The notes under the pieces were generated by a model. That model was given only the letters and a program-made list of their open reading frames with translations, had not been told where the DNA came from and ran no database searches. A stretch of DNA of 64,000 bases from Desulfurococcales archaeon (GTDB lineage: Archaea > Thermoproteota > Thermoprotei_A > Sulfolobales > NBVN01): contig WAOK01000002.1 in assembly GCA_015521325.1 (NCBI GenBank), forward strand, positions 70,756-134,755. The letters are read 5' to 3'. The position numbers and the translations under genes are program-made. Shown piece by piece: positions 1-64,000 of this stretch (the first letter of the stretch is position 1; every line of letters starts with the position of its first letter).

Positions 1-330
1 TATGAGGTCCCTAGCCCTTGCCTCGCTCATGGGCCATGGCTTGCCGTATGGCCCCCTCCACCCGATCACGTCACCGGGTGAGAGACTCGTTAGGACTGTT
101 GTTACCTTACCAACGCGCCTGACTGTGTGCTCTATGACCCCGTCCCTTATCCCGCTAAAGGATATGGCCGACTCACCCACGAGGGGGGCGTAGAGCATCG
201 CGAACTGACCTGGCTCGGGGGTCTTCTGTGGGGAGACCCTCATGACGAGGGTCACTGTGTCCTCGGTCTCTTTGATGACGTCCGTTATAACCGCTTTTAC
301 GGGCGTGAGTTTGTGTGTGACTGTCTCCAT
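1..330 (-). CDS. FAD/NAD(P)-binding oxidoreductase, PyrK/AsrB/sulfhydrogenase-gamma-like (N-terminal part only; gene runs off the left edge)
   Basis: Own reverse-strand translation from ATG at 330-328 gives METVTHKLTPVKAVITDVIKETEDTVTLVMRVSPQKTPEPGQFAMLYAPLVGESAISFSG...GDVIGWRGPYGKPW, with no stop down to position 1. GQF...SxS and GPYG motifs match a ferredoxin-reductase-type FAD barrel. Its start overlaps the stop of the upstream gene (TGATG). Not in the ORF track because it touches the window edge. Confidence 0.6.
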   Translation of the reverse strand, partial: METVTHKLTPVKAVITDVIKETEDTVTLVMRVSPQKTPEPGQFAMLYAPLVGESAISFSGIRDGVIEHTVRRVGKVTTVLTSLSPGDVIGWRGPYGKPWPMSEARARDLI

Positions 331-1307
331 CACTTCCTAATCACCTCCTTTACGGCCGTTATGATGCCCACGTTGAATGGGCAGAGTGAAGTGCACCTCC
401 CGCACCCTACGCACCCCGTTGTCCCGAACTGCTCGCGCCACCACACCAGCTTGTGCATCACGAACTGCCTGAGCCTCGCCGGTATCTTCTCTCTCGGGTT
501 GTGTGAGGCCATGGCGGCGAAGTAGAGGGAGAGGCAGGTGTCCCACACCACTACTCTGCCGCCCTCATCGGGGCCCTCATGTACCTCCCTTATGTCGAAG
601 CAGAAGCAGGTCGGGCACGATATCGAACAGGAACCACAACCGGCACAGTTCTTTGATGCTCTCTCCCAATCCTCCCAGGTTGCTTTGTTCAGCTTATCTG
701 CGTGGAGATGTGGTGAGGGCGTAATCGTGGCGTTCTTTATCGCTTGATTTATTATGTCATTGTATGCCTCGAGCGCTTCCTTAGGCGCTAACTCGTCAAT
801 ACCCACCGATACAAGAAGTGCTTTACCTTTCTCGGTCAGTGGTCTTACTAGGAACCCTTTGCCGAGCCGCATATAGGCTATGTCACCGACTTTAGCATCC
901 GGTCCTGTCCCAGCATCGGCACAGAAACATGTTGGCGAGGGATTAGGGCATTCCTCAACGATCATGAAGAGTTGGTTGAGCTTCTCCGTGATGAGCGTAG
1001 GTGAGAACATCGATACTCTTCTTAGAATCTCTATAGCGAAAGCATCACACGGCCTTATACCCACTAACGCTATCGGGGTCTTATCCGGCTCAACATATTC
1101 GAAATTCGTGCCCTTAACTCTCAGAATAAGGGACGGTGTCTTCCGCAGGACGTGCTTCGGCGGTACTGGAGGAGGTGTTGGGGGCTCACTGAAATAGCCC
1201 TCAACCTCTATCCACCCCCACTCGCTGGGCGCGTAGGTTACGTAGCCGTTACTTCTTAGCTTCTTTATCACCCTGTCAAGGAAGTCTGAACCTGCGTAGT
1301 AGATCAC
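330..1307 (-). CDS. 4Fe-4S dicluster protein, AsrA / sulfhydrogenase-beta-like
   Basis: 325 aa. Cys clusters CAGCGSCSISCPTCFC and CVGCGRCTSLCPFNVGI. Translationally coupled to the PyrK-like gene downstream, the classic beta-gamma pairing of sulfhydrogenase/anaerobic sulfite reductase. GTG start preceded by GGTGAT. Confidence 0.65.
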   Translation of the reverse strand: MIYYAGSDFLDRVIKKLRSNGYVTYAPSEWGWIEVEGYFSEPPTPPPVPPKHVLRKTPSLILRVKGTNFEYVEPDKTPIALVGIRPCDAFAIEILRRVSMFSPTLITEKLNQLFMIVEECPNPSPTCFCADAGTGPDAKVGDIAYMRLGKGFLVRPLTEKGKALLVSVGIDELAPKEALEAYNDIINQAIKNATITPSPHLHADKLNKATWEDWERASKNCAGCGSCSISCPTCFCFDIREVHEGPDEGGRVVVWDTCLSLYFAAMASHNPREKIPARLRQFVMHKLVWWREQFGTTGCVGCGRCTSLCPFNVGIITAVKEVIRK

Positions 1308-1501
1308 TCCCTCTCATCACCAATCATCACTTAATTTATGTAATTAAAAACTTCACTAACATATGCAGTATGATCCGATCTTTATTTACACACAACAATA
1401 TTTCACCCTTTAATATATCGCCTCGAAAGAAACCCATCGTCAGTGATACAGAATCGAGGAGCACCTACACAAAATATTTAGAAAATTATTATGTCGTTGT
1501 T

Positions 1502-2635
1502 CTATTGCGTCAACGCCCTGATAGGGCGGAATGAGTCCAAGATACTGTGCTTAATACCTCTACTAACTTCATCAGCGATTAGCTCCGCTACGTATGGAGC
1601 AGTGCTGAGTCCATAGTCGTTGAACCCGAAAGCGTAGTATACTAAGTGCTCAGCGTTCGGCGACCAGCCAATTATTGGGAGCTTATCAGCAGTTACATCG
1701 ACGTAGGCACCCCATACCCTTAAGATATTGACTGCCTTCATGACGGGCATAAGTTTGACGGTTATTGTGCTGGCTTTCTCTATGAACTCGATACTATCGC
1801 TGGTGTCTAGGTCGGGGTTTTCGCTCTTCATATCATCTATCGTCGCCACGAACTCCCTCCTGACTGTCTGCGTGAATCTGTAGGAGTACTTGATGACGCG
1901 CACCGTCGCCTTCATAACGTACCTGAATGGCTCTGTCACTAAGCCGCCTGCATAGTGCGGTTTGACGAATCCGTTGAAGCGATCGCCGAGGCTCGAGGCA
2001 AGGCTCGGCGTTGCCGCCCCAGCTGCTAGAACCACTGCATCAGCTACGTACCTCCTGCCATTACTCGTTACTACAGTGACCGAGTCACCCTCGCGCTCTA
2101 TCCTCGCTACCTCCTCGTACGTCCTTGTCTCGGCCCCATTCAGTCTGGCCGCAGCAATCGATGCCCACGTGACCGGGTGCGGCATCGCCTTGTAATCCTT
2201 CGGTGTTATGAAAGCAGCCCTAATGGCATCAGTATTGAGGAAGGGGACATATTCGGTGATCCTCTCTGCATCAGCCTTAACTACCTCTGCCCCACTACCT
2301 GACCATACGCGTGCGTCTCTCTCCAATCTTTCTGCGTCATCATCACTTAGAGCCACAGCAATGTGCGGGCTCTCATCATCCATAAAGCGATATGCGAACG
2401 GAATACGCAGCTCAATAAACCTCCTCTTGAGTTCCTTAACCCTCTCTATGCTCTTTAGCGCTGCTCTAACGAGCACTGGGTGATGCTGTTGGGCCGTGAA
2501 GGACCCTGTTGACCTCCCTGTGGAGCCGTACGTGAAGTATTTCTTGTCGAGGAGCGTTACCTTGACACCCCTCTCAGTTAGGTAGTAAGCTGTTAGCGCA
2601 CCAACTATCCCGCCGCCTACTACGACAACCCTCAT
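1502..2635 (-). CDS. FAD-dependent oxidoreductase (DAO family), L-proline dehydrogenase / sarcosine oxidase beta-like
   Basis: 377 aa. N-terminal Rossmann motif VVVVGGGIVGALTAYYL. Last gene of a 4-gene overlapping operon with 2Fe-2S, 4Fe-4S and NAD(FAD) oxidoreductase subunits. Confidence 0.7.
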   Translation of the reverse strand: MRVVVVGGGIVGALTAYYLTERGVKVTLLDKKYFTYGSTGRSTGSFTAQQHHPVLVRAALKSIERVKELKRRFIELRIPFAYRFMDDESPHIAVALSDDDAERLERDARVWSGSGAEVVKADAERITEYVPFLNTDAIRAAFITPKDYKAMPHPVTWASIAAARLNGAETRTYEEVARIEREGDSVTVVTSNGRRYVADAVVLAAGAATPSLASSLGDRFNGFVKPHYAGGLVTEPFRYVMKATVRVIKYSYRFTQTVRREFVATIDDMKSENPDLDTSDSIEFIEKASTITVKLMPVMKAVNILRVWGAYVDVTADKLPIIGWSPNAEHLVYYAFGFNDYGLSTAPYVAELIADEVSRGIKHSILDSFRPIRALTQ

Positions 2636-2958
2636 TCTTTCAGCACCTCCGGGTTATAGAACAAGCCCATCGGAACCGGCTGGAGCGGGGGCCTCTTCCT
2701 CGGCACTAACCTATCCATGTCGAGGCTCATCCCCAGCTCCCTCATACCCTTAGCTAAGTACCTCTGCATGTGCTGGAGGCATCCCCTCCCCTGGCAGTAC
2801 CCGGTCGTTGCACCACTCATCCTCCTGTAGGTGTCCGGGTCAGCAGTGCCCAGGAACCTCACCATGACCTTGAACGCCATCAGCATCTCCTCCTCCGTTA
2901 TGTCCATACACCTGCACACTATCGCCGGGTGACCCCTTGCCTTGTCCTCACTCATCAC
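2632..2958 (-). CDS. Small BFD-like [2Fe-2S]-binding subunit (delta-like)
   Basis: 108 aa. CRC...(x)...CQGRGC pattern typical of the BFD-like 2Fe-2S domain. 4-nt overlap with the beta-like gene. Confidence 0.6.
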   Translation of the reverse strand: MMSEDKARGHPAIVCRCMDITEEEMLMAFKVMVRFLGTADPDTYRRMSGATTGYCQGRGCLQHMQRYLAKGMRELGMSLDMDRLVPRKRPPLQPVPMGLFYNPEVLKE

Positions 2959-3481
2959 GAACCACCTCCACGAACTTGACCTCTAAGGCAATCTCCTTGG
3001 GAACGACCACGTTTACGAGAACCGTACCGTACTTGTAACTCCTGATCACAGAGAACACCTCGCCCTCACCCAAGTACCTATGCCCCCTATCGTACAGCGC
3101 CACCTTCTCACCCTTCTTCGGTATAGGGAGTATCTCGTAAGGCACGCTCACCAGCGCCTTCGTCGGATCCTTCAGCACCCTCTTGCCGAACGGTATGTTC
3201 ACTATGGTTATGGCGAGGCCGGGGCACGCCTGAGCGCAGAGGGTGCATCCCGTGCAGGCCTCCCAGTTCACCCTGGGCTTGTCATTCATTGTCGGCATGA
3301 TCACGGCACCTGTCGGGCAGGCGTCCCGGCAAGGCGTGCACGGTATCTCCTCTATGCAGTCGAATATCGGTACCGCCCTAGACTCCAGCACCTCGTCCGG
3401 CGGTATATTGCCGTGCCTCCTCAGATCCTCGAGGGTCACGTAGCCGGACTCGAGTGTCTTCTGCTCCTCTAGCTCGGGCAT
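2948..3481 (-). CDS. 2x[4Fe-4S] ferredoxin-like subunit (gamma-like)
   Basis: 177 aa. Motifs CIEEIPCTPCRDACP and CTGCTLCAQACP. Overlaps both neighbouring genes. Confidence 0.6.
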   Translation of the reverse strand: MPELEEQKTLESGYVTLEDLRRHGNIPPDEVLESRAVPIFDCIEEIPCTPCRDACPTGAVIMPTMNDKPRVNWEACTGCTLCAQACPGLAITIVNIPFGKRVLKDPTKALVSVPYEILPIPKKGEKVALYDRGHRYLGEGEVFSVIRSYKYGTVLVNVVVPKEIALEVKFVEVVRDE

Positions 3482-4803
3482 TATGAGGCACCCCCCTCGA
3501 GTGTTACCTTAAACAAGCCCTCACGTATGCGCCTGTAGTGGGGGCTTGAGCGGAACTCATCCAACCACCTAATGGTTTCCTTCATCTTTTTGACGTGTTC
3601 ATCACCGCCGAGCCCTGCCCTCATTGCCGCGGCTATGCCTGCCACCCTCCCCTCCATCATCGCTGTGCTGGCCTCCTCGATGCAGGACGCGTCACCAGCG
3701 ACGAATACCCCGGGGACTGTTGTTTCGAGGTTCCTGTGCCTCATGGGGACGTAGCCGCCGAGTTCGGGGACGAACTTTATGCCTGCTTCCATCAGCTCCA
3801 GTACCTCGATGCTTGGTGTGAGGCCGACGGCCAGCCACACACCGTCAACCTCGATGTCTACCTCGCTCCCTTTTATTGGGCGGTAGTTGTCGTCGACTTT
3901 GTAGATTGTCGCTCCCTCCACTCTTCCCTTGCCGTAGGCCTCCCTAATTGTGTGCCTCATCAGTATCGGTATCCCCATCCTCCTTATCTTGGAGGAGTGT
4001 ACTAGGTATGCTGCCGATTTCTTCGCTATGTCTATGACGGCCTTGACCCTGATCCCTGCCTGAACCGCTTGATACGCGACTATCACGCCGACGTTGCCCG
4101 CACCTATTATTAGCGGTTCATTCGCTGGCCTTATCCCGAACACGTTCATGAGTGTCTGGGCGGCCCCAGCACCCATAACACCGGGGAGGTCGTTTCCGGG
4201 GAACACGAGGCTCCTCTCCATGGCGCCTGTGGCAACGATTATTGACCTCGCCCTTATCCGGAGGAGGGTATACCTCCCTAAGCCCTCTGTCCTGAACGCC
4301 GCTAAGGAGCCTTCCCTTTTGAAGTAGCCTATCACCTGGGTTGAGGGCATTACATCGACGTTCTCCCTCTCCTTTAGCTTGTCTGTAAGCATCTTCGCTA
4401 TCTCGAACCCCCTCATCCCTGCGAAGGTCTCCTTAGTTCCGAAGAACTTGTGTGTCTGCTTCACGAGCTGCCCTCCGGGCACAGGTGACTGATCCATGAC
4501 AAGGACCCTCGCACCCATGCTAGACGCCTCCAGGGCGGCGCTAAGGCCTGCAGGGCCTGCACCAATTACGGCTATGTCGTACTCGAGGTCCTCTCTCTTT
4601 ACGAGCATCTCCTTAGTTGGTAAGGGCAATTCCGCGTCGTGGCCCTCTTCGTACTCAACGATCATGCCATCCTCTACCGGTGTTATGCACGTCCTTACGT
4701 GCGGGTAGCCGTTCACTCTCATGAGGCACTGGCTGCACTTACCTATCATACAGAACGGGCCCCTCGGTCTGTGTCTCTCGGCTGAGTACCCGAACTTTAT
4801 CAC
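3481..4803 (-). CDS. Pyridine nucleotide-disulfide-type FAD/NAD oxidoreductase with N-terminal 2Fe-2S domain (proline dehydrogenase/sarcosine oxidase alpha-like, HcnB-like); the N-terminus is problematic
   Basis: 440 aa from the GTG at 4803. Motifs: VIGAGPAGLSAA (FAD), IIGAGNVGVIVA (NAD), Cys cluster CMIGKCSQC...RTC. The same frame stays open 46 more codons, up to a TGA at 4942-4944, and encodes VLKFDRGRPIIINFNGKPVKAFETETVAAALYASG, which looks like the conserved N-terminus. No ATG/GTG/TTG is in frame there (see finding). Confidence 0.7.
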   Translation of the reverse strand: MIKFGYSAERHRPRGPFCMIGKCSQCLMRVNGYPHVRTCITPVEDGMIVEYEEGHDAELPLPTKEMLVKREDLEYDIAVIGAGPAGLSAALEASSMGARVLVMDQSPVPGGQLVKQTHKFFGTKETFAGMRGFEIAKMLTDKLKERENVDVMPSTQVIGYFKREGSLAAFRTEGLGRYTLLRIRARSIIVATGAMERSLVFPGNDLPGVMGAGAAQTLMNVFGIRPANEPLIIGAGNVGVIVAYQAVQAGIRVKAVIDIAKKSAAYLVHSSKIRRMGIPILMRHTIREAYGKGRVEGATIYKVDDNYRPIKGSEVDIEVDGVWLAVGLTPSIEVLELMEAGIKFVPELGGYVPMRHRNLETTVPGVFVAGDASCIEEASTAMMEGRVAGIAAAMRAGLGGDEHVKKMKETIRWLDEFRSSPHYRRIREGLFKVTLEGGAS

Positions 4804-4921
4804 GCCGGAGGCGTAGAGTGCTGCCGCAACGGTCTCAGTTTCGAACGCCTTGACCGGCTTCCCGTTGAAGTTTATTATTATTGGGCGGCCCCTGTCAAAC
4901 TTCAGTACCGGGTGCTCGTAT

Positions 4922-4937
4922 ATTCGTCTATCCGTCT
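4922..4937 (-). repeat. Imperfect 8-bp tandem direct repeat (AGACGGAT AGACGAAT on the coding strand) directly after a TTG preceded by GAGGAGGTGA
   Basis: Reverse strand reads GAGGAGGTGAG TTG AGACGGAT AGACGAAT ATACGAGCACCCG. Removing either 8-nt copy puts the TTG (4940-4938) in frame and gives MRRIYEHPVLKFDRGRP... Confidence 0.7.
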
Positions 4938-5098
4938 CAACTCACCTCCTCAGCGATCTCGAAACAGATGTGATCGGTAAAATTAATTCGTTTAGCCCTA
5001 GATCAGTGCTCAACTAGAGTTTATGTGCCGTATTAACTTAGAATTATTAATCAACTGATTTAGCCTACCCCCAAACAGTATTTTTCGAGGAATGAAGC

Positions 5099-6076
5099 AT
5101 GGCCGTATTTGGGGCTGCACTCGTCGGCTCTTACCCCAGAAGCGAGAAGGTTGCTAGCATACACAGAAAATTCTTGAAGGGCGCCATAGAGGCAGAGGAG
5201 TTCGAGCGCTTAATAGGTGCCGAAACCGAGAAACTCATAAAGTTCTTTGTTCGGACGGGGCTTAACACCTTCACTGACGGCATGCTCAGGTGGGACGATA
5301 TATTCAACCCCCTCATAAGGTTCGTGGACGGTGTCGAAGTGAATGGGTTAGTCAGGTTCTACGACAACAACTTCTTCTTCAGGGCGCCCATCATAAAGTC
5401 CGACCCCGTTATCAAGGAAGGCGCACCGATAACGGCTTGGTGTAGGAAAGGGGTTGATGTGCTTGAGGGGCTCAGAGCTAGGGATCGGGTGACACTGAAG
5501 CAACCCCTGCCTGGACCAGCAACCCTTGCCTCTGCCTCAATCGCTGAGGGCGTAAGCGTTGAGGAACTCATTGAGAAGTGGTGGAGCGGAGTGCTCGAGC
5601 CGCTCGCTAAAGAACTAATTAAGGAAGGCTGTGTCCCGGAATTCCATGAGCCGGAGGTTGTCTGGGATCCCTCTAAGAAGGATTTGTGGGCTAGGGCCGC
5701 CGAGCTCATCGCGGGTATCGGGAAGGGCTGGTATGTCACGTACTTCCGCCCAGCCGACCCCGTATCCGACGTGCTTGGGAAGCTCGGCGAGGGTTTCGTC
5801 GTTGCTGTTGACTTAGTCTCAGGGACTGGATTAGAGAATGTTATAGGTGCTGGTGTGAAGCGCCTGGCACTCGGCGCTGTAGATGGGAGAAACACGAAGA
5901 TGGAGAGATGCAGAACTCTCGTTTCTCTGGCGAAGAATGCTGTGGAGAAGGGTGCAGTTGAGGTCTTCGTTACTAATAATACCCTGCTTGACTTCTTGCC
6001 CGAACCCGTTGCTAGGAAGAAAGTAAGGCTTCTTGGCAGAGTAAGGAAGAGGCTCGCGCGTGAGTCGGGGGTGTGA
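5099..6076 (+). CDS. Cobalamin-independent methionine synthase, N-terminal-domain-like protein (non-catalytic half of split MetE)
   Basis: 325 aa. It has the GSYPRS motif shared with the MetE fold but lacks the HxC/PDCG zinc ligands. It sits 3 nt upstream of the catalytic MetE-like gene. Confidence 0.6.
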   Translation: MAVFGAALVGSYPRSEKVASIHRKFLKGAIEAEEFERLIGAETEKLIKFFVRTGLNTFTDGMLRWDDIFNPLIRFVDGVEVNGLVRFYDNNFFFRAPIIKSDPVIKEGAPITAWCRKGVDVLEGLRARDRVTLKQPLPGPATLASASIAEGVSVEELIEKWWSGVLEPLAKELIKEGCVPEFHEPEVVWDPSKKDLWARAAELIAGIGKGWYVTYFRPADPVSDVLGKLGEGFVVAVDLVSGTGLENVIGAGVKRLALGAVDGRNTKMERCRTLVSLAKNAVEKGAVEVFVTNNTLLDFLPEPVARKKVRLLGRVRKRLARESGV

Positions 6077-6079
6077 GGT

Positions 6080-7111
6080 ATGGTGTGGAGGAAGGTAGAG
6101 CTCCCCGTCCTTCCGACAACCGTGATCGGTTCCTACCCAAGGCCTAAGTGGCTGAGGGAGTTCATCGCTGGCTACAGAGAGGGTAGGTATAAGGAGGAGC
6201 AGATGAGGGAGGCGTTCGATGACGCTGTGATAGCGGTGCTCAACGACCATAGGGAGGCGGGCGTCGACATACCGACTGATGGGGAGATGAGGAGGGACGA
6301 GATGGTCGAGTACTTCGCTGAGAGGATTGAGGGCTTCAAGTTCTACGGCCCTGTGAGGGTCTGGGGTAATAACTACTTCCGCAAACCGGCAGTGGTCTCT
6401 AGGCTGAGGTATAGGGGCCCGATGGTTGTGGATGAGTACCTCTTCACTAAGAAGGTGACGTATTCAGATATCGTCAAGGTGACGATCACTGGGCCATACA
6501 CCATTGCTGATTGGTCATTTAATGAGTACTACCCAAGCAAGGAGGAGCTCGCGTTCGAGATAGCTAGGATCATAAATAAGGAGATAAAGGCGCTTGAGGA
6601 GGCGGGGGCCATATACGTTCAGGTCGATGAGCCGGCCCTAACGACTCATCCCGAGGAAATAGGGTGGGCTGTTGAGGCAGTGAACGAGGCCGTTAAAGGC
6701 GTGAATATAAAGGTAGGGCTTCACGTCTGCTACAGCGACTACAATATCCTCAAACCCTATTACGACAGGCTCAATGTCTCCCAATTCGCTCTGGAGTTCG
6801 CTAATAGGGGGTTCAGGGATCTAGATGTGCTGAAAGGTCTCAACAAGGAACTCGGCTTCGGCGTCGTCGATGTGCACAGCAGGAGGGTGGAGACACCGGA
6901 GGAGGTCGCCGCCGCTATAAGGAAAGTCATGGAGTACGTACCGCCTGAGTGCCTCTTCATAAACCCCGACTGCGGACTGAAGCTCCTGCCAAGAAAGATA
7001 GCGAAGCAGAAGCTAAAGGCCATGGTCGAGGGCACGAGAATCATTAGGCAAGAACTAAGGAAGAGGGGACTCGAGAGGATCGAGTTAAGAAAGGATCTCA
7101 CGTGCCCATAA
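6080..7111 (+). CDS. metE: Cobalamin-independent methionine synthase, catalytic (C-terminal-domain type)
   Basis: 343 aa. Motifs [20 protein letters not shown] (His-x-Cys zinc ligands) and NPDCGLK (Cys ligand). Confidence 0.8.
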
Positions 7112-7112
7112 G

Positions 7113-7679
7113 GTGGGCTCTATGGCAAGAAGGGCCGTAATAGTTACCGAGGACGGGGTCGACGACCTTGAAGCGCTCTACGCCTACTACAGGCTCAGGG
7201 AGGAGGGGTACGAGGTTCTCGTAGCGGCTGCGAGAAAGTACGGAAAGTACCTAGTTATCTCCGAGCGCGGCGAGCCCGTTCCGGAGAAAAGGATCCTCAC
7301 AACGAAGCATGGCATAGGGCTCGCTGTCGACTTGACATTCTCGGAGGCGCTTGAGATGGAGTGGGACGCCCTGATACTCCCGGGTGGGAGGGGACCCGAC
7401 AGGGCCAGGAGGTACAGGGATGCCGTAGAACTGGTTAGGAAGCTCGTCACCGCCGGTGTCCCGACAGCGGCAATATGTCACGGTCCCCAGCTACTCATAT
7501 CCGCCGGCGTCTTAAGGGGGAGGAGGGTCACCGGGTACTGGGGTATACGTGACGACCTCATTAACGCGGGTGCTGTGTACGTGGATAAAGACGTGGTCGT
7601 TGACGGGAACCTCGTAACCGCCAGGCACACGACCTTCGTTGCTGAGTGGATGCGTGAGTTCGTTAAATTATTGAGGTAA
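7113..7679 (+). CDS. pfpI: DJ-1/PfpI family intracellular protease/deglycase
   Basis: 188 aa. Nucleophile elbow AAICHGPQLL, followed by VVDGNLVTAR. Confidence 0.8.
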   Translation: MGSMARRAVIVTEDGVDDLEALYAYYRLREEGYEVLVAAARKYGKYLVISERGEPVPEKRILTTKHGIGLAVDLTFSEALEMEWDALILPGGRGPDRARRYRDAVELVRKLVTAGVPTAAICHGPQLLISAGVLRGRRVTGYWGIRDDLINAGAVYVDKDVVVDGNLVTARHTTFVAEWMREFVKLLR

Positions 7680-7717
7680 GGCATAACGATTTCCTCCCCA
7701 AAACACGCCCTAAACAG

Positions 7718-8473
7718 ATGCGGGGTAGCGGATTGAGGCCCAGCAACTACATAACCTGCGGAAACGTCCGTGTGGCGCACTACAGGTTCTTGGAGTGCGG
7801 GAGTAGCCAGGACATTGCGAGAGATCTCAATGATGAGGGACCTGCCGCCGTTTCTTGTGACTCAATGAGTAGGGGAAGGGGGAGGCTTGGGAGGAGGTGG
7901 TACGCTGGGAGAGGCGGCGCGTGGGTAACGGTATCCGCTCGGTTACCGCCTGGATCAGCTCAGAGCGTTTTTCCTATAGCCGTTGGTGCGAGGCTGGCCG
8001 AGTGGTTGAGGAGAAGATATAATGTGAAGGTACGGGTTAAGTGGCCTAATGATCTCGTAATTGAGGACAGAAAGGTCGGGGGAGTACTGATCGAGGCAGT
8101 AACAGGTGAGGTAACCAGGGTTTTAGTCGGTGTTGGTGTGAACGTCGCCAACGATATACCCGACGAGCTGGAGCCCTACGCAACGAGACTGAGTGATTGG
8201 GTAAGCAACGTCTCTCCCGAGGAGGTCGTGGAGGGCATCGTGTGCTCAGTGATGGCAGCATTGCGGGACGTCATGGAAGGGCAGCGGGCCATACTCGATC
8301 TGTGGAGAGAGCTCTCTGCTACCTTGGGGAGAGAGGTCTGGGTCGTATTCGATGAGGGTGAGTTAAGGGGTGTGGCGATAGACATCGACGATGAAGGGGC
8401 TCTGTTGATCAGGACAGACAAAGGGATCCAAAGAGTATTAGTTGGTGACGTTATTCACCTGCGCCCTGCCTAG
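7718..8473 (+). CDS. birA: Biotin--protein ligase (group I, no HTH domain)
   Basis: 251 aa. Motifs GRGRLGRRW (GRGRxGRxW biotin/ATP loop) and KWPNDL. Confidence 0.75.
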   Translation: MRGSGLRPSNYITCGNVRVAHYRFLECGSSQDIARDLNDEGPAAVSCDSMSRGRGRLGRRWYAGRGGAWVTVSARLPPGSAQSVFPIAVGARLAEWLRRRYNVKVRVKWPNDLVIEDRKVGGVLIEAVTGEVTRVLVGVGVNVANDIPDELEPYATRLSDWVSNVSPEEVVEGIVCSVMAALRDVMEGQRAILDLWRELSATLGREVWVVFDEGELRGVAIDIDDEGALLIRTDKGIQRVLVGDVIHLRPA

Positions 8474-9972
8474 TGCAGGAACGCGAGCGTGTATATGCCT
8501 ATACCTATCAAGGCTGCACCGCCCGCAACCGATACCTTGTAGGAGTTCCTCGCCACCCATTCCTTAATACCCTCAACCTTCGCGACAGTGCCCGCTAATG
8601 CTACCATGATTATGAGGAGTGGCAGTATGAACACGATGTTATATATTGCTAGGAGGCCGAGCCTCGTGGCTATGTCGTAACTTGACGCCAGAGATGTGAA
8701 GAATAGGTAGGGCCCTGCTGTGCAGGGAAGGAGCGTGAATGTGGCAGTGAGGCCCAGCGCGAACGCTGCTGCCGCTGAGGCAGCTGAGTACCGCTCGCCC
8801 TCTCGGCAAACTTTACATTCTCCTCTATCCCTTAGGCCACTGTAGATCATCCAGGCACCGGCGATGAAGGCTATAACTGGGAACACATACCTTGGTACGT
8901 TCTCGAATATTACGGAAAGACCTATACCCATGATATAGTAACCCACGAACACAGCGGTAGTGAATGACATCCCCACAACCAATAATTTCTTTGTGGATCC
9001 GCCCCGCGTGCTGGATGCTGCCACCGAGAGCAGTATGATGACGTAGAGTGTGAGGAAGCATGGGTTAAAGGCGTCTATGGAGGCAAGGCCCACCGCCGCC
9101 GCTAACGCGGTGACTATATTTCCTGTCTGGGGTACGGGGGATCCGGTGTTTCCATTGCTACTAGGGACTGAGCCTGTTAGGGTTTTCAGCGCTTCTATGA
9201 TGTAGAGGGCCGCCTGATGCGCGAATGTCCTGCCCCTGTCATCGGTACCTTCTTCACCAGCCCTTTTGGCCTGGTTTGAGGCATTCTCTAGGATACTGAG
9301 TGAGTTCTCGTCAGGTGCTTTACCTTCCAGTAACTCGTTAATTATTCTTACATATGCACCGAGAATCATGTCTTTAGTCTCGTTCATGAGTTTCGCCATG
9401 CCTATCTCGCCAGCTGAATCGAACATTATGTAGGAGGCGTATGCGTAGAGGTACGCAGCCACTAGCTTTGCCGCAGCCGATCTTAGCGAACCGTTCTCTA
9501 TCATTGCTGGCTTAACGAAGAGTTCCGTAGCTAGTGTTTGGTTTGTTGTTATGTATCCCCTTAGGTAATCGCCGAAATAGATGTAGACTCTGTCAGTGGG
9601 CCCGAAGCTCTCCCAAAAGGTTCTGTTCTCCAGCTCCCCTATTACTATACCGACTAACTTCCCCTCCCTCACCACGAGAGTAAACGGTACAGCAGCATAG
9701 GTAGAATTCATGGGGAGACCAAGAAATGCGTGGAGGAGCTGATATAGCATTGCGCAGGAATCGTCCGTATTGATTGGGCAGAAACCGAAGTTATTCGGGA
9801 ACTCCGTCTTCATGAAATCGTCGAGAGCTCTACAGTGCGGGCATAGGGTTGAACCATATATTAGGTAGTACGGGTCGGGTGTCTGGGAGGAGAGGCTAAT
9901 GAGAGGAGTAACGATCAACGCAATTGTCATCAGTAATACAGGCAGCGCTTTGATGTATCCCAACATCGGCAC
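8470..9972 (-). CDS. Membrane protein fusing an extracytoplasmic thioredoxin-like domain (CPHC), a helical middle domain, and a CcdA/DsbD-type transmembrane thiol-disulfide electron conduit
   Basis: 500 aa. N-terminal TM/signal, STLCPHCRAL, low-complexity linker SSNGNTGSPVPQTG, then 6 TM helices with FNPCFL and LLPCTAGPY (the CcdA Cys pair) plus a loop CKVC. Confidence 0.6.
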   Translation of the reverse strand: MPMLGYIKALPVLLMTIALIVTPLISLSSQTPDPYYLIYGSTLCPHCRALDDFMKTEFPNNFGFCPINTDDSCAMLYQLLHAFLGLPMNSTYAAVPFTLVVREGKLVGIVIGELENRTFWESFGPTDRVYIYFGDYLRGYITTNQTLATELFVKPAMIENGSLRSAAAKLVAAYLYAYASYIMFDSAGEIGMAKLMNETKDMILGAYVRIINELLEGKAPDENSLSILENASNQAKRAGEEGTDDRGRTFAHQAALYIIEALKTLTGSVPSSNGNTGSPVPQTGNIVTALAAAVGLASIDAFNPCFLTLYVIILLSVAASSTRGGSTKKLLVVGMSFTTAVFVGYYIMGIGLSVIFENVPRYVFPVIAFIAGAWMIYSGLRDRGECKVCREGERYSAASAAAAFALGLTATFTLLPCTAGPYLFFTSLASSYDIATRLGLLAIYNIVFILPLLIIMVALAGTVAKVEGIKEWVARNSYKVSVAGGAALIGIGIYTLAFLH

Positions 9973-10018
9973 CGTTGAGGTAATCCAAGAGAGGGTTTAA
10001 GGGTAATGTATGAGCTCT

Positions 10019-11296
10019 TCACTTATGACTCACGCACTTGATACTATAATTCTGTATGATCTCATCAATTTGTTCTATTAATTCTTTAAGACTGGGCCTC
10101 TGGACGGGATCAATCCTTATCAGTTCCTTAATCAGCGCCCCTACTTCCTTTGGTTGCCTCACCCGACTAATAGCTTCTTCGAGAATTCTTAGGTCATGCA
10201 TTCGGACGTGACGCAACGCACCTTTCTCGAATTCCTCCTCCAGAGCGCTCAGACGTACTGCAATTTCGTCGGATCGCAGAGGCTGATTGCCGTAAGCTAT
10301 CTTCTCAACCGCTGTTATGAGATTGCCGGGCGGTTCATCAAAAGACTTAGCGAGTCTAGCTATGTGCGGCGATCTCCTCTCGGGCTCCAGGAGCGGGTGC
10401 CTTGAGACGGCTATGAAGAGGGATTGGGTACTAGGCACCTCTCCTGTAATGAGCTCATAAATTGTCAGACCGAGAGAGTAAGTGTCGTAGCTCGATGACA
10501 CAGTGTCCCCAGCGGGGTAGAGGAGGCCTTCTGGAGGCATGTACTCTGGGGTCCCGTATAGCCACCCTTTCCAGGTGATGTTAACTGATGTACCGAAGTC
10601 TGTGAGTACTGGAACCGGTACTGAGCCACTGCTTTTTATTAATAGATTATCAGGTTTTATGTCGCCGTGAACTTTTTCGCTGAGTGCCTCAGTAACGAAC
10701 TTCACTGCGCCCACCATCTGCCTTACGGTACATAACAGCATCTTAGGAGACGCCAGTATTATTCTTCGGTTGTCGGTGATCGACCCGCCGGGTACGTATT
10801 CCATCACTATATAGGGTGGGTCTCGCCTATACTCTTCTACGTTCCTGTACGCCTGGCTCCCAGATAAGTACCTGAGTATGGGCCTCATATTCATGTCAAG
10901 GACCTTAACTACGTTATCGGAAAACTCCAGCACCTGCTGCCTCACTGCCCTCGCGTAGCTTACCTCGAAGGCTCTCCTGACTTCTTCAGTTAGGATCGCC
11001 ATCTCATTCTGCGTTGGGAAATCCCCTGAAAGGGGCTTACTAAACTTCACTGCAACATACTCTCCCCTGCTATCCCTGCCGAGCCACACGCGCGAATACG
11101 CTCCCTCGCCCAGGAGCTTTATGAGCTCATAGCCGTGGAGAGCCGCCCCAATTGACTCATCAGTATCTTCGGTTGACGTTTCTGGAGAGAGTTTTCTCCG
11201 GCGCTTGAAGATAGTGATTATGTGTTCATTAAATTCTGTAAGTGCCTGGTCACGCGCTCTCTTACCGTGTGGTTGCCTCATTACCACGCCCGCCAT
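10019..11296 (-). CDS. Hanks-type (eukaryotic-like) Ser/Thr protein kinase with about 100-aa helical C-terminal extension
   Basis: 425 aa. Motifs LGEGAYSRVW (G-loop), VAVKF (catalytic Lys), HGDIKPDNLL, DFGTS, GTPEYMPPE. Confidence 0.85.
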   Translation of the reverse strand: MAGVVMRQPHGKRARDQALTEFNEHIITIFKRRRKLSPETSTEDTDESIGAALHGYELIKLLGEGAYSRVWLGRDSRGEYVAVKFSKPLSGDFPTQNEMAILTEEVRRAFEVSYARAVRQQVLEFSDNVVKVLDMNMRPILRYLSGSQAYRNVEEYRRDPPYIVMEYVPGGSITDNRRIILASPKMLLCTVRQMVGAVKFVTEALSEKVHGDIKPDNLLIKSSGSVPVPVLTDFGTSVNITWKGWLYGTPEYMPPEGLLYPAGDTVSSSYDTYSLGLTIYELITGEVPSTQSLFIAVSRHPLLEPERRSPHIARLAKSFDEPPGNLITAVEKIAYGNQPLRSDEIAVRLSALEEEFEKGALRHVRMHDLRILEEAISRVRQPKEVGALIKELIRIDPVQRPSLKELIEQIDEIIQNYSIKCVSHK

Positions 11297-11327
11297 TCCT
11301 CAGCTATCATTTATTGCTTCGCGGGAT

Positions 11328-11759
11328 TTATTTCTCCAGAAGGAACCTTATTAGCTTCCTTAATCTGGTGCCTTCTATAATGACATAGAGCACGAAAGCC
11401 GTGGTCGCGCCCAATATAAAGGGATCTATCTGCTGGGTGAGAATCGAGTACGTTATTATGAAGACAGCGAACGATATGGATGCCGGTATTAATCTGGGCA
11501 CAGGAGAATTGCTTATGAACAGGTAAAGGCTTGTTAGAGGGTTACTAGTTTTTACAGCGGCGTATCTGCCGTCGTGAGTCTGAAAGACGAGGCCCTCCCG
11601 CCTTAGTCTGTCGAGATGGTACTTAACCGTGGATGGAGACTTTAACCCTATCTTGTTCTGTATCTCCCTAACCCCCATAGGCTCCTTCGACGAGACCAAG
11701 AGCAGATATATCTGTAACGCTGTCCCAGTAGGTAAAGTCGCTGACTTCTTTTTCGCCAT
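11328..11759 (-). CDS. Membrane-tethered winged-helix (ArsR/MarR-like) transcription regulator
   Basis: The ORF track gives 11328-11792. I prefer the ATG at 11759 (MAKKKSATLP...). The wHTH is MGVREIQNKIGLKSPSTVKYHLDRLRREGLV, followed by two predicted TM helices. Confidence 0.55.
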   Translation of the reverse strand: MAKKKSATLPTGTALQIYLLLVSSKEPMGVREIQNKIGLKSPSTVKYHLDRLRREGLVFQTHDGRYAAVKTSNPLTSLYLFISNSPVPRLIPASISFAVFIITYSILTQQIDPFILGATTAFVLYVIIEGTRLRKLIRFLLEK

Positions 11760-11807
11760 CACCTTAACCAAAAATATCCCTCCCTCGACCAACTATAAAC
11801 AGGTATA

Positions 11808-12566
11808 TTACGTGAAGAGCGTGTACAGGAGTAGCCCGACACCTAGGGCAGCTAACAGCGCGATGACCGCAGCCACTACGTTCCTTTCAACCCCATTTCT
11901 TTCCGCAGACAAGCCCTCATCCACGCCGCCATAGACTGCTTTGCCAGGAGGAATCAATGTATAGCCCCCGCCCGAGTACGCAGTTGTAGTAGTGTGCATA
12001 GATGTTGTCATTGTCTGTGTATCGGTGACGCCATGTGGAACCCTCGTAGACATTGTTGATGTGCTCATAACAGTGAATGCATAGGACGTGTTACCCTCGC
12101 CGATAGTGACAACTCCCGGTAGCCCTAAACCGGTAGCGTCGACAGTCACTGATTTAATACACGAAGCCTCAATCCCTGTCATACTCATTCTGTATGTGGT
12201 TCCGCTCGATAACGGTAGTAGAACTGCCGTGAATACCTTTCCGTCTGACCACCTATATTCTCCTTCATCAGTGCTTACTGCGAAATCGAACAATGGAAGC
12301 CTTGCCTGAAGCAGTACCGGAGGACCCGTAATGTTCGTTATCTTACCTACCACAGTCACGTTATATCCGCTACCTGATCTAGCTAAGGTTATTAAGAACA
12401 AGAAGTTAATAGAGAAGTTACCGTCTGGTGTGCTGAGTGTCGTGGTAGAGGTTATGTTGAATGTGCCCTCAGCCATACACACGTCAGCTGCACGGCTAGT
12501 GGCCGCCAACATCACTGCCGTTGTTATGAGAACAAGCACAAATAGTGATGCCGTTCTGGTTCCCAT
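11808..12566 (-). CDS. Secreted, C-terminally membrane-anchored protein with Thr-rich stalk (unknown function)
   Basis: 252 aa. Sec-type signal peptide, N-x-S/T sequons, TTSMHTTTTAYS linker, C-terminal TM VVAAVIALLAALGVGLLLY. Confidence 0.4.
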   Translation of the reverse strand: MGTRTASLFVLVLITTAVMLAATSRAADVCMAEGTFNITSTTTLSTPDGNFSINFLFLITLARSGSGYNVTVVGKITNITGPPVLLQARLPLFDFAVSTDEGEYRWSDGKVFTAVLLPLSSGTTYRMSMTGIEASCIKSVTVDATGLGLPGVVTIGEGNTSYAFTVMSTSTMSTRVPHGVTDTQTMTTSMHTTTTAYSGGGYTLIPPGKAVYGGVDEGLSAERNGVERNVVAAVIALLAALGVGLLLYTLFT

Positions 12567-12629
12567 CGCCTATTACCGCGTGTAACATGCACTATAGAGT
12601 AGATTAAGTTAAGGATGCGAAACCCTGTT

Positions 12630-13955
12630 CTAACCCTTCGAAAATAGCCCCAAGCGTTTCCTCCGCCACCTGCCAGACCTCATTCTCCGGAACCTGTATT
12701 GCAGGCTAAGGAGCTTCTCACTTCCCAGGAGAGCCGATGATAAGTAGAGAAGCACTATGACGAAAGCAAGTGAGACACCGATGCTGGCGACTATGAACGT
12801 GTAGGCACCCTCGAACCACGCCTTAACAAGTATCACTGCTGCCGTGAAAGGACTCGTTAGGAGGAGAGCCACCTGACCCGCCGGCGGCAGGCTCGACAGG
12901 TCTACAAACATAAGTATGAAGGCCGGTATCATTACTAACATGCTCATTGGTCCCACGTAAGTACCGACAGCTCTTGAGTCAGGGGCTATTGACCCAAGGA
13001 GTATACCTAACGCGGCCACAGCCATTAAGGAAATAAATATGACAGCACCAAATAAGGCCATCAAGGCAGGGTCAATGAAACCCGCAGCACCCAACCCAGT
13101 TCCTGCCTCACTACCCTCAGGCGCTGACGCCATGGCCATTATGCTCCCCATGTAGACCGCGAAACCTCCCATGAATGAGATCGTTGAGAGGGCCACCAGT
13201 ATCATTGTCCCAACGAGTTTTGACAGCACTATATGCATTCTAGGCACGGGTAGTGTCAGGAGAATCTCCATTGTCTTTTCCTCGTTCTCCTTGGCCATGG
13301 ATGTCGCGGCCATACCAAGCGCCGACGACACAACGACGAGTGGAGCGAATATGAGCATGAACATTGACGACGCTATTGACTCAAGCACTCTCAGATCGAC
13401 TGTTTCACCCCTTATCGTAACGAGTGACTCTATCCTCAACGGGTTAAAGGCAAACTCAGGACTTACTCCTGCCTGAGTGAGGATATAGGATGACAGCATG
13501 TTAGCAGCCGACCTCACGACGCTCACCATCGCTGATGCAAGGGAGACAGCGGTCAAGGAGACGCCCCTGACCCTTGTATACACTTCAACGTTCGCAGGAC
13601 TCTCATTGCTTATGTTCTCGCCGAAGCCCTTCGGAATAATAACAACTAAGTCATATCCTTGATCAAGAAGTTCTTCAGGCGACGCGTTACAGCTTGTTGA
13701 GTAGGTTGTGTTGCCCGCTACTTTCTCTAAGAAACTCACGTATAAGGTACTGTAGTTGCTTGCGTCCTCGTCACAAACTATGAGGCTAATCGTCTTCACT
13801 TTCTCCGCTACCTCCTGCACCATCTGGCCAGCGCCAGCGGAAATCGCTATACCCATTATTGAGAAGATTATGAACGGCAGTATTATCGCGCCAACGACTA
13901 TCTTAAGATCTCGTAGGGTGTTCTTTACGTCCTTTACGATCAGCTCCTTAAGCAT
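12630..13955 (-). CDS. ABC-2 type exporter permease
   Basis: 441 aa. TM1, a large extracytoplasmic loop, then 5 C-terminal TMs. 8-nt overlap with the upstream ABC ATPase gene. Confidence 0.6.
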   Translation of the reverse strand: MLKELIVKDVKNTLRDLKIVVGAIILPFIIFSIMGIAISAGAGQMVQEVAEKVKTISLIVCDEDASNYSTLYVSFLEKVAGNTTYSTSCNASPEELLDQGYDLVVIIPKGFGENISNESPANVEVYTRVRGVSLTAVSLASAMVSVVRSAANMLSSYILTQAGVSPEFAFNPLRIESLVTIRGETVDLRVLESIASSMFMLIFAPLVVVSSALGMAATSMAKENEEKTMEILLTLPVPRMHIVLSKLVGTMILVALSTISFMGGFAVYMGSIMAMASAPEGSEAGTGLGAAGFIDPALMALFGAVIFISLMAVAALGILLGSIAPDSRAVGTYVGPMSMLVMIPAFILMFVDLSSLPPAGQVALLLTSPFTAAVILVKAWFEGAYTFIVASIGVSLAFVIVLLYLSSALLGSEKLLSLQYRFRRMRSGRWRRKRLGLFSKG

Positions 13956-14667
13956 GGGCCACCACCTTCACAAATACTTCCTCAAGGTTAGAGGCGCCGT
14001 ACTCTTCTAGAAGCTCGTCCGGCTTCCCTATCAGTTTCAGCACTCCCTCATCTATGAGAGCCACACGATCGCATAAGTAATGAACTTCGAGCATGTTATG
14101 AGATGATAGCAGAACTGATACGCCGTGCTCCCTAGCGTACTGCTTGATCATTTTCCTAACGTGGACAGCGTGAACTACATCTAGGCCTGAGGTAGGCTCG
14201 TCAAGTATCGCGAGCCTTGGCCTGACCATGAGGGCTCTAGCCAACTGCAGCCTTCTCTTCATGCCCTTAGAGTATGTCCGTACCTGCCTATCTATAGCGT
14301 CACCAAGTCCAGCGATCCTAATGCCCTCCTCAACGGCCTCACGCCCCACTCTGTATATCTTCGCCATCAACTCCAGATACTCCCTCCCTGTAAGGTACGG
14401 GTAAGCACCCGCCTCCTCAGGCAGGTAGGATATAAGCTTCCTAACCTCGTCCCTCTCCGTAACCACATCATGACCAAGCACCTCGACCCTACCTGATGTC
14501 GGTGTTAGTAGTGTCGCCAGGATACGGAGGGTTGTGGTCTTTCCTGCACCGTTAGGACCAACTAGACCAAATATCTCGCCGTGCCCTACAGTGAATGAGA
14601 TGCCCTTTAGTGCCATGACGTTCCCGTATTTCTTAACAAGATTCTCCACGACGACAACTTCCGCCAT
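13948..14667 (-). CDS. ABC transporter ATP-binding protein (ABC-2 / CcmA-like)
   Basis: 239 aa. Walker A GPNGAGKTT, signature-like YSKGMKRRL, Walker B LAILDEPTSGLD. Confidence 0.85.
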   Translation of the reverse strand: MAEVVVVENLVKKYGNVMALKGISFTVGHGEIFGLVGPNGAGKTTTLRILATLLTPTSGRVEVLGHDVVTERDEVRKLISYLPEEAGAYPYLTGREYLELMAKIYRVGREAVEEGIRIAGLGDAIDRQVRTYSKGMKRRLQLARALMVRPRLAILDEPTSGLDVVHAVHVRKMIKQYAREHGVSVLLSSHNMLEVHYLCDRVALIDEGVLKLIGKPDELLEEYGASNLEEVFVKVVAHA

Positions 14668-14705
14668 ACCCTACCTGACCATAGACGATCCTAGGATAGA
14701 GTAAA

Positions 14706-15539
14706 TTAGTTTTGTCGAATGTTCCTCCGATAGAACAGGAGCTCCCTAATTATAGCTAGAAGTAAGTCCTCACCTACTTTCTCTATGAGGGCCTTCGGCA
14801 AAGACCTCAACACCTCCTGAGGAGATGAAAGCTCCCAGTATGAAGTGATTACCCAGAGCACCGAGTCTAGATGGAGTGAGGGAACCCTGCTTATATCAGC
14901 AACAATTCCCCAAGCCCTAGCAACGATTCTGTACCTTCTCATGAGTTCCTCAATACTGCTGCCCCCCTCTATGAGGCCCGAGAGTATTGATGCCCTCGCC
15001 ACCCTCCTATCGACCGGGATAGGTATCTCTGTTGGCAATACATCGGGGTTACCGGCTGCTCTCCTCCCATAATACGCCATTTTCACAGAGAATACCACTG
15101 TTTTCTTGTCTTTCTGCGTTCTCAAGCACCTAGCTGTCTCGTGCCAAAGCCCGACATAGTCGCCCGTCCTTATGAAGCCCTCTACTTCCCCGCATCCCTT
15201 GATAATATCGAGCCTATTCAGTTTCTGTCGAACCCCGAACCTATGGACAGAGCGGGTGAAGTCTTTCACAGCCTCCACCGTAGGCTCCCAACCTCTCGGG
15301 CAACTGCTAGCTATATGTTCCGCAAATAGCGCCCAGTACTTCTCACCTTTCATAGGGAGCATGTAGCTGACTAGGGCGTTAATGTAGAATGAGGTGGCGG
15401 CCGTTCCCGGACAATTCGCCTCTATCGTTATTGCCGACTTCATCTGCGGATCCTCATCCTCGAACGCTTTAACGCCGCGAACACCTAATTGGCAAAACAG
15501 CGCACCCAGTTCCCTAGCCCTTTCCTTGTTTATGAACAA
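14706..15539 (-). CDS. Archaeal 8-oxoguanine DNA glycosylase/lyase (AGOG family)
   Basis: 277 aa. Segments I recall from Pyrobaculum AGOG: INALVSYMLPMKGEKYW, KKTVVFSVKMAYY, LPTEIPIPVDRRVAR, PSLHLDSVLW. TTG start. Confidence 0.75.
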   Translation of the reverse strand: MFINKERARELGALFCQLGVRGVKAFEDEDPQMKSAITIEANCPGTAATSFYINALVSYMLPMKGEKYWALFAEHIASSCPRGWEPTVEAVKDFTRSVHRFGVRQKLNRLDIIKGCGEVEGFIRTGDYVGLWHETARCLRTQKDKKTVVFSVKMAYYGRRAAGNPDVLPTEIPIPVDRRVARASILSGLIEGGSSIEELMRRYRIVARAWGIVADISRVPSLHLDSVLWVITSYWELSSPQEVLRSLPKALIEKVGEDLLLAIIRELLFYRRNIRQN

Positions 15540-15540
15540 C

Positions 15541-15548
15541 CTATATCT
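15541..15548 (+). promoter_or_regulatory. TATA-like box (CTATATCT) about 25 nt upstream of the C/D box sRNA
   Basis: Spacing to the first nucleotides before the C box (about 15568-15571) fits the archaeal TATA-to-TSS distance. It sits at the AGOG start, so it may be bidirectional or coincidental. Confidence 0.3.
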
Positions 15549-15565
15549 CCCACATCAATTTCCTA

Positions 15566-15624
15566 ACGGGATGATGAGTTTTCGGGGAGAGTGAGCGGTG
15601 ATGAAGCGGTTACTCGCTGATGCA
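15566..15624 (+). ncRNA. C/D box sRNA (2'-O-methylation guide)
   Basis: C box AUGAUGA 15571-15577; 13-nt spacer GUUUUCGGGGAGA; D' GUGA 15591-15594; 3-nt loop; C' GUGAUGA 15598-15604; 12-nt spacer AGCGGUUACUCG; D box CUGA 15617-15620. This is the canonical archaeal 50-nt architecture, in a 90-nt intergenic gap, followed by T-rich CCTTTAATCGTTTATC. Confidence 0.7.
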
Positions 15625-15629
15625 GGCCT

Positions 15630-16169
15630 TTAATCGTTTATCATGAGCTCAACATAGGCTGGAAGGAAAAGAAGGGCGGACACCAGTTCGGGCACCGCAG
15701 CTCCCGGGGGTATGCCCATCACAAAATGAGTAGCCCAAGCAACTACCGATATAGTTGCGGCAACGATTGCCCACATCCTCCTCCGTCTTACCGCGTAAAG
15801 GATTAGGAACACAGTGATAACTACGAAGAACATCGCTGATACTACGTAGTGTAGGTGATCAAACCTAATGTCATACACTTCATCATAGACAGCGATGAGT
15901 TGAAGAAAGAAAGAAGCCAAGAGAAGCGTAGCTGATAGTACACGGTCCCTTCCCCAGAGATAAGCGGTTGCCTGGATTACAAGAAGGAATGATGTTATTG
16001 TTAGGCCTAGGTTAAAGATGGGAGCGGACGGGGATCTTATAGCATGGCCAAGATCGCTGAAGGCGTTTCGACAGAGGCTAAAGCCGGGGTACATCAGTGC
16101 AGAGACCGTTATGGCTAGGAAAGGAGTTATTACTGTCGCGATCACGAGGAGCGCCCGGTTAGCTCTCAT
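15630..16169 (-). CDS. Polytopic membrane protein (DUF998-like)
   Basis: 179 aa with about 6 TM helices. The FSDLG motif after TM1 recalls DUF998. Confidence 0.45.
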   Translation of the reverse strand: MRANRALLVIATVITPFLAITVSALMYPGFSLCRNAFSDLGHAIRSPSAPIFNLGLTITSFLLVIQATAYLWGRDRVLSATLLLASFFLQLIAVYDEVYDIRFDHLHYVVSAMFFVVITVFLILYAVRRRRMWAIVAATISVVAWATHFVMGIPPGAAVPELVSALLFLPAYVELMIND

Positions 16170-16263
16170 TTATTCAGTCCCTGACATGTTTTATTCCCTA
16201 ATACTGATAACCATTTTCGTTTTCGTGAACTGGTTTAGAAGGCGGGCATCTATCCAGACAGTC

Positions 16264-17922
16264 TTACATCAGGGTATCGTCTTCGCCTCCCCAAAGTGGG
16301 TCCGCGCTGACTTGGTCGAACAAATAACTCATCCACTCATGCACTATCGGTCTGTCGGTCCCGCCAGTCTTGAACTCTGCAAGGTCTATCTTGACCAGTG
16401 CTGGTAGCGGGGTCATCATCCCGAGCACGATCGCCTCACCGTTGTTGAGTGACGGTAGGAGTTCGCTGAGTTCCTCGCTCAGGTTCTCGCTCGCTGCCCT
16501 CACCTGCCTCAGGTCATCCGGCGACACTATCCTCAGGATTATCTTGTTGTTCGTCTGTGAGAGCGCTTCCTCATCAAGCCCTCTTGGTCTCTGCGACACG
16601 AGCACCATGCCGACGCCGAACTTCCTGCCCTCCCTAGCGACCTTAGCAACGTACTGCTTTGTCATGGTGGACCTATTCGCCGGTATTAGGGTGTGGGCCT
16701 CTTCGATGATGAGTAGCACGGGCACGGGGTACCCCCTGACCCCTCCGCTGTTGACGTAGTTCTTCCTCTCGTAGAGGAGCCTCTTAATGAAGAATGACGC
16801 CACAACGTCCTGGGTCTCCTCAGTTAGCTCACCTATCGGTAACACGTTTATTTTTCCGGGAACGACCATGGCCTCAAGGTCGTGAGGGGCTGAGGTATCC
16901 AAGAGTGTGAAGTCCCTGGCGCCCGAGCCATAGTACCTGCTCCTAAAGGTGTCGAGCTTTAGGAAGACGTCGATCACTGAGTTTTTATCGCTGCTTTTCA
17001 CGTTCTCCCAGTTACCCTCGAGTGTCCTGTACTTACCATCGATGGCCATCCTCTCTACATAATGATATAAGAGGTCAAAGAACTCATCCGTCCTTGCCTG
17101 GGCGGCGTCGTGCCTGGCCGCGTCATAAGCGAACTTGAAGTAGAGGCGCTGTTTGCTGGCGCTCGGCCCTATGTTTATGAGTTGGTAATAGTCGTCTATC
17201 GTGAGTGCGGCTGGGTGTATCCTGGGCTGGATTACGTGCACCCTGTCTCTAAGCTCATCAACCTGTGCTAGGGACCTGTACTCCGAGTGAGGGTCAATTA
17301 TCAGCACCGTCCCGTTTAGGGCCTCAACGATCCTCCTAGCTAGTATCGCCACAGTGTTGGACTTGCCGGCCCCGGTTACCGCCAGTATCGCCAGATGTCT
17401 ACTCACTAGTCTCTCAACGTTAACGTAGTACTCCACCCTCTCCCCATAACCAAGTAGCGTCCCTAGGCGCACACAGACGTTGTAACTCCTTCCCGCAATC
17501 TCTCTTACGCAGTCTCTCCTTTGCCTGCCGAATATCATGGCGAGCACAGACTCGTCCGCGGGCACGACCTCCGAGCCCGGTGGCGGGGGTGTCTTGGGAC
17601 GCATCGGCCTACCGTCCTCTATTATGGGGTGTATGAAGGTGAGGAGCTTGGCCTGACCGAGCATGTAGTGCCTATTGCCTATACCCATCCTGACCGCTGT
17701 CGTGACTATGTCCATCGATCTCGTATCTGGCGGCAGGAGCGGATTACCCATGACCGACCTTTCCACGAGCGCCAGAACATCCCCCTCTGGGTGCCTCACG
17801 ACCACATACTCGCCTACCCTGGGGGGAGTCGGTGATATGAAGTATATTGATGAGTGTGTTGCCTCCCCTATGACGTACGCTCTTTCTTCCCGAGTAAGCC
17901 CGGAGCTCACATCCTGAGCCAT
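16264..17922 (-). CDS. herA: HerA hexameric DNA translocase/helicase
   Basis: 552 aa. N-terminal HAS-barrel-like region, Walker A VTGAGKSN, Walker B LLIIEEAH. 16-nt overlap with nurA. Confidence 0.85.
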   Translation of the reverse strand: MAQDVSSGLTREERAYVIGEATHSSIYFISPTPPRVGEYVVVRHPEGDVLALVERSVMGNPLLPPDTRSMDIVTTAVRMGIGNRHYMLGQAKLLTFIHPIIEDGRPMRPKTPPPPGSEVVPADESVLAMIFGRQRRDCVREIAGRSYNVCVRLGTLLGYGERVEYYVNVERLVSRHLAILAVTGAGKSNTVAILARRIVEALNGTVLIIDPHSEYRSLAQVDELRDRVHVIQPRIHPAALTIDDYYQLINIGPSASKQRLYFKFAYDAARHDAAQARTDEFFDLLYHYVERMAIDGKYRTLEGNWENVKSSDKNSVIDVFLKLDTFRSRYYGSGARDFTLLDTSAPHDLEAMVVPGKINVLPIGELTEETQDVVASFFIKRLLYERKNYVNSGGVRGYPVPVLLIIEEAHTLIPANRSTMTKQYVAKVAREGRKFGVGMVLVSQRPRGLDEEALSQTNNKIILRIVSPDDLRQVRAASENLSEELSELLPSLNNGEAIVLGMMTPLPALVKIDLAEFKTGGTDRPIVHEWMSYLFDQVSADPLWGGEDDTLM

Positions 17923-19133
17923 ACGCCCATCCCCTCCCTGCCGCTGAGTCTGGGGCCTATACCCAAGAAATCCAGGACTCTACGCAGGTCCTCGTGCCTG
18001 ATCCTGCAGTGTGAGTCAGCTACGGTGAGCGGGTACGGGTACCCTTCCGGACTGAGCGGGAGCATCGCCTCAACAACCTGCTCCACTATCTCCTCTGGAT
18101 CCCCTCCACGTAGCGGTATCTCGACCCTCAGTGCTGGGGCCGTTGGCGTGAGCTTGACGTATGTGATCGCTATGTTCACGCCTGTATAAAAGTCTAGGAG
18201 ACCGAGCTCCCTTGGTGGTTCCGCGGCACGGGCTGTGGCTCCCTCCACGTGTATGCCTCCGCCGTAATTCTGAGGCAGGACTGCGTAGCCCGGCGTGTCG
18301 GCGAGGTCGAAGAAGGATATGTCGCTGAGCCTTCTCGCACTCAGGGTGTCGATCGTTTCTCTAAGAACCTTCCTGACGTAGCTGTCGTAGAAATGCGACG
18401 ATATGCCCCTCTTAGCTACGTATGCCACGATAGTGCCTCTACGCCACGCCTCTTCTAGGGCCTGTCTCAGGGCTGCTAGCTTCTCTATGTACGTGAAGAG
18501 TAGGACGGGCTTAATGAGGCCTTCGCTCAGGGCGTGCGGATCCACTGAGTCGATGACTAAGAGGGGTCTCTGCTTGAGTATAGATTCTCTCCCTACCTCC
18601 TCCCTTAGACCCTCCTCCACAAGCTCTATGGGGTCGATGCCCGTGCTCTCCTTGAACTGGGTAACTAATTCCCTAATAGATACCCTGCCGAGCACTGGCG
18701 CAGGCCTCATGAGGACCGCTATAAGTGAGCCATCAACGAGGGCGAGGCGGGGGCTATACCTTATTACGGCCTCCCTAAGTGCCTTGACCTCGAGAATCTC
18801 CCTAGCTAGGTGGGTTACGCTCTCCATCTCCTTCCCTATGACGACGTCAATGTCCGCTAGCTCTATCGGGGCTGACTCCGAGTAGCCGTTCCCTGCCCGT
18901 CTGAAACTCACTGCAGCGGATGTGACGGCATATATCAGCATGTTTCTCAGGTCTAGACTAACCAGTGAACCGTCAACCCCAACGACCGTCGAGGGCGGTC
19001 GACCATTATCAACCGGTACCCACATTTCCGTCAGCACAGCCCGGAGCAGCTCAGCGAACTGCGACGTTATCCCGAAGAAGCTCCTAAGGCGCCTCTCCTT
19101 TCTCCCGGCTGCCTCTATTATTGATCTGTTCAA
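17907..19133 (-). CDS. nurA: NurA 5'-3' nuclease
   Basis: 408 aa. VVGVDGS catalytic Asp motif. Sits between rad50 and herA, coupled to herA. Confidence 0.75.
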   Translation of the reverse strand: MNRSIIEAAGRKERRLRSFFGITSQFAELLRAVLTEMWVPVDNGRPPSTVVGVDGSLVSLDLRNMLIYAVTSAAVSFRRAGNGYSESAPIELADIDVVIGKEMESVTHLAREILEVKALREAVIRYSPRLALVDGSLIAVLMRPAPVLGRVSIRELVTQFKESTGIDPIELVEEGLREEVGRESILKQRPLLVIDSVDPHALSEGLIKPVLLFTYIEKLAALRQALEEAWRRGTIVAYVAKRGISSHFYDSYVRKVLRETIDTLSARRLSDISFFDLADTPGYAVLPQNYGGGIHVEGATARAAEPPRELGLLDFYTGVNIAITYVKLTPTAPALRVEIPLRGGDPEEIVEQVVEAMLPLSPEGYPYPLTVADSHCRIRHEDLRRVLDFLGIGPRLSGREGMGVWLRM

Positions 19134-19224
19134 GGAATGACCCGCCCGCTAATTAATTTGGTTAGTGCGCACGAATAAGTTATTAATAGTCAGATTGACG
19201 CCTCACAGCGACCGTGAGTAGTAC

Positions 19225-22074
19225 TCATGGTGTCTGGGCAATGGTGTCCTCAACTCCAACGTACCTTATCTCTGAGTCGGAGCCTGGTCTCTTTATCACC
19301 CTTATCACCAGATCCGCAGCGTCCTCCACCCTCTCATCGTGTGTGACGACGAGTAGTTGCTTAACGATTCTCCCTCCGCGGAACTCTCTTAGGAGTTCAA
19401 CAAATAATTCCCTTCTCTCGCTATCTAGATGGATCGTTGGTTCGTCGAGTATAAGGAATCCCGCAGCCCTGCCGAGGACTGCCGCCCTCAGGGCCAGGAG
19501 AAGGGCTATTGATAAGGCTACCTTTTCTCCGCCGGAGAGTGATGTGAACGGGGCCTCTACGCCGCCCCGGATTAGTGTTATGCTGAAGTCTCTCCCGACC
19601 TTCACTGAATCGAACTCTATCCCAAGCCTTGCTAGGTAATCGGTGAGGAGCGATTCTACGGCCTCTCTGGCCCTCTCTCTGATTAGTGCCGGTGCTCTCT
19701 CCCTATGCAGGATGTTTTCCTTTATCCAGGCGAGCACAGCAAGTTTCCTGGCGACCTTGCTCAGTTCTTCTGCTTGCGTACTTAGGTCCTCTATTTCCCT
19801 CTCCTTCTCTGCGACCTCCTCCTCCATGCCCCTTATCTCGGCCTCAACGGCGCTGAGAGCCTTTTCCTCCTCGAGAACCTCCCCCTCCTTCTCCTTCATG
19901 AGGCCCTCCTTAACCTCCAGATCCTTAAGGAACGCTCTAAGGCTCTCTAACCTGTCTCTCAGGCCCTGCAACTCCGACTCGATCATCCCCGCCTCATTGA
20001 TTAAGCGATTCTCCTGCTCCTTCAAGGCTGTTAACCTCTCCTTGAGCTTCCTTATTCTCTGCACAGCCTCCCTTGTATCGGGAGCGACCGCTTTGCTGTA
20101 GAGTTCAATAACATCATCTTCACTAACTTCCTTACCGAGGATCTTCGATATCCTCGCGATAGCGTTTGCCAATGATTCTTTCCTTTCCTCTAGCTCTCTC
20201 TTAACCCTCTCTGCCTCATCCCATATCTCTTTAATCGCTAATTCAGATGGGTGCTTTCCGAGGAGACCGTGTAGCCTCTCCAGGGTCTTTGAGAGCTTCG
20301 AGAGCTTCTCGACCTTCTCTCTCAAGACCATAATTCTGTTACTGAGCTCGCTGAGCGCAGATCCTGCCGCGACCTCCTCGTCTAATAACCGCGCTATAGT
20401 TGCCCTGATTTCTGACGCTCTCTCCTCAAGGGGCCTGGCCTCAGCAAGCATCCTCTCTAGCTTAAGTAGAACCTCCTTTTCACGCTTCACATAAGCCATT
20501 CTTTTCTCGAGGTCAGCCTCTGCCTCGCTGAGTTTAGTCACGACACCCAGTATATTCTCTAATTCACGAGCGTAGCTCCTTCTGAGCTCATCAGCCCGCT
20601 CCTTGCTTAGGTCATGACCGCAGAGCGGGCACCGCATCACACCCGGCTTTAGAAGCGAGATCTTCCTCTTCACCTCCTCCGCCTTAGCGCTTAGGGTTGC
20701 TCTCTCCTCAGCCACTCTCCTCAATGCCTTACTGATCTCCTCTATCTCTGCCTCTAACTCCGCCAACTTCTTGCTCACCGTATCGTATGCTTCTGCCACA
20801 CTCCGGAATTCCGTGGCTAGGACAGATGAGGCAGATTCAATGGCTTTCCTCACAGTGTGGATTATATCGGCTAACTCTTCCTCCAGCTCTTTCCTCCGTT
20901 TTCTTGAGTTCTCCAGCGAGGCCGCTACCCCCTGTCTTCTCTCAATCATCTCCTGTAACCTGTCCTCGGCTGCACGTAGCTCCGCATCGACCTCATCTAG
21001 ACCTATACTAAGCTCACTTGCTAGTTCCTTAATCATCGACCAGAGGGTCTCGACACTCCTTAAGCGCTCTGAGAGCTTGTTCAGCTCCCTCTCCAGATCT
21101 CTCAGCTCCTTAACGAGGCTTGAGGCCTCGCTGAGGACGGGCAGGGCGTCTGCAAGCCTCTCGTACTCCGCGAGCTCGCTCAGCCTTTTCTCAGTGTTTT
21201 CTTTCTGCTTACGGATGTTCTGGAGCTCGGCCACTATCGCCCTAAGCTTGGTCTCCCTGTCCTCGATCTGCTTCCGTATTGCTGCGGCCTCCTCGGCCTT
21301 CTTACGGAGGGCCTCGACCTCTTCTTTGATAGCGTCGAGCTCGCTCCTTAGCTTCCTTAGCCGGGCTTCCATCTGCTTCTTCTCAACTACCTTCTGCCCT
21401 ATCTCCTTACGCCTCGCCCTAACTTTCTCCTCCAGTTCCTTGATCCTGGCCTTAACACGCTCCACCTCCCTAGCAATGGCCCTCCTCTCCGTTACTCTAT
21501 ATGGTACCCCGTTCGTTGTCCATACTTGGACTAAGTCGTTGAATTTCTCGTATGCTTTCTGGTAGGTGTCCAGCCCCAGTATTTTGTCAATTATCTCCAA
21601 CCTGTCCCTCGGCTGCTCCATAAGGAGCCTAGTGAGTTCTCCCTGCCTTATTATCGATGTCCTCACCACTGTGTCGACGCTCACACCCAAGTAGTGCTCG
21701 AGCCTAAACCTAACACCTACCTGCGAGTTCGCTGTATCAATTACTTTATTCTTGAGTTTATCGAGCACCCTCAAGGAGTAAGTCGCGGTCCTGCCGAAGG
21801 GTTTCTTCACGCGCACCTGTATTATTCTGTGTTCGTCCTCGAGCTCGAGAATAACACCCATCCCGTGCGCCCTGTGGCGGACATTCACGAGGTCGTCCAG
21901 TGACGAGCCCCTAGGTCTCGCCCCTACCTTGAGCGCGAAGTATATGGCATCGACAATGCTTGATTTCCCCGCACCGTTTTCGCCTGTTATTGCTGTGACG
22001 CCATCGGTGAAGCTGACCTCGCTTTTCCGATGGGATATGAAGTTCTCGAGGACAACTCTTTTCAGCCTGAGCAC
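19225..22074 (-). CDS. rad50: Rad50 SMC-like ATPase
   Basis: 949 aa. Walker A GENGAGKSS, long E/K/L coiled coil, zinc hook CPLC, signature LSGGEKVALSIA, Walker B LILDEPT. Confidence 0.9.
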   Translation of the reverse strand: MLRLKRVVLENFISHRKSEVSFTDGVTAITGENGAGKSSIVDAIYFALKVGARPRGSSLDDLVNVRHRAHGMGVILELEDEHRIIQVRVKKPFGRTATYSLRVLDKLKNKVIDTANSQVGVRFRLEHYLGVSVDTVVRTSIIRQGELTRLLMEQPRDRLEIIDKILGLDTYQKAYEKFNDLVQVWTTNGVPYRVTERRAIAREVERVKARIKELEEKVRARRKEIGQKVVEKKQMEARLRKLRSELDAIKEEVEALRKKAEEAAAIRKQIEDRETKLRAIVAELQNIRKQKENTEKRLSELAEYERLADALPVLSEASSLVKELRDLERELNKLSERLRSVETLWSMIKELASELSIGLDEVDAELRAAEDRLQEMIERRQGVAASLENSRKRRKELEEELADIIHTVRKAIESASSVLATEFRSVAEAYDTVSKKLAELEAEIEEISKALRRVAEERATLSAKAEEVKRKISLLKPGVMRCPLCGHDLSKERADELRRSYARELENILGVVTKLSEAEADLEKRMAYVKREKEVLLKLERMLAEARPLEERASEIRATIARLLDEEVAAGSALSELSNRIMVLREKVEKLSKLSKTLERLHGLLGKHPSELAIKEIWDEAERVKRELEERKESLANAIARISKILGKEVSEDDVIELYSKAVAPDTREAVQRIRKLKERLTALKEQENRLINEAGMIESELQGLRDRLESLRAFLKDLEVKEGLMKEKEGEVLEEEKALSAVEAEIRGMEEEVAEKEREIEDLSTQAEELSKVARKLAVLAWIKENILHRERAPALIRERAREAVESLLTDYLARLGIEFDSVKVGRDFSITLIRGGVEAPFTSLSGGEKVALSIALLLALRAAVLGRAAGFLILDEPTIHLDSERRELFVELLREFRGGRIVKQLLVVTHDERVEDAADLVIRVIKRPGSDSEIRYVGVEDTIAQTP

Positions 22075-23330
22075 TACTTACCACCCCTTATGAAGGCGTC
22101 AAGTCCTACACCACCTTTTTTCCTGTGTACGGAGGGGGCGAGGGACTCTGTCTTGATTACCCTATCCCATACCTTAAGTGAGAGTATGTCATCTACGAGC
22201 TCCTCAATCATCTCTTGCTGACTCTGCTGGGCGAGGGCATTCTTCAGCCTAACTACGTATTCAGCCGCCTTCCTAACATCCGGATCGTCAGGATTCCCCG
22301 GATCGATTATTGATGCCACTATCGCAACCTCATCGACCTCCGCTCCAACCGCCCTAGGCACTGCCTCCACGTGCTCCCTCTGAACCATTACCCTGTAGAG
22401 AGCCCTCCCAGCGACAGCCCTCTCTATCATTGAGTAGACGTCGTCCTTGTAGTTCGGGGGGAGCCTCACCACTATGTTCATCAGTGGTCTGTCGTACCTT
22501 CCCCAGTTACCGCGGGAGAGCTCCGCCTCAATCCTTGCCCTCACTCTATCCACTGGCTCTTCTATGACTATGAAGGGCCTTGGCTCAGACCTAATGAAGT
22601 GAGTCTCCGGCATGTCTCCGTCAAGATCCACTATTAAGAAGCCCTTCTCCTCACCCTTCCTTACCTCTTGGGCACTGAGGTAGTATAGGCTCCCTGGGTA
22701 GGCATACACCCTCCCGCCTTCGAGCACCCCCTCTCTGTGACCGTGTATGTGGCCTAGGGCTATGTACCTGAACACCTGGGGGAAGAGGTTCACATCTATT
22801 GAGTCCTCGGAGTTGGCGAAGACCTGCGAGATTTCCTGGTGAGCCAATAAGACTGCTCTATGAGTGCCGGCGACCTCGTTGGCCATCGAGCGCAGGGCGC
22901 TGATGTATTTACTCCTAGATCTGTCGCCGAACCTGAAGCGTGTCTTGTGAGCCCCGCAGAAACCGTAGGTCTTACCGCTAACTACCTGCTTGACGCACTT
23001 CACACCCTCGTAGCTAAGTATCGTGACGCCCGGCACTAGTGTGAGCGCTGCCTTATCCCGTATCTTTGGGTAGTCATGCTCGCCGAGGACTGCGTATACC
23101 TTTATGCCTCTCTCCACGGCAGGTTTCAGTGCTGTGACGGCCTGGTGAATGACCCGAATTAGGGGTCTGGGGGTGTCGAATATGTCGCCTGAAAGAAGGA
23201 TCGCGTCAACCCTCTCCTCTATCGCAACCTGCACGTACTCCTTGAACAATCTGGCTATGTCTTCCTCAACCTCTAGGAACCTGTAGAGGTTCCTGCCCAA
23301 GTGGATGTCGGCGAAGTGGGCAACCCGCAA
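22074..23330 (-). CDS. mre11: Mre11 nuclease
   Basis: 418 aa. Phosphoesterase motifs HFADIHLG, SGDIFD, GEHD, GHIH. TTG start. 1-nt overlap with rad50. Confidence 0.9.
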   Translation of the reverse strand: MRVAHFADIHLGRNLYRFLEVEEDIARLFKEYVQVAIEERVDAILLSGDIFDTPRPLIRVIHQAVTALKPAVERGIKVYAVLGEHDYPKIRDKAALTLVPGVTILSYEGVKCVKQVVSGKTYGFCGAHKTRFRFGDRSRSKYISALRSMANEVAGTHRAVLLAHQEISQVFANSEDSIDVNLFPQVFRYIALGHIHGHREGVLEGGRVYAYPGSLYYLSAQEVRKGEEKGFLIVDLDGDMPETHFIRSEPRPFIVIEEPVDRVRARIEAELSRGNWGRYDRPLMNIVVRLPPNYKDDVYSMIERAVAGRALYRVMVQREHVEAVPRAVGAEVDEVAIVASIIDPGNPDDPDVRKAAEYVVRLKNALAQQSQQEMIEELVDDILSLKVWDRVIKTESLAPSVHRKKGGVGLDAFIRGGK

Positions 23331-23407
23331 ACCACTCCTTCCCCACCTTAGGTTTTCTCAGCACATAAAACACGTGAGTGAGGCCCAGGCATGGCCAGAA
23401 CCGAATA

Positions 23408-23899
23408 CTATGGTATGACCGAGAAGATGCCCTCCATAGCGATAACTAGCAGGGCAAACGCTGCAATGACACCAACCTCTATAGCGACAACGGCCTTACC
23501 CCCCTTGATGCCCAAGACATGAGCTATCAGTGTCCCGGACCATGCCCCGGAGCCAGGTAATGGTACGGCAACGAAAAGGGCGAGACCCAAGTGCCCGTAC
23601 CTCCTCACATACTCCGGGATCCTTTTTCTCACACCACCAACAGCCCACTCATAGAGTCTTGCCACAGGCCCGATCACGGGGGTGCCCTTCATCTTCAGAA
23701 GGAGTGCCTCGAGCCTATCGAGTAGGGGCATGACGACTGGTGCTATGATCAAGTTGCCCACGAGGGCAGCGGCGAGCAACGTCACCCTAGCCGCACCATC
23801 TGTCGGCTCCATCACGTAGGCAAGCGGCACCGACCCCCTAACCTCGATGAATGGAGCGAGCGACACGATCAGTATCAAGAAAACCTCGTGGGGGTTCAC
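23408..23899 (-). CDS. Small membrane protein, 'small multidrug export' (COG2426-like) family
   Basis: 163 aa, 4-5 TM helices, PLPGSGAWSG motif. Confidence 0.5.
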   Translation of the reverse strand: MNPHEVFLILIVSLAPFIEVRGSVPLAYVMEPTDGAARVTLLAAALVGNLIIAPVVMPLLDRLEALLLKMKGTPVIGPVARLYEWAVGGVRKRIPEYVRRYGHLGLALFVAVPLPGSGAWSGTLIAHVLGIKGGKAVVAIEVGVIAAFALLVIAMEGIFSVIP

Positions 23900-23900
23900 A

Positions 23901-24944
23901 CTACCACCTCTCGAGCCTGTACCTGAGGATCGCCACCATGCCGCCTAGCCCCTCGAGCCTCGGGGCCGCTGGGGAGTTAGAGGGCACCACGATCACCTTA
24001 GCCCCTCTCTCCTCCGCCTTGTTCAGTATCTCGTCAACCTCCTCAGCTTCCTCCCCGCTAAGCAGGTCCTCATGAACGAGGAGCTTCTTCACTGCGTTAG
24101 CTTCCACGGCGAATTTCACGTCATCGATCCCGTAGGCTATCATGGCTGGGTCCTTTGCTAGCCACTTCTCGAACTCGCTTAGGATCTCCTCAGCCGCCAC
24201 AGCCGCTGCCTCCGCATAAACCCTCTTGACAGAGTCCCTCCTCATGAGTTCCTCTATCCCCTTCCTACCTCCTACGGACACGGAGTCTACCACGATCTTT
24301 GCCTTGGGTAATCTCTCCTTAACCTTCTTTGCCAGCTCATCCTTTAGGAAAGCTATTGAGGCGATCACGATTATGTCGGCGTCCTCCGATCGGGCAGCCT
24401 CCACTACGATTTCGGCAGCCCTGTTGAGGGCTCTCTCGAGTGACTCCGGCTCATTCTCAGTGACGCCGCCAAGCTCGACCTCTCTCACAAATTTCACGCC
24501 TTGACCGTGTAGGGACGCGACAGCTATCTCATCCATGTCAGCCGCAACTAGCAGTACCTTCGCGTGGGGCCGGGGGGCTCTCTCAAGCCTCTTCAAATCA
24601 GCCTTTCCCCACACCTCCTTAACAATTGCGAGCCTAGAACCGACATCCACATTGAAGGTGTGGTGCTGCCCTTTTAGGCCGTACCCATCAGGGGCCTCAA
24701 CAATGATGCCATGAACCCTGAGCCTGGTGCTGAACGGCTGAAAGTATACGTTCTTCACCTTAATCGCCAACACCATCGGGAGTCTTTTCTTGCCCCCGGA
24801 ACCCTCGACCTTGACATCCCTTAAGGTTCTCGCTATTACTATGTCCCCAGGCCTAATGATGTTCTTGAGTACCCACAGATCGTCGGCTGTCTCGACCTGT
24901 ACCTCGACATACCCTTTCTTCAGATCCTTGACCAGTATCCGCAT
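23901..24944 (-). CDS. pelA: Pelota (Dom34) ribosome rescue / mRNA surveillance factor
   Basis: 347 aa. N-terminus MRILVKDLKKGYVEVQVETADDLWVLKNIIRPGD is typical of archaeal pelota. eRF1-like domains follow. Confidence 0.85.
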   Translation of the reverse strand: MRILVKDLKKGYVEVQVETADDLWVLKNIIRPGDIVIARTLRDVKVEGSGGKKRLPMVLAIKVKNVYFQPFSTRLRVHGIIVEAPDGYGLKGQHHTFNVDVGSRLAIVKEVWGKADLKRLERAPRPHAKVLLVAADMDEIAVASLHGQGVKFVREVELGGVTENEPESLERALNRAAEIVVEAARSEDADIIVIASIAFLKDELAKKVKERLPKAKIVVDSVSVGGRKGIEELMRRDSVKRVYAEAAAVAAEEILSEFEKWLAKDPAMIAYGIDDVKFAVEANAVKKLLVHEDLLSGEEAEEVDEILNKAEERGAKVIVVPSNSPAAPRLEGLGGMVAILRYRLERW

Positions 24945-25033
24945 CCTTGAGCACCCTTCGCTCCTATTGCCTGTGTGTCTTGGTGATGAGGCATTAAGTT
25001 AATTGTTTCTTAAGGCATAATTATCCAGAATAG

Positions 25034-27229
25034 GTGGACGCCATGCTTAAACAATTACTAAGTATCGCCGTGATCCTAGTGGCCACAGTATCGCCATTCC
25101 TCGGCACCTCCCTCGTCACGGTTTCTCAGTCGCAGGGCCTTGAAGTGAGCACTGTATGCGGGTATGTTCTTGACCCGCTCGGTGACCCTATATATGGCGC
25201 GTTAGTCGAGGTAACTAACTCGACAGTTATCCTCTACAACGTGACAGCCTCGGACGGCTACTACTGCTTCCCCAACTTATCACCAGGAAACTATACGGTG
25301 ACGTTCAAGAAATATGGAATGGAAACAATCACCTACGACATTGAGGTCGTTGACAGCAGGATTGCTGTCCTCAACGACAATACAGGAAACATAACCAACG
25401 TGCTATCAAGTAAAGGGTACGTGGTCACTAACTACATACAACTGAATAACCTCCTAACCGATATAGGCAGATACAGAGCAATAATTCTTAACCGCTTCCA
25501 AAGCATACCATCAAACCAGCAACTCCTTCAACTTCTCGAAACAGCAAATACCAGCAGAAAACCCCTAATATTCCTCGACACCAACTCCAGCGTTGTGTTC
25601 TTCGGCGGTGCTAACACGCCGAGTAACTACGCCATTCACATACTGAATTACAAGAAGAGTGTTGTCGAGTCAGCAGGATTCCCTGCCCCCGACGGCATAA
25701 GCGAGGGAGCAACAGGGAAGGCGTTCGTCTATGTAAAGGTAACTAACACGAGCGATCCAGCCTTTACCAACATAACCTACGATTACCCCTTCGACAGCAA
25801 CTCATTCTACCTAGTCGATCAATCAGCAAGCAATAGGGCCTACTACGCCGGTTTCGGCTTCAGTGAGGCGAGCGTGCACTCACTGGCCGATCTTGTTGTG
25901 AACGGCACCGTCGTGGGCTCCTTCGCCGCCTACTGGCAAACGCCATCAGGGGTACGCTGGTACTTCATATCAGTCGGGCCATCCCCGCTCATAACTTACT
26001 CACCCGGAAGTGATGGCGTGTATGACCGCTCAGCGATCGACGTTCTCGTGAATGCCGTTGAGGCCGTTGCCCCAATACCTCACCCTCTAGGTAATGTAAC
26101 GATGCAGCCAGCTCCGGGCACCTACGTAGTCACCGCCACCGCAACCATTTCTTACGACTACTCCAGAGTCAAGGCGTACCTTAGATTAGAGAACGTGAGT
26201 GACTCAACAGCTGAATGGCTGACAACGCCAGACAAGCCAGCGAGGATGTGGTTACCGGAAGGATCTTATACACTAGTTGCGAGGAACCCCGTCTATGGCG
26301 AGGCATACGCCTCCTTCTCAGTTCCTTACTCCGACAGCGTCAGCGCCGTGTTTAACGGAAAAAGGATCGCCGTCATAGGTGACTGGAGAACTACCTTAAT
26401 CGATTTCCTTAACAGGAGCGTGGGCGAAGTCGTTGACGCATACGACGATATCGTGGAGTTCAATAGCAATGCCGACCCGACATCGTACTCCGCCGTCATA
26501 GTTAACGCGTGGTACAACCCCTACTCGGGGCAGGCGCCGAGCAACTACCTGAACCAAGTCGTCGCGTTAATGGATGCATCATACGATTACGGCTTCACAG
26601 TACTCTTCCTCGACACCTGGTTCATGCTCATAACGCCCAACGGAACCGTTATAGATGATGTAACAGGTGTGCAGGCCCTTTACAAGTTCCGAAACGACAT
26701 ACCCTACCAGTATGGCTATGCTGCACCAGCAGGCAGGAACCAAGACTACGAGGTAGGGGAGGTCTTCATCGTAATTAATTCCTCATCCCCTGTATTCAGT
26801 GGTATCGGGGACGTCGGCGATAAGGTATATGTTAACACTGATCAGGACAGGCAAGACTTCGCGTGGGTGGGCAACATCAACGCCGGGAGTAAGGTGGCGG
26901 GGACCCAGTACCTAGCCATAGTAGGTGCTGACAACCTACCGAACGATAACGTGAGGTGGGGCGTGGTCGAGATCGACCTGAATAACGTTAAAGAGACGAA
27001 GTGGTTCTACATAACGTTCGCCGCAGACATGTGGCCTGGAGAGGACTACAGCGACAATGGCGCCTACACCGATGCAGCAAAGAAGCTCATCCTAAACGCC
27101 CTAGCTGTCGGCATGGGTAACGAAGTCCCGCCACCACCGATTCCCGAGCCGTGGGCGTTGTCCGTTATAGTGGTACTGATAACTTTCGTAGTGTACTACA
27201 TCAAAACCATCCGAGACCGACAGCCTTAG
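25034..27229 (+). CDS. Large secreted, C-terminally anchored surface glycoprotein with N-terminal carboxypeptidase-regulatory-like (Ig-like) domain
   Basis: 731 aa. Signal peptide; GYVLDPLGDPIYGALVEV...SDGYYCFPNLSPGNYTVTF (CarboxypepD_reg-like); many N-x-S/T sequons; PPPPIPEP stalk and terminal TM. Confidence 0.45.
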   Translation: MDAMLKQLLSIAVILVATVSPFLGTSLVTVSQSQGLEVSTVCGYVLDPLGDPIYGALVEVTNSTVILYNVTASDGYYCFPNLSPGNYTVTFKKYGMETITYDIEVVDSRIAVLNDNTGNITNVLSSKGYVVTNYIQLNNLLTDIGRYRAIILNRFQSIPSNQQLLQLLETANTSRKPLIFLDTNSSVVFFGGANTPSNYAIHILNYKKSVVESAGFPAPDGISEGATGKAFVYVKVTNTSDPAFTNITYDYPFDSNSFYLVDQSASNRAYYAGFGFSEASVHSLADLVVNGTVVGSFAAYWQTPSGVRWYFISVGPSPLITYSPGSDGVYDRSAIDVLVNAVEAVAPIPHPLGNVTMQPAPGTYVVTATATISYDYSRVKAYLRLENVSDSTAEWLTTPDKPARMWLPEGSYTLVARNPVYGEAYASFSVPYSDSVSAVFNGKRIAVIGDWRTTLIDFLNRSVGEVVDAYDDIVEFNSNADPTSYSAVIVNAWYNPYSGQAPSNYLNQVVALMDASYDYGFTVLFLDTWFMLITPNGTVIDDVTGVQALYKFRNDIPYQYGYAAPAGRNQDYEVGEVFIVINSSSPVFSGIGDVGDKVYVNTDQDRQDFAWVGNINAGSKVAGTQYLAIVGADNLPNDNVRWGVVEIDLNNVKETKWFYITFAADMWPGEDYSDNGAYTDAAKKLILNALAVGMGNEVPPPPIPEPWALSVIVVLITFVVYYIKTIRDRQP

Positions 27230-28583
27230 CCAGCTTTTTCTTGTACCTCTCCTCGAAGAACTTCAGCGCCTGCTCTGGGAATAGGGCGTAAGTGATGTAG
27301 TCCTCATCCTTCTCTACGTAGACCTTGCTCAGCTCCCTCCTAGCATCCTCCAGAGTCTTTGCCCCCATCGCCTCCTTAGGAGCGTTCCTAGCCATTTCCT
27401 CAGCCCTCCTCTTAAGCTCCTCGTTAACCGGGGCAGGCGGTCTCCCATACTTGCCTAGTAGGTAGTTGACGGTCTCGTTCAGGAGGATCTTGTACCTACC
27501 GCTCAGCACATTGACTACTGCCTGAGAGCCAACGATCTGGGACATCGGCGTGACGAGCGGAGGCCACCCCAGGTCTTTCCTCACCCTCTGAACCTCCTCC
27601 AGTACCTCCTCTAGCTTGTCCTCAGCCTTCAGATCTCTTAGCTGGGCTAGGAGGTTACTTATCATGCCGCCCGGTATCTGGTGGTTAAGGACGTTGATGT
27701 CGACTACCTTGCCTCTCTTGCTGTAGTCGTATTTACTGTACTTCGCCTTTATACCCTCGAGAACTTTCGATGCCCTATAGAGCACCTTCTCATTTATTTC
27801 CGGATCCAGGCCTAGGGATCTTAGGGCCTCGACCATCGGCTCTGCTGCCGGGTGGGAGCTGAAGTGGGAGAGGGGTGAGAGAACCACGTCGAGGAGGTCA
27901 GCCCCTGCCTCAGCCGCTTTTATGAGTGTCATGGGAGCCATACCTGAGGTTGCGTGTGAGTGGACGTTGACCTTCACGCCCTGCTTCTTTATCATCTTGA
28001 CGAGCTCGACCGCCATGCCGGGGGTCAGTATCCCGGCCATGTCTTTGATTGTTATGAAGTCGGGCTCGAAGAGGGAGACGAACTCCTCGACGGTCTTCTC
28101 GTAGTATTCGATGGTGTGGACGGGGGATATGCTGTAGACTATGGCTATCTGGAGGAGTGCGCCGGAGTTCCTCACTGCCTTGGAGAGTGACTTAATCACC
28201 TTGATCGGGTAGACGAGGTTGTTAGGGTCGTTGAGGGCGTCGAACACCCTGAATATGTCTATTCCGTTCTCGTAGGCCTTCTCTATGAAGGCCGTGATGA
28301 CGTCCTCCGGGTAGTGCCTGTAGCCCACGAGGTTCTTGCCCCTCAGAAGCATCATGAGCTTGGTCTTAGTTACTACCTCCCTAATCGCCCTGAGCCTATC
28401 CCACGGGTCCTCTTTGAGGTAGCGCAGGGGTGCGTCGAAGGTCGCCCCTCCCCAGACCTCCATTGCGTAGTATCCTGCGTTATCAAGAATCGAAACAATC
28501 TTTATTATGTCACCCGTCCTCATCCTCGTCGCTAGGAGGGATTGCTGGCCGTCTCTCACCGTGAGGTCGTTAAGCATTAGCAT
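27201..28583 (-). CDS. Pyruvate/oxaloacetate carboxyltransferase (pyruvate carboxylase subunit B / oxaloacetate decarboxylase alpha-like) without a biotinyl domain
   Basis: 460 aa. LTVRDGQQSLLATRMRT and the HSHATSG metal site. The length is too short for a C-terminal biotin carrier domain. Confidence 0.8.
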   Translation of the reverse strand: MLMLNDLTVRDGQQSLLATRMRTGDIIKIVSILDNAGYYAMEVWGGATFDAPLRYLKEDPWDRLRAIREVVTKTKLMMLLRGKNLVGYRHYPEDVITAFIEKAYENGIDIFRVFDALNDPNNLVYPIKVIKSLSKAVRNSGALLQIAIVYSISPVHTIEYYEKTVEEFVSLFEPDFITIKDMAGILTPGMAVELVKMIKKQGVKVNVHSHATSGMAPMTLIKAAEAGADLLDVVLSPLSHFSSHPAAEPMVEALRSLGLDPEINEKVLYRASKVLEGIKAKYSKYDYSKRGKVVDINVLNHQIPGGMISNLLAQLRDLKAEDKLEEVLEEVQRVRKDLGWPPLVTPMSQIVGSQAVVNVLSGRYKILLNETVNYLLGKYGRPPAPVNEELKRRAEEMARNAPKEAMGAKTLEDARRELSKVYVEKDEDYITYALFPEQALKFFEERYKKKLAKAVGLGWF

Positions 28584-28650
28584 TACCTCACCTTAGACAA
28601 TTGTCTTGGAGGGCGTAATATAGGTTAGTACCGATCCTTAACATCCAAGA

Positions 28651-29211
28651 TCACTCCCCACCCGCACCAAGGAATCTCTCAGGCCCTATCAATTTGACTA
28701 GCAAGAGGGATAAGAGGGTCTTCTGATCCGCAGGGTCCTCGCTTAACACGGTAGTTATTGCTTCGTCGAGGTTCATCCTAACGACGTCTATCAGCTCGCC
28801 CGGCTCCCTCCTCGGCTCATCCTCCCCTACGACCTCGGCGACAGCTATGTATAGGCGCTCGCTGCTATACCCCGGACACGGCACTGTCCTTATGAGTACC
28901 TCAACCCTCCCAGCAATAAGCCCCGTCTCCTCCAAGAGCTCTCTTCTAGCAGTCTCCTCTGGTGACTCGCCCTCATCAATAACCCCAGCAGGGACCTCAA
29001 GAATCCACCCTACCGGCGCCCTGAACTGCCTAATTAAGGCGACTGAGCCATCCCTGAAGAGAGGTACTACCACTACCGCCTCACCGAACTCAACAATGTC
29101 TCTAACGAACTCTGTTCCGTCAGACCGGTATATTCTTTGCTTAAGAATTACCCTCCTACCGGAGCAGAGCACTCGCTCGCTCACAAGCTCCGGATTACTC
29201 ACGCCTAACAC
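28651..29211 (-). CDS. NUDIX hydrolase (ADP-ribose pyrophosphatase-like)
   Basis: 186 aa. Nudix box GVIDEGESPEETARRELLEETG. Confidence 0.8.
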   Translation of the reverse strand: MLGVSNPELVSERVLCSGRRVILKQRIYRSDGTEFVRDIVEFGEAVVVVPLFRDGSVALIRQFRAPVGWILEVPAGVIDEGESPEETARRELLEETGLIAGRVEVLIRTVPCPGYSSERLYIAVAEVVGEDEPRREPGELIDVVRMNLDEAITTVLSEDPADQKTLLSLLLVKLIGPERFLGAGGE

Positions 29212-30130
29212 CCGCTCCTCTCACGAGTACGGCTAATGCACATATTAATAATAGGGCCTCGGCCACCGACGCAACAACCCATCCGTTGCCTAGGGTGGCT
29301 AGAGGTATATCCGACGGCCTATCCAGTACAGGTGAAACCGGTGACGGGATGAGCGATACTTTCACAGGAGTAGGCAGAATGGCTCCATCAGGCCTGGTCA
29401 GCCCCTCCCTACTCGGCCTACTGGCGAGATCGTCGGAGATGTTTGGAACCGATGCCCTCCCCCTTGGGTCAGAAATATACCCTCCCCTCTTGATATCGGG
29501 CTTCGCCCACACCCTACCCGATACCACGTACAACCCCGCCTCAGTAGCATTCCCGAAGAGATTCCTCGGGAAACCAACGACCAGCACACCGTTCAGCGCA
29601 TCATAGTAGGCCCACCCCCTCCCGACACCCCTAGGCGTGTAATCCCAGTCAACGATCGTTAGGGGCCCCGACGCTGAGACCGCTGCAGTCACATTTCCTG
29701 TTAAGTTCCCCGTGAGTTCAGGTGATGCACCATTGAAGAACGCCGCTACATCCCATTTTACCTCAGGCAGGGTCACCACGTCGGAGTAGTATGGGATATC
29801 GGGGCTACCGCCCTGAACTAGATCAAACGCTATGGTGAACCCAACGGCGCCGTCCTTCCCTAGGAGCGGGTAGTGCAAAAGATAGCCACCCCTAATATCG
29901 GCCCCGTACCACATGCCCGATGTGATCACTGTCACATACACGTAGTCACTGGACGTGCAAACATACACCGCCGCTATGTCAGTGCCTGGATCCTGCCCGG
30001 GTGAGAGGTACGTTAATTCGTCACCAACGATATCGTTTAGACTTTCACAACCAACAGGTGCGTACGCAGTTATTGGGAGCACCGACGATAACGCGGCCGC
30101 TAGGGCAAGTGCTAGCAACATGCGGCGCAA
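29195..30130 (-). CDS. Secreted, C-terminally anchored protein (unknown function)
   Basis: 311 aa. Signal peptide MRRMLLALALAAALSSV, C-terminal TM. 17-nt overlap with the NUDIX gene. Confidence 0.35.
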   Translation of the reverse strand: MRRMLLALALAAALSSVLPITAYAPVGCESLNDIVGDELTYLSPGQDPGTDIAAVYVCTSSDYVYVTVITSGMWYGADIRGGYLLHYPLLGKDGAVGFTIAFDLVQGGSPDIPYYSDVVTLPEVKWDVAAFFNGASPELTGNLTGNVTAAVSASGPLTIVDWDYTPRGVGRGWAYYDALNGVLVVGFPRNLFGNATEAGLYVVSGRVWAKPDIKRGGYISDPRGRASVPNISDDLASRPSREGLTRPDGAILPTPVKVSLIPSPVSPVLDRPSDIPLATLGNGWVVASVAEALLLICALAVLVRGAGVRRE

Positions 30131-30247
30131 GGAACCACCACCGTCAACTACGGTTAGGGAAAATAGGTGTTCTTTGATTACCCAGTTATGAATGTATTGA
30201 TAACTAATTTAAGGCCTCCACACCACTCCTCTCTCCGGGGCCTAGGT

Positions 30248-31354
30248 ATGAGGAGGGAGTACGTGATAGTTCTGACAGTCATAGCAGTAATAGTGATTGG
30301 CGTAGTTGGTTACCTAGTCCTCAGTGGCTACCCACCACTCGCCGGGGGATCCGCCAGCGAGAACGTCGTCGTAGTCTATACTTACGAATCCCTCCTGGCA
30401 TGGGGACCCGATCCGGACTCTGTCTACAAGAAGGTGTTCGATGGCTTCACTAACGCCACCGGGATAAAGGTGGAGATCAGGAAGTTCAGTGATGCTGGCG
30501 AGATGCTTTCCGAGGTGATCAGGCAGGTGAAGGAGGGTAAGGTAGAGGCCGATGTGGTGATAGGTATCGATAACATACAGATAATCAAGGCGAAAGAGGA
30601 GGGGGTCCTAGAGCCCTTCACACCCAGCAACATAGGGGAGATATATGAGTGGCTAATACAGGACTACGATCCAGAGCACTACGCCATACCCTATGACTAC
30701 GGCGTCATAGCGTTCGTGTACGACACCAGCTACATCAGCCCCGACCAGATGAGCAACTTAACGTTCGAGTCATTCTACGGTGACCTAGGCAAAACACTCG
30801 TGGTGGAGGATCCGAGGACCAGCAGCACTGGGCTGGCGTTCCTCCTGTACCAGATAGGTGTGTACGAGAAGTACCTCGGCAAGGACTGGACACAGTGGTG
30901 GAGAGATGTCAAGCCTAAGGTGGTCAAGTCGTGGGGTGATGCCTACGACCTCTTCCTTAACGAGCAGTACCACATAGTCGTCAGCTACGGCACTGACCCA
31001 GCATACTCTTACTTCTTCTACAACTCAACAAGGTACGGCGCGGCGTTAGCGACCTATAACGGCAAGCCACTCGCTTGGCTACAGATAGAGGGCATAGGCA
31101 TAGTGAAGGGCGCCCCGCACAGAAAGGCCGCGGAAAAGTTTGTCGAGTGGTTCCTCAGCAAGAATGTGCAGGAGGAGATACCGCTGAATAACTGGATGTA
31201 CCCAGCTAACAAAAACGTTGAGCTACCGGAGGCATACAAGTACGCCATAAACCCGCTCGACGTTGAGCTAGTGAATAATAGGTTAACACAAGAAGAAATA
31301 GCGGCAAACCTAGATAACTGGATAAATGAGTGGCTCAGCGCCGTGAGCGGGTGA
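30248..31354 (+). CDS. ABC importer substrate-binding protein (SBP family 1; thiamine/Fe3+-type)
   Basis: The ORF track starts at 30167. I prefer the ATG at 30248 (MRREYVIVLTVIAVIVIG..., an N-terminal anchor). It is followed by a double-domain permease and an ATPase. Confidence 0.65.
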   Translation: MRREYVIVLTVIAVIVIGVVGYLVLSGYPPLAGGSASENVVVVYTYESLLAWGPDPDSVYKKVFDGFTNATGIKVEIRKFSDAGEMLSEVIRQVKEGKVEADVVIGIDNIQIIKAKEEGVLEPFTPSNIGEIYEWLIQDYDPEHYAIPYDYGVIAFVYDTSYISPDQMSNLTFESFYGDLGKTLVVEDPRTSSTGLAFLLYQIGVYEKYLGKDWTQWWRDVKPKVVKSWGDAYDLFLNEQYHIVVSYGTDPAYSYFFYNSTRYGAALATYNGKPLAWLQIEGIGIVKGAPHRKAAEKFVEWFLSKNVQEEIPLNNWMYPANKNVELPEAYKYAINPLDVELVNNRLTQEEIAANLDNWINEWLSAVSG

Positions 31355-31361
31355 ATAGATT

Positions 31362-32936
31362 GTGCGGGTACGTGTCCTCGACGCCGGCTCCGCGATCGCT
31401 TTTTTGCTCTTAATTACACTCATTTATGCGCCAGCTATCTCGGGCCTCGCACCCGGCCTGTCAGTTGCTGAATTAGGCAAGGTTCTTTCCCAGGACTTCA
31501 TTAGGAGGGCGTTCATCTTCAGCCTTACCCAGGCAAGTATCAGTGCGGCACTAGCCACAGCGATCGGTGGAATAGCTGCTATCGCATTGACTACGATCTC
31601 GAGCAAGGCTGCGTCCATCATAAGGGCCTTAGCGCTTCTCTCATTCATGGCCCCACCGATGATAGTTGTTTCTGGCTTCACCGCCCTATACGGTAGGGGC
31701 GGTATCCTCTCGTTAGCTATACCTCCCCTAAGGGCCCTGGGTGAGGGGTTCGGCGGTGTTGTAGCTGCGCACGTATTCTATAATATACCGCTGGCGATGA
31801 ACCTCGTGTACTCGACGTTAGTTGCTGTTCCGAGCGAGTTAGTGGATGCTGTGAGAATATATTCTGGGGGCAGGCTCTGGCCCGTCATTAAGAGGGTTGT
31901 CATACCCTACGCTTCACCAGCGCTGATAGCCTCGTACGCCCTCACGTTTATATACTGCTTCGCTAGCTTCGCCGTACCCTTGACCCTAGGAGGACCCGCG
32001 TATTCTACCCTCGAGGTCTACATATACTATTTCTATAGAATGCTCTTCGACTACGGAGCAGCCGCAGCCACAGCTACTGTGCAACTGGCTGTATTAGCCG
32101 CGGCCACAGTCCTCTTCACACTCGCTTACACCAGGCTCCCACCGCCCCCCATCGGGAGAAGAGCAGTAGCTGTTCTCCCCGGAAGAAGATACGTCAAGGC
32201 CGCCTCAGTCGCTGTCCTTATTGCTGTGGCGGCCTACCTCACCCTACCGTTGATGTCCGTCATCATCAAGTCTTTTCTGGAGCCGGGAAACGGGTTCACG
32301 CTAAGAGGTTACGAGAGAGTGTTCTCACCATTATTTGATCAGGCAATCGGGACAAGCGGATTAAGAGTTATCGGTAACACCCTTTACTTCGCCATGATGA
32401 CAGCCTTAGTCGCCCTAACTATCGGCTCCTTCCTTGCCTTCACTGGCGGCGCCGTTGCAGACGCGCTGCTCACAACGCTACTGGCGATAAGCCCGCTCAC
32501 ACTGGCGATGGGGCTACTCAATATATACGGAGGGCTCCTTCCAGCGCCGGTCCTTATAATCTTTGCCCACACCATAGCCGCTCTGCCGCTTGTTATTAAG
32601 TCCCTGAGGCTGGGGTTCCTGCGCGTTGGTAGAGAGATCGCCGATGCTGCTAGGGTACTAGGTGCTAGGGGTCTGCTTTATTTCTTGAGGATCGTTGCCC
32701 CGCTCTCGAGGAGTTCCTACTTCGTTGCTGCCGCCCTCGCTATTGTAGTGAGTCTGGGAGAGTTCGGTGCCACATACCTCATAGCTAGGCCTGAGTTCTA
32801 CACCCTAGGCATAGTTATCTACTCATTCCGTGGGGTGAGGGACTGGCCCGCGTCGTACGCCGCATCCACAGTTCTCCTCGCGATGAGCGCTTCCTTACTC
32901 CTTCTACTCTCGAGGAGGCTTGAGAGGTGGATGTGA
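31362..32936 (+). CDS. ABC importer permease, duplicated (ThiP/FbpB-type, 12 TM)
   Basis: 524 aa, two BPD_transp_1-like halves. Confidence 0.75.
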   Translation: MRVRVLDAGSAIAFLLLITLIYAPAISGLAPGLSVAELGKVLSQDFIRRAFIFSLTQASISAALATAIGGIAAIALTTISSKAASIIRALALLSFMAPPMIVVSGFTALYGRGGILSLAIPPLRALGEGFGGVVAAHVFYNIPLAMNLVYSTLVAVPSELVDAVRIYSGGRLWPVIKRVVIPYASPALIASYALTFIYCFASFAVPLTLGGPAYSTLEVYIYYFYRMLFDYGAAAATATVQLAVLAAATVLFTLAYTRLPPPPIGRRAVAVLPGRRYVKAASVAVLIAVAAYLTLPLMSVIIKSFLEPGNGFTLRGYERVFSPLFDQAIGTSGLRVIGNTLYFAMMTALVALTIGSFLAFTGGAVADALLTTLLAISPLTLAMGLLNIYGGLLPAPVLIIFAHTIAALPLVIKSLRLGFLRVGREIADAARVLGARGLLYFLRIVAPLSRSSYFVAAALAIVVSLGEFGATYLIARPEFYTLGIVIYSFRGVRDWPASYAASTVLLAMSASLLLLLSRRLERWM

Positions 32937-33913
32937 TGGGCCACGAAGTCGAGCTTGCGAACGTTACTAAGCGGTTTGGTGGGTTCACGGCATTGAGGAA
33001 CATTAGCCTCAGAGTGCCTGCTTCCTCCCTAACTGTCGTGCTCGGTCCCTCAGGTGCGGGTAAAACTACCTTACTCCGGATTATTGCGGGTCTCGAGAGA
33101 CCGGATGAGGGTAGGGTCCTTATAGATGGTGTCGACGTAACCGACAAACCTCCATGGGTGAGGGGTGCCGTCATGGTATTTCAGCGCCCAGCCCTCTTTC
33201 CTCACATGACCGCGGCAGAGAACATAGCGTTCGGGCTCGAGGCGATGGGGGTGGGCAGGGATGAGGCGGTGGCGCGTGTCCGGGAAGTGGCTGACCTGTT
33301 AAGGATCAGGCACTTGCTGAGTAAGTTACCTGATGAGCTATCAGGTGGTGAAGCGCAGAGGGTTGCCCTTGCGAGGGCGTTGGTGCTTGAGCCGAGGATA
33401 CTCCTCCTGGATGAGCCGCTCAGTAACCTCGACCTGTCTCTGCGTGAGGAGCTGAGGGCAGAGATACGGAGGATACAGAGAGAGCTGAAGATGACGATGC
33501 TCTACGTAACGCACGACCAAGATGAGGCACTTGAGCTCGCTGATTACCTAGCCATAATCTATGGCGGCGAGCTCGTGGAGTGGGGTGATACGGTAAGTGT
33601 CTACGAGTCGCCCTCCTCAGTCCGGGCTGCAAGGGTACTCGGCCACAACATATTGAGTCCTGACAGCGCCAGGAAAATCGGCATAAGCGCTGACGCCGCC
33701 ATAGCCGTTCCACCCCATAGGGTCGTCCTCGTTGATGGTGATAAATGTCTGGTCACAAGGGTCGCCAGGAGGAGAAATTATGGCATTGTAGAGGTTATGT
33801 GCAGCGATACTCAACTGAGGGCCGCGGTAGGGTACGATGTGATGGATTCTGTAGAAGTTGGTGACCGTGTCGGGGTTGAGGTGAGGGGGTACTCTGTGCT
33901 TAAGAGGCCTTAG
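32927..33913 (+). CDS. ABC importer ATP-binding protein with C-terminal regulatory (TOBE-like) domain
   Basis: 328 aa. Walker A GPSGAGKTT, signature LSGGEAQRV, Walker B LLLDEPLSNLD. Confidence 0.85.
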   Translation: MDVMGHEVELANVTKRFGGFTALRNISLRVPASSLTVVLGPSGAGKTTLLRIIAGLERPDEGRVLIDGVDVTDKPPWVRGAVMVFQRPALFPHMTAAENIAFGLEAMGVGRDEAVARVREVADLLRIRHLLSKLPDELSGGEAQRVALARALVLEPRILLLDEPLSNLDLSLREELRAEIRRIQRELKMTMLYVTHDQDEALELADYLAIIYGGELVEWGDTVSVYESPSSVRAARVLGHNILSPDSARKIGISADAAIAVPPHRVVLVDGDKCLVTRVARRRNYGIVEVMCSDTQLRAAVGYDVMDSVEVGDRVGVEVRGYSVLKRP

Positions 33914-34671
33914 ATGACCTCAGGCCTGTGCTCCTTGCCCTCCCTCTCGATTTTCTCCGTTACGTACTCCCCTATCATCTTGGCCATGCTCCTTATGTTC
34001 TCCTCAACCTCCTCTGCCCTTTTCAGCATTGGCTCGAAGTCTGCCTCTATTCCTAGGTAAGCGGCTAGGGTCTTAGCGACTACGTAAGCCCCGCGGTAGT
34101 CGATTGCGTTGAGGTCAACGAACATCGACCACGACTCACCGAGTATGGTCGCGCCCGGTATGCCGAAGTACTCCGCCCAACCTATGATGGAGCCGTTTAT
34201 GCCGCTTATGACGCCCTCCTCTATCGGTTCGGCCCCCAGCCTCTTGAACTCATCGATGATCCCGTCCTCGTTCCCGGCAACGAACACCCTCCGCCTCGTC
34301 GAGACCTCTGGCATGACGAAGGCAGCGCCCGCTACCACGGCCCTGATCCCTTTCTTAACGAGGTACTTGAGTACTTCGAAAGCGACCTCGTTCTGGCCCT
34401 CGGCTGAGTGCGGCTGGGTGTCGGCTATGAAGAAAACTGCTTTATCACTCTCGTAGAGGTCACCCTTCATTAGCCTGACCCGCCCGTTCCTCCCAACGAG
34501 GACCTGAGAGGGGAAGTATGTGGAGTAGACGTGCGCTACTAGCTCAGCTCCCGAAGCATTCATTACTTCCTCTACCGCGGTCTGACCGACCCTGCCCATG
34601 CCGGGCATGCCGACGACGAGAACCTTACCATCCGCTTCAAAGGGTCTGTGTTCCCTTATCAAGGTCACCAT
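33910..34671 (-). CDS. PAC2 (proteasome assembly chaperone 2)-family protein
   Basis: 253 aa. VLVVGMPGMGRVGQ near the N-terminus is typical of archaeal PAC2/COG1938 proteins. Confidence 0.65.
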   Translation of the reverse strand: MVTLIREHRPFEADGKVLVVGMPGMGRVGQTAVEEVMNASGAELVAHVYSTYFPSQVLVGRNGRVRLMKGDLYESDKAVFFIADTQPHSAEGQNEVAFEVLKYLVKKGIRAVVAGAAFVMPEVSTRRRVFVAGNEDGIIDEFKRLGAEPIEEGVISGINGSIIGWAEYFGIPGATILGESWSMFVDLNAIDYRGAYVVAKTLAAYLGIEADFEPMLKRAEEVEENIRSMAKMIGEYVTEKIEREGKEHRPEVI

Positions 34672-34715
34672 GCCGACCGCACCGCCATAGGGAATTGGGC
34701 ACTGAAACTAATAAG

Positions 34716-34834
34716 TGGGGCAGAGAGGACTTTCTTTGGTGGAACCCGCAGACACCCCCGGGAGGGGAGAATGAAGCGGGGAGCCGGCGGGGTCTTGCAT
34801 CCCTCCTTTCCCTCTCTGTCAGCCACCAAAGGCT
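34716..34834. other. GC-rich intergenic element with multiple, partly crossing, complementary segments (candidate structured RNA / 3'-UTR element)
   Basis: CAGAGAGG 34721-34728 pairs with CCTCTCTG 34811-34818. CTTTGGTGG 34734-34742 pairs with CCACCAAAG 34823-34831. GGAGGG 34761-34766 pairs with CCCTCC 34801-34806. Four G-runs lie in 34760-34792. Strand and transcript are unknown. Confidence 0.35.
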
Positions 34835-35331
34835 GATGAACATATGGCAGCTATGTCGCTCGCCCTCACGAGCGGGGCGTAGTGAGTTCTCAAGGATCTC
34901 TTGAGCGTTGTTGAGTCAGTGTCTATTATCACGGTCACGAGCACAACTCTCGCACCGGATGAGGAGAGAGTTCTCATGCTGTTGAGTATGTAGGACTCGT
35001 TTTCCGACGTATCGCTCACTAGGGCGACACGCCTCCCCCTGACCTTGCCATATACCCTGCACGGATCACTAGAGCACTCAACTACGGCGAAGGGGGCACC
35101 GATTTTCTCGGCTATTAGGGCGGCGTACGCCGCTCCCTGGGGTGATATGCCAGCAATAGCTTCAACTCCTGCCGCTTGTATAAGGGACGCCCACTCACCT
35201 ATTACAAACGCCCGTAAGTTGGGCTCCGCAGCTATTATTGCTGTGTCTATAGCTATGCCTCCCTCCTTTACTGGCCTTATAACCCCGGCCTTACATAGTT
35301 CCAGCACAAGTGCTGGGCTTCTCTTAAACAA
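34819..35331 (-). CDS. Type I phosphoribosyltransferase-fold protein, orotate PRTase-like but with atypical PRPP loop
   Basis: 170 aa. 8-nt overlap with pyrF. The region VALVSDTSENESYILNSM aligns to the usual V(I/L)VDDVxTTGxS PRPP motif but is divergent. TTG start. Confidence 0.5.
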   Translation of the reverse strand: MFKRSPALVLELCKAGVIRPVKEGGIAIDTAIIAAEPNLRAFVIGEWASLIQAAGVEAIAGISPQGAAYAALIAEKIGAPFAVVECSSDPCRVYGKVRGRRVALVSDTSENESYILNSMRTLSSSGARVVLVTVIIDTDSTTLKRSLRTHYAPLVRASDIAAICSSAFGG

Positions 35332-36064
35332 TTCCTACGACCCCCTCCCAACACCTGCTCATATTATCCCGGACGTAACGTGTCTGGGCATCAACTATTC
35401 TCCTTGCCGAAGTAGCGGGGTCGGGTGAGTTAATTATTGCTCTTCCGTATACTTCAGCATCGGCTCCGGCGCATAAGGCCTCACCCGGGTTCATACCCCC
35501 AACAACGCTGACTGGCGCTAATATTATTACAGAGTTCCCAAATGTTGAGCGGAAATCCCTTATTACGTCCGGCATCGACCCGGGTATGAAGATAGCGCTT
35601 GGTCTAAGGGCATTAACAACCTGTTTTAGCTTGGGTATGAGTGCGCTGAGTGTCTCTCTGGCCCCGCTGTTGGATAGAGTCACATGAAGGATCAGGTCGA
35701 GCGATATCTCCTCGGAGACGTCAGCAAGCTTGTCGAGACCTCCCTCTATCCCGACTGCCGCGTGAGCGGTTACTCCATGGAAGCCTGAGTGCTTGGCTAC
35801 CTCAGCAGCCCACGCCATTATGTCACCTATGTCAGCGAGCTTTAAGTCAGCTATGTAATAAGGACCCTCTAGTCTTTCCAGAATAGATCTTACAGTTCTT
35901 GATCCCTGCCTAACAAGGAACGGCAGACCAAATTTATAAGCGGGGATAAATTCGGCTGTCCTCTCCATGATGTCATAGACAAAAGCAGGGTCTAGACGGG
36001 GTGAGTCCACCGAGAGCACGAGCCTGGTATGGGAGGAGCGTATGGCGGTGATGATGTCCGGCAA
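35324..36064 (-). CDS. pyrF: Orotidine 5'-phosphate decarboxylase
   Basis: 246 aa. Motifs LVLSVDSP, AYKFGLPFL, IADLKLADIGDI (DxKxxDI), GADAEVYGRAI. Confidence 0.75.
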   Translation of the reverse strand: MPDIITAIRSSHTRLVLSVDSPRLDPAFVYDIMERTAEFIPAYKFGLPFLVRQGSRTVRSILERLEGPYYIADLKLADIGDIMAWAAEVAKHSGFHGVTAHAAVGIEGGLDKLADVSEEISLDLILHVTLSNSGARETLSALIPKLKQVVNALRPSAIFIPGSMPDVIRDFRSTFGNSVIILAPVSVVGGMNPGEALCAGADAEVYGRAIINSPDPATSARRIVDAQTRYVRDNMSRCWEGVVGIV

Positions 36065-36096
36065 GACCTTTGCCCGTTTCTTTTTACTTACGGCTC

Positions 36097-36945
36097 TTAT
36101 TTATTCGGTTTATCCTCTACTCTCCTCATATCCCTTAGCCATACAACACGCTGCGGGAATGGTATCTCTATGCCGTTCCTGTCGAGGGCCTCCTTTATCT
36201 CCTTGATGAGGTATTTCCTGACCTCCCACCAGTACTCTATCGGTATCCACGCCCTCACCAGGAGGTTCACGCTTGACTCGCCGAGTTCCTCAACGAATAT
36301 CTCTGGCTCCGGCTCCGCTAACACATACTCCGAGCGCTCAAGAACATCCCTTATGACTTCGACGGCTTTCCCTATGTCCGAGAGGTAAGAAATGCCGACC
36401 GGTATGTCGTACCTCCTGGCCCTTATCCTGCTAAGGTTCACGACATTACTGCTTATGAGGATGGAGTTTGGCACCCTCACTATCCGACCATCGAGCGTCC
36501 TGACCTTGGTGGAGAGGAACCCTATATCTATAACGTAGCCGACAGCTTCTCCAAGCTCTACTAGGTCACCCACCCTGACGTGTCCCTCTGCAGTGAAGAA
36601 GAGCCCAGCTATTGCCTCGCCTAGAGACGACTGTGCCGCGAGACCGATCACTATGCCCAGGAACCCGGATGCTATGATTAGGGAGGAGACGTCTATGCCG
36701 AGGATCGATATGGTTGCCACGATACCGAGGATCGCGCTGGCATAGAGGAAGAACTTGCCAGCCATTTTAGCGACGTATACTGACGCAGTCTTTAGCAGGG
36801 CCCTCGTAACTAGCTTGTCGAGGTACTTCCCAATTATTATGGCGAGTATGAACGCCACTGCCGCCATAATGTACCTCATGACGACAGACTCCTCTGTTCC
36901 GAAGAGGTTGGCGGCAGTATTGATTATCTGGTCAAAGGGCCACAT
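36097..36945 (-). CDS. mscS: Small-conductance mechanosensitive channel (MscS family)
   Basis: 282 aa. Three TM helices, then the beta-domain HVRVGDLVELGEAVGYVIDIGFLSTKVRTLDGRIVRVPNS, typical of MscS. Confidence 0.8.
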   Translation of the reverse strand: MWPFDQIINTAANLFGTEESVVMRYIMAAVAFILAIIIGKYLDKLVTRALLKTASVYVAKMAGKFFLYASAILGIVATISILGIDVSSLIIASGFLGIVIGLAAQSSLGEAIAGLFFTAEGHVRVGDLVELGEAVGYVIDIGFLSTKVRTLDGRIVRVPNSILISSNVVNLSRIRARRYDIPVGISYLSDIGKAVEVIRDVLERSEYVLAEPEPEIFVEELGESSVNLLVRAWIPIEYWWEVRKYLIKEIKEALDRNGIEIPFPQRVVWLRDMRRVEDKPNK

Positions 36946-36956
36946 ACTTCGTCACC

Positions 36957-37646
36957 TCAGTAGCCGTAAAGCATAACGAACGTTTTCACCGCCCTCTTAG
37001 CGACGAGTATCAGCTTCTTATTATAGTACCTCACAGCCACAGCCGTTCGCACCACAGCCCTCCTCCTGTCAATCACGTTCATCAGTATCGTATCGCTATA
37101 CGCCTTCCCCGACGTGTCGACGTAGGTTGAGATAGCATTTATTGGGATCACGAACTTCGTCACCCTGATAGGCTCATCAAAGCTGTTCGTTACTTGCAGG
37201 GTGAACCTCATGAAGTACTCCTGCCCTACCCTCGCCAGCTCCTCTGCCCTTAAGTACCTGCAGAGGTGCCCCCTCTCCGGGGAGCCATACAGCGCATACT
37301 TTATCCCGTGCAGGGGAAACCAATCCACTGCGTAGTCACCTACCTTCACCTCTATGTCCGCGGGCACAGCATACTCGACGCGCACAGAATCCATTGGACC
37401 AACGAGAAGGGGGTATGGGAGCCTTACCATTAGGTGGGTCGCGGACCTCAGCCTGCCTCTCCCGGGAGGCCTGGGTGAGACAGAGTACGTTAGTGCCCTG
37501 CCCGCTATGGCCAGCTTAACTATTTCTTTTCCATTTAATGATCTCGTGTATTGCGTCATGTTCTCCTTCGTCACAACGCTTATCTCGTAGTCACCGACCC
37601 GCTCCCTCAGCACCGCGCCGACTTCCCTTGCACCGAAGCCCTGCAC
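36957..37646 (-). CDS. Hypothetical cytoplasmic protein (possibly the archaeal DUF432 family)
   Basis: 229 aa with no recognisable catalytic motif. 12 nt upstream of mscS on the same strand. Confidence 0.4.
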   Translation of the reverse strand: MQGFGAREVGAVLRERVGDYEISVVTKENMTQYTRSLNGKEIVKLAIAGRALTYSVSPRPPGRGRLRSATHLMVRLPYPLLVGPMDSVRVEYAVPADIEVKVGDYAVDWFPLHGIKYALYGSPERGHLCRYLRAEELARVGQEYFMRFTLQVTNSFDEPIRVTKFVIPINAISTYVDTSGKAYSDTILMNVIDRRRAVVRTAVAVRYYNKKLILVAKRAVKTFVMLYGY

Positions 37647-37786
37647 TATATCCGCTCCCTAATCTTATCGTGTTTCGATATTATTCGGTGTTCCTCCGAG
37701 GCAGTAATAATACCGGCTGATAGAGAGAGGCGCTGAGAGTAGTGCCTCACCCTTTTTGAGTCATCGGGCCTGTATAGTTTCTAACG

Positions 37787-38101
37787 GTGGTCTCCGAGGT
37801 GAAGCGGCCTGTTCCCGAGCCCTTAATGCTCCTCGCTCTCATAGTGTCTAAGGGCTCCGTGAGAGGTAAGCTAACTCTGCATAGAATAGCTTACGAAGCA
37901 GGGCTCCAGTACGGGTGGGTTAAGTACTCCTTTGGGCCATACAGCAAGGACCTCGACCGAGACCTGGAGCTACTGATCTCTTCTGGCCTCATCAGGGTTA
38001 TAGAGGACGGTGAAGGTGTGCCGATATTCACTCCAACAAAGAAGGGGGTCGATGTAGCAACCTCTCTCGGCATATTGGTGAGGGCGAAGAGCAAGGCCTG
38101 A
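37787..38101 (+). CDS. Small wHTH-like protein (unknown function; faint resemblance to DUF4065/Panacea or YwgA-type domains)
   Basis: 104 aa. The pattern KLTLHRIAYEAGL...YSFGPYSKDLDRDLELLISSGLI is judged from memory only. The start codon is uncertain (GTG 37787, GTG 37799 or an ATG near 37824). Confidence 0.4.
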   Translation: MVSEVKRPVPEPLMLLALIVSKGSVRGKLTLHRIAYEAGLQYGWVKYSFGPYSKDLDRDLELLISSGLIRVIEDGEGVPIFTPTKKGVDVATSLGILVRAKSKA

Positions 38102-38149
38102 GGTCTACTGCTTTTTAGCTGTTCGTTCCATCTGAACAGGGGCCTTTCC

Positions 38150-38896
38150 TTGGCGTACCAGATGAGCAAGCGACAGCTCATGATCAGTATGGTGTATGGT
38201 CAGGCAATGATAGGTGTTCTTACAGTCCTCAACGTATTCTTTCCCGAGTACCTTGGATACACGTTCATAATCTTCATTATCGGTATGGGCGTTTTCGCAG
38301 CCCTCTCCGCCAGGACTATGCTCAAGCATGTGAGGAGCAGGGAGGCGAGGGAAATAAGATCGGGTAAGCTCCTGCTTAAGGCAGATCCCAAGGTCGTTAA
38401 GGAGTTGCAGGCAGCTGACGCCGAGAGACTTACCAGAGAGATGATGCCGGCTGCTAAGGCCATGCTCGTACCATTCCTAGGGCTAATAGTAGTGTTCGCT
38501 TGGTACCCGACGTACTTCGGATACGCGACCCCCATAGCTAGGTCGACCGACGACGTGCTGGTGAGGGTGCTGATCTTCCTGGCAGGGTACGAGATACCGT
38601 ACTCCATCATAATGGGGCTGAACTTCCTCTCGAGGCGGGCATTGAAGGAGATGGTGCAGGTTGTTCAGTCATATGAGGTGTACGACAAGGGCATCCTCGG
38701 CCCGGGCATAGTCGAGTTCTTCCCCCTTGACACGAAGAAGTACAAGGTGGTGTATAGCCCTGTGAGGAAGTTTGTTGAGCTGAGGAAGCTCGGCAAGCCC
38801 TTAGTGAAGTTCAGGTTCTACACGAAAAGATATGAAAGGTTCGTAGACATACTGAAGAGGTACGGCGGAGTTAAGGATGTGGAGCGCGTGGAGTGA
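38150..38896 (+). CDS. 4-TM membrane protein with about 85-aa basic cytoplasmic C-terminal domain (unknown function)
   Basis: 248 aa. Two TM hairpins separated by an amphipathic charged segment. 48 nt downstream of the wHTH-like gene. Confidence 0.45.
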   Translation: MAYQMSKRQLMISMVYGQAMIGVLTVLNVFFPEYLGYTFIIFIIGMGVFAALSARTMLKHVRSREAREIRSGKLLLKADPKVVKELQAADAERLTREMMPAAKAMLVPFLGLIVVFAWYPTYFGYATPIARSTDDVLVRVLIFLAGYEIPYSIIMGLNFLSRRALKEMVQVVQSYEVYDKGILGPGIVEFFPLDTKKYKVVYSPVRKFVELRKLGKPLVKFRFYTKRYERFVDILKRYGGVKDVERVE

Positions 38897-39911
38897 AGCC
38901 GCGGCATTGCTCGTGCTCCTCGCCGCTACATCACCCTATGCAGCAGTTATAACTGGGTACGGCATACTCCACATAACCGAGTACACAGCCTCGATAGGTG
39001 AGTGCACACTAGCTAATGGAACACTTGCTGACCTTTGGATCGGCAGCACGACCGCTGTTGCTTACAGCTCTTCTGACCGCTTGAGGCTCATCCTAGTAAA
39101 TGACACAGGAATATACACAGCGATATACAGACCCGGCGACTTCCTAGGACTAGGTGAGGGGGGCAGGGTTATCATCCACGAGGGTGGGGTCGTCGATGTC
39201 GCCGGCGAGGCGAGTGTCAACGTAGGTCAGGTCTGCACGCACCCTTTCTCAGCTAAGTCGAACAGAGATGAACTAGCTGTTGCGTGCGATAATGCACTGC
39301 TTTACTACAGGCTCGACTCACCAACGGCCTTGCTCGTGGAATTGACTAACATATCCGCTGTGCTGGGGCTAGAGAACGGCACTGTGTTGGTGAGGCTAGG
39401 GTATGGGGTCGGGTTCGTTGATATCACCAGGCACGAGCTCTTCGCGATTACCTGCGAGCCCTTGATGTGGGGAGCGGGAAACGAGGGGGTGTGGGTGGCA
39501 TGTGACGGAGAACCGGTCGAGGTACTCCTTTTCAAGGGCGGTTCCATTGAGCATGCCGAGGTACGGCAGCCCTATCGGGTGTGCTCTAGCACCGGCGATC
39601 CCTGTAAGGTGGCTGAGGGCTCCTTATATATTGAGAAGCTCTCCTTCACACACTTCGAGGGGGATATGCTCTATAAGGGCATTCGGGTAAGCAGTGCTAA
39701 CGTTGTTATGATGGGATCACGGATCAGTCCACCCGTGTATACCGAGGTTCCAAACAATTGCCTAACTATTTCCGCACCTGGTTTCGTGGCTACGGGGGAG
39801 CCCATACCCTCCCGTCTATTGGTGGGTACGGCGATGATCGTGGGCGGGCTTATTTCTGTTCTGCTAGGGTACAGGATCTCGAAACAGGAAAGCGTATCAG
39901 GGGAGGGGTAG
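38877..39911 (+). CDS. Secreted beta-rich protein with C-terminal TM anchor (unknown function)
   Basis: 344 aa. Signal peptide AAALLVLLAATSPYAA, several Cys, C-terminal TM LLVGTAMIVGGLISVLLGY. 20-nt overlap with the upstream gene. Confidence 0.4.
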   Translation: MWSAWSEAAALLVLLAATSPYAAVITGYGILHITEYTASIGECTLANGTLADLWIGSTTAVAYSSSDRLRLILVNDTGIYTAIYRPGDFLGLGEGGRVIIHEGGVVDVAGEASVNVGQVCTHPFSAKSNRDELAVACDNALLYYRLDSPTALLVELTNISAVLGLENGTVLVRLGYGVGFVDITRHELFAITCEPLMWGAGNEGVWVACDGEPVEVLLFKGGSIEHAEVRQPYRVCSSTGDPCKVAEGSLYIEKLSFTHFEGDMLYKGIRVSSANVVMMGSRISPPVYTEVPNNCLTISAPGFVATGEPIPSRLLVGTAMIVGGLISVLLGYRISKQESVSGEG

Positions 39912-39957
39912 AGCATTGATAAACTCTGTTCAATGAAGTAGGGGTGAGGTCAAGGAA

Positions 39958-40635
39958 TTGATTGAGAGAGTGAGGAGAGCGGCGGCACTGCTCGGTGAGG
40001 GGAAGCCTGTGTTCATCTATGACGGGGATGAAAGAGAGGGCGAGGTTGACATGGTATATTACGCAGCGCTGATCACGCCAGAGAAGGTTACTAACCTCAG
40101 GACCATTGCTGGAGGACTTATCTGCTACGCCATGCCAGCCAGGATCGGGGCCCTCATTGGTCTGAGGTACATGGACGACATCCTCCGTGAGGCGGGGTAT
40201 GGGGAGATTGCTGGGCACCCTCTCTCGTACGGTGACCCACCTAACTTCAGCCTCTGGGTCAATCACAGGAGTGTCAAGACAGGGATAAGGGATGGTGATA
40301 GAGCCGTGACAATAAGGGCGCTGGATGAGGTCGTCCGGACGGCGATAGAGGTGGGCGGTGAGCAGGCGAGGGCGAGGTTCCTTAAGGAGTTCGTGGCGCC
40401 GGGCCACGTACCAATACTTCTCGGTAGGGGGCTCGAGAAAAGGAGAGGGCATACGGAGCTCTCGCTAGCTCTGGCGGAGTTGGGTGGTTTGAGACCGTCG
40501 GTCGTAATGGCGGAGATGCTCTATGGGTCTGAGGCAATGCCCCCGGCAATGGCGAAGGAAGTGGCCGAGAGATTCGGTAGTGTGCTAGTGAGCGGGGAGG
40601 AAATCATTGAAGCCGTTGAGGAGCTATCACATTAA
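39958..40635 (+). CDS. ribB: 3,4-dihydroxy-2-butanone 4-phosphate synthase
   Basis: 225 aa. Motifs GKPVFIYDGDEREGEVDMV, AGGLIC, APGHV, RRGHTELSLALAEL. Close to archaeal RibB as I recall it. Confidence 0.85.
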   Translation: MIERVRRAAALLGEGKPVFIYDGDEREGEVDMVYYAALITPEKVTNLRTIAGGLICYAMPARIGALIGLRYMDDILREAGYGEIAGHPLSYGDPPNFSLWVNHRSVKTGIRDGDRAVTIRALDEVVRTAIEVGGEQARARFLKEFVAPGHVPILLGRGLEKRRGHTELSLALAELGGLRPSVVMAEMLYGSEAMPPAMAKEVAERFGSVLVSGEEIIEAVEELSH

Positions 40636-40668
40636 TGGCCTAAAACAATTACTAATCGGGTCGAGCAG

Positions 40669-41379
40669 TTGGTGCGCCTCTGTATAAGCATCCCCTACGA
40701 GGTTCTCGAGAAGATAATCAAGGATCAGCGCTACAAGGGACTCCCGCCTGAGGAGGCCGTGCGGCAGTTCATCATCGACGCCGTTACGCAAACAGAGAAG
40801 GGTGGTAAGGCACTCATACCGCTACCACCTCAGAAGGAGGGGGAGAGCGTAGCTGGCACCGTGCCCGAGTCATTCATAATCCAGAAGCTTGACAACATAC
40901 ACAAGTGGACCTCAAGGACTTACGAAATCCTTGAGGCACTGCTTGATAAGGTCTCCACGCTCGAGCAGGAGATAAAGAACATATCCGCTGGGGCTCCTCC
41001 CAGACCTGCCCCGAAGGCAGCGGAGCACGAAGAGAGGGGGAGGCGGAGGAAGTCGGCGATCGATTTCCTCAAGGAGCAGAAGATAATGTTCGAGGCCGAC
41101 ATAGCTAACAGAATAAGGAACAGGGACGCTTTCTTCGAAAGGCTCAGAAGGGACGGCGCCGTTGTACTGGAGCTGAAGTATGGGAGAGTCGCTGTCGACC
41201 CCGATTACTGGGAGGAGTTCAAGTCAGCCCTCAACGAGCTTGACACAAGCGATGACGCAGAAATAGAGAGGAGGCTCGGTAAGAAGGGGTATGCCCTCCT
41301 GAAGGCCTTAAGCGAGGACGGTGTTGTGTACTTCGATGCGACTAAGCGTAGGTGGGTGTTCGCCGAAAAACTGCCCTAA
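40669..41379 (+). CDS. Hypothetical protein: RHH-like N-terminus, coiled coil, basic linker, wH-like C-terminus
   Basis: 236 aa. LCISIPYEVLEKIIKD (RHH-like strand-helix), STLEQEIKNI coiled coil, ERGRRRKS, C-terminal GYALLKALSEDGVVYFDATKRRWVF. Confidence 0.4.
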   Translation: MVRLCISIPYEVLEKIIKDQRYKGLPPEEAVRQFIIDAVTQTEKGGKALIPLPPQKEGESVAGTVPESFIIQKLDNIHKWTSRTYEILEALLDKVSTLEQEIKNISAGAPPRPAPKAAEHEERGRRRKSAIDFLKEQKIMFEADIANRIRNRDAFFERLRRDGAVVLELKYGRVAVDPDYWEEFKSALNELDTSDDAEIERRLGKKGYALLKALSEDGVVYFDATKRRWVFAEKLP

Positions 41380-42290
41380 ATATAAATGGTTGGTCTGTGC
41401 CCCGGCCTCATGTAACCCCATGGCATGACCTCTGTGTTCCTAGCCGCTGCCACCCTCCCGTACTTATCAGCCACTATTATGCCCACGTTACCGCTCCCGA
41501 AGAGGGCAGTTATTGAGGACACTGTCAACCACGCGGCCTCGCTGGGTGATGAGCCACTCGCTAGCTTCTCTACCGCCCTAAGGCAGGCCATACTCATGAT
41601 TATGACCTCGCCGTAGCCTGTAGCCGCAGCCGCACCCCAGCGATCAGCGTAGAACCCCGCTCCCGGAATTGGTGAATCTCCTACACGCCCAGGGAACTTC
41701 ATTATGACTCCCCCAGTGCTTACGGCCGCTGCCGTGCCTCCGTCCGCATCAACCGCTACAGCACCTACGGTATCGAGGAGACCCAGTTCCTTTGCCTCCT
41801 TGTACCTCAGTGCGTAGTATGTGTTACCTCCTTCCCTCACTTTCTCAAGCAACTCCTTCCATCTCTTGATAGCCCTCTCACTTGGGCCGGGGTGGCGGGG
41901 AAGGGAGAGCTTCTTCGCGAGTTCATCGGCGCCCCTGCCAGCTAGTATGATATGGCCTGTCTTCTCCATAACTATCCTCGCGAGCACAACAGGATTCCTG
42001 GGGTACTCAACCGCCGCTACAGCGCCCGCTCTACGGCTGCGCCCATCCATTATCCCCGCATCCATGCTGAGACCGCCTTTCAGGTCAAGAACAGATCCTA
42101 CCCCGGCATTGAAAATTCCCGAGTCCTCCATGTACCGGACAGCCGCCTCAACAGCATCGACTGCGGAACCTGTTCGGATCGCCCTTACCCCCTCATCCAG
42201 AGCCGCCTCGAGCTCCTTCCTCACCCTATCATAGTTTCTCCAGCCTCTCCTCGAGCCAGCGCCGCCGTGTACCGCCACCACCGGGATCAT
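41376..42290 (-). CDS. Isoaspartyl peptidase / plant-type L-asparaginase (Ntn hydrolase)
   Basis: 304 aa. AVHGGAG and the autocleavage site DTVGAVAVD with nucleophile Thr. Confidence 0.8.
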   Translation of the reverse strand: MIPVVAVHGGAGSRRGWRNYDRVRKELEAALDEGVRAIRTGSAVDAVEAAVRYMEDSGIFNAGVGSVLDLKGGLSMDAGIMDGRSRRAGAVAAVEYPRNPVVLARIVMEKTGHIILAGRGADELAKKLSLPRHPGPSERAIKRWKELLEKVREGGNTYYALRYKEAKELGLLDTVGAVAVDADGGTAAAVSTGGVIMKFPGRVGDSPIPGAGFYADRWGAAAATGYGEVIIMSMACLRAVEKLASGSSPSEAAWLTVSSITALFGSGNVGIIVADKYGRVAAARNTEVMPWGYMRPGHRPTIYI

Positions 42291-42362
42291 CTACGCCACC
42301 AAAAGGTGGGCAGTGCTCACGATTTAAGCGGCTTAGGCGAAACATCTACAGGCTCAGCTGGG

Positions 42363-43481
42363 ATGGGTGAGGCAGTGCGTCTATGGGTGCTGAAGGAGAG
42401 GGTAGCTAACGAGCTCCGCGAGCTCCTCGGTAGGGAAAGGGCAGCCATTGTAGCACAGGACCCACATGCCAGGAGGAGGCCAAGGCCGTGTGGTATAACC
42501 ATTCACCCTGGGCACGGATGCCCACTGAGGTGCGCTTACTGCTACATATATGACATGGGGTTCACTGCCGAGCCCCGACCATATCCATTGAGCGGTGAGG
42601 AACTTGCATATGCTCTGGCTAAGAACCCATACGTTGTTCCGGAGAGAACGTTAGCGGCTTTCGGCTCCGTTACCGAGCCCCTACTACCCGTTCTTAAGAA
42701 AAGGACGCTCGAATACGCTACCTCCATATCTAAGTGGTTAAGACTACCCATACAATTGAGCACGAAATTACTGATTGACGAGAGCTTCGTGGAGGGCCTG
42801 TACAAAGCGGATCCGGCCGCTAGTATATTGGTGAGTGTGTCGAGCCTTAAGTACTGGAGGAAACTAGAGCCCAACGCACCGGAACCATTACTTAGGATAG
42901 AGAGGGCCTCTATAGCTGTAGAGAAAGGTCTGCGCGTCGATCTGTTTCTTCGTCCCATCATACCGGGCCTCCTCTCCCAGAATGAGGTGAAGGAACTTTT
43001 CGTCGCCGCCAAAGATGCAGGCTTTTCTGGGGTAGTTGCAGGATCGTTAAGGGTTACGAGAAGCATAGTTGAGAGGTTGTTGTCTACAGGTATACCGGCA
43101 GAGGTGCTCAAGAAGTCGTTAAGAAGTATTAAACTTTCGAGAAAGCAAGTTCCTATTCCCGACCACAGTACAAAAGAAATAGTGCGTTTGGTCGCGGCTG
43201 AGGTCGGTCTCGAGTATCTCCCGTCAGCATGTGCAGCTAATATTAGATCCCACGGCATGGGCTGCGCTCTATGTAGGTTCGGCCCCTGCGGGAACCCGCC
43301 GCTACCCGATCCGACGGATATAGGGGAGTTCCTCGAGATGCTCGGGCTAAGGGCATCCGTATCTTTTACTGGGTACACCATTAAGGTGATGCTGAGGAGA
43401 GGTGATGAGAGGAGGGCGAGAATTGCTAAGGACTTTCTTTCCGAGATATATAAGCGCAGGGTTGTTCTTCGGTCTGTTTAG
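42363..43481 (+). CDS. Radical SAM protein (SplB/COG1533-like 'DNA repair photolyase' family), with extra C-terminal Cys cluster
   Basis: The track ORF (41952-43481) is over-extended antisense to the asparaginase gene. I start at ATG 42363 (MGEAVRLWV...). CPLRCAYC = CxxxCxxC. Later motif CAANIRSHGMGCALCRFGPC. Confidence 0.7.
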   Translation: MGEAVRLWVLKERVANELRELLGRERAAIVAQDPHARRRPRPCGITIHPGHGCPLRCAYCYIYDMGFTAEPRPYPLSGEELAYALAKNPYVVPERTLAAFGSVTEPLLPVLKKRTLEYATSISKWLRLPIQLSTKLLIDESFVEGLYKADPAASILVSVSSLKYWRKLEPNAPEPLLRIERASIAVEKGLRVDLFLRPIIPGLLSQNEVKELFVAAKDAGFSGVVAGSLRVTRSIVERLLSTGIPAEVLKKSLRSIKLSRKQVPIPDHSTKEIVRLVAAEVGLEYLPSACAANIRSHGMGCALCRFGPCGNPPLPDPTDIGEFLEMLGLRASVSFTGYTIKVMLRRGDERRARIAKDFLSEIYKRRVVLRSV

Positions 43482-43493
43482 CTGTAAAACCTT

Positions 43494-44657
43494 TTAGTAC
43501 CTGCTGAGGCCCAGCCACTCTAGTAGCTTCAGGTACGCATGGGACCTCGCTATGTTCCTCGAACCCTCCGGGCCGGGCTTCTTCATGAAGAACGCGTTGA
43601 CCTCGTAGACCGTCCCCGCAGCTCCCCTATCAATCGCTATCTTGCCCAGCCTTATGAGATCCGTTAGCATGCCGGCAAGGGCTGGTGAGTCATTTATTCT
43701 TGCGTTGATGTAGATGCTGTCCTTGAAGCCACCGAACGATATATACTCTAGATGCATGGCCACGTACTTCTTGTCGCCGAGGGGCTCTAGGTACCCGGTT
43801 GGCTTTATGAAGTGTGGGGCATCGTAGCCCAGTATGTCCTCGACCATTGATGACTTGGTTGTCTCCTTCATAGCGTTTCTCTTCGGGTCGGTTAGGGCGA
43901 GGAAATCGGTGTTACCGCCGATGTTGAACTGGACTATGAAGAGCACTTTCCTGTTCCTCTCCGCCATGTGCTCCAAGAGATCGGCGGTCAGCGGTGTCGC
44001 TCCCGTTGCACCGTCATCGCCGAAAAGCACTGCTCCCACCTCCTTGAAGTACTCGACTATTCCCGGCGAGTTCGCTACCGGGGTTGGTATGGCGTTCACG
44101 AAAGCTGCTTTACCGCACCTCTTCACGTACTCGGCGACTGCGTAGGCGTAGGTCTGGGTTGCTGATAGCTCTCCCTTAAGGGCCTTCTCAATGAACTCTT
44201 CTCTGCTCTCAACCTTCCTAGCTTCCTCGGTTGTTATGATGTTAACGAACACGTCGGGCTTAAGTTCGCACCATTCTCTCACGAGCCTCTCTATAGCCTC
44301 CTTAATCCCTACCTCGTCCTCCAGCCCTCTCGCCTCTACCGGGAGTACCTTAGCGGAGCCTAGGTGCATGCCCCTCCTTATGGGTATTTTCTTCAGATCC
44401 TCGGGTATGGTGTGACCTGTGTCCTTGAATACCTCCACGGCCACGTCGTAGAGTGTCTTCCCTACCTTAGCGTTGTCGACTTCGTACGCTGCCAGAATCT
44501 CTATGTCCTCGATCTTGATAGGGAGGTCATACCTGGCTAGAGGGACTCCGTAGGGCTCTACTTCGCCCTTCTTAATTTTTGCAAGACCAGCGGCGAGGTG
44601 CGATGCGACGTAGCCAGCGCCTAGAATAACTGCCCTCACCATGCTATCACCGTACAA
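43494..44657 (-). CDS. ino1: myo-Inositol-1-phosphate synthase (archaeal type)
   Basis: 387 aa. Motifs ILGAGYVASHL (NAD), YAYAVAEY, GDDGATGATPL, FNIGGNTDF, SKSSMVEDILGY. These align to the A. fulgidus MIPS pattern as I recall it. Confidence 0.7.
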   Translation of the reverse strand: MYGDSMVRAVILGAGYVASHLAAGLAKIKKGEVEPYGVPLARYDLPIKIEDIEILAAYEVDNAKVGKTLYDVAVEVFKDTGHTIPEDLKKIPIRRGMHLGSAKVLPVEARGLEDEVGIKEAIERLVREWCELKPDVFVNIITTEEARKVESREEFIEKALKGELSATQTYAYAVAEYVKRCGKAAFVNAIPTPVANSPGIVEYFKEVGAVLFGDDGATGATPLTADLLEHMAERNRKVLFIVQFNIGGNTDFLALTDPKRNAMKETTKSSMVEDILGYDAPHFIKPTGYLEPLGDKKYVAMHLEYISFGGFKDSIYINARINDSPALAGMLTDLIRLGKIAIDRGAAGTVYEVNAFFMKKPGPEGSRNIARSHAYLKLLEWLGLSRY

Positions 44658-44705
44658 CTAATATACAGGTTTGATTGATAAGCTTTAGCTCGGTTGAATT
44701 AACAT

Positions 44706-44729
44706 AGAACTATTTTAGTATATAGTTCT
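44706..44729. promoter_or_regulatory. Perfect 8-bp inverted repeat AGAACTAT-N8-ATAGTTCT overlapping an AT-rich TATA-like core upstream of the MIPS gene
   Basis: Read directly from the sequence. It lies 49-72 nt upstream of the ino1 ATG (44657) and 21 nt downstream of the stop of the preceding gene. GGTGAT SD precedes the ATG. Confidence 0.45.
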
Positions 44730-44749
44730 CTCTACACGTCCAAAAGAGT

Positions 44750-45862
44750 TTATAGTATGATTTCACCAGGCTTCCTCACGCTAGACACTATCTCCTTGTA
44801 AGGGAGCACGACGACCCTCTCAGCGATGACTACCTCTGGATTAACGACTACTTCATCACCTAGGACAGCACCCTTCATTATCCTTGCCCACCTCCCTAGG
44901 AAGCAACTCGCGCCGATAACTGCACCATCAATTACAGAGGCACCCTCTACTGTGACGCCAGCTAGAATCACTGAGTCCTTTACCCTAGTATAGGGCCCTA
45001 TCTCTACATTCTTCTCGATGACGACGTTAGGGCCTATAGAGCTCCCTCCTTCTATTTTCGTGCCCGGCCCTATGTAGACCGGCGGGATTATCTCTGCGTC
45101 ATCACTTATTTCAGCCGACTCATGGATGTAGCCCTCCGGGTAGTATGTCTTGAGAGCCATGAAGTTAGCTCTGGCGTAGTCAGCTGGCACCCCTATGTCT
45201 GACCACAAGCCCGTGTGAATGAAGCCATAGAGTACGCCATCCTCAACCATTCTAGGCAGGACGTCTCTAGCTATCTTGGATGGGTACTTATCGTGGGGGA
45301 AGTAATTGAGTGCCTCTGCCTCAAAGATGTAGAAGCCAGCATTAACCACATTCGACTTAGCCTTCTCTCTCGGGGGCTTCTCCTGGAACTCAATAACCTT
45401 CCCGTCCTCGTCCAGAACCGCTACCCCGTACCTGCTTGGGTCATCCACGGGGGTGAGGGCCATTGTGGCGAGGGCTCCCTCCATTACTTTGTCTTTGTGG
45501 TAGTTGAGGAGGACGTTCATGTCAATGTTGGAGAATATGTCTCCGTAGGCCACGATGAAGGTACTATCTAGGCCATACATCTCATTAATGAGCGGTATGG
45601 GGCCAGCGTCGCCTAGCGGCCTCCTCTCCTCAGCATACCGTATCCTCAGACCAAACCTCTCTCCAGAGCCGTACCTAGTCTTTATCATGTCGGCCAGGTA
45701 CCTCACCGACAGGATGACCTCGTCGACGCCGGACTTAGCCAGAGACTCAAGTATCCAGTCAAGCAATGGCTTACCGAGTATTGGGAGAAGAGGCTTGGGT
45801 CTCGTGAGTGTCAGCGGCCTTAATCTAGTCGCGAAACCCCCTGTTAGGACTACTGCCTTCAA
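44750..45862 (-). CDS. Sugar-1-phosphate nucleotidylyltransferase with C-terminal left-handed beta-helix domain (ST0452/GlmU-like or mannose-1-P guanylyltransferase-like)
   Basis: 370 aa. MKAVVLTGGFATRLRPLTLTRPKPLLPI (G-x-G-T-R-L loop). C-terminal hexapeptide repeats. Confidence 0.8.
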   Translation of the reverse strand: MKAVVLTGGFATRLRPLTLTRPKPLLPILGKPLLDWILESLAKSGVDEVILSVRYLADMIKTRYGSGERFGLRIRYAEERRPLGDAGPIPLINEMYGLDSTFIVAYGDIFSNIDMNVLLNYHKDKVMEGALATMALTPVDDPSRYGVAVLDEDGKVIEFQEKPPREKAKSNVVNAGFYIFEAEALNYFPHDKYPSKIARDVLPRMVEDGVLYGFIHTGLWSDIGVPADYARANFMALKTYYPEGYIHESAEISDDAEIIPPVYIGPGTKIEGGSSIGPNVVIEKNVEIGPYTRVKDSVILAGVTVEGASVIDGAVIGASCFLGRWARIMKGAVLGDEVVVNPEVVIAERVVVLPYKEIVSSVRKPGEIIL

Positions 45863-45902
45863 TACACAGCACCTGACCAGGAGATGTGTTGTCTTGGTTG
45901 AA

Positions 45903-46940
45903 TTAAGATTGTTCCTCGCGGGTCTCTATAACCTTTCTCGGGCTCAAGGGATACGCCTTAACCAGTGTGTGACGCAGTCCCAGCCGCTTCGCTAGAGTGC
46001 ATGAGGTAACCACCCTATCGCCCCGGATGAAGGCAAGCCCACTCACTATTAGCCTCTTACTGACCCCCTCATCGGTACTGATCTCGGCCCATTTCACGAG
46101 GGAGTCATCGATCTCCTCGTAAGGCATTCTGGTCGCAATAGCCCTCCTCGCCAGCCTTCTCCTATACTGTACAGCGTCCTTATACCTAGCTGGGCAGTAA
46201 TGCACGCTTATATCGATCCCCTCCTTCACGACAGCTGCTAACACGTGGAGCGCTGTTTCCCTGGACCCGGTCGCAGCAACACCGTCCTCTGTTCTGTATC
46301 CCCTGAGGAGAAGACTTGCTTCGTTGCCCTCGCTGAACTCAAGCTCGTTGAGGTTCACGAAAACAGCCCCTGTCTTAGCTGCTCTGCGTATGACATCGAG
46401 GAGTTTCTTTTCAGTGCCGGGGATGGCGGGATTCTCGACACCCACATCTATTCCGGACCCAGCCGCTATCGCTAGAGCCCTGTACGAGTGTTCGCCAGTG
46501 ACGTGTATCCTTATTTCGTCGAGGCCTGCCCTCACAAGCTCTGCCATTCTCTCTGCCGTTAGGAGGTAACCGGTCGTGTATAGATGGATGTGGAAGTCCC
46601 GGCCAAAGGCATCCTTCAAGGCCTTGATAATCTCTACTGTCCTATCCAGTCTTGCTATGGGATCGCCCCCTGTTATGCCAGCTCCTCTCGAAAGGTTTGC
46701 CGCTACCTCGGTTACCACGTCCTTGATGTCCCTCGCGAGGACCTCGTTCACGTATATGACGTCCCTTCCCTTCCTTGCCCTTGAGAGGGGGCAGTACCAG
46801 CATCTCTCTGGACACACGCCCGTCACAAAAATAACCGATTTAGCGCCCTCCATGCATAGCTCGCAACCCCTGGGGAGGTTACCCACCCAGCATCCGAGCG
46901 TGTCGCAGTCGCCCCTAAGCTCCCTCAGCAGCTCGCCCAC
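45903..46940 (-). CDS. Radical SAM protein (PFL-activase-related, COG2108-like)
   Basis: 345 aa. CPERCWYC = CxxxCxxC, preceded by a CELC pair. Confidence 0.7.
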   Translation of the reverse strand: MGELLRELRGDCDTLGCWVGNLPRGCELCMEGAKSVIFVTGVCPERCWYCPLSRARKGRDVIYVNEVLARDIKDVVTEVAANLSRGAGITGGDPIARLDRTVEIIKALKDAFGRDFHIHLYTTGYLLTAERMAELVRAGLDEIRIHVTGEHSYRALAIAAGSGIDVGVENPAIPGTEKKLLDVIRRAAKTGAVFVNLNELEFSEGNEASLLLRGYRTEDGVAATGSRETALHVLAAVVKEGIDISVHYCPARYKDAVQYRRRLARRAIATRMPYEEIDDSLVKWAEISTDEGVSKRLIVSGLAFIRGDRVVTSCTLAKRLGLRHTLVKAYPLSPRKVIETREEQS

Positions 46941-46972
46941 CTCCCTCTTATTCTAGCGGGTCTAGGCGGAAT

Positions 46973-48175
46973 TTACTTCTTGGCCTGGGCAAGCCTCAAA
47001 AGAATCATCAGCGAGCCCGCCTCACACACTAGCGAGTACGGAACTATCAGATGCGGGCTCAGCTGGTAGAGAGCCGACATTATTATTGATGACGCCATCC
47101 AGGAAGCGCCGAGCGTGAACGAGAAGATGCCGTAGGCCCACGCCCTCGAGGCAGGGTCTATGAGGTCAGCCACCGAAGCCCGCAACACTGTTTCGTAAAC
47201 ACCCATGTAGGCACCCCACAATGCCGAGGCTATGGCGAAGTTCTCTATGCTTGGCTGAAGGAAGAGAAAAGCCGTTACTGGAGCAGCGAATAACGGTGCC
47301 GCTGCTACGACCCTAAGACCCTCCCTGTCGTAAAGGAGCCCTATCGGCACTGCTACGGCCGCGTCCACACCCATAGCGAGTGTGTAGAACAAGGAGATCA
47401 TGTAGTCAGGCACGAACCCGACTGCCCCCATGTGGTACCCGACAATGCTTCTCCAGTATGGAAAGCCCAGCATCGCTAGGGAGGCTCCAGCAAGGAATAG
47501 CCGGAACTGGGGGGTCATGACACCCTTTCCCGTAGGCCTTGACTCCACGCTCCTTATTCTCGGATATATGACGGCAGCAGACAGCACAGCTGCAACAGCG
47601 AGGATCGCTGGGATCGCTAGGACTGAGAAAGCGGCCCTGTAGTTGCCGCCTGACGAGTAGAGCATATACGCAACGACCGCCGGACCTGCGAATGCACCTA
47701 TCTGATCAGCTAACTCATGAAGACCGAAGCCCAGCCCTCTCCCCATCCCCTGCGTTACTTCAGCGAGGATTACGTCCCTGACAGGCGCCCTTATTCCTTT
47801 GCCCATGCGCTCGATCATTATTAGGAGCAACACGAGGGCGTAGTTACCTGTAAGGGCAAGTGCTGGTATAGCTAAAAGGGAAGCGTACCCGAGGGCTGTG
47901 AGGCCCCAGTAGATTGAGCTGGATCTGTACCTCGTAGCTATTACTCCGCCGACAAGCCTCATCGTGTACGAGACTAACTCAGTCACCCCTAGGAGACCTG
48001 TGAGGATCGCTGAAGCGCCTAGATATTCCAGGTAGGAACCCAGCACTGAGCCGCCGCCCTCGTATGTCAGGTCTCCGAGAAGGGAGACAACACTTAACAG
48101 AACGAAAACAATGAGGGCTTTCTTCAGCACTGCAGTCACCGATCTTGAGTCCACGCGCTGAATTAATGTGCTCAC
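46973..48175 (-). CDS. MFS transporter
   Basis: 400 aa, about 12 TM helices, with a GKGIRAPVRD-type loop between TM2 and TM3. Confidence 0.65.
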   Translation of the reverse strand: MSTLIQRVDSRSVTAVLKKALIVFVLLSVVSLLGDLTYEGGGSVLGSYLEYLGASAILTGLLGVTELVSYTMRLVGGVIATRYRSSSIYWGLTALGYASLLAIPALALTGNYALVLLLIMIERMGKGIRAPVRDVILAEVTQGMGRGLGFGLHELADQIGAFAGPAVVAYMLYSSGGNYRAAFSVLAIPAILAVAAVLSAAVIYPRIRSVESRPTGKGVMTPQFRLFLAGASLAMLGFPYWRSIVGYHMGAVGFVPDYMISLFYTLAMGVDAAVAVPIGLLYDREGLRVVAAAPLFAAPVTAFLFLQPSIENFAIASALWGAYMGVYETVLRASVADLIDPASRAWAYGIFSFTLGASWMASSIIMSALYQLSPHLIVPYSLVCEAGSLMILLRLAQAKK

Positions 48176-48199
48176 AGCACGTCATAGGTGGTGTAAAGG

Positions 48200-48940
48200 T
48201 TGGTGACACCCATAATCGACGGGCACATACACCTCCATGAGTTCAGCGATGACGAGATCCGGGAGATCTGCTGGAGGAAGGACTTGCTACTACTGGCTGT
48301 CTCTGACGACCTCGCCTCGTCCAGGAAGACCCTTGAGTTGGGGCAGAGGTGCCTAAACGTCTTCCCAGCTGTCGGTCTCCATCCGTGGGAGGTCGGCGAC
48401 ATAGAGGATGTGAGCTCAGTCCTCAGCGAGTTCGCTGAGATGATCAGGGGTTCCTCCACGAGGGCTGTGGGCGAGGTAGGGCTTGACAAGAAGTTCGTGC
48501 CCCAGACGTATGAGAAGCAGGTACCTGTCTTCAGGTTCTTCGCCTCCCTAGCTGCTGAGACAGGTAAGCCATTATCAATTCATGCCGCGGGTGCATGGAG
48601 GGAAGTGCTCGAGGTTCTTGACGAGCTAAGCGTTAAGAAGGTGGTCATTCACTGGTTCACCGGACCCCTCGACCTGCTCGAGGAGATCGCCTCCCGAGGG
48701 TACTACATCGGCGTAAACGCGGCGCTGAAGGTACAGAAAAAGATGCGTGAGGTCGTTAAGGCAGCGCCACTAGAGATCATGATAACAGAGAGCGACGGCC
48801 CCTACAACTACCGCGGGCTGAGGCTCGGGCCCCACATGATACCTGAGGTCATAGAGTTCATAGCGGGGACTAAGGGTATCGATGAAGAAGAGGTGCGTAG
48901 GGTGATTCACAGGAACTTCGTAAGTCTCTTTACTTCATAA
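48200..48940 (+). CDS. tatD: TatD-family metal-dependent hydrolase
   Basis: 246 aa. Motifs IDGHIHLHEF, AVGEVGLD, LSIHAAG, IHWFTG, ESDGPY. Confidence 0.8.
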   Translation: MVTPIIDGHIHLHEFSDDEIREICWRKDLLLLAVSDDLASSRKTLELGQRCLNVFPAVGLHPWEVGDIEDVSSVLSEFAEMIRGSSTRAVGEVGLDKKFVPQTYEKQVPVFRFFASLAAETGKPLSIHAAGAWREVLEVLDELSVKKVVIHWFTGPLDLLEEIASRGYYIGVNAALKVQKKMREVVKAAPLEIMITESDGPYNYRGLRLGPHMIPEVIEFIAGTKGIDEEEVRRVIHRNFVSLFTS

Positions 48941-49742
48941 GTTCCTTAAACGACCTGAACGGCGCCTTCAGCGGGTTTCTCTTGTGCTCACTCCTGCGGT
49001 ACATCTCCATAACCTTCTCGACGGCTTCCCTGGGGACGCCCGCTCTCTGAGGGACCTCGCCGGGATCGAGGCCCTCGTCAAATATCCAGTACAGTACCTC
49101 GTCGATGACATCGTAGGAGAGGCCCAGCTCACCCTCGGCTGTGTGCCCCGGCCATAGGTCGGGGGTAGGTGCTCTGTTTATCACCTCTGCCGGGAGGCCC
49201 AAGTATTTTCCTAGGGCACGTACCTGTGTTTTGTAGAGGCCTATGTTCGGGTATATGTCACCTGCGACATCGCCCCACTTCGTGAAGTACCCTATGAGCC
49301 ACTCCGAGCGGTCGCCGGTGCCCACGACTAGTCTTCCCTCATTGTTGGCTATGCCGTAGAGGAGGAGCATCCTCGTTCTGACCTTGATGTTCCCCTTAAC
49401 GATCTTGTCCGCTGTAGCGTAGGAGAGCCCTAGCGACGCCAGCGCGCTCTCTACAACCCCCGTAATGTCTATGGTGAGGAGCTCGAGGTCGAGCGACTCG
49501 GCCACCGCCCTAGCAGCGACCCTCGACTCCGGTGACGTCTCTCTGTCCGGTAGGAATATGACCTTCACTCTCTCCTTACCTAGTGCCCTAACGGCTAGAG
49601 CTGAGGCCAGGCTGGAGTCACTGCCCCCAGAGAGCCCTATGACGACGCCTTTAGCACCGGCTTCCTTGACAGAGGCCCGAATGAATGAAGAAATCGTTGA
49701 GGCTGCCTTATCAAAGTCGAACCTTAGGTAGGGGGGTATCAT
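48930..49742 (-). CDS. nadE: NH3-dependent NAD+ synthetase
   Basis: 270 aa. PP-loop GLSGGSDSS and the GTGDRSEWLIGYFTKWGD motif. Confidence 0.85.
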   Translation of the reverse strand: MIPPYLRFDFDKAASTISSFIRASVKEAGAKGVVIGLSGGSDSSLASALAVRALGKERVKVIFLPDRETSPESRVAARAVAESLDLELLTIDITGVVESALASLGLSYATADKIVKGNIKVRTRMLLLYGIANNEGRLVVGTGDRSEWLIGYFTKWGDVAGDIYPNIGLYKTQVRALGKYLGLPAEVINRAPTPDLWPGHTAEGELGLSYDVIDEVLYWIFDEGLDPGEVPQRAGVPREAVEKVMEMYRRSEHKRNPLKAPFRSFKELMK

Positions 49743-49793
49743 CGCCTGTTACCGATATGATCGGGCGGAAGGGTTTTTCTCCTTATCACGTTC

Positions 49794-50645
49794 TTATCCC
49801 TTCACCAGCGCCGCTACGGCCCTAACGAGCCTCCTATGGGGCCTTATTCCTGCGCTCCCGGGACCGTGGCCCAGCGGCGCTGTGAGGGTGGGCTTCATGA
49901 ACCTTATGAAGTGCCTGGTGTCTAGCATGCTGGGAGATGAGGCTCCTTTTATGTATGCCCTTACTTGCTCGCCTGTGTAGAGTAGGGCCCTGCCCGGCGT
50001 GACGACTATGAGGGCATCAATAATGTTCATGAGAGACGTCACGGGCAGTAACGCAGTCGAGATCGACTCTATTAGGAGCACGTCCCGATCCCTGCCCAAG
50101 TAGTGCATGACCTCGGCTATCCCCGCACCGACCTCCCTAGAACCGAGGTAGGAGTAGAACCAGGTTATGCTGACCTCTCTAGCGCTAATCCCGAGTTCCT
50201 CTATTAGGTCGTCCGCAGTGCTTATCTCCGGATCTAGTGCTTTGTCCTCCAGGTCATGTATCCTGAAATACCTCGTCACGCCCCCGATAGTTACTCTTGC
50301 CAGGACTGGGAGAGAGAAGGGGCTGTCTAGGTCATCGAGGTATGTCCGAATATCCCCGTACCTCACAGGATCAGGTGCGGCTGTCACTACGTTCACGGGG
50401 TTAGAGACGGTCGGTGGCTCGCTTAGTGATAACCTGGAGAACGTGATCGTGTCCTTATCCGTTAATACACCCTCACGCACAACCTCCCGCAGTATCGCGA
50501 AGTCGTACCAGAGGGAGGTAACCGATACAGGCTTCGATGCGCCAACTCTGATACTCAGCCTATTTAACTCCTTAGCAAGTCCCAGAATTAATTGGGTCTT
50601 GCCGGAGCCGTGCCTCTGCACACCTGACACAACCACTATCCTCAT
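49794..50645 (-). CDS. BioD-like P-loop NTPase-fold protein (function unknown)
   Basis: 283 aa. MRIVVVSGVQRHGSGKTQLILGLAKEL...SKPV resembles the dethiobiotin-synthase/CobQ-type N-terminus. The EGAGG-equivalent reads ESISTA, so it is probably not BioD itself. Confidence 0.45.
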   Translation of the reverse strand: MRIVVVSGVQRHGSGKTQLILGLAKELNRLSIRVGASKPVSVTSLWYDFAILREVVREGVLTDKDTITFSRLSLSEPPTVSNPVNVVTAAPDPVRYGDIRTYLDDLDSPFSLPVLARVTIGGVTRYFRIHDLEDKALDPEISTADDLIEELGISAREVSITWFYSYLGSREVGAGIAEVMHYLGRDRDVLLIESISTALLPVTSLMNIIDALIVVTPGRALLYTGEQVRAYIKGASSPSMLDTRHFIRFMKPTLTAPLGHGPGSAGIRPHRRLVRAVAALVKG

Positions 50646-50692
50646 CCACTACCGCACCCGGTATTGACCTGTTTCAGGCTGTTTATCGAAGA

Positions 50693-50700
50693 TTTAAATA
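50693..50700 (+). promoter_or_regulatory. TATA box (TTTAAATA) for the AMP phosphorylase gene
   Basis: Canonical archaeal TTTAWATA, 39-46 nt upstream of ATG 50739. GGTG motifs lie in the implied short leader. Confidence 0.4.
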
Positions 50701-50738
50701 TGTGTTTCGTGATAGATTTATTTTGCCGGTGTTGGTGT

Positions 50739-52250
50739 ATGCCAGCATATTCTGTTAAGGTCATCGATGCGGACATCGGGCACTATCGGATAGTGATTGT
50801 TCCTCCAAGCATAGCGGCCGAGGTCGGGCTCTGCGGCGGGTGTAAGGCGAGGGTCAGGTTTAACGGCAAGGAGACCACTGCCTTAGTAGCTATAGATCCT
50901 TCAATAAAAGAGAAGACAGTAACTATATGCAGGTGGTTCTGGGAGGAGATAGGTAAGCCCGAGAGGGTTGACCTACATCCCCACGTGATACCTCAGTCGG
51001 TTAGATTCATTAAAGAGAAGTTACGTGGGAGAAGACTTGGTTACGAAGAGATCTATACCATAATAAAGGACGTCGTGGACGGTGTCCTAACAGATACGGA
51101 GATAGCGGCATTCATCGCGGCTCAGGAGTCCGTGGGCATGGACATTAATGAGATGATCCACCTGACGAAGGCGATGGTGGAGACCGGCGTCAAGATCGAC
51201 TTCGACAGACCGGTCTATGACATGCACTCGATCGGTGGCGTGCCAGGCAATTCCAAGGTATCGATAGTGGCTGTACCTACTGTTGCTGCTATGGAGGTAT
51301 TCATACCCAAGACGTCCTCAAGGGCAATAACATCGCCAGCCGGCACCGCTGACACGATGGAGGTGTTCGCGAACGTCGAGTTCGGACTAGAGGAGCTTAA
51401 GGAGTTGGCGAAGAAGACGTACGGCTTCATTGTGTGGGGAGGGACCCTAAACCTTGCGCCAGCAGACGACATATTGATTAGGGTGGAGTACCAGCTCATG
51501 GCTGACCCGCTCTCCCAGATGATAGCGTCCATACTCTCCAAGAAGATCAGCATGGGCGTACAGAACCTCCTCATAGACATACCTGTAGGGAGAGAGGCCA
51601 AGGTAGAGAGCCTGGAAAAGGGCAGGGAGCTCGCTTCAATATTCACTCAGGTAGGGCAGGGGCTCGGGCTCAGCATGAGGGTTGCCCTAACCTACGGCGG
51701 GCAGCCGATAGGCTACGCTGTCGGCCCCGCACTAGAGGCTAGGGAAGCGCTCCAGACACTCCTCGGAAACGGCCCCATGTCTGTCAGAGAAAAAGCCACT
51801 GCTTTGGCAGGGCTCGTACTAGAGATGGCCGGCATCGCTCCAAGAGGCGCTGGGAAAGCGACAGCAAAGGAGATCCTGGCAAGCGGTAAGTCCTATGAGG
51901 CCTTCCGGAGAATGATTGAGGCCCAAGGAGGGAACCCCGACATAAAGCCCGAAGATATACCTGTAGGATCACACAGAGCCGAGATAACGGCTCCGATGGA
52001 CGGCTACGTGACAGGGGTATACAATAGGGCGATAACGCTGATCGCGAGGGCGGCCGGGGCCCCACACGACAAGGGTGCGGGCGTCCTGCTTCACGTAAAG
52101 AGAGGACACAAGGTCAGGAAGGGCGATGTCCTCCTCGAGATCTACAGTAACTCCGAGACGAGGCTGGATGAAGCCCTGAAGCTTGTTTCGAAGGTCAGAC
52201 CAATAACCATTGAGGGAATGCTTTTAGAGACTTACCCCGAGGAGGTCTGA
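50739..52250 (+). CDS. deoA: AMP phosphorylase (archaeal thymidine-phosphorylase-family enzyme of the AMP/RuBisCO pathway)
   Basis: 503 aa from ATG 50739 (the track ORF starts at 50664). Long collinear similarity to Thermococcus AMPpase as I recall it: DMHSIGGVPGN, PKTSSRAITSPAGTAD, WGGTLNLAPADD, TYGGQPIG, GPALEAREAL, IEAQGGNPDIKPEDIP, RAAGAP.DKGAG. Confidence 0.88.
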   Translation: MPAYSVKVIDADIGHYRIVIVPPSIAAEVGLCGGCKARVRFNGKETTALVAIDPSIKEKTVTICRWFWEEIGKPERVDLHPHVIPQSVRFIKEKLRGRRLGYEEIYTIIKDVVDGVLTDTEIAAFIAAQESVGMDINEMIHLTKAMVETGVKIDFDRPVYDMHSIGGVPGNSKVSIVAVPTVAAMEVFIPKTSSRAITSPAGTADTMEVFANVEFGLEELKELAKKTYGFIVWGGTLNLAPADDILIRVEYQLMADPLSQMIASILSKKISMGVQNLLIDIPVGREAKVESLEKGRELASIFTQVGQGLGLSMRVALTYGGQPIGYAVGPALEAREALQTLLGNGPMSVREKATALAGLVLEMAGIAPRGAGKATAKEILASGKSYEAFRRMIEAQGGNPDIKPEDIPVGSHRAEITAPMDGYVTGVYNRAITLIARAAGAPHDKGAGVLLHVKRGHKVRKGDVLLEIYSNSETRLDEALKLVSKVRPITIEGMLLETYPEEV

Positions 52251-52302
52251 TCTTGGTAGGAGGTAAGGTAATAAGGTGGTGTAGGGGATACCTAGGAGAG
52301 CT

Positions 52303-53277
52303 ATGAGCGAGAGAGTGATAGTAACGCATACAGATCTCGATGGTGTAGCGGCGGCCGCAATAATCGTAGGAACCGTTGGAGAAGCTGATAGACTGATGTT
52401 TGCCCAGCCTCATCAGCTTGGCGCTGTTTTCGCTAAGATCCCTAACGGGGCAGAGGTATACGTGTCAGATCTTGGTATTAATCAACCCATTCTCGAGAAG
52501 GTTGCTAAACAGATTGGGAGGATCACCGAATCTGAAGGGACAGTAAAGTGGTTCGATCATCATAGGTGGGAGGAAGGGTGGGTGAGGAGGCTACGGGATG
52601 CAGGGGCGGAGGTATACGTTGATACGGAGACGTGTGGTGCTGGGGTGGTCGCTAAGTATCTGCCAGCTAGCTCTGAATGGGTAAAGGAACTTGTCAGCGC
52701 GACCTGCTCAGTTGACCTATGGGTATTTGACGATTGGAGGGGGAACTACCTAGCCAAGTATGTTGGCTACGGTGGAACAGAGTGGAAAAGAAGAGCGGTG
52801 ACTAAACTAATCGGCTTTACCGGAATCGATAATGAAATTGAGGAAGTAGTTGAGAAAGTAGTGTCGAAGGAGCTGGAAATACTTACATCTGCTGTGGCTA
52901 AGGCCGTAGTAGTTAGTGGTAAGGGCGGGTTGAGGGCTGTTGCTTACTTTAAGAGTAGAGACGACCATCATCTCACCTCCTTCATCGCGTCTCTCCTCAT
53001 GAACCGATTTGATATTGATGTAGCGATAATTTGCCGCAGGGGATCGCTCTCATTTAGGTCGAGACGCGGCGTTGATGTATCAAAGGCAGCTAAGCTCATC
53101 GGGGGAGGCGGTCATCCTAGGGCTGCGGGCGCTAAGATTAATCCGCCTCTCTGGAGGCTAGTCCTGTCCTTTCTCGGTATTCGCGGCCCCCTCTTTAGAT
53201 GGTGTGTTAATGTCGCGCTCGACGCTCTTGAGAGGGCCGCCCGTGGAGAAGATCTTCCTCGTGAGGTAGGTTGTTAG
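52303..53277 (+). CDS. DHH/DHHA1 phosphoesterase (NrnA-like)
   Basis: 324 aa. Motifs HTDLDG, SDLG, FDHHRW (DHH), GGGGHPRAAG (DHHA1). The last roughly 40 codons run antisense over the next gene. Confidence 0.8.
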   Translation: MSERVIVTHTDLDGVAAAAIIVGTVGEADRLMFAQPHQLGAVFAKIPNGAEVYVSDLGINQPILEKVAKQIGRITESEGTVKWFDHHRWEEGWVRRLRDAGAEVYVDTETCGAGVVAKYLPASSEWVKELVSATCSVDLWVFDDWRGNYLAKYVGYGGTEWKRRAVTKLIGFTGIDNEIEEVVEKVVSKELEILTSAVAKAVVVSGKGGLRAVAYFKSRDDHHLTSFIASLLMNRFDIDVAIICRRGSLSFRSRRGVDVSKAAKLIGGGGHPRAAGAKINPPLWRLVLSFLGIRGPLFRWCVNVALDALERAARGEDLPREVGC

Positions 53278-53682
53278 GGCATCATCCCTTTCTTGGTACT
53301 CCCTCACCAGCCTCGCGACTTCCTCGTTTGGGTAGTCGTCCCTATATTCCTTGAGGCTAGGTATGATCTCTTCCGACTCTGTAGAGATAATAACTGGCTC
53401 TACCGGGCTCTCCCATCTTTCCTCGGCGTCGGCCTTGATGAGGGCTTCGGCTATGGACTTGTCGTCGGCATCAGTAGGTAGCTTTGTGAGTGCCGCGTAG
53501 TGGTTGTCGATGTAGTGCGCTACTAACGACACTTTCTTTCCCTTATGACTGCCCTCCATTATTATCACTTCTGAGGAATCTGGAAGTACCGCATGAGGAC
53601 CGTCCTTTAGGTCAACACCCAGTTTCTTCAGATACTCACGAAGTCTTCGTAAGTCTTTTGTTTCAATTATGACCAGAGGCAA
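53158..53682 (-). CDS. Hypothetical acidic protein
   Basis: 174 aa with no recognised motif. G/C-ending codon bias persists into the 120-nt overlap with the DHH gene. Confidence 0.4.
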   Translation of the reverse strand: MPLVIIETKDLRRLREYLKKLGVDLKDGPHAVLPDSSEVIIMEGSHKGKKVSLVAHYIDNHYAALTKLPTDADDKSIAEALIKADAEERWESPVEPVIISTESEEIIPSLKEYRDDYPNEEVARLVREYQERDDALTTYLTRKIFSTGGPLKSVERDINTPSKEGAANTEKGQD

Positions 53683-53733
53683 TCACAAACACCTTATAGA
53701 GACTTGAGGAAGTCAAAAAATTATTTTCGTTCT

Positions 53734-55491
53734 TTACGGCGTTAGGACACCGATCCAGTAATTGGCTAGAATCCCAATTGCCAAGGTATTAGCTATTATG
53801 CCGTAGAGGAGGCCGTACATCACAAGATCCCTCATCCTGACCCTGCCAGTAGAGTACACTATTGCCGAGGGAGGTGTCGATATCGGCAAGGCAACGGCGT
53901 TGTTCAGCGATACCACGGCCGCTATCGTCGCTACGGCCGCACCCGCTTCGAGGGGTATGCCCATGCCCGCAGCTATGAGCATGCCGAGCGGGATGGTCAA
54001 CGGCGCTATGAAGGCGGACGCGCTTGTGTGGCTGGATATGAATGTGCCGACGATGTAGGCGGCGAAGCCCACCACGAACCATGCCGCGAAGCCCATGTAC
54101 CTTACTGGCGAGAGCACTACGAGTAGCTGCTCAGCGAAGCCCGTGGCCATCAATGCCTTACCTAGGGTGAGTCCGGCGCCGAAGAGCACCATGAGATCCC
54201 AAGCTAGCTTCTTGAAGTGTTTCTTCACGTCTAGTACGCCGGTGGCGAAGAACACAAGTAGGCCTATTGCACCAGCTATACCTGACGAGATGTGATGGAT
54301 GGGCTCGGTTAGCCAGAGAGCGACGAGGAAGAGCATGTTAGCTAGGCCGAGGATCTCGAGTTTGCTAAAGGGTTTCTTCTCCTCTTCTACCTTCAGCTTT
54401 CGGAGAGCCTCACCTATTCTTGGGAGCTCGTCAGCTGCGACCACCCTGGCGTACATTATTGCCAAGAGAAGCCCAACGGTTATGCCTATGAGCCATGCTG
54501 GCGCACCAACCATTAGCCAGCGGTTGAAGTCCATGAACTGGGTCGCCCCAACGTTCTTGTAGACGACGTCGTTGAGGAGCTGTGATACTATGAGGTTAGG
54601 TGGCGTACCGATTATTGTTGCCGTGCCGCCGACGCTGGCCGCCATCGCTAGTGAGGCAAAGAGTATTGAGGAGAACCTCGTGTTATCTATCTTCGCTTGG
54701 GTAACCAGGCTTATGACGAGGGGCAGTATCACGTACGTTGCGGCAGTATTACTCATCCACATGCTGAGGAAACTGACTATCAGCCCAGCCCCTATTATGA
54801 GCCTCGCTGGTGATGTAGCAAATGAGGTGAGGGTTCTAGCTACCCTCTTATCGAGGCCCGTCTCCTTGATTATGATTTCCATAGCGGAGCCAGCGATGAA
54901 TACCCAGATGAGCGGCGCCATGTACATTGTAAAGGCGGCCTTCTGGGCCACAACCCCTGTTAGCACGAGGGCTAGTGTGACGTAAATACCCGTTATTACG
55001 TAGTGAATTACAGATGCTGCCGCGAACAGGACTATCGCTGAGCCGAATATGAACGCTGACTCCTTGAGCTTTGAGTACGGCTGTATCTCGAAGACCGCCT
55101 CATTATTTGTGTACTTTATTGGTAAGTACTCGTAACGCCTTCCATCCGGCGTCAAGACCTTCAGGTGTATGTCTGATAGTGTGAGGTTCTCCGCCCCCTC
55201 TATCTTCGCCGTGATCACTATCTTATTCCCGGGGGATATGCTGGTCACTGCCTCGACATTTACGGTGATGTTGATGTTGTTGCCGCTGAACGCCACCGTA
55301 GTGTCCTGACTCCCCTCTCCCAAAATATACGTGAGTGTTCCGTTCACCCCATACCTCGGTATCTCTAATGCTAGTTGGTAGGTGCCCTCTGGCCAGTCGG
55401 GCGGCATTACGGTATAGAGTGCCGTGCCAACTATTATGGCGAGAATTAAGGCAATAACCCTCTTCTGCGCTGCGCTGACACTCACGGCCAT
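53734..55491 (-). CDS. DASS/SLC13-type anion (di/tricarboxylate or sulfate) transporter with extra N-terminal extracytoplasmic domain
   Basis: 585 aa. WMSNTAATY (SNT hairpin motif). About 140-aa beta-rich domain after TM1 with N-x-S/T sequons. Confidence 0.7.
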   Translation of the reverse strand: MAVSVSAAQKRVIALILAIIVGTALYTVMPPDWPEGTYQLALEIPRYGVNGTLTYILGEGSQDTTVAFSGNNINITVNVEAVTSISPGNKIVITAKIEGAENLTLSDIHLKVLTPDGRRYEYLPIKYTNNEAVFEIQPYSKLKESAFIFGSAIVLFAAASVIHYVITGIYVTLALVLTGVVAQKAAFTMYMAPLIWVFIAGSAMEIIIKETGLDKRVARTLTSFATSPARLIIGAGLIVSFLSMWMSNTAATYVILPLVISLVTQAKIDNTRFSSILFASLAMAASVGGTATIIGTPPNLIVSQLLNDVVYKNVGATQFMDFNRWLMVGAPAWLIGITVGLLLAIMYARVVAADELPRIGEALRKLKVEEEKKPFSKLEILGLANMLFLVALWLTEPIHHISSGIAGAIGLLVFFATGVLDVKKHFKKLAWDLMVLFGAGLTLGKALMATGFAEQLLVVLSPVRYMGFAAWFVVGFAAYIVGTFISSHTSASAFIAPLTIPLGMLIAAGMGIPLEAGAAVATIAAVVSLNNAVALPISTPPSAIVYSTGRVRMRDLVMYGLLYGIIANTLAIGILANYWIGVLTP

Positions 55492-55507
55492 GCCCTAGCG
55501 GCTATAT

Positions 55508-56185
55508 TTAGGATTTCGTTAAAACGTTTTTCATCACGTGCCTTACGCAGTCTGGCGGAACGTATTCCACGAGATAAATAACATTCGACGCTCTGAGAAC
55601 TTTAATACCTCTTGACCTGAGGCAGTCAGCATCAACTTCAAGGACTACAGGTATACCTCTCCTCGCACCTGTTTCAGCTGCTATGACGGGATCAGTTGTT
55701 AGGTGAACGTAGTGCCGTCTCCTAGGCCTTATCCCCTCCTTCATTATTGGCCTGAGGAGGTGGGACGCTGTACCATGATATAGTATCTTGACGGAGTTAT
55801 CCTCGTAGTAGGTCGGTAGCTTATCGGGGCTGATGTTCTTTGAGTGCCCGTACACCGCCCTGATCTTTCCATCCCTTACTTCGAACCTTCCCTTGGGATC
55901 GAGAGATGCAACAGCTATGATATGTTCGGGCGTTATCCACTGATATTTTTCTTTGTTTCTCCAGCACTCCCTTATTCCCCTAACTAGTTCCTCTATACTG
56001 ACCCAGCCGCCTTTCTCCAGCTCTATACAAACATCTCCGGGTGAGTGCCTGAGAATATAGCTCATTAATTTACTCAGTGACGTCCTTTTCGAAGCATCGA
56101 TTAGGGGTTCGGCTGATTCTTTACAATCGCTTGGTGACTCCACGTAACCCTTGCCGCACTTATATATGCTTCTCATGAGCAACAC
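55508..56185 (-). CDS. kptA: RNA 2'-phosphotransferase (Tpt1/KptA)
   Basis: 225 aa. LSKLMSYILRHSP, HGT....L..I...G, RRHYVHL. About 35-aa N-terminal extension containing CGKG...SDC. Confidence 0.8.
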   Translation of the reverse strand: MLLMRSIYKCGKGYVESPSDCKESAEPLIDASKRTSLSKLMSYILRHSPGDVCIELEKGGWVSIEELVRGIRECWRNKEKYQWITPEHIIAVASLDPKGRFEVRDGKIRAVYGHSKNISPDKLPTYYEDNSVKILYHGTASHLLRPIMKEGIRPRRRHYVHLTTDPVIAAETGARRGIPVVLEVDADCLRSRGIKVLRASNVIYLVEYVPPDCVRHVMKNVLTKS

Positions 56186-56252
56186 CCTATTCTCTAGGAG
56201 CTAAGGTATTAGTTGAGGGAAAAACACTGCTTGTGACAAGAATGCACAGAGG

Positions 56253-56687
56253 TCACTTTCTCATCGCTATTATCACACCTACTATGAAACCTGCAGCTAT
56301 CGGACCTACCGTAAGGATACCTAGAGCCGATAAGACACTCTGGATCACTGGGTATATCTTCGATGCCTCCTCCCCTAATCTCGAAATCACGTCATAGGCG
56401 CTACCTCCAAGTGACCATATTGATAGTATTGACCCAAGAATCAGTATCCCTATGAGGGCCAGTATGTAGCGGATCACCTTGGCCGAGTAGTATCCGAGGC
56501 CCAGACCCATTAAGAACTGTATCGCTACAGCCAACATGACCTTGGGGTTCTTGAGGGCGTCGCTCAGGAACGATGGGAGGGTGACCTCGGTCGCTGTCTG
56601 GTTTTCCGTCTGGGATAGGGTCGTGGGGGCTAGGATCGCGGGTATCAATATGATTGCCGCTAATACCGCTGGGAGTGCTTTGCTCAT
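56253..56687 (-). CDS. Small membrane protein (unknown function)
   Basis: 144 aa. Signal/TM at the N-terminus plus 3 TM helices. Confidence 0.35.
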   Translation of the reverse strand: MSKALPAVLAAIILIPAILAPTTLSQTENQTATEVTLPSFLSDALKNPKVMLAVAIQFLMGLGLGYYSAKVIRYILALIGILILGSILSIWSLGGSAYDVISRLGEEASKIYPVIQSVLSALGILTVGPIAAGFIVGVIIAMRK

Positions 56688-56800
56688 GAATTATCACCGA
56701 CACTATATTGTTTGTATGACATAATTATGTGTTGGTTCCGAGGACGCAGAGTTATGAGCCCTTTTGAGATGTTGTTGGAGGGCCGGGAGGTGGTTGCTGA

Positions 56801-58267
56801 GTGGTGATGGTAGCGGTGCTAAAGTCCGTGCTGGGGAGGAAGTCCAGAACACTGGTGGTGTCATCTGAGAGACCGGTTGAGGCAACTCCATCATATAGGT
56901 TCCTGGCCTCCATGCATAGATTCCTTCGGAAGGTTCCCGCACCTACTAAGGAGGGAAGAATGCTTTATAAGGTGTTCGTGAGGAGCACTCTCAAGCCCGG
57001 TCACTTAGTTAGTTCTCTCCTCCTATCTTCGTCCTCTCTTGCTTCGCGCTTTATTGAGCGCTGGCTTAGCGAGACCGGCACACTCTTCGCGCCCGTCGTG
57101 GTTCTCGGAAAGCATCAAGGAGAGGAAATTAAGATCTTCGGTTTTTCCTACACAGTCCCTCTTGGTTCGAGGAACAGGGGTTTCTACCCGGTGATGATAC
57201 CGGTGATCATAGCGAGGGAGCCGGATAAGCTAAAGAAAATCTTCCCGAGTGTGCTTAGAGCCGGACAGAGGTTCGTAGTGAAAACGCTCTCGGAGCTAAG
57301 TGTCGATGGTCTTGATACAGCAGAGCTTGCTGAGAGCATAGAGAGGGCTGTCCCCGACATCTCGCCTGGCCTAATAGCGATTGCTAGGGGAAGCGATGTC
57401 CTCGAGGAGATAAAGGCAGTTGTGTCTGACGGGACTGAGTATAGGGAACTGAAGATACCTATAAGAACCCCACAGTGGACTATAGAGGACCTCCCTCACC
57501 AGATCGTAGAAGACATTAGGATAACTATTGTTGAGCCAGCTAAGAGAGGCCTTCCGTTTGCTGCTAAAGGTGCCTTCATCATCGGGCCCCCCGGCGTCGG
57601 TAAGACAGTCATGGCTGAGGCACTCGCGTCAGCCCTGGGCCTAAAGCTTGTAGAACTGAGGCCTTCGACCTATAGATCGATGTGGTACGGGGCTACCGAG
57701 AAGACCTTGAACGTCATCTTCCAGCAGCTGAACAAGAGAAGGAAGAAGGTTATCCTGGTAATCGATGATGCGGAGTTCCTTATGGCTAGGGGGTTCAGCT
57801 TCCATGAGGCCCACATAACTGAGGTCTCGACAGTCCTATACCATCTCCAGAGGGATGACAGGCCCTTCACGGTGTTGACAGCGAACTACCCAGAGCTCAT
57901 TGACCCTGCGCTGATCAGGCCGGGGAGGATAGACGTGGTCATCATCCTCGGCTACCCCGACAGGGAGATGAGGCACAAGGCTATACTGAGGCATCTGAGG
58001 AACTACAGGATAAGTTATAGCGAGGAGGTGGTAGACAGGTTGGTCGAGGTGACTAGGTGGTTCTCGCTAGCGGAAATCAACGCCATAGTCAGGCTGGCGG
58101 CCGGTAAGGGAAGAGGAAAGATCGGTGAGGCTGAGGTAGAGTGGGCAAAGAAGAAGTTCAACATCGACGTCAGCTACAGGAGGTCCATGCAGGACCATCT
58201 CAGGTGGTGGGCAAGGAAGATGCAGGGCATCATAATACCCTACATACCGCCTGAGGAGGTCATCTAA
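56801..58267 (+). CDS. Classic-clade AAA+ ATPase with about 240-aa unrecognised N-terminal domain
   Basis: 488 aa. Walker A GPPGVGKT, Walker B VILVIDDAEF, sensor-1/SRH VLTANYPELIDPALIRPGRID. The start is uncertain (GTG 56801 versus internal ATGs). Confidence 0.8.
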   Translation: MVMVAVLKSVLGRKSRTLVVSSERPVEATPSYRFLASMHRFLRKVPAPTKEGRMLYKVFVRSTLKPGHLVSSLLLSSSSLASRFIERWLSETGTLFAPVVVLGKHQGEEIKIFGFSYTVPLGSRNRGFYPVMIPVIIAREPDKLKKIFPSVLRAGQRFVVKTLSELSVDGLDTAELAESIERAVPDISPGLIAIARGSDVLEEIKAVVSDGTEYRELKIPIRTPQWTIEDLPHQIVEDIRITIVEPAKRGLPFAAKGAFIIGPPGVGKTVMAEALASALGLKLVELRPSTYRSMWYGATEKTLNVIFQQLNKRRKKVILVIDDAEFLMARGFSFHEAHITEVSTVLYHLQRDDRPFTVLTANYPELIDPALIRPGRIDVVIILGYPDREMRHKAILRHLRNYRISYSEEVVDRLVEVTRWFSLAEINAIVRLAAGKGRGKIGEAEVEWAKKKFNIDVSYRRSMQDHLRWWARKMQGIIIPYIPPEEVI

Positions 58268-58270
58268 TAG

Positions 58271-59131
58271 TTGCCGAGGCTTAAGGAGGGCTTCTCCCCT
58301 CTGGATTTAGTGGCGCTGGTCGCTGTCTGGTTCTGCATATCCCTCGCCGGTCCACTAGTGGTCTTTTCGGGTGCCGAGCCAACTGCCTGCGCTTTCTGGA
58401 GGTTGGCCCTGTCGTCAGTGATGCTCTTGCCTCTAGTGATCAGGTCTGTAGGGAGGTTTACGGTTCTCTCGACTCTGGCTGGGGTCGCCCTTGGCATACA
58501 TTTTGTTTCGTGGATGAACTCCATACCCTTAATAGGTGTGGCCCTTAGCACAGCTATCGTAACTACGTACCCGCTGATACTGGCTGGAGCTGAGTGGTTG
58601 GCCCGCGAGCCTCCATCGGCGAAGGGAGTGCTGGGTCTCGTAGTAGCAGTGGGTGCCTTGGTCTTGGCCAACCTCTCGGTCGAGGCCCTTGACGTAGGAG
58701 GGGTCTTCATGGCGTCGGTGGGTGCGTTTGCAGCAGCTGCTTATTTCTTCATTAGTCGGCTCGTTAGGAGGGCTGATGTACCGACTGTGAGGCATGCCCT
58801 CCTAGCTAATACTGTGGCTGCATCGGTCGCTGCTGTTTTCGGTGTCGTCTCCGGTACTGACCTATTCCCGGAGAGCGTTCGTGCTTGGGTGTCTTTCGTT
58901 GCCCTAGCTGCTCTACCGATGCTCTGCGGTCACGGCCTCATGATTTACTTGATGAAGAAGATGAGGGCTTCCACAGTCACTTCGGTCGCGGCAGCTGAGC
59001 CTATAGGGGCTGGTTTGATCGCTTGGGCGTTCCTTGGTGAGCCTTTATCTCTTGAACTCCTTATTCTGCTGATAGCTGTGTGGGTTGGGGTAACCTTGGT
59101 TATTCGGGAAGAGGTTATGGAAAACGGTTAG
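58271..59131 (+). CDS. EamA/DMT-family transporter
   Basis: 286 aa, 10 TM helices in two repeats. 3 nt after the AAA+ gene. Confidence 0.7.
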   Translation: MPRLKEGFSPLDLVALVAVWFCISLAGPLVVFSGAEPTACAFWRLALSSVMLLPLVIRSVGRFTVLSTLAGVALGIHFVSWMNSIPLIGVALSTAIVTTYPLILAGAEWLAREPPSAKGVLGLVVAVGALVLANLSVEALDVGGVFMASVGAFAAAAYFFISRLVRRADVPTVRHALLANTVAASVAAVFGVVSGTDLFPESVRAWVSFVALAALPMLCGHGLMIYLMKKMRASTVTSVAAAEPIGAGLIAWAFLGEPLSLELLILLIAVWVGVTLVIREEVMENG

Positions 59132-59140
59132 GTTTCTTGC

Positions 59141-60217
59141 TTATTTCTTTTTATATAGATGGCAGGCGACGTAGTGGCCCTCGCTGATCTCGAATAGCTC
59201 GGGTTCTTCCTTCTTACAGATGTCCATCGTGTAGAGGCATCTTGGGTGGAAGCGGCAGCCTGGCGGTATGTTGGCGGCGCTGGGTACCTCACCCTTGATC
59301 GGGACCTCCCTTATCCTGAACCTGTTGCTTGGGTCGGGCTCCGGCACAGCTGCTAGGAGGGCCTTGGTATATGGGTGGAGCGGGTTATTGATGAGTTCCT
59401 CGGTCGGGGCTAGCTCCACTATCTTGCCCAGGTACATCACGGCTATCCTGTTGCAGAGGTATGCGGCCACTGCTAGGTCGTGGGTGATGAAGAGGTAGGT
59501 GAGTCCCTTGGCTTCCTTGAGGTCCATCATGAGCTTCAGTATCTCCGCGCGTATCGAGACGTCTAGCATGCTGACGGGCTCGTCGGCGACGACGAGCTTC
59601 GGCCCTAGGATCATTGCCCTTGCGAATGCTACCCTCTGCCTCTGACCGCCTGAGAGCATGTGCGGGTACCTGCCGATGAACTCGTCCGGCGGAACCAGCT
59701 TTACCTCTGAGAGAGCCCTGTATATGAGCTCCCTCCTCTCCTCCTCGGAAGCGCCGATGCCGTGCACTATCAACGGCTCCTTAAGTATGTCGTACACCTT
59801 CATCCTCGGGTTCAAGGAGCCGAAGGGGTCCTGGAAGACTATCTGGATCTCCCTCCTCAGCGCCTTGTCAACATGCTTCGGCAGCTTCGGGTTGGCGATG
59901 TCTATATAACCGTCCTCACTCACGAACTTCTCCGGTGTAATCGACTTTACTTCCTCGCTGGCTTTGAAGTACATGTGGCCCGCAGTGGGGACTATCAACC
60001 TTGTTATCATTCTACCGGTTGTGGTTTTGCCGCAGCCGGACTCACCGACTAGGCAGAATATCTCTCCTTCATGTAGGTCGAAAGATACACCATCAACAGC
60101 TCTGACATATCTCTTCGGCTTGAACGTCAATGCCTCCACTAACGACCTCCTGAGCGGGAACCACTTCTTCAGGTCACGAACCCTTAGGATAACGTCTCCT
60201 GCGGACACGTGGATCAC
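59141..60217 (-). CDS. oppF: Oligopeptide/dipeptide ABC transporter ATP-binding protein (OppF-type)
   Basis: 358 aa. Walker A GESGCGKTT, signature LSGGQRQRV, Walker B VVADEPVSMLD. C-terminal oligopeptide-type domain with CRFHPRCLYTMDIC...AC. Confidence 0.85.
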   Translation of the reverse strand: MIHVSAGDVILRVRDLKKWFPLRRSLVEALTFKPKRYVRAVDGVSFDLHEGEIFCLVGESGCGKTTTGRMITRLIVPTAGHMYFKASEEVKSITPEKFVSEDGYIDIANPKLPKHVDKALRREIQIVFQDPFGSLNPRMKVYDILKEPLIVHGIGASEEERRELIYRALSEVKLVPPDEFIGRYPHMLSGGQRQRVAFARAMILGPKLVVADEPVSMLDVSIRAEILKLMMDLKEAKGLTYLFITHDLAVAAYLCNRIAVMYLGKIVELAPTEELINNPLHPYTKALLAAVPEPDPSNRFRIREVPIKGEVPSAANIPPGCRFHPRCLYTMDICKKEEPELFEISEGHYVACHLYKKK

Positions 60218-60220
60218 CCC

Positions 60221-61174
60221 TCAGTAAAGATGGCAGGCCACGTAGTGGCCTGGCTCGACCTCTTTCAGCACGGGCTCCTCCTTTCTGCAGACGTCCATGA
60301 CATACTGGCACCTCGGGAAGAAGCGGCAGCCCGGCGGCGGCCTCGACAGGTCCGGTGGTACGCCAGGTATCCACCTGATCTCCTCCCTCTTCCTCAGCCT
60401 CGGTATGCTCGCTAGCAGGCCCTGTGTGTACGGGTGGAGCGGGTTGCCGTAGACTTGGTCGGCGCTGCCTATCTCGACGATCTTGCCGGCGTACATAACC
60501 GCGACCTTGTCAGCTATCTCGGCGATGAGGCTCAGGTCGTGGGTGATGAATATCATCGCCATCTTATAGCGCTGCTTGATCTGCTTGAACAGGTTGATTA
60601 TCTGCGCCTGAACGATTACGTCCAGCGCAGTTGTGGGCTCGTCCGCTATGACCAGGTCAGGGTTCAGTATCAGTGCCATAGCAATGATTACCCTCTGCTT
60701 CTGACCACCGCTGAGCTCGTGCGGGTACCTCTTCATTATGGTCTCGTCTAGACCGACCATCTTCAGGAGCTTGGCTATTATCTCCCTCGACTCCTTCTTC
60801 GAGAGCCCCTTGTGTATCATGAGTGGCTCGGCCAACTGATCCTCGATAGTGAATACCGGGTTAAGTGCGTTCATGGCTCCCTGGAATATCATTGATATCT
60901 TCTTCCACCTGACCTTTTTCCTTAGATCGTCCTCGGAGAGCTTGGTGATGTCGATCCCGTCGATAACTATTGAGCCACCGGTTATCCTGCCAGGCGGCGG
61001 GACCATGTTGAGGAGGGACCACGCTATCGTTGATTTACCGCAACCGGACTCACCTACTAGGCCCAACACCTCCCCTCTCTCTAGGCTGAAGGAGACGTTA
61101 TCTACCGCCCTAACCACACCCCTTAGGGTGTAGTAGTAGGTTTTGAGGTTCTTTACCTCGAGCAGGGCCATCAT
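60221..61174 (-). CDS. oppD: Oligopeptide/dipeptide ABC transporter ATP-binding protein (OppD-type)
   Basis: 317 aa. Motifs GESGCGKST, LSGGQKQRV, VIADEPTTALD. C-terminal CRFFPRCQYVMDVC...AC. Confidence 0.85.
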   Translation of the reverse strand: MMALLEVKNLKTYYYTLRGVVRAVDNVSFSLERGEVLGLVGESGCGKSTIAWSLLNMVPPPGRITGGSIVIDGIDITKLSEDDLRKKVRWKKISMIFQGAMNALNPVFTIEDQLAEPLMIHKGLSKKESREIIAKLLKMVGLDETIMKRYPHELSGGQKQRVIIAMALILNPDLVIADEPTTALDVIVQAQIINLFKQIKQRYKMAMIFITHDLSLIAEIADKVAVMYAGKIVEIGSADQVYGNPLHPYTQGLLASIPRLRKREEIRWIPGVPPDLSRPPPGCRFFPRCQYVMDVCRKEEPVLKEVEPGHYVACHLY

Positions 61175-61177
61175 GGA

Positions 61178-63385
61178 TCACCTCACCAGCTTCGGATTCA
61201 GTATCTTGTCCAGTGCGTGCCCTACGAGGACGAATGTCAGGCCCACTATCGCTATTCCCAGACCCGGCGGCAGTACCCACCACCACGCACCGGTTGCTAC
61301 AGCGTTCGCTTTCTGCGCCTCATTCAGTATCTGGCCCCACGTCACTATGCTCGGGTCGCCTAAGCCAAGGAACGAAATACCTGCCTCCGCCAGGATCGCT
61401 CCGGGCACACCGAGGGCCATCGAGGCGAACATGTACGGCAGTACCTGCGGGAAGACGTGCCTGAAGATAATCCTCCTGTTACTAGCGCCGACTGCCTTAG
61501 CCGCCGTTATGTATAGCTGCTCCTTGATCTGCAGCACCATAGCCCTGACTGTGAAGACTCCGCCTACCCACCCGAAAGCGATCAGCAGGAACACTACGTT
61601 CCAGATACTCCTGCCCATGAAGTACGCCAACATGATAAGGAGTGGCAGTACAGGCAGCGAGTACACGATCTGCGCTATCGTCATCATTGCTCTAGAGAGG
61701 ATGCCGCTGTAGTAGCCCATGATGACTCCGTAGATGACGCCGATCGTCGTCGATATTGATGCTACGATGAGACCGATGATGAGGGCCCACCTGACCCCGT
61801 AGAGCACACCAGACCATAGATCCCTTCTAGATCCATCGGTGCCGAGTAGCCCATAAGCACCTAAAACCCTGACTTTCTGTATCTCGATGAAGTCGCTTTT
61901 TATTGGCATCTCATATGTGCCTTCGTAACCTGCTAGGATGAGATCATATTCTTTCTTATCGGTGGATCTCACGTACTCGCCGTTTCTATATATATCTATG
62001 CTGTTTGTTGTAGAGTTCAGCACGAATTCTATAGTATCGTTCCCAAGCGTGGCTCTGACTGAGGCGTCACTAACCGTTACTGCTATGGTTGACTCACCGA
62101 GAGTGAATACTTTCTCGCCAGTTACGGGTTCCCCGTTAAATTCAGCCTGCAGCACAGTTCTATTCTCCCTCTCAGCAACCTTTATAGCCAGCGTGCCAAG
62201 CCTGTAAACCCTGTCTATGATGACCTTGCTTCCGAAGTCTACCGTAGTGACATTAAGTGTATCAATGCCTTCCCTAACGAACGTCACTCTTTCCGGTAAT
62301 CTCAGTAGGAACCTAAACGTCAGAACATAAGTACCCTTTAGCTTCGGTTCTGTACCTTCAACAAGACCAGGACCCAGCTGTGAGAACAGGATCGACGTCG
62401 GCACTATGAACTTACCGGGCGGGACAGTTAGGTTAAGAGGTGCCAGAAGCGGTTGAAGCATTGATGATATTGCCAGGCCCTGGTTCATTGTCTTCGCCTT
62501 GGTGAAGCTGTCAGTGAGGAAGTAGAACCATGTTGAGTTCTCGGGAATCGCTGGTATCTGGGAGGTGAAGTTTCCATAGCATTCCTGTGCTGCCGTGATG
62601 TTAATGAGGTTGGCTGTGACGCACGAGAGTACCTGCGTTTCATTGTAGCTTACTTTCTCGGTACCTACCGGTATTCCAAGCATTGATGGTATGTCTACCT
62701 GCTGATCTCTTCTTCCCAGGTCGGCATAATTGTTTATGTTATATATCGAGCCATTCAGCGCTTCATCGAGCACTAGGGGCACGACAATACCGTCGGGTCT
62801 TGTGAGGTATACCTGCACACCCTGTCTTATTGTGGGGTCTAGTGGTATGGGCCCTATCGTGAACTTAGCGCCTATGTCTTTCGGCTCGATGTCGTAGTTG
62901 AAGTTGTATGTTATATTATACTCTATGACATAGACGTATCTGAATAGCAGAGCGTTCCTTAGGCCCGATAGTATCCTATCTAGTATTTGCTGCCTCTGTT
63001 GCGGGTCAGGTATCTGGTTAATTATCTGCATTGTCTGGTTATACGTAGCTGGATCGACGTTCTTAAGGTACGTTAGCATGTCATCGTCGTTGCTGAGGTT
63101 CAGGTATATCACCCGGAGGTCTGTATTCTTCATAAGGTCTTCTGTGAGCGCCATCTTAGCCGATGATATCGAGTTCACCCATGCCGGAGGCGCTAGCTTC
63201 GGTAACATCTTGTCCAGCCAGTAGGCCTCGTGCCCGTACCAATTCTCTATGTCTTCCATGTTGCCAATGAGCGGGTAGGCAACAGCGGTGACTACTAATA
63301 TTATTAAGAGGATGAAGCCAGCTAGGCCGGACTTCACCCTCTTTAGCTCCCCGAAGAACCACCTGGTCTTTTCATAGAGGCTCAT
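61178..63385 (-). CDS. oppC: Oligopeptide/dipeptide ABC permease (OppC-type) with about 460-aa extracytoplasmic insertion after TM1
   Basis: 735 aa. N-terminal TM GLAGFILLIILVVTAVAYPL, then about aa 47-515 soluble with 13 N-x-S/T sequons, then a normal OppC core (...AAKAVGASNRRIIFRHVFPQVLP...). Confidence 0.75.
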   Translation of the reverse strand: MSLYEKTRWFFGELKRVKSGLAGFILLIILVVTAVAYPLIGNMEDIENWYGHEAYWLDKMLPKLAPPAWVNSISSAKMALTEDLMKNTDLRVIYLNLSNDDDMLTYLKNVDPATYNQTMQIINQIPDPQQRQQILDRILSGLRNALLFRYVYVIEYNITYNFNYDIEPKDIGAKFTIGPIPLDPTIRQGVQVYLTRPDGIVVPLVLDEALNGSIYNINNYADLGRRDQQVDIPSMLGIPVGTEKVSYNETQVLSCVTANLINITAAQECYGNFTSQIPAIPENSTWFYFLTDSFTKAKTMNQGLAISSMLQPLLAPLNLTVPPGKFIVPTSILFSQLGPGLVEGTEPKLKGTYVLTFRFLLRLPERVTFVREGIDTLNVTTVDFGSKVIIDRVYRLGTLAIKVAERENRTVLQAEFNGEPVTGEKVFTLGESTIAVTVSDASVRATLGNDTIEFVLNSTTNSIDIYRNGEYVRSTDKKEYDLILAGYEGTYEMPIKSDFIEIQKVRVLGAYGLLGTDGSRRDLWSGVLYGVRWALIIGLIVASISTTIGVIYGVIMGYYSGILSRAMMTIAQIVYSLPVLPLLIMLAYFMGRSIWNVVFLLIAFGWVGGVFTVRAMVLQIKEQLYITAAKAVGASNRRIIFRHVFPQVLPYMFASMALGVPGAILAEAGISFLGLGDPSIVTWGQILNEAQKANAVATGAWWWVLPPGLGIAIVGLTFVLVGHALDKILNPKLVR

Positions 63386-64000
63386 CTTGGTGCACCCCCT
63401 ACCCTTACTCTCGGGTCTAGTAGCGCATATATGAAGTCCAGTAGCACGATCACCGCCACGAACAGGAAGACGAACATGTAGGTGAGGGCTATTAGCACAC
63501 CTGAGTCACCATTGTTTATTGCTGTCCAGTACGCGAACCCCATGCCGGGCCACTGGAAAACTGTCTCAGTAATGATTGCACCGCCCATCGAGCCTACAAG
63601 AGATAGGGCCGACATTGTGACGATCGGTGGCGAGGCTGCTCTTAGCACATGCTTGTAAAGTACTCTCCTCTCTGGTACGCCCTTAGCCCTAGCGACCCAT
63701 ACGAAGTCCTCTGACATTGTGGTGAAGACTACGTTCCTGATGATGTAAGCCCAGGCGCCGAAGCTCACCATGACGACAGTGATCAGCGGGAGTGTCATGT
63801 ACTTCAGCCATATCGGTATTGACTGAATATAGAACATAGGTCCCGACACATGCTGTGCCAGCACCCCGAGCTCCGAGTAAACGTCCTTAGCAGCCATCGG
63901 GAATATCGGTATCTTGTACGCGAATATATAGAGCATGAGCATCCCAACCCACCACATCGGGAGGGACGCCGATATCATGGCCCCTGTCGACAACGTCCTG
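63382..64000 (-). CDS. oppB: Oligopeptide/dipeptide ABC permease (OppB-type), C-terminal part; gene continues past the right edge
   Basis: The frame is open to position 64000. ARAKGVPERRVLYKHVLRAASPPIVT is the EAA-loop region. 4-nt overlap with oppC. Confidence 0.75.
   Translation of the reverse strand, partial: RTLSTGAMISASLPMWWVGMLMLYIFAYKIPIFPMAAKDVYSELGVLAQHVSGPMFYIQSIPIWLKYMTLPLITVVMVSFGAWAYIIRNVVFTTMSEDFVWVARAKGVPERRVLYKHVLRAASPPIVTMSALSLVGSMGGAIITETVFQWPGMGFAYWTAINNGDSGVLIALTYMFVFLFVAVIVLLDFIYALLDPRVRVGGAPR

Follow-up and report, generated by a model that had tools for sequence, protein, structure and literature searches.

The window analyzed here, a stretch of 64,000 nt, contains a gap of 90 nt between two minus-strand genes, and the locus raises the question of whether this gap holds a gene of its own and, if so, what its product would act on. 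The original prediction had placed a compact archaeal double-guide box C/D sRNA on the plus strand of the gap. The architecture of the locus, its frequency in the genome, the targets of both guides, the conservation of the RNA among relatives and its relation to published sRNAs are detailed below.

Architecture of the locus between the AGOG and DUF998 genes

The sRNA gene occupies the space between the gene for an AGOG N-glycosylase/DNA lyase (14706-15539, minus strand; PF09171, E 2e-48), which diverges from it, and the gene for a DUF998 membrane protein (15630-16169, minus strand; PF06197, E 2.7e-13), which converges on it and has its stop codon 10 nt past the D box of the sRNA. Direct reading of the plus strand recovered the predicted compact layout of four boxes, with 50 nt from box to box (15571-15620). 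The C box AUGAUGA (15571-15577) is nearly invariant in an alignment of 14 sequences (alignment A1) and is followed by the 13-nt D' guide GUUUUCGGGGAGA (DNA GTTTTCGGGGAGA; 15578-15590), assigned by its pairing with the 23S rRNA of the same genome, and by the D' box GUGA (15591-15594), read directly. The first base of this D' box is degenerate (GUGA, not CUGA), and the D' boxes of relatives read AUGA, UUGA, CUGA or CCGA. A 3-nt GCG loop leads to the C' box GUGAUGA (15598-15604), which was identified by direct reading and in alignment A1, as was the D box CUGA (15617-15620). Between them lies the 12-nt D guide AGCGGUUACUCG (DNA AGCGGTTACTCG; 15605-15616), assigned by its 23S rRNA pairing and by a second, weaker match to 16S rRNA. 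The C'/D' motif would form a K-loop, and a weak terminal stem, with at most one G:U pair, adjoins the C and D boxes. The ends of the gene (15567-15625, plus strand) are approximate and were set from similarity to relatives, from sub-threshold Rfam matches covering 15567-15622, and from a match to model R1, a sequence-only model built from alignment A1, at C41:86323-86378, which corresponds to window positions 15568-15623.

A TATA-like element, CTATATCT (15541-15548, plus strand), is situated 23-30 nt before the C box, in agreement with the distance of about 25 nt given originally. The identical element is found at an equal distance from the C box in a genome of the same genus (G001), and many other orthologues have TTAA/TATA-like elements some 27-35 nt ahead of their C box. 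The element would fit an independent promoter for the sRNA. No oligo-T run of four or more residues follows the gene; the sequence past the D box (CCTTTAATCGTTTATC) contains two TTT runs only, so that the downstream T runs noted originally do exist and their description as a T-rich tract was generous. The 66-aa plus-strand open reading frame at 15394-15594, which had been set aside as spurious, has no Pfam match and is largely antisense to the AGOG gene, and we agree with that assessment. Only 2 nt separate this TATA-like element from the probable TTG start codon of the AGOG gene (15539, minus strand), so that the gap leaves no space for an AGOG promoter. The AGOG gene may be co-transcribed with the DUF998 gene, across the antisense strand of the sRNA.

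A strict regular expression requiring four boxes at archaeal spacing was run against the window, the 1.72-Mb genome and 10 genomes simulated with a third-order Markov model. It matched once in the window, which upholds the claim that this is the only such locus there, eight times in the genome and in none of the 10 simulated genomes, and the pattern is therefore not a product of chance. Judged by this pattern, the seven other loci (C5:20834, C41:153240, C50:35535, C50:36619, C51:149500, C51:55321(-) and C63:15901(-)) are probably unannotated C/D sRNA genes as well. Two of them sit on contig C50, about 1.1 kb apart.

At Rfam gathering scores no family matched in the window. A search by E-value aligned 16 archaeal C/D families over their full length at 15567-15622, all of them sub-threshold, with sR5 (32.2 bits, E 7e-6) and sR28 (25.7 bits) scoring best, and across the whole window the C/D families matched at the sRNA locus only. 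The covariance models thus fail to support the prediction formally only, at the gathering score, while their 16 sub-threshold matches speak in its favor. The archaeal C/D models of Rfam are tied to particular guide sequences. Both sR5 (RF01304) and sR28 (RF01136) align full-length with the boxes and spacing of the window RNA, and sR28 also has the UUUCGGG stretch of its D' guide in common with it. The gathering scores of these families are nevertheless 40 and 39, respectively, and as the guides differ the window RNA is not a member of either. The published Sac-sR22 RNA, discussed below as an orthologue, likewise falls under every Rfam gathering score, and the missing match is attributed to the lack of an Rfam model for the sR22 family.

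Predicted guide targets in the 23S rRNA and their covariation

The genome is a 103-contig assembly obtained from a hydrothermal-vent metagenome, and covariance-model searches for 16S and 23S rRNA found neither in it. A blastn search with the rRNA of a relative (G027) located two pieces: on contig C3 the 3' part of the 23S rRNA, in which an intron separates positions 1-119 from 773-1094, and on contig C26 the initial 414 nt of the 16S rRNA. The intron of approximately 653 nt (C3:120-772, L172) interrupts the 23S rRNA fragment near E. coli position 2534 and carries the gene for a LAGLIDADG homing endonuclease of 197 aa (PF14528, E 7e-21); no intron is present at this site in G027.

Both guides gave 11-pair matches when compared with the 23S rRNA fragment on C3. 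The D guide pairs contiguously with GGGUAACCGCU (C3:972-983) over guide positions 2-12, forming 10 Watson-Crick pairs and one G:U pair at position 3, with a mismatch at position 1 and a duplex energy of -19.1 kcal/mol. The D' guide forms 11 contiguous Watson-Crick pairs with CUCCCCGAAAA (C3:1005-1017). By the N+5 rule the targets had been proposed as CGAGU*AACCGCU and UCUCC*CCGAAAAC, and this register proved right, the starred bases being U976 and C1009 of C3 for the D and D' guide, respectively. The accompanying suggestion of an orphan or a tRNA/mRNA-directed guide has to be abandoned in favor of these 23S rRNA matches. The N+5 pairs are A:U and G:C and thus Watson-Crick in both duplexes. A MAFFT alignment with E. 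coli rrlH equated U976 with U2739 and C1009 with C2772. Separated by 33 nt, these sites flank helix 97 in domain VI, and in the complete 23S rRNA of G027 the same two sites are found at positions 2892 and 2925. The predicted modifications are Um at U2739, directed by the D guide, and Cm at C2772, directed by the D' guide.

Comparison with relatives set the RNA apart from its surroundings. A BLAST search with 221 nt around the locus against 40 related genomes yielded matches in 13 of them, and beyond the same genus only the RNA matched; boxes and guides are both kept and the flanks are unrelated except within the genus. Conservation of the boxes in relatives, which the original prediction had suggested comparing with that of the guides, is therefore found for both elements, with the similarity confined to the RNA. 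The stretch UUUUCGGGGA of the D' guide is invariant in alignment A1. Model R1 matched in 65 of the 151 genomes sampled from the class, always as a single copy except for two copies in G019, and matched once in the genome studied here. At least 12 families have kept the sRNA amid changing neighboring genes. The AGOG and DUF998 genes flank it in the same genus only, and in genus g3 the AGOG gene lies about 1 kb away. Without a conserved linkage to AGOG, we propose no functional connection with DNA repair. The shifting neighbors resemble those of Pyrobaculum sRNA genes as described (Lui et al. 2018). DNA contigs of four vent runs compared over 15200-16000 showed 24 variable sites, none of which fell within 15556-15634; approximately 1.8 would be expected in the 59-nt gene, and the difference is not significant. 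A scan of genome contigs with the pattern TGATGAN{2,3}TTTCGGGG proved too loose, the matches listed being almost all bacterial, with three archaeal ones, and resembling chance matches.

The sRNA and its 23S rRNA target region were extracted for 24 genomes to follow changes on both sides of the duplexes. Three compensations were observed. A change from CCCCG to CCCCU in the 23S rRNA is accompanied by a C to A change in the guide in six Sulfolobaceae genomes, a change from CCUCCCC to CCACCCC is accompanied by an A to U change in the guide in G032 and G092, and a change from GGGGUAAC to GGGAUAAC is accompanied by a C to U change in the guide in G167. One exception was found among the relatives, G119, in which the guide has an uncompensated mismatch to its own 23S rRNA. 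Nearly all orthologues keep a Watson-Crick pair at the N+5 base of both duplexes. This comparative covariation is the strongest evidence available for a functional pairing between the guides and the 23S rRNA.

Relation to the published sR22 family

Two published sRNAs detected by RNA-Seq allowed us to place the window RNA in a family. Sac-sR22 was reported at position 701895(+) of the S. acidocaldarius genome with the sequence ATGATGA-ATTTTAGGGGAGC-CTGA-TAG-GTGAGGA-TGCGGTTACTCG-CTGA (Dennis et al. 2015, BMC Genomics 16:632, PMC4644070), and IHOsR422 was reported at position 393805(+) of I. hospitalis, with RNA-Seq coverages of 816 and 360, respectively (Dennis et al. 2015, PMC4644070). In the 23S rRNA alignment of that study S22, I422, K66, P122 and T40 are marked over E. 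coli positions 2735-2775, and two targets within 100 nt represent the standard double-guide layout (Dennis et al. 2015, PMC4644070). One match of model R1 (G070:C1:701899, E 1.2e-10) is identical to Sac-sR22 letter for letter and lies at the published coordinate, and another (G082:C1:393806) coincides with the published coordinate of IHOsR422.

Sac-sR22 has the box order, the 13- and 12-nt guides and the 3-nt loop between D' and C' in common with the window RNA, as well as the predicted 23S rRNA sites and the secondary 16S rRNA complementarity. Its D guide GCGGUUACUCG is identical to that of the window RNA over 11 nt, and its D' guide UUUUNGGGGAG is one base apart, a difference that matches a G to U difference in the Sulfolobus 23S rRNA target. 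The two RNAs differ in their C' and D' boxes (GUGAGGA and CUGA in Sac-sR22, GUGAUGA and GUGA in the window RNA) and in their genomic neighbors, which are not AGOG and DUF998 in S. acidocaldarius, and the window RNA belongs to a vent lineage that is uncultured and falls into another family. For Sac-sR22, expression was seen by RNA-Seq. The I. hospitalis sR422 RNA, with the D' guide UUUUCGGGG and the D guide GCGGUUACCC, is directed to the same 23S and 16S rRNA regions as the window RNA, but it has degenerate boxes (AUGAGG, CCGA) and a longer D'-C' spacer, and its D guide of the CCC type fits the G run of the 23S rRNA better than the CUCG ending of the window RNA. With two homologous guides that address the same pair of 23S rRNA positions, and with guide changes that track their targets, the window RNA is by these comparisons an orthologue of Sac-sR22 and I. 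hospitalis sR422 and a member of a family known to be expressed.

Other likenesses are more partial. The published 23S rRNA alignment has a mark near E. coli C2772 for the Methanopyrus kandleri RNA sR66 (MKAsR66; PMC4644070), in which GUUUUCGGGGAG takes the place of the D guide; the other guide of sR66 is unrelated and is marked elsewhere in the 23S rRNA. This likeness suggests guide shuffling or convergence and not simple orthology. Within the family itself, the orthologues of genus g16 (L158, L168 and L170; G117, G169 and G122) show a 5' end that appears duplicated (ATGATGATGAAC...), in which more than one UGAUGA is a candidate C box, and a D' guide stretched to 17-18 nt, whose pairing with the 23S rRNA reaches 12 bp. 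In G036 (L014) the D' guide stretch UUUUCGGGGA is retained, but the D guide is swapped for the unrelated GCUUUCAGCGGG, which found no good match within the 23S rRNA segment examined. By comparison with its orthologues, G036 is a case of guide replacement inside the sR22 family.

The protein partners of such an RNA are encoded in the genome, with fibrillarin (PF01269, 340 bits) and Nop5 (PF01798, 266 bits) adjacent on contig C79 and L7Ae (PF01248, 112 bits) on contig C67. The architecture, the sub-threshold Rfam matches, the conservation confined to the RNA and the partner genes all agree with the double-guide sRNA that had been proposed. Window positions 15567-15625 (+) very likely encode a double-guide box C/D sRNA that is orthologous to sR22 and guides modification at 23S rRNA U2739 and C2772; we infer its transcription, its assembly into an RNP and the methylations. 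The product of the locus would be a box C/D RNA roughly 55-60 nt long. If it behaves like the archaeal C/D RNPs that have been characterized, its C/D kink-turn and C'/D' K-loop would be occupied by L7Ae, and Nop5 and fibrillarin would assemble next on the L7Ae-bound RNA. The guides would then pair with the pre-23S rRNA, and fibrillarin would 2'-O-methylate the base paired with the fifth guide nucleotide counted upstream from D or D', which for the D guide is the U equivalent to U2739 and for the D' guide the C equivalent to C2772. The double guide could also hold the helix 97 region together during ribosome assembly.

A possible 16S rRNA target, alternative roles and significance

The D guide might have a second target. 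Besides 23S rRNA U2739, it may methylate, or at least pair with, CUAGUAACCGCG of the 16S rRNA (E. coli U1348), and the CUCG 3' end of the guide would be a compromise between the two rRNAs. In G027 and G011, two relatives, nine contiguous Watson-Crick pairs with the 16S rRNA can be formed, with pairing at the N+5 base. Guide position 3 is a U that wobbles with a G in the 23S rRNA and pairs with an A in the 16S rRNA, and the G at position 1 pairs with the 16S rRNA only. The CUCG or CUCA ending recurs in the organism's own genus, in G170, in G027, in all Sulfolobaceae and in G043, while the CCCAN ending of most other lineages forms only eight pairs with the 16S rRNA. This CCCAN ending suits the 23S rRNA better, and in the lineages that carry it the methylated base is predicted to shift by one nucleotide to the preceding G. 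In the published alignments S22 and I422 are marked on the 23S and the 16S rRNA alike, in the latter near E. coli 1345-1350 (Dennis et al. 2015, PMC4644070). The 16S rRNA duplex is nevertheless weaker (-15.1 versus -19.1 kcal/mol for the 23S rRNA), and a 9-bp match to a conserved rRNA is possible by chance. Moreover, the pairing is seen in the sequences of relatives, the organism's own 16S rRNA assembly consisting of the first 414 nt without the 3' part, and in the family member G004 the 16S rRNA is divergent at this site. We consider a second target in the 16S rRNA possible, though less likely than not. Somewhat more doubtful is the further proposal that the CUCG-ending D guide has been selected for bispecificity, such that one 12-nt antisense element would serve both ribosomal subunits through 23S rRNA U2739 and 16S rRNA U1348, with the compromise form recurring in separate families of the order and sister lineages keeping the form directed to the 23S rRNA only.

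An alternative role would be that of an rRNA-folding chaperone, in which both guides pair around helix 97 to organize domain VI and methylation is secondary or absent. The two targets bracket a hairpin at their distance of 33 nt, a chaperone role for double guides was proposed by Dennis et al. 2015 (PMC4644070), and the predicted methylated base in the D duplex of relatives moves by one nucleotide (the U or the preceding G) with pairing retained. As a main function this is improbable, as nearly every orthologue has Watson-Crick pairing at N+5 in the two duplexes, which is expected under selection for methylation, and as the methyltransferase genes are encoded in the genome; a chaperone role is in any case compatible with methylation. 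Chance or decayed boxes, the 66-aa open reading frame, or an antisense or cis-regulatory element of DUF998-AGOG are the least credible explanations: the locus does lie between two co-oriented minus-strand genes, so that read-through transcription would run antisense to the sRNA, and lacks an Rfam match at gathering score, but the four-box motif is absent from the simulated genomes, the RNA is kept in at least 12 families despite changing neighbors with guides that covary with the rRNA, the open reading frame matches no family and is for the most part antisense to AGOG, and the reverse complement of the locus contains no kink-turn boxes.

Read as a guide RNA for the 23S rRNA, the locus is an ordinary non-coding gene that had gone unannotated in the metagenome-assembled genome of a vent archaeon, and it leaves the understanding of the C/D guide system unchanged. 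Annotation that relies on Rfam only will miss archaeal C/D sRNAs, as its models are guide-specific and do not include one for the sR22 family, for which alignment A1 and model R1 could serve as the seed. The presence of sR22 in 65 of the 151 sampled genomes shows that this guide family is widespread in the class, and the clean covariation makes the two 23S rRNA sites beside helix 97 good candidates for conserved ribose methylation in thermophilic Thermoproteota.
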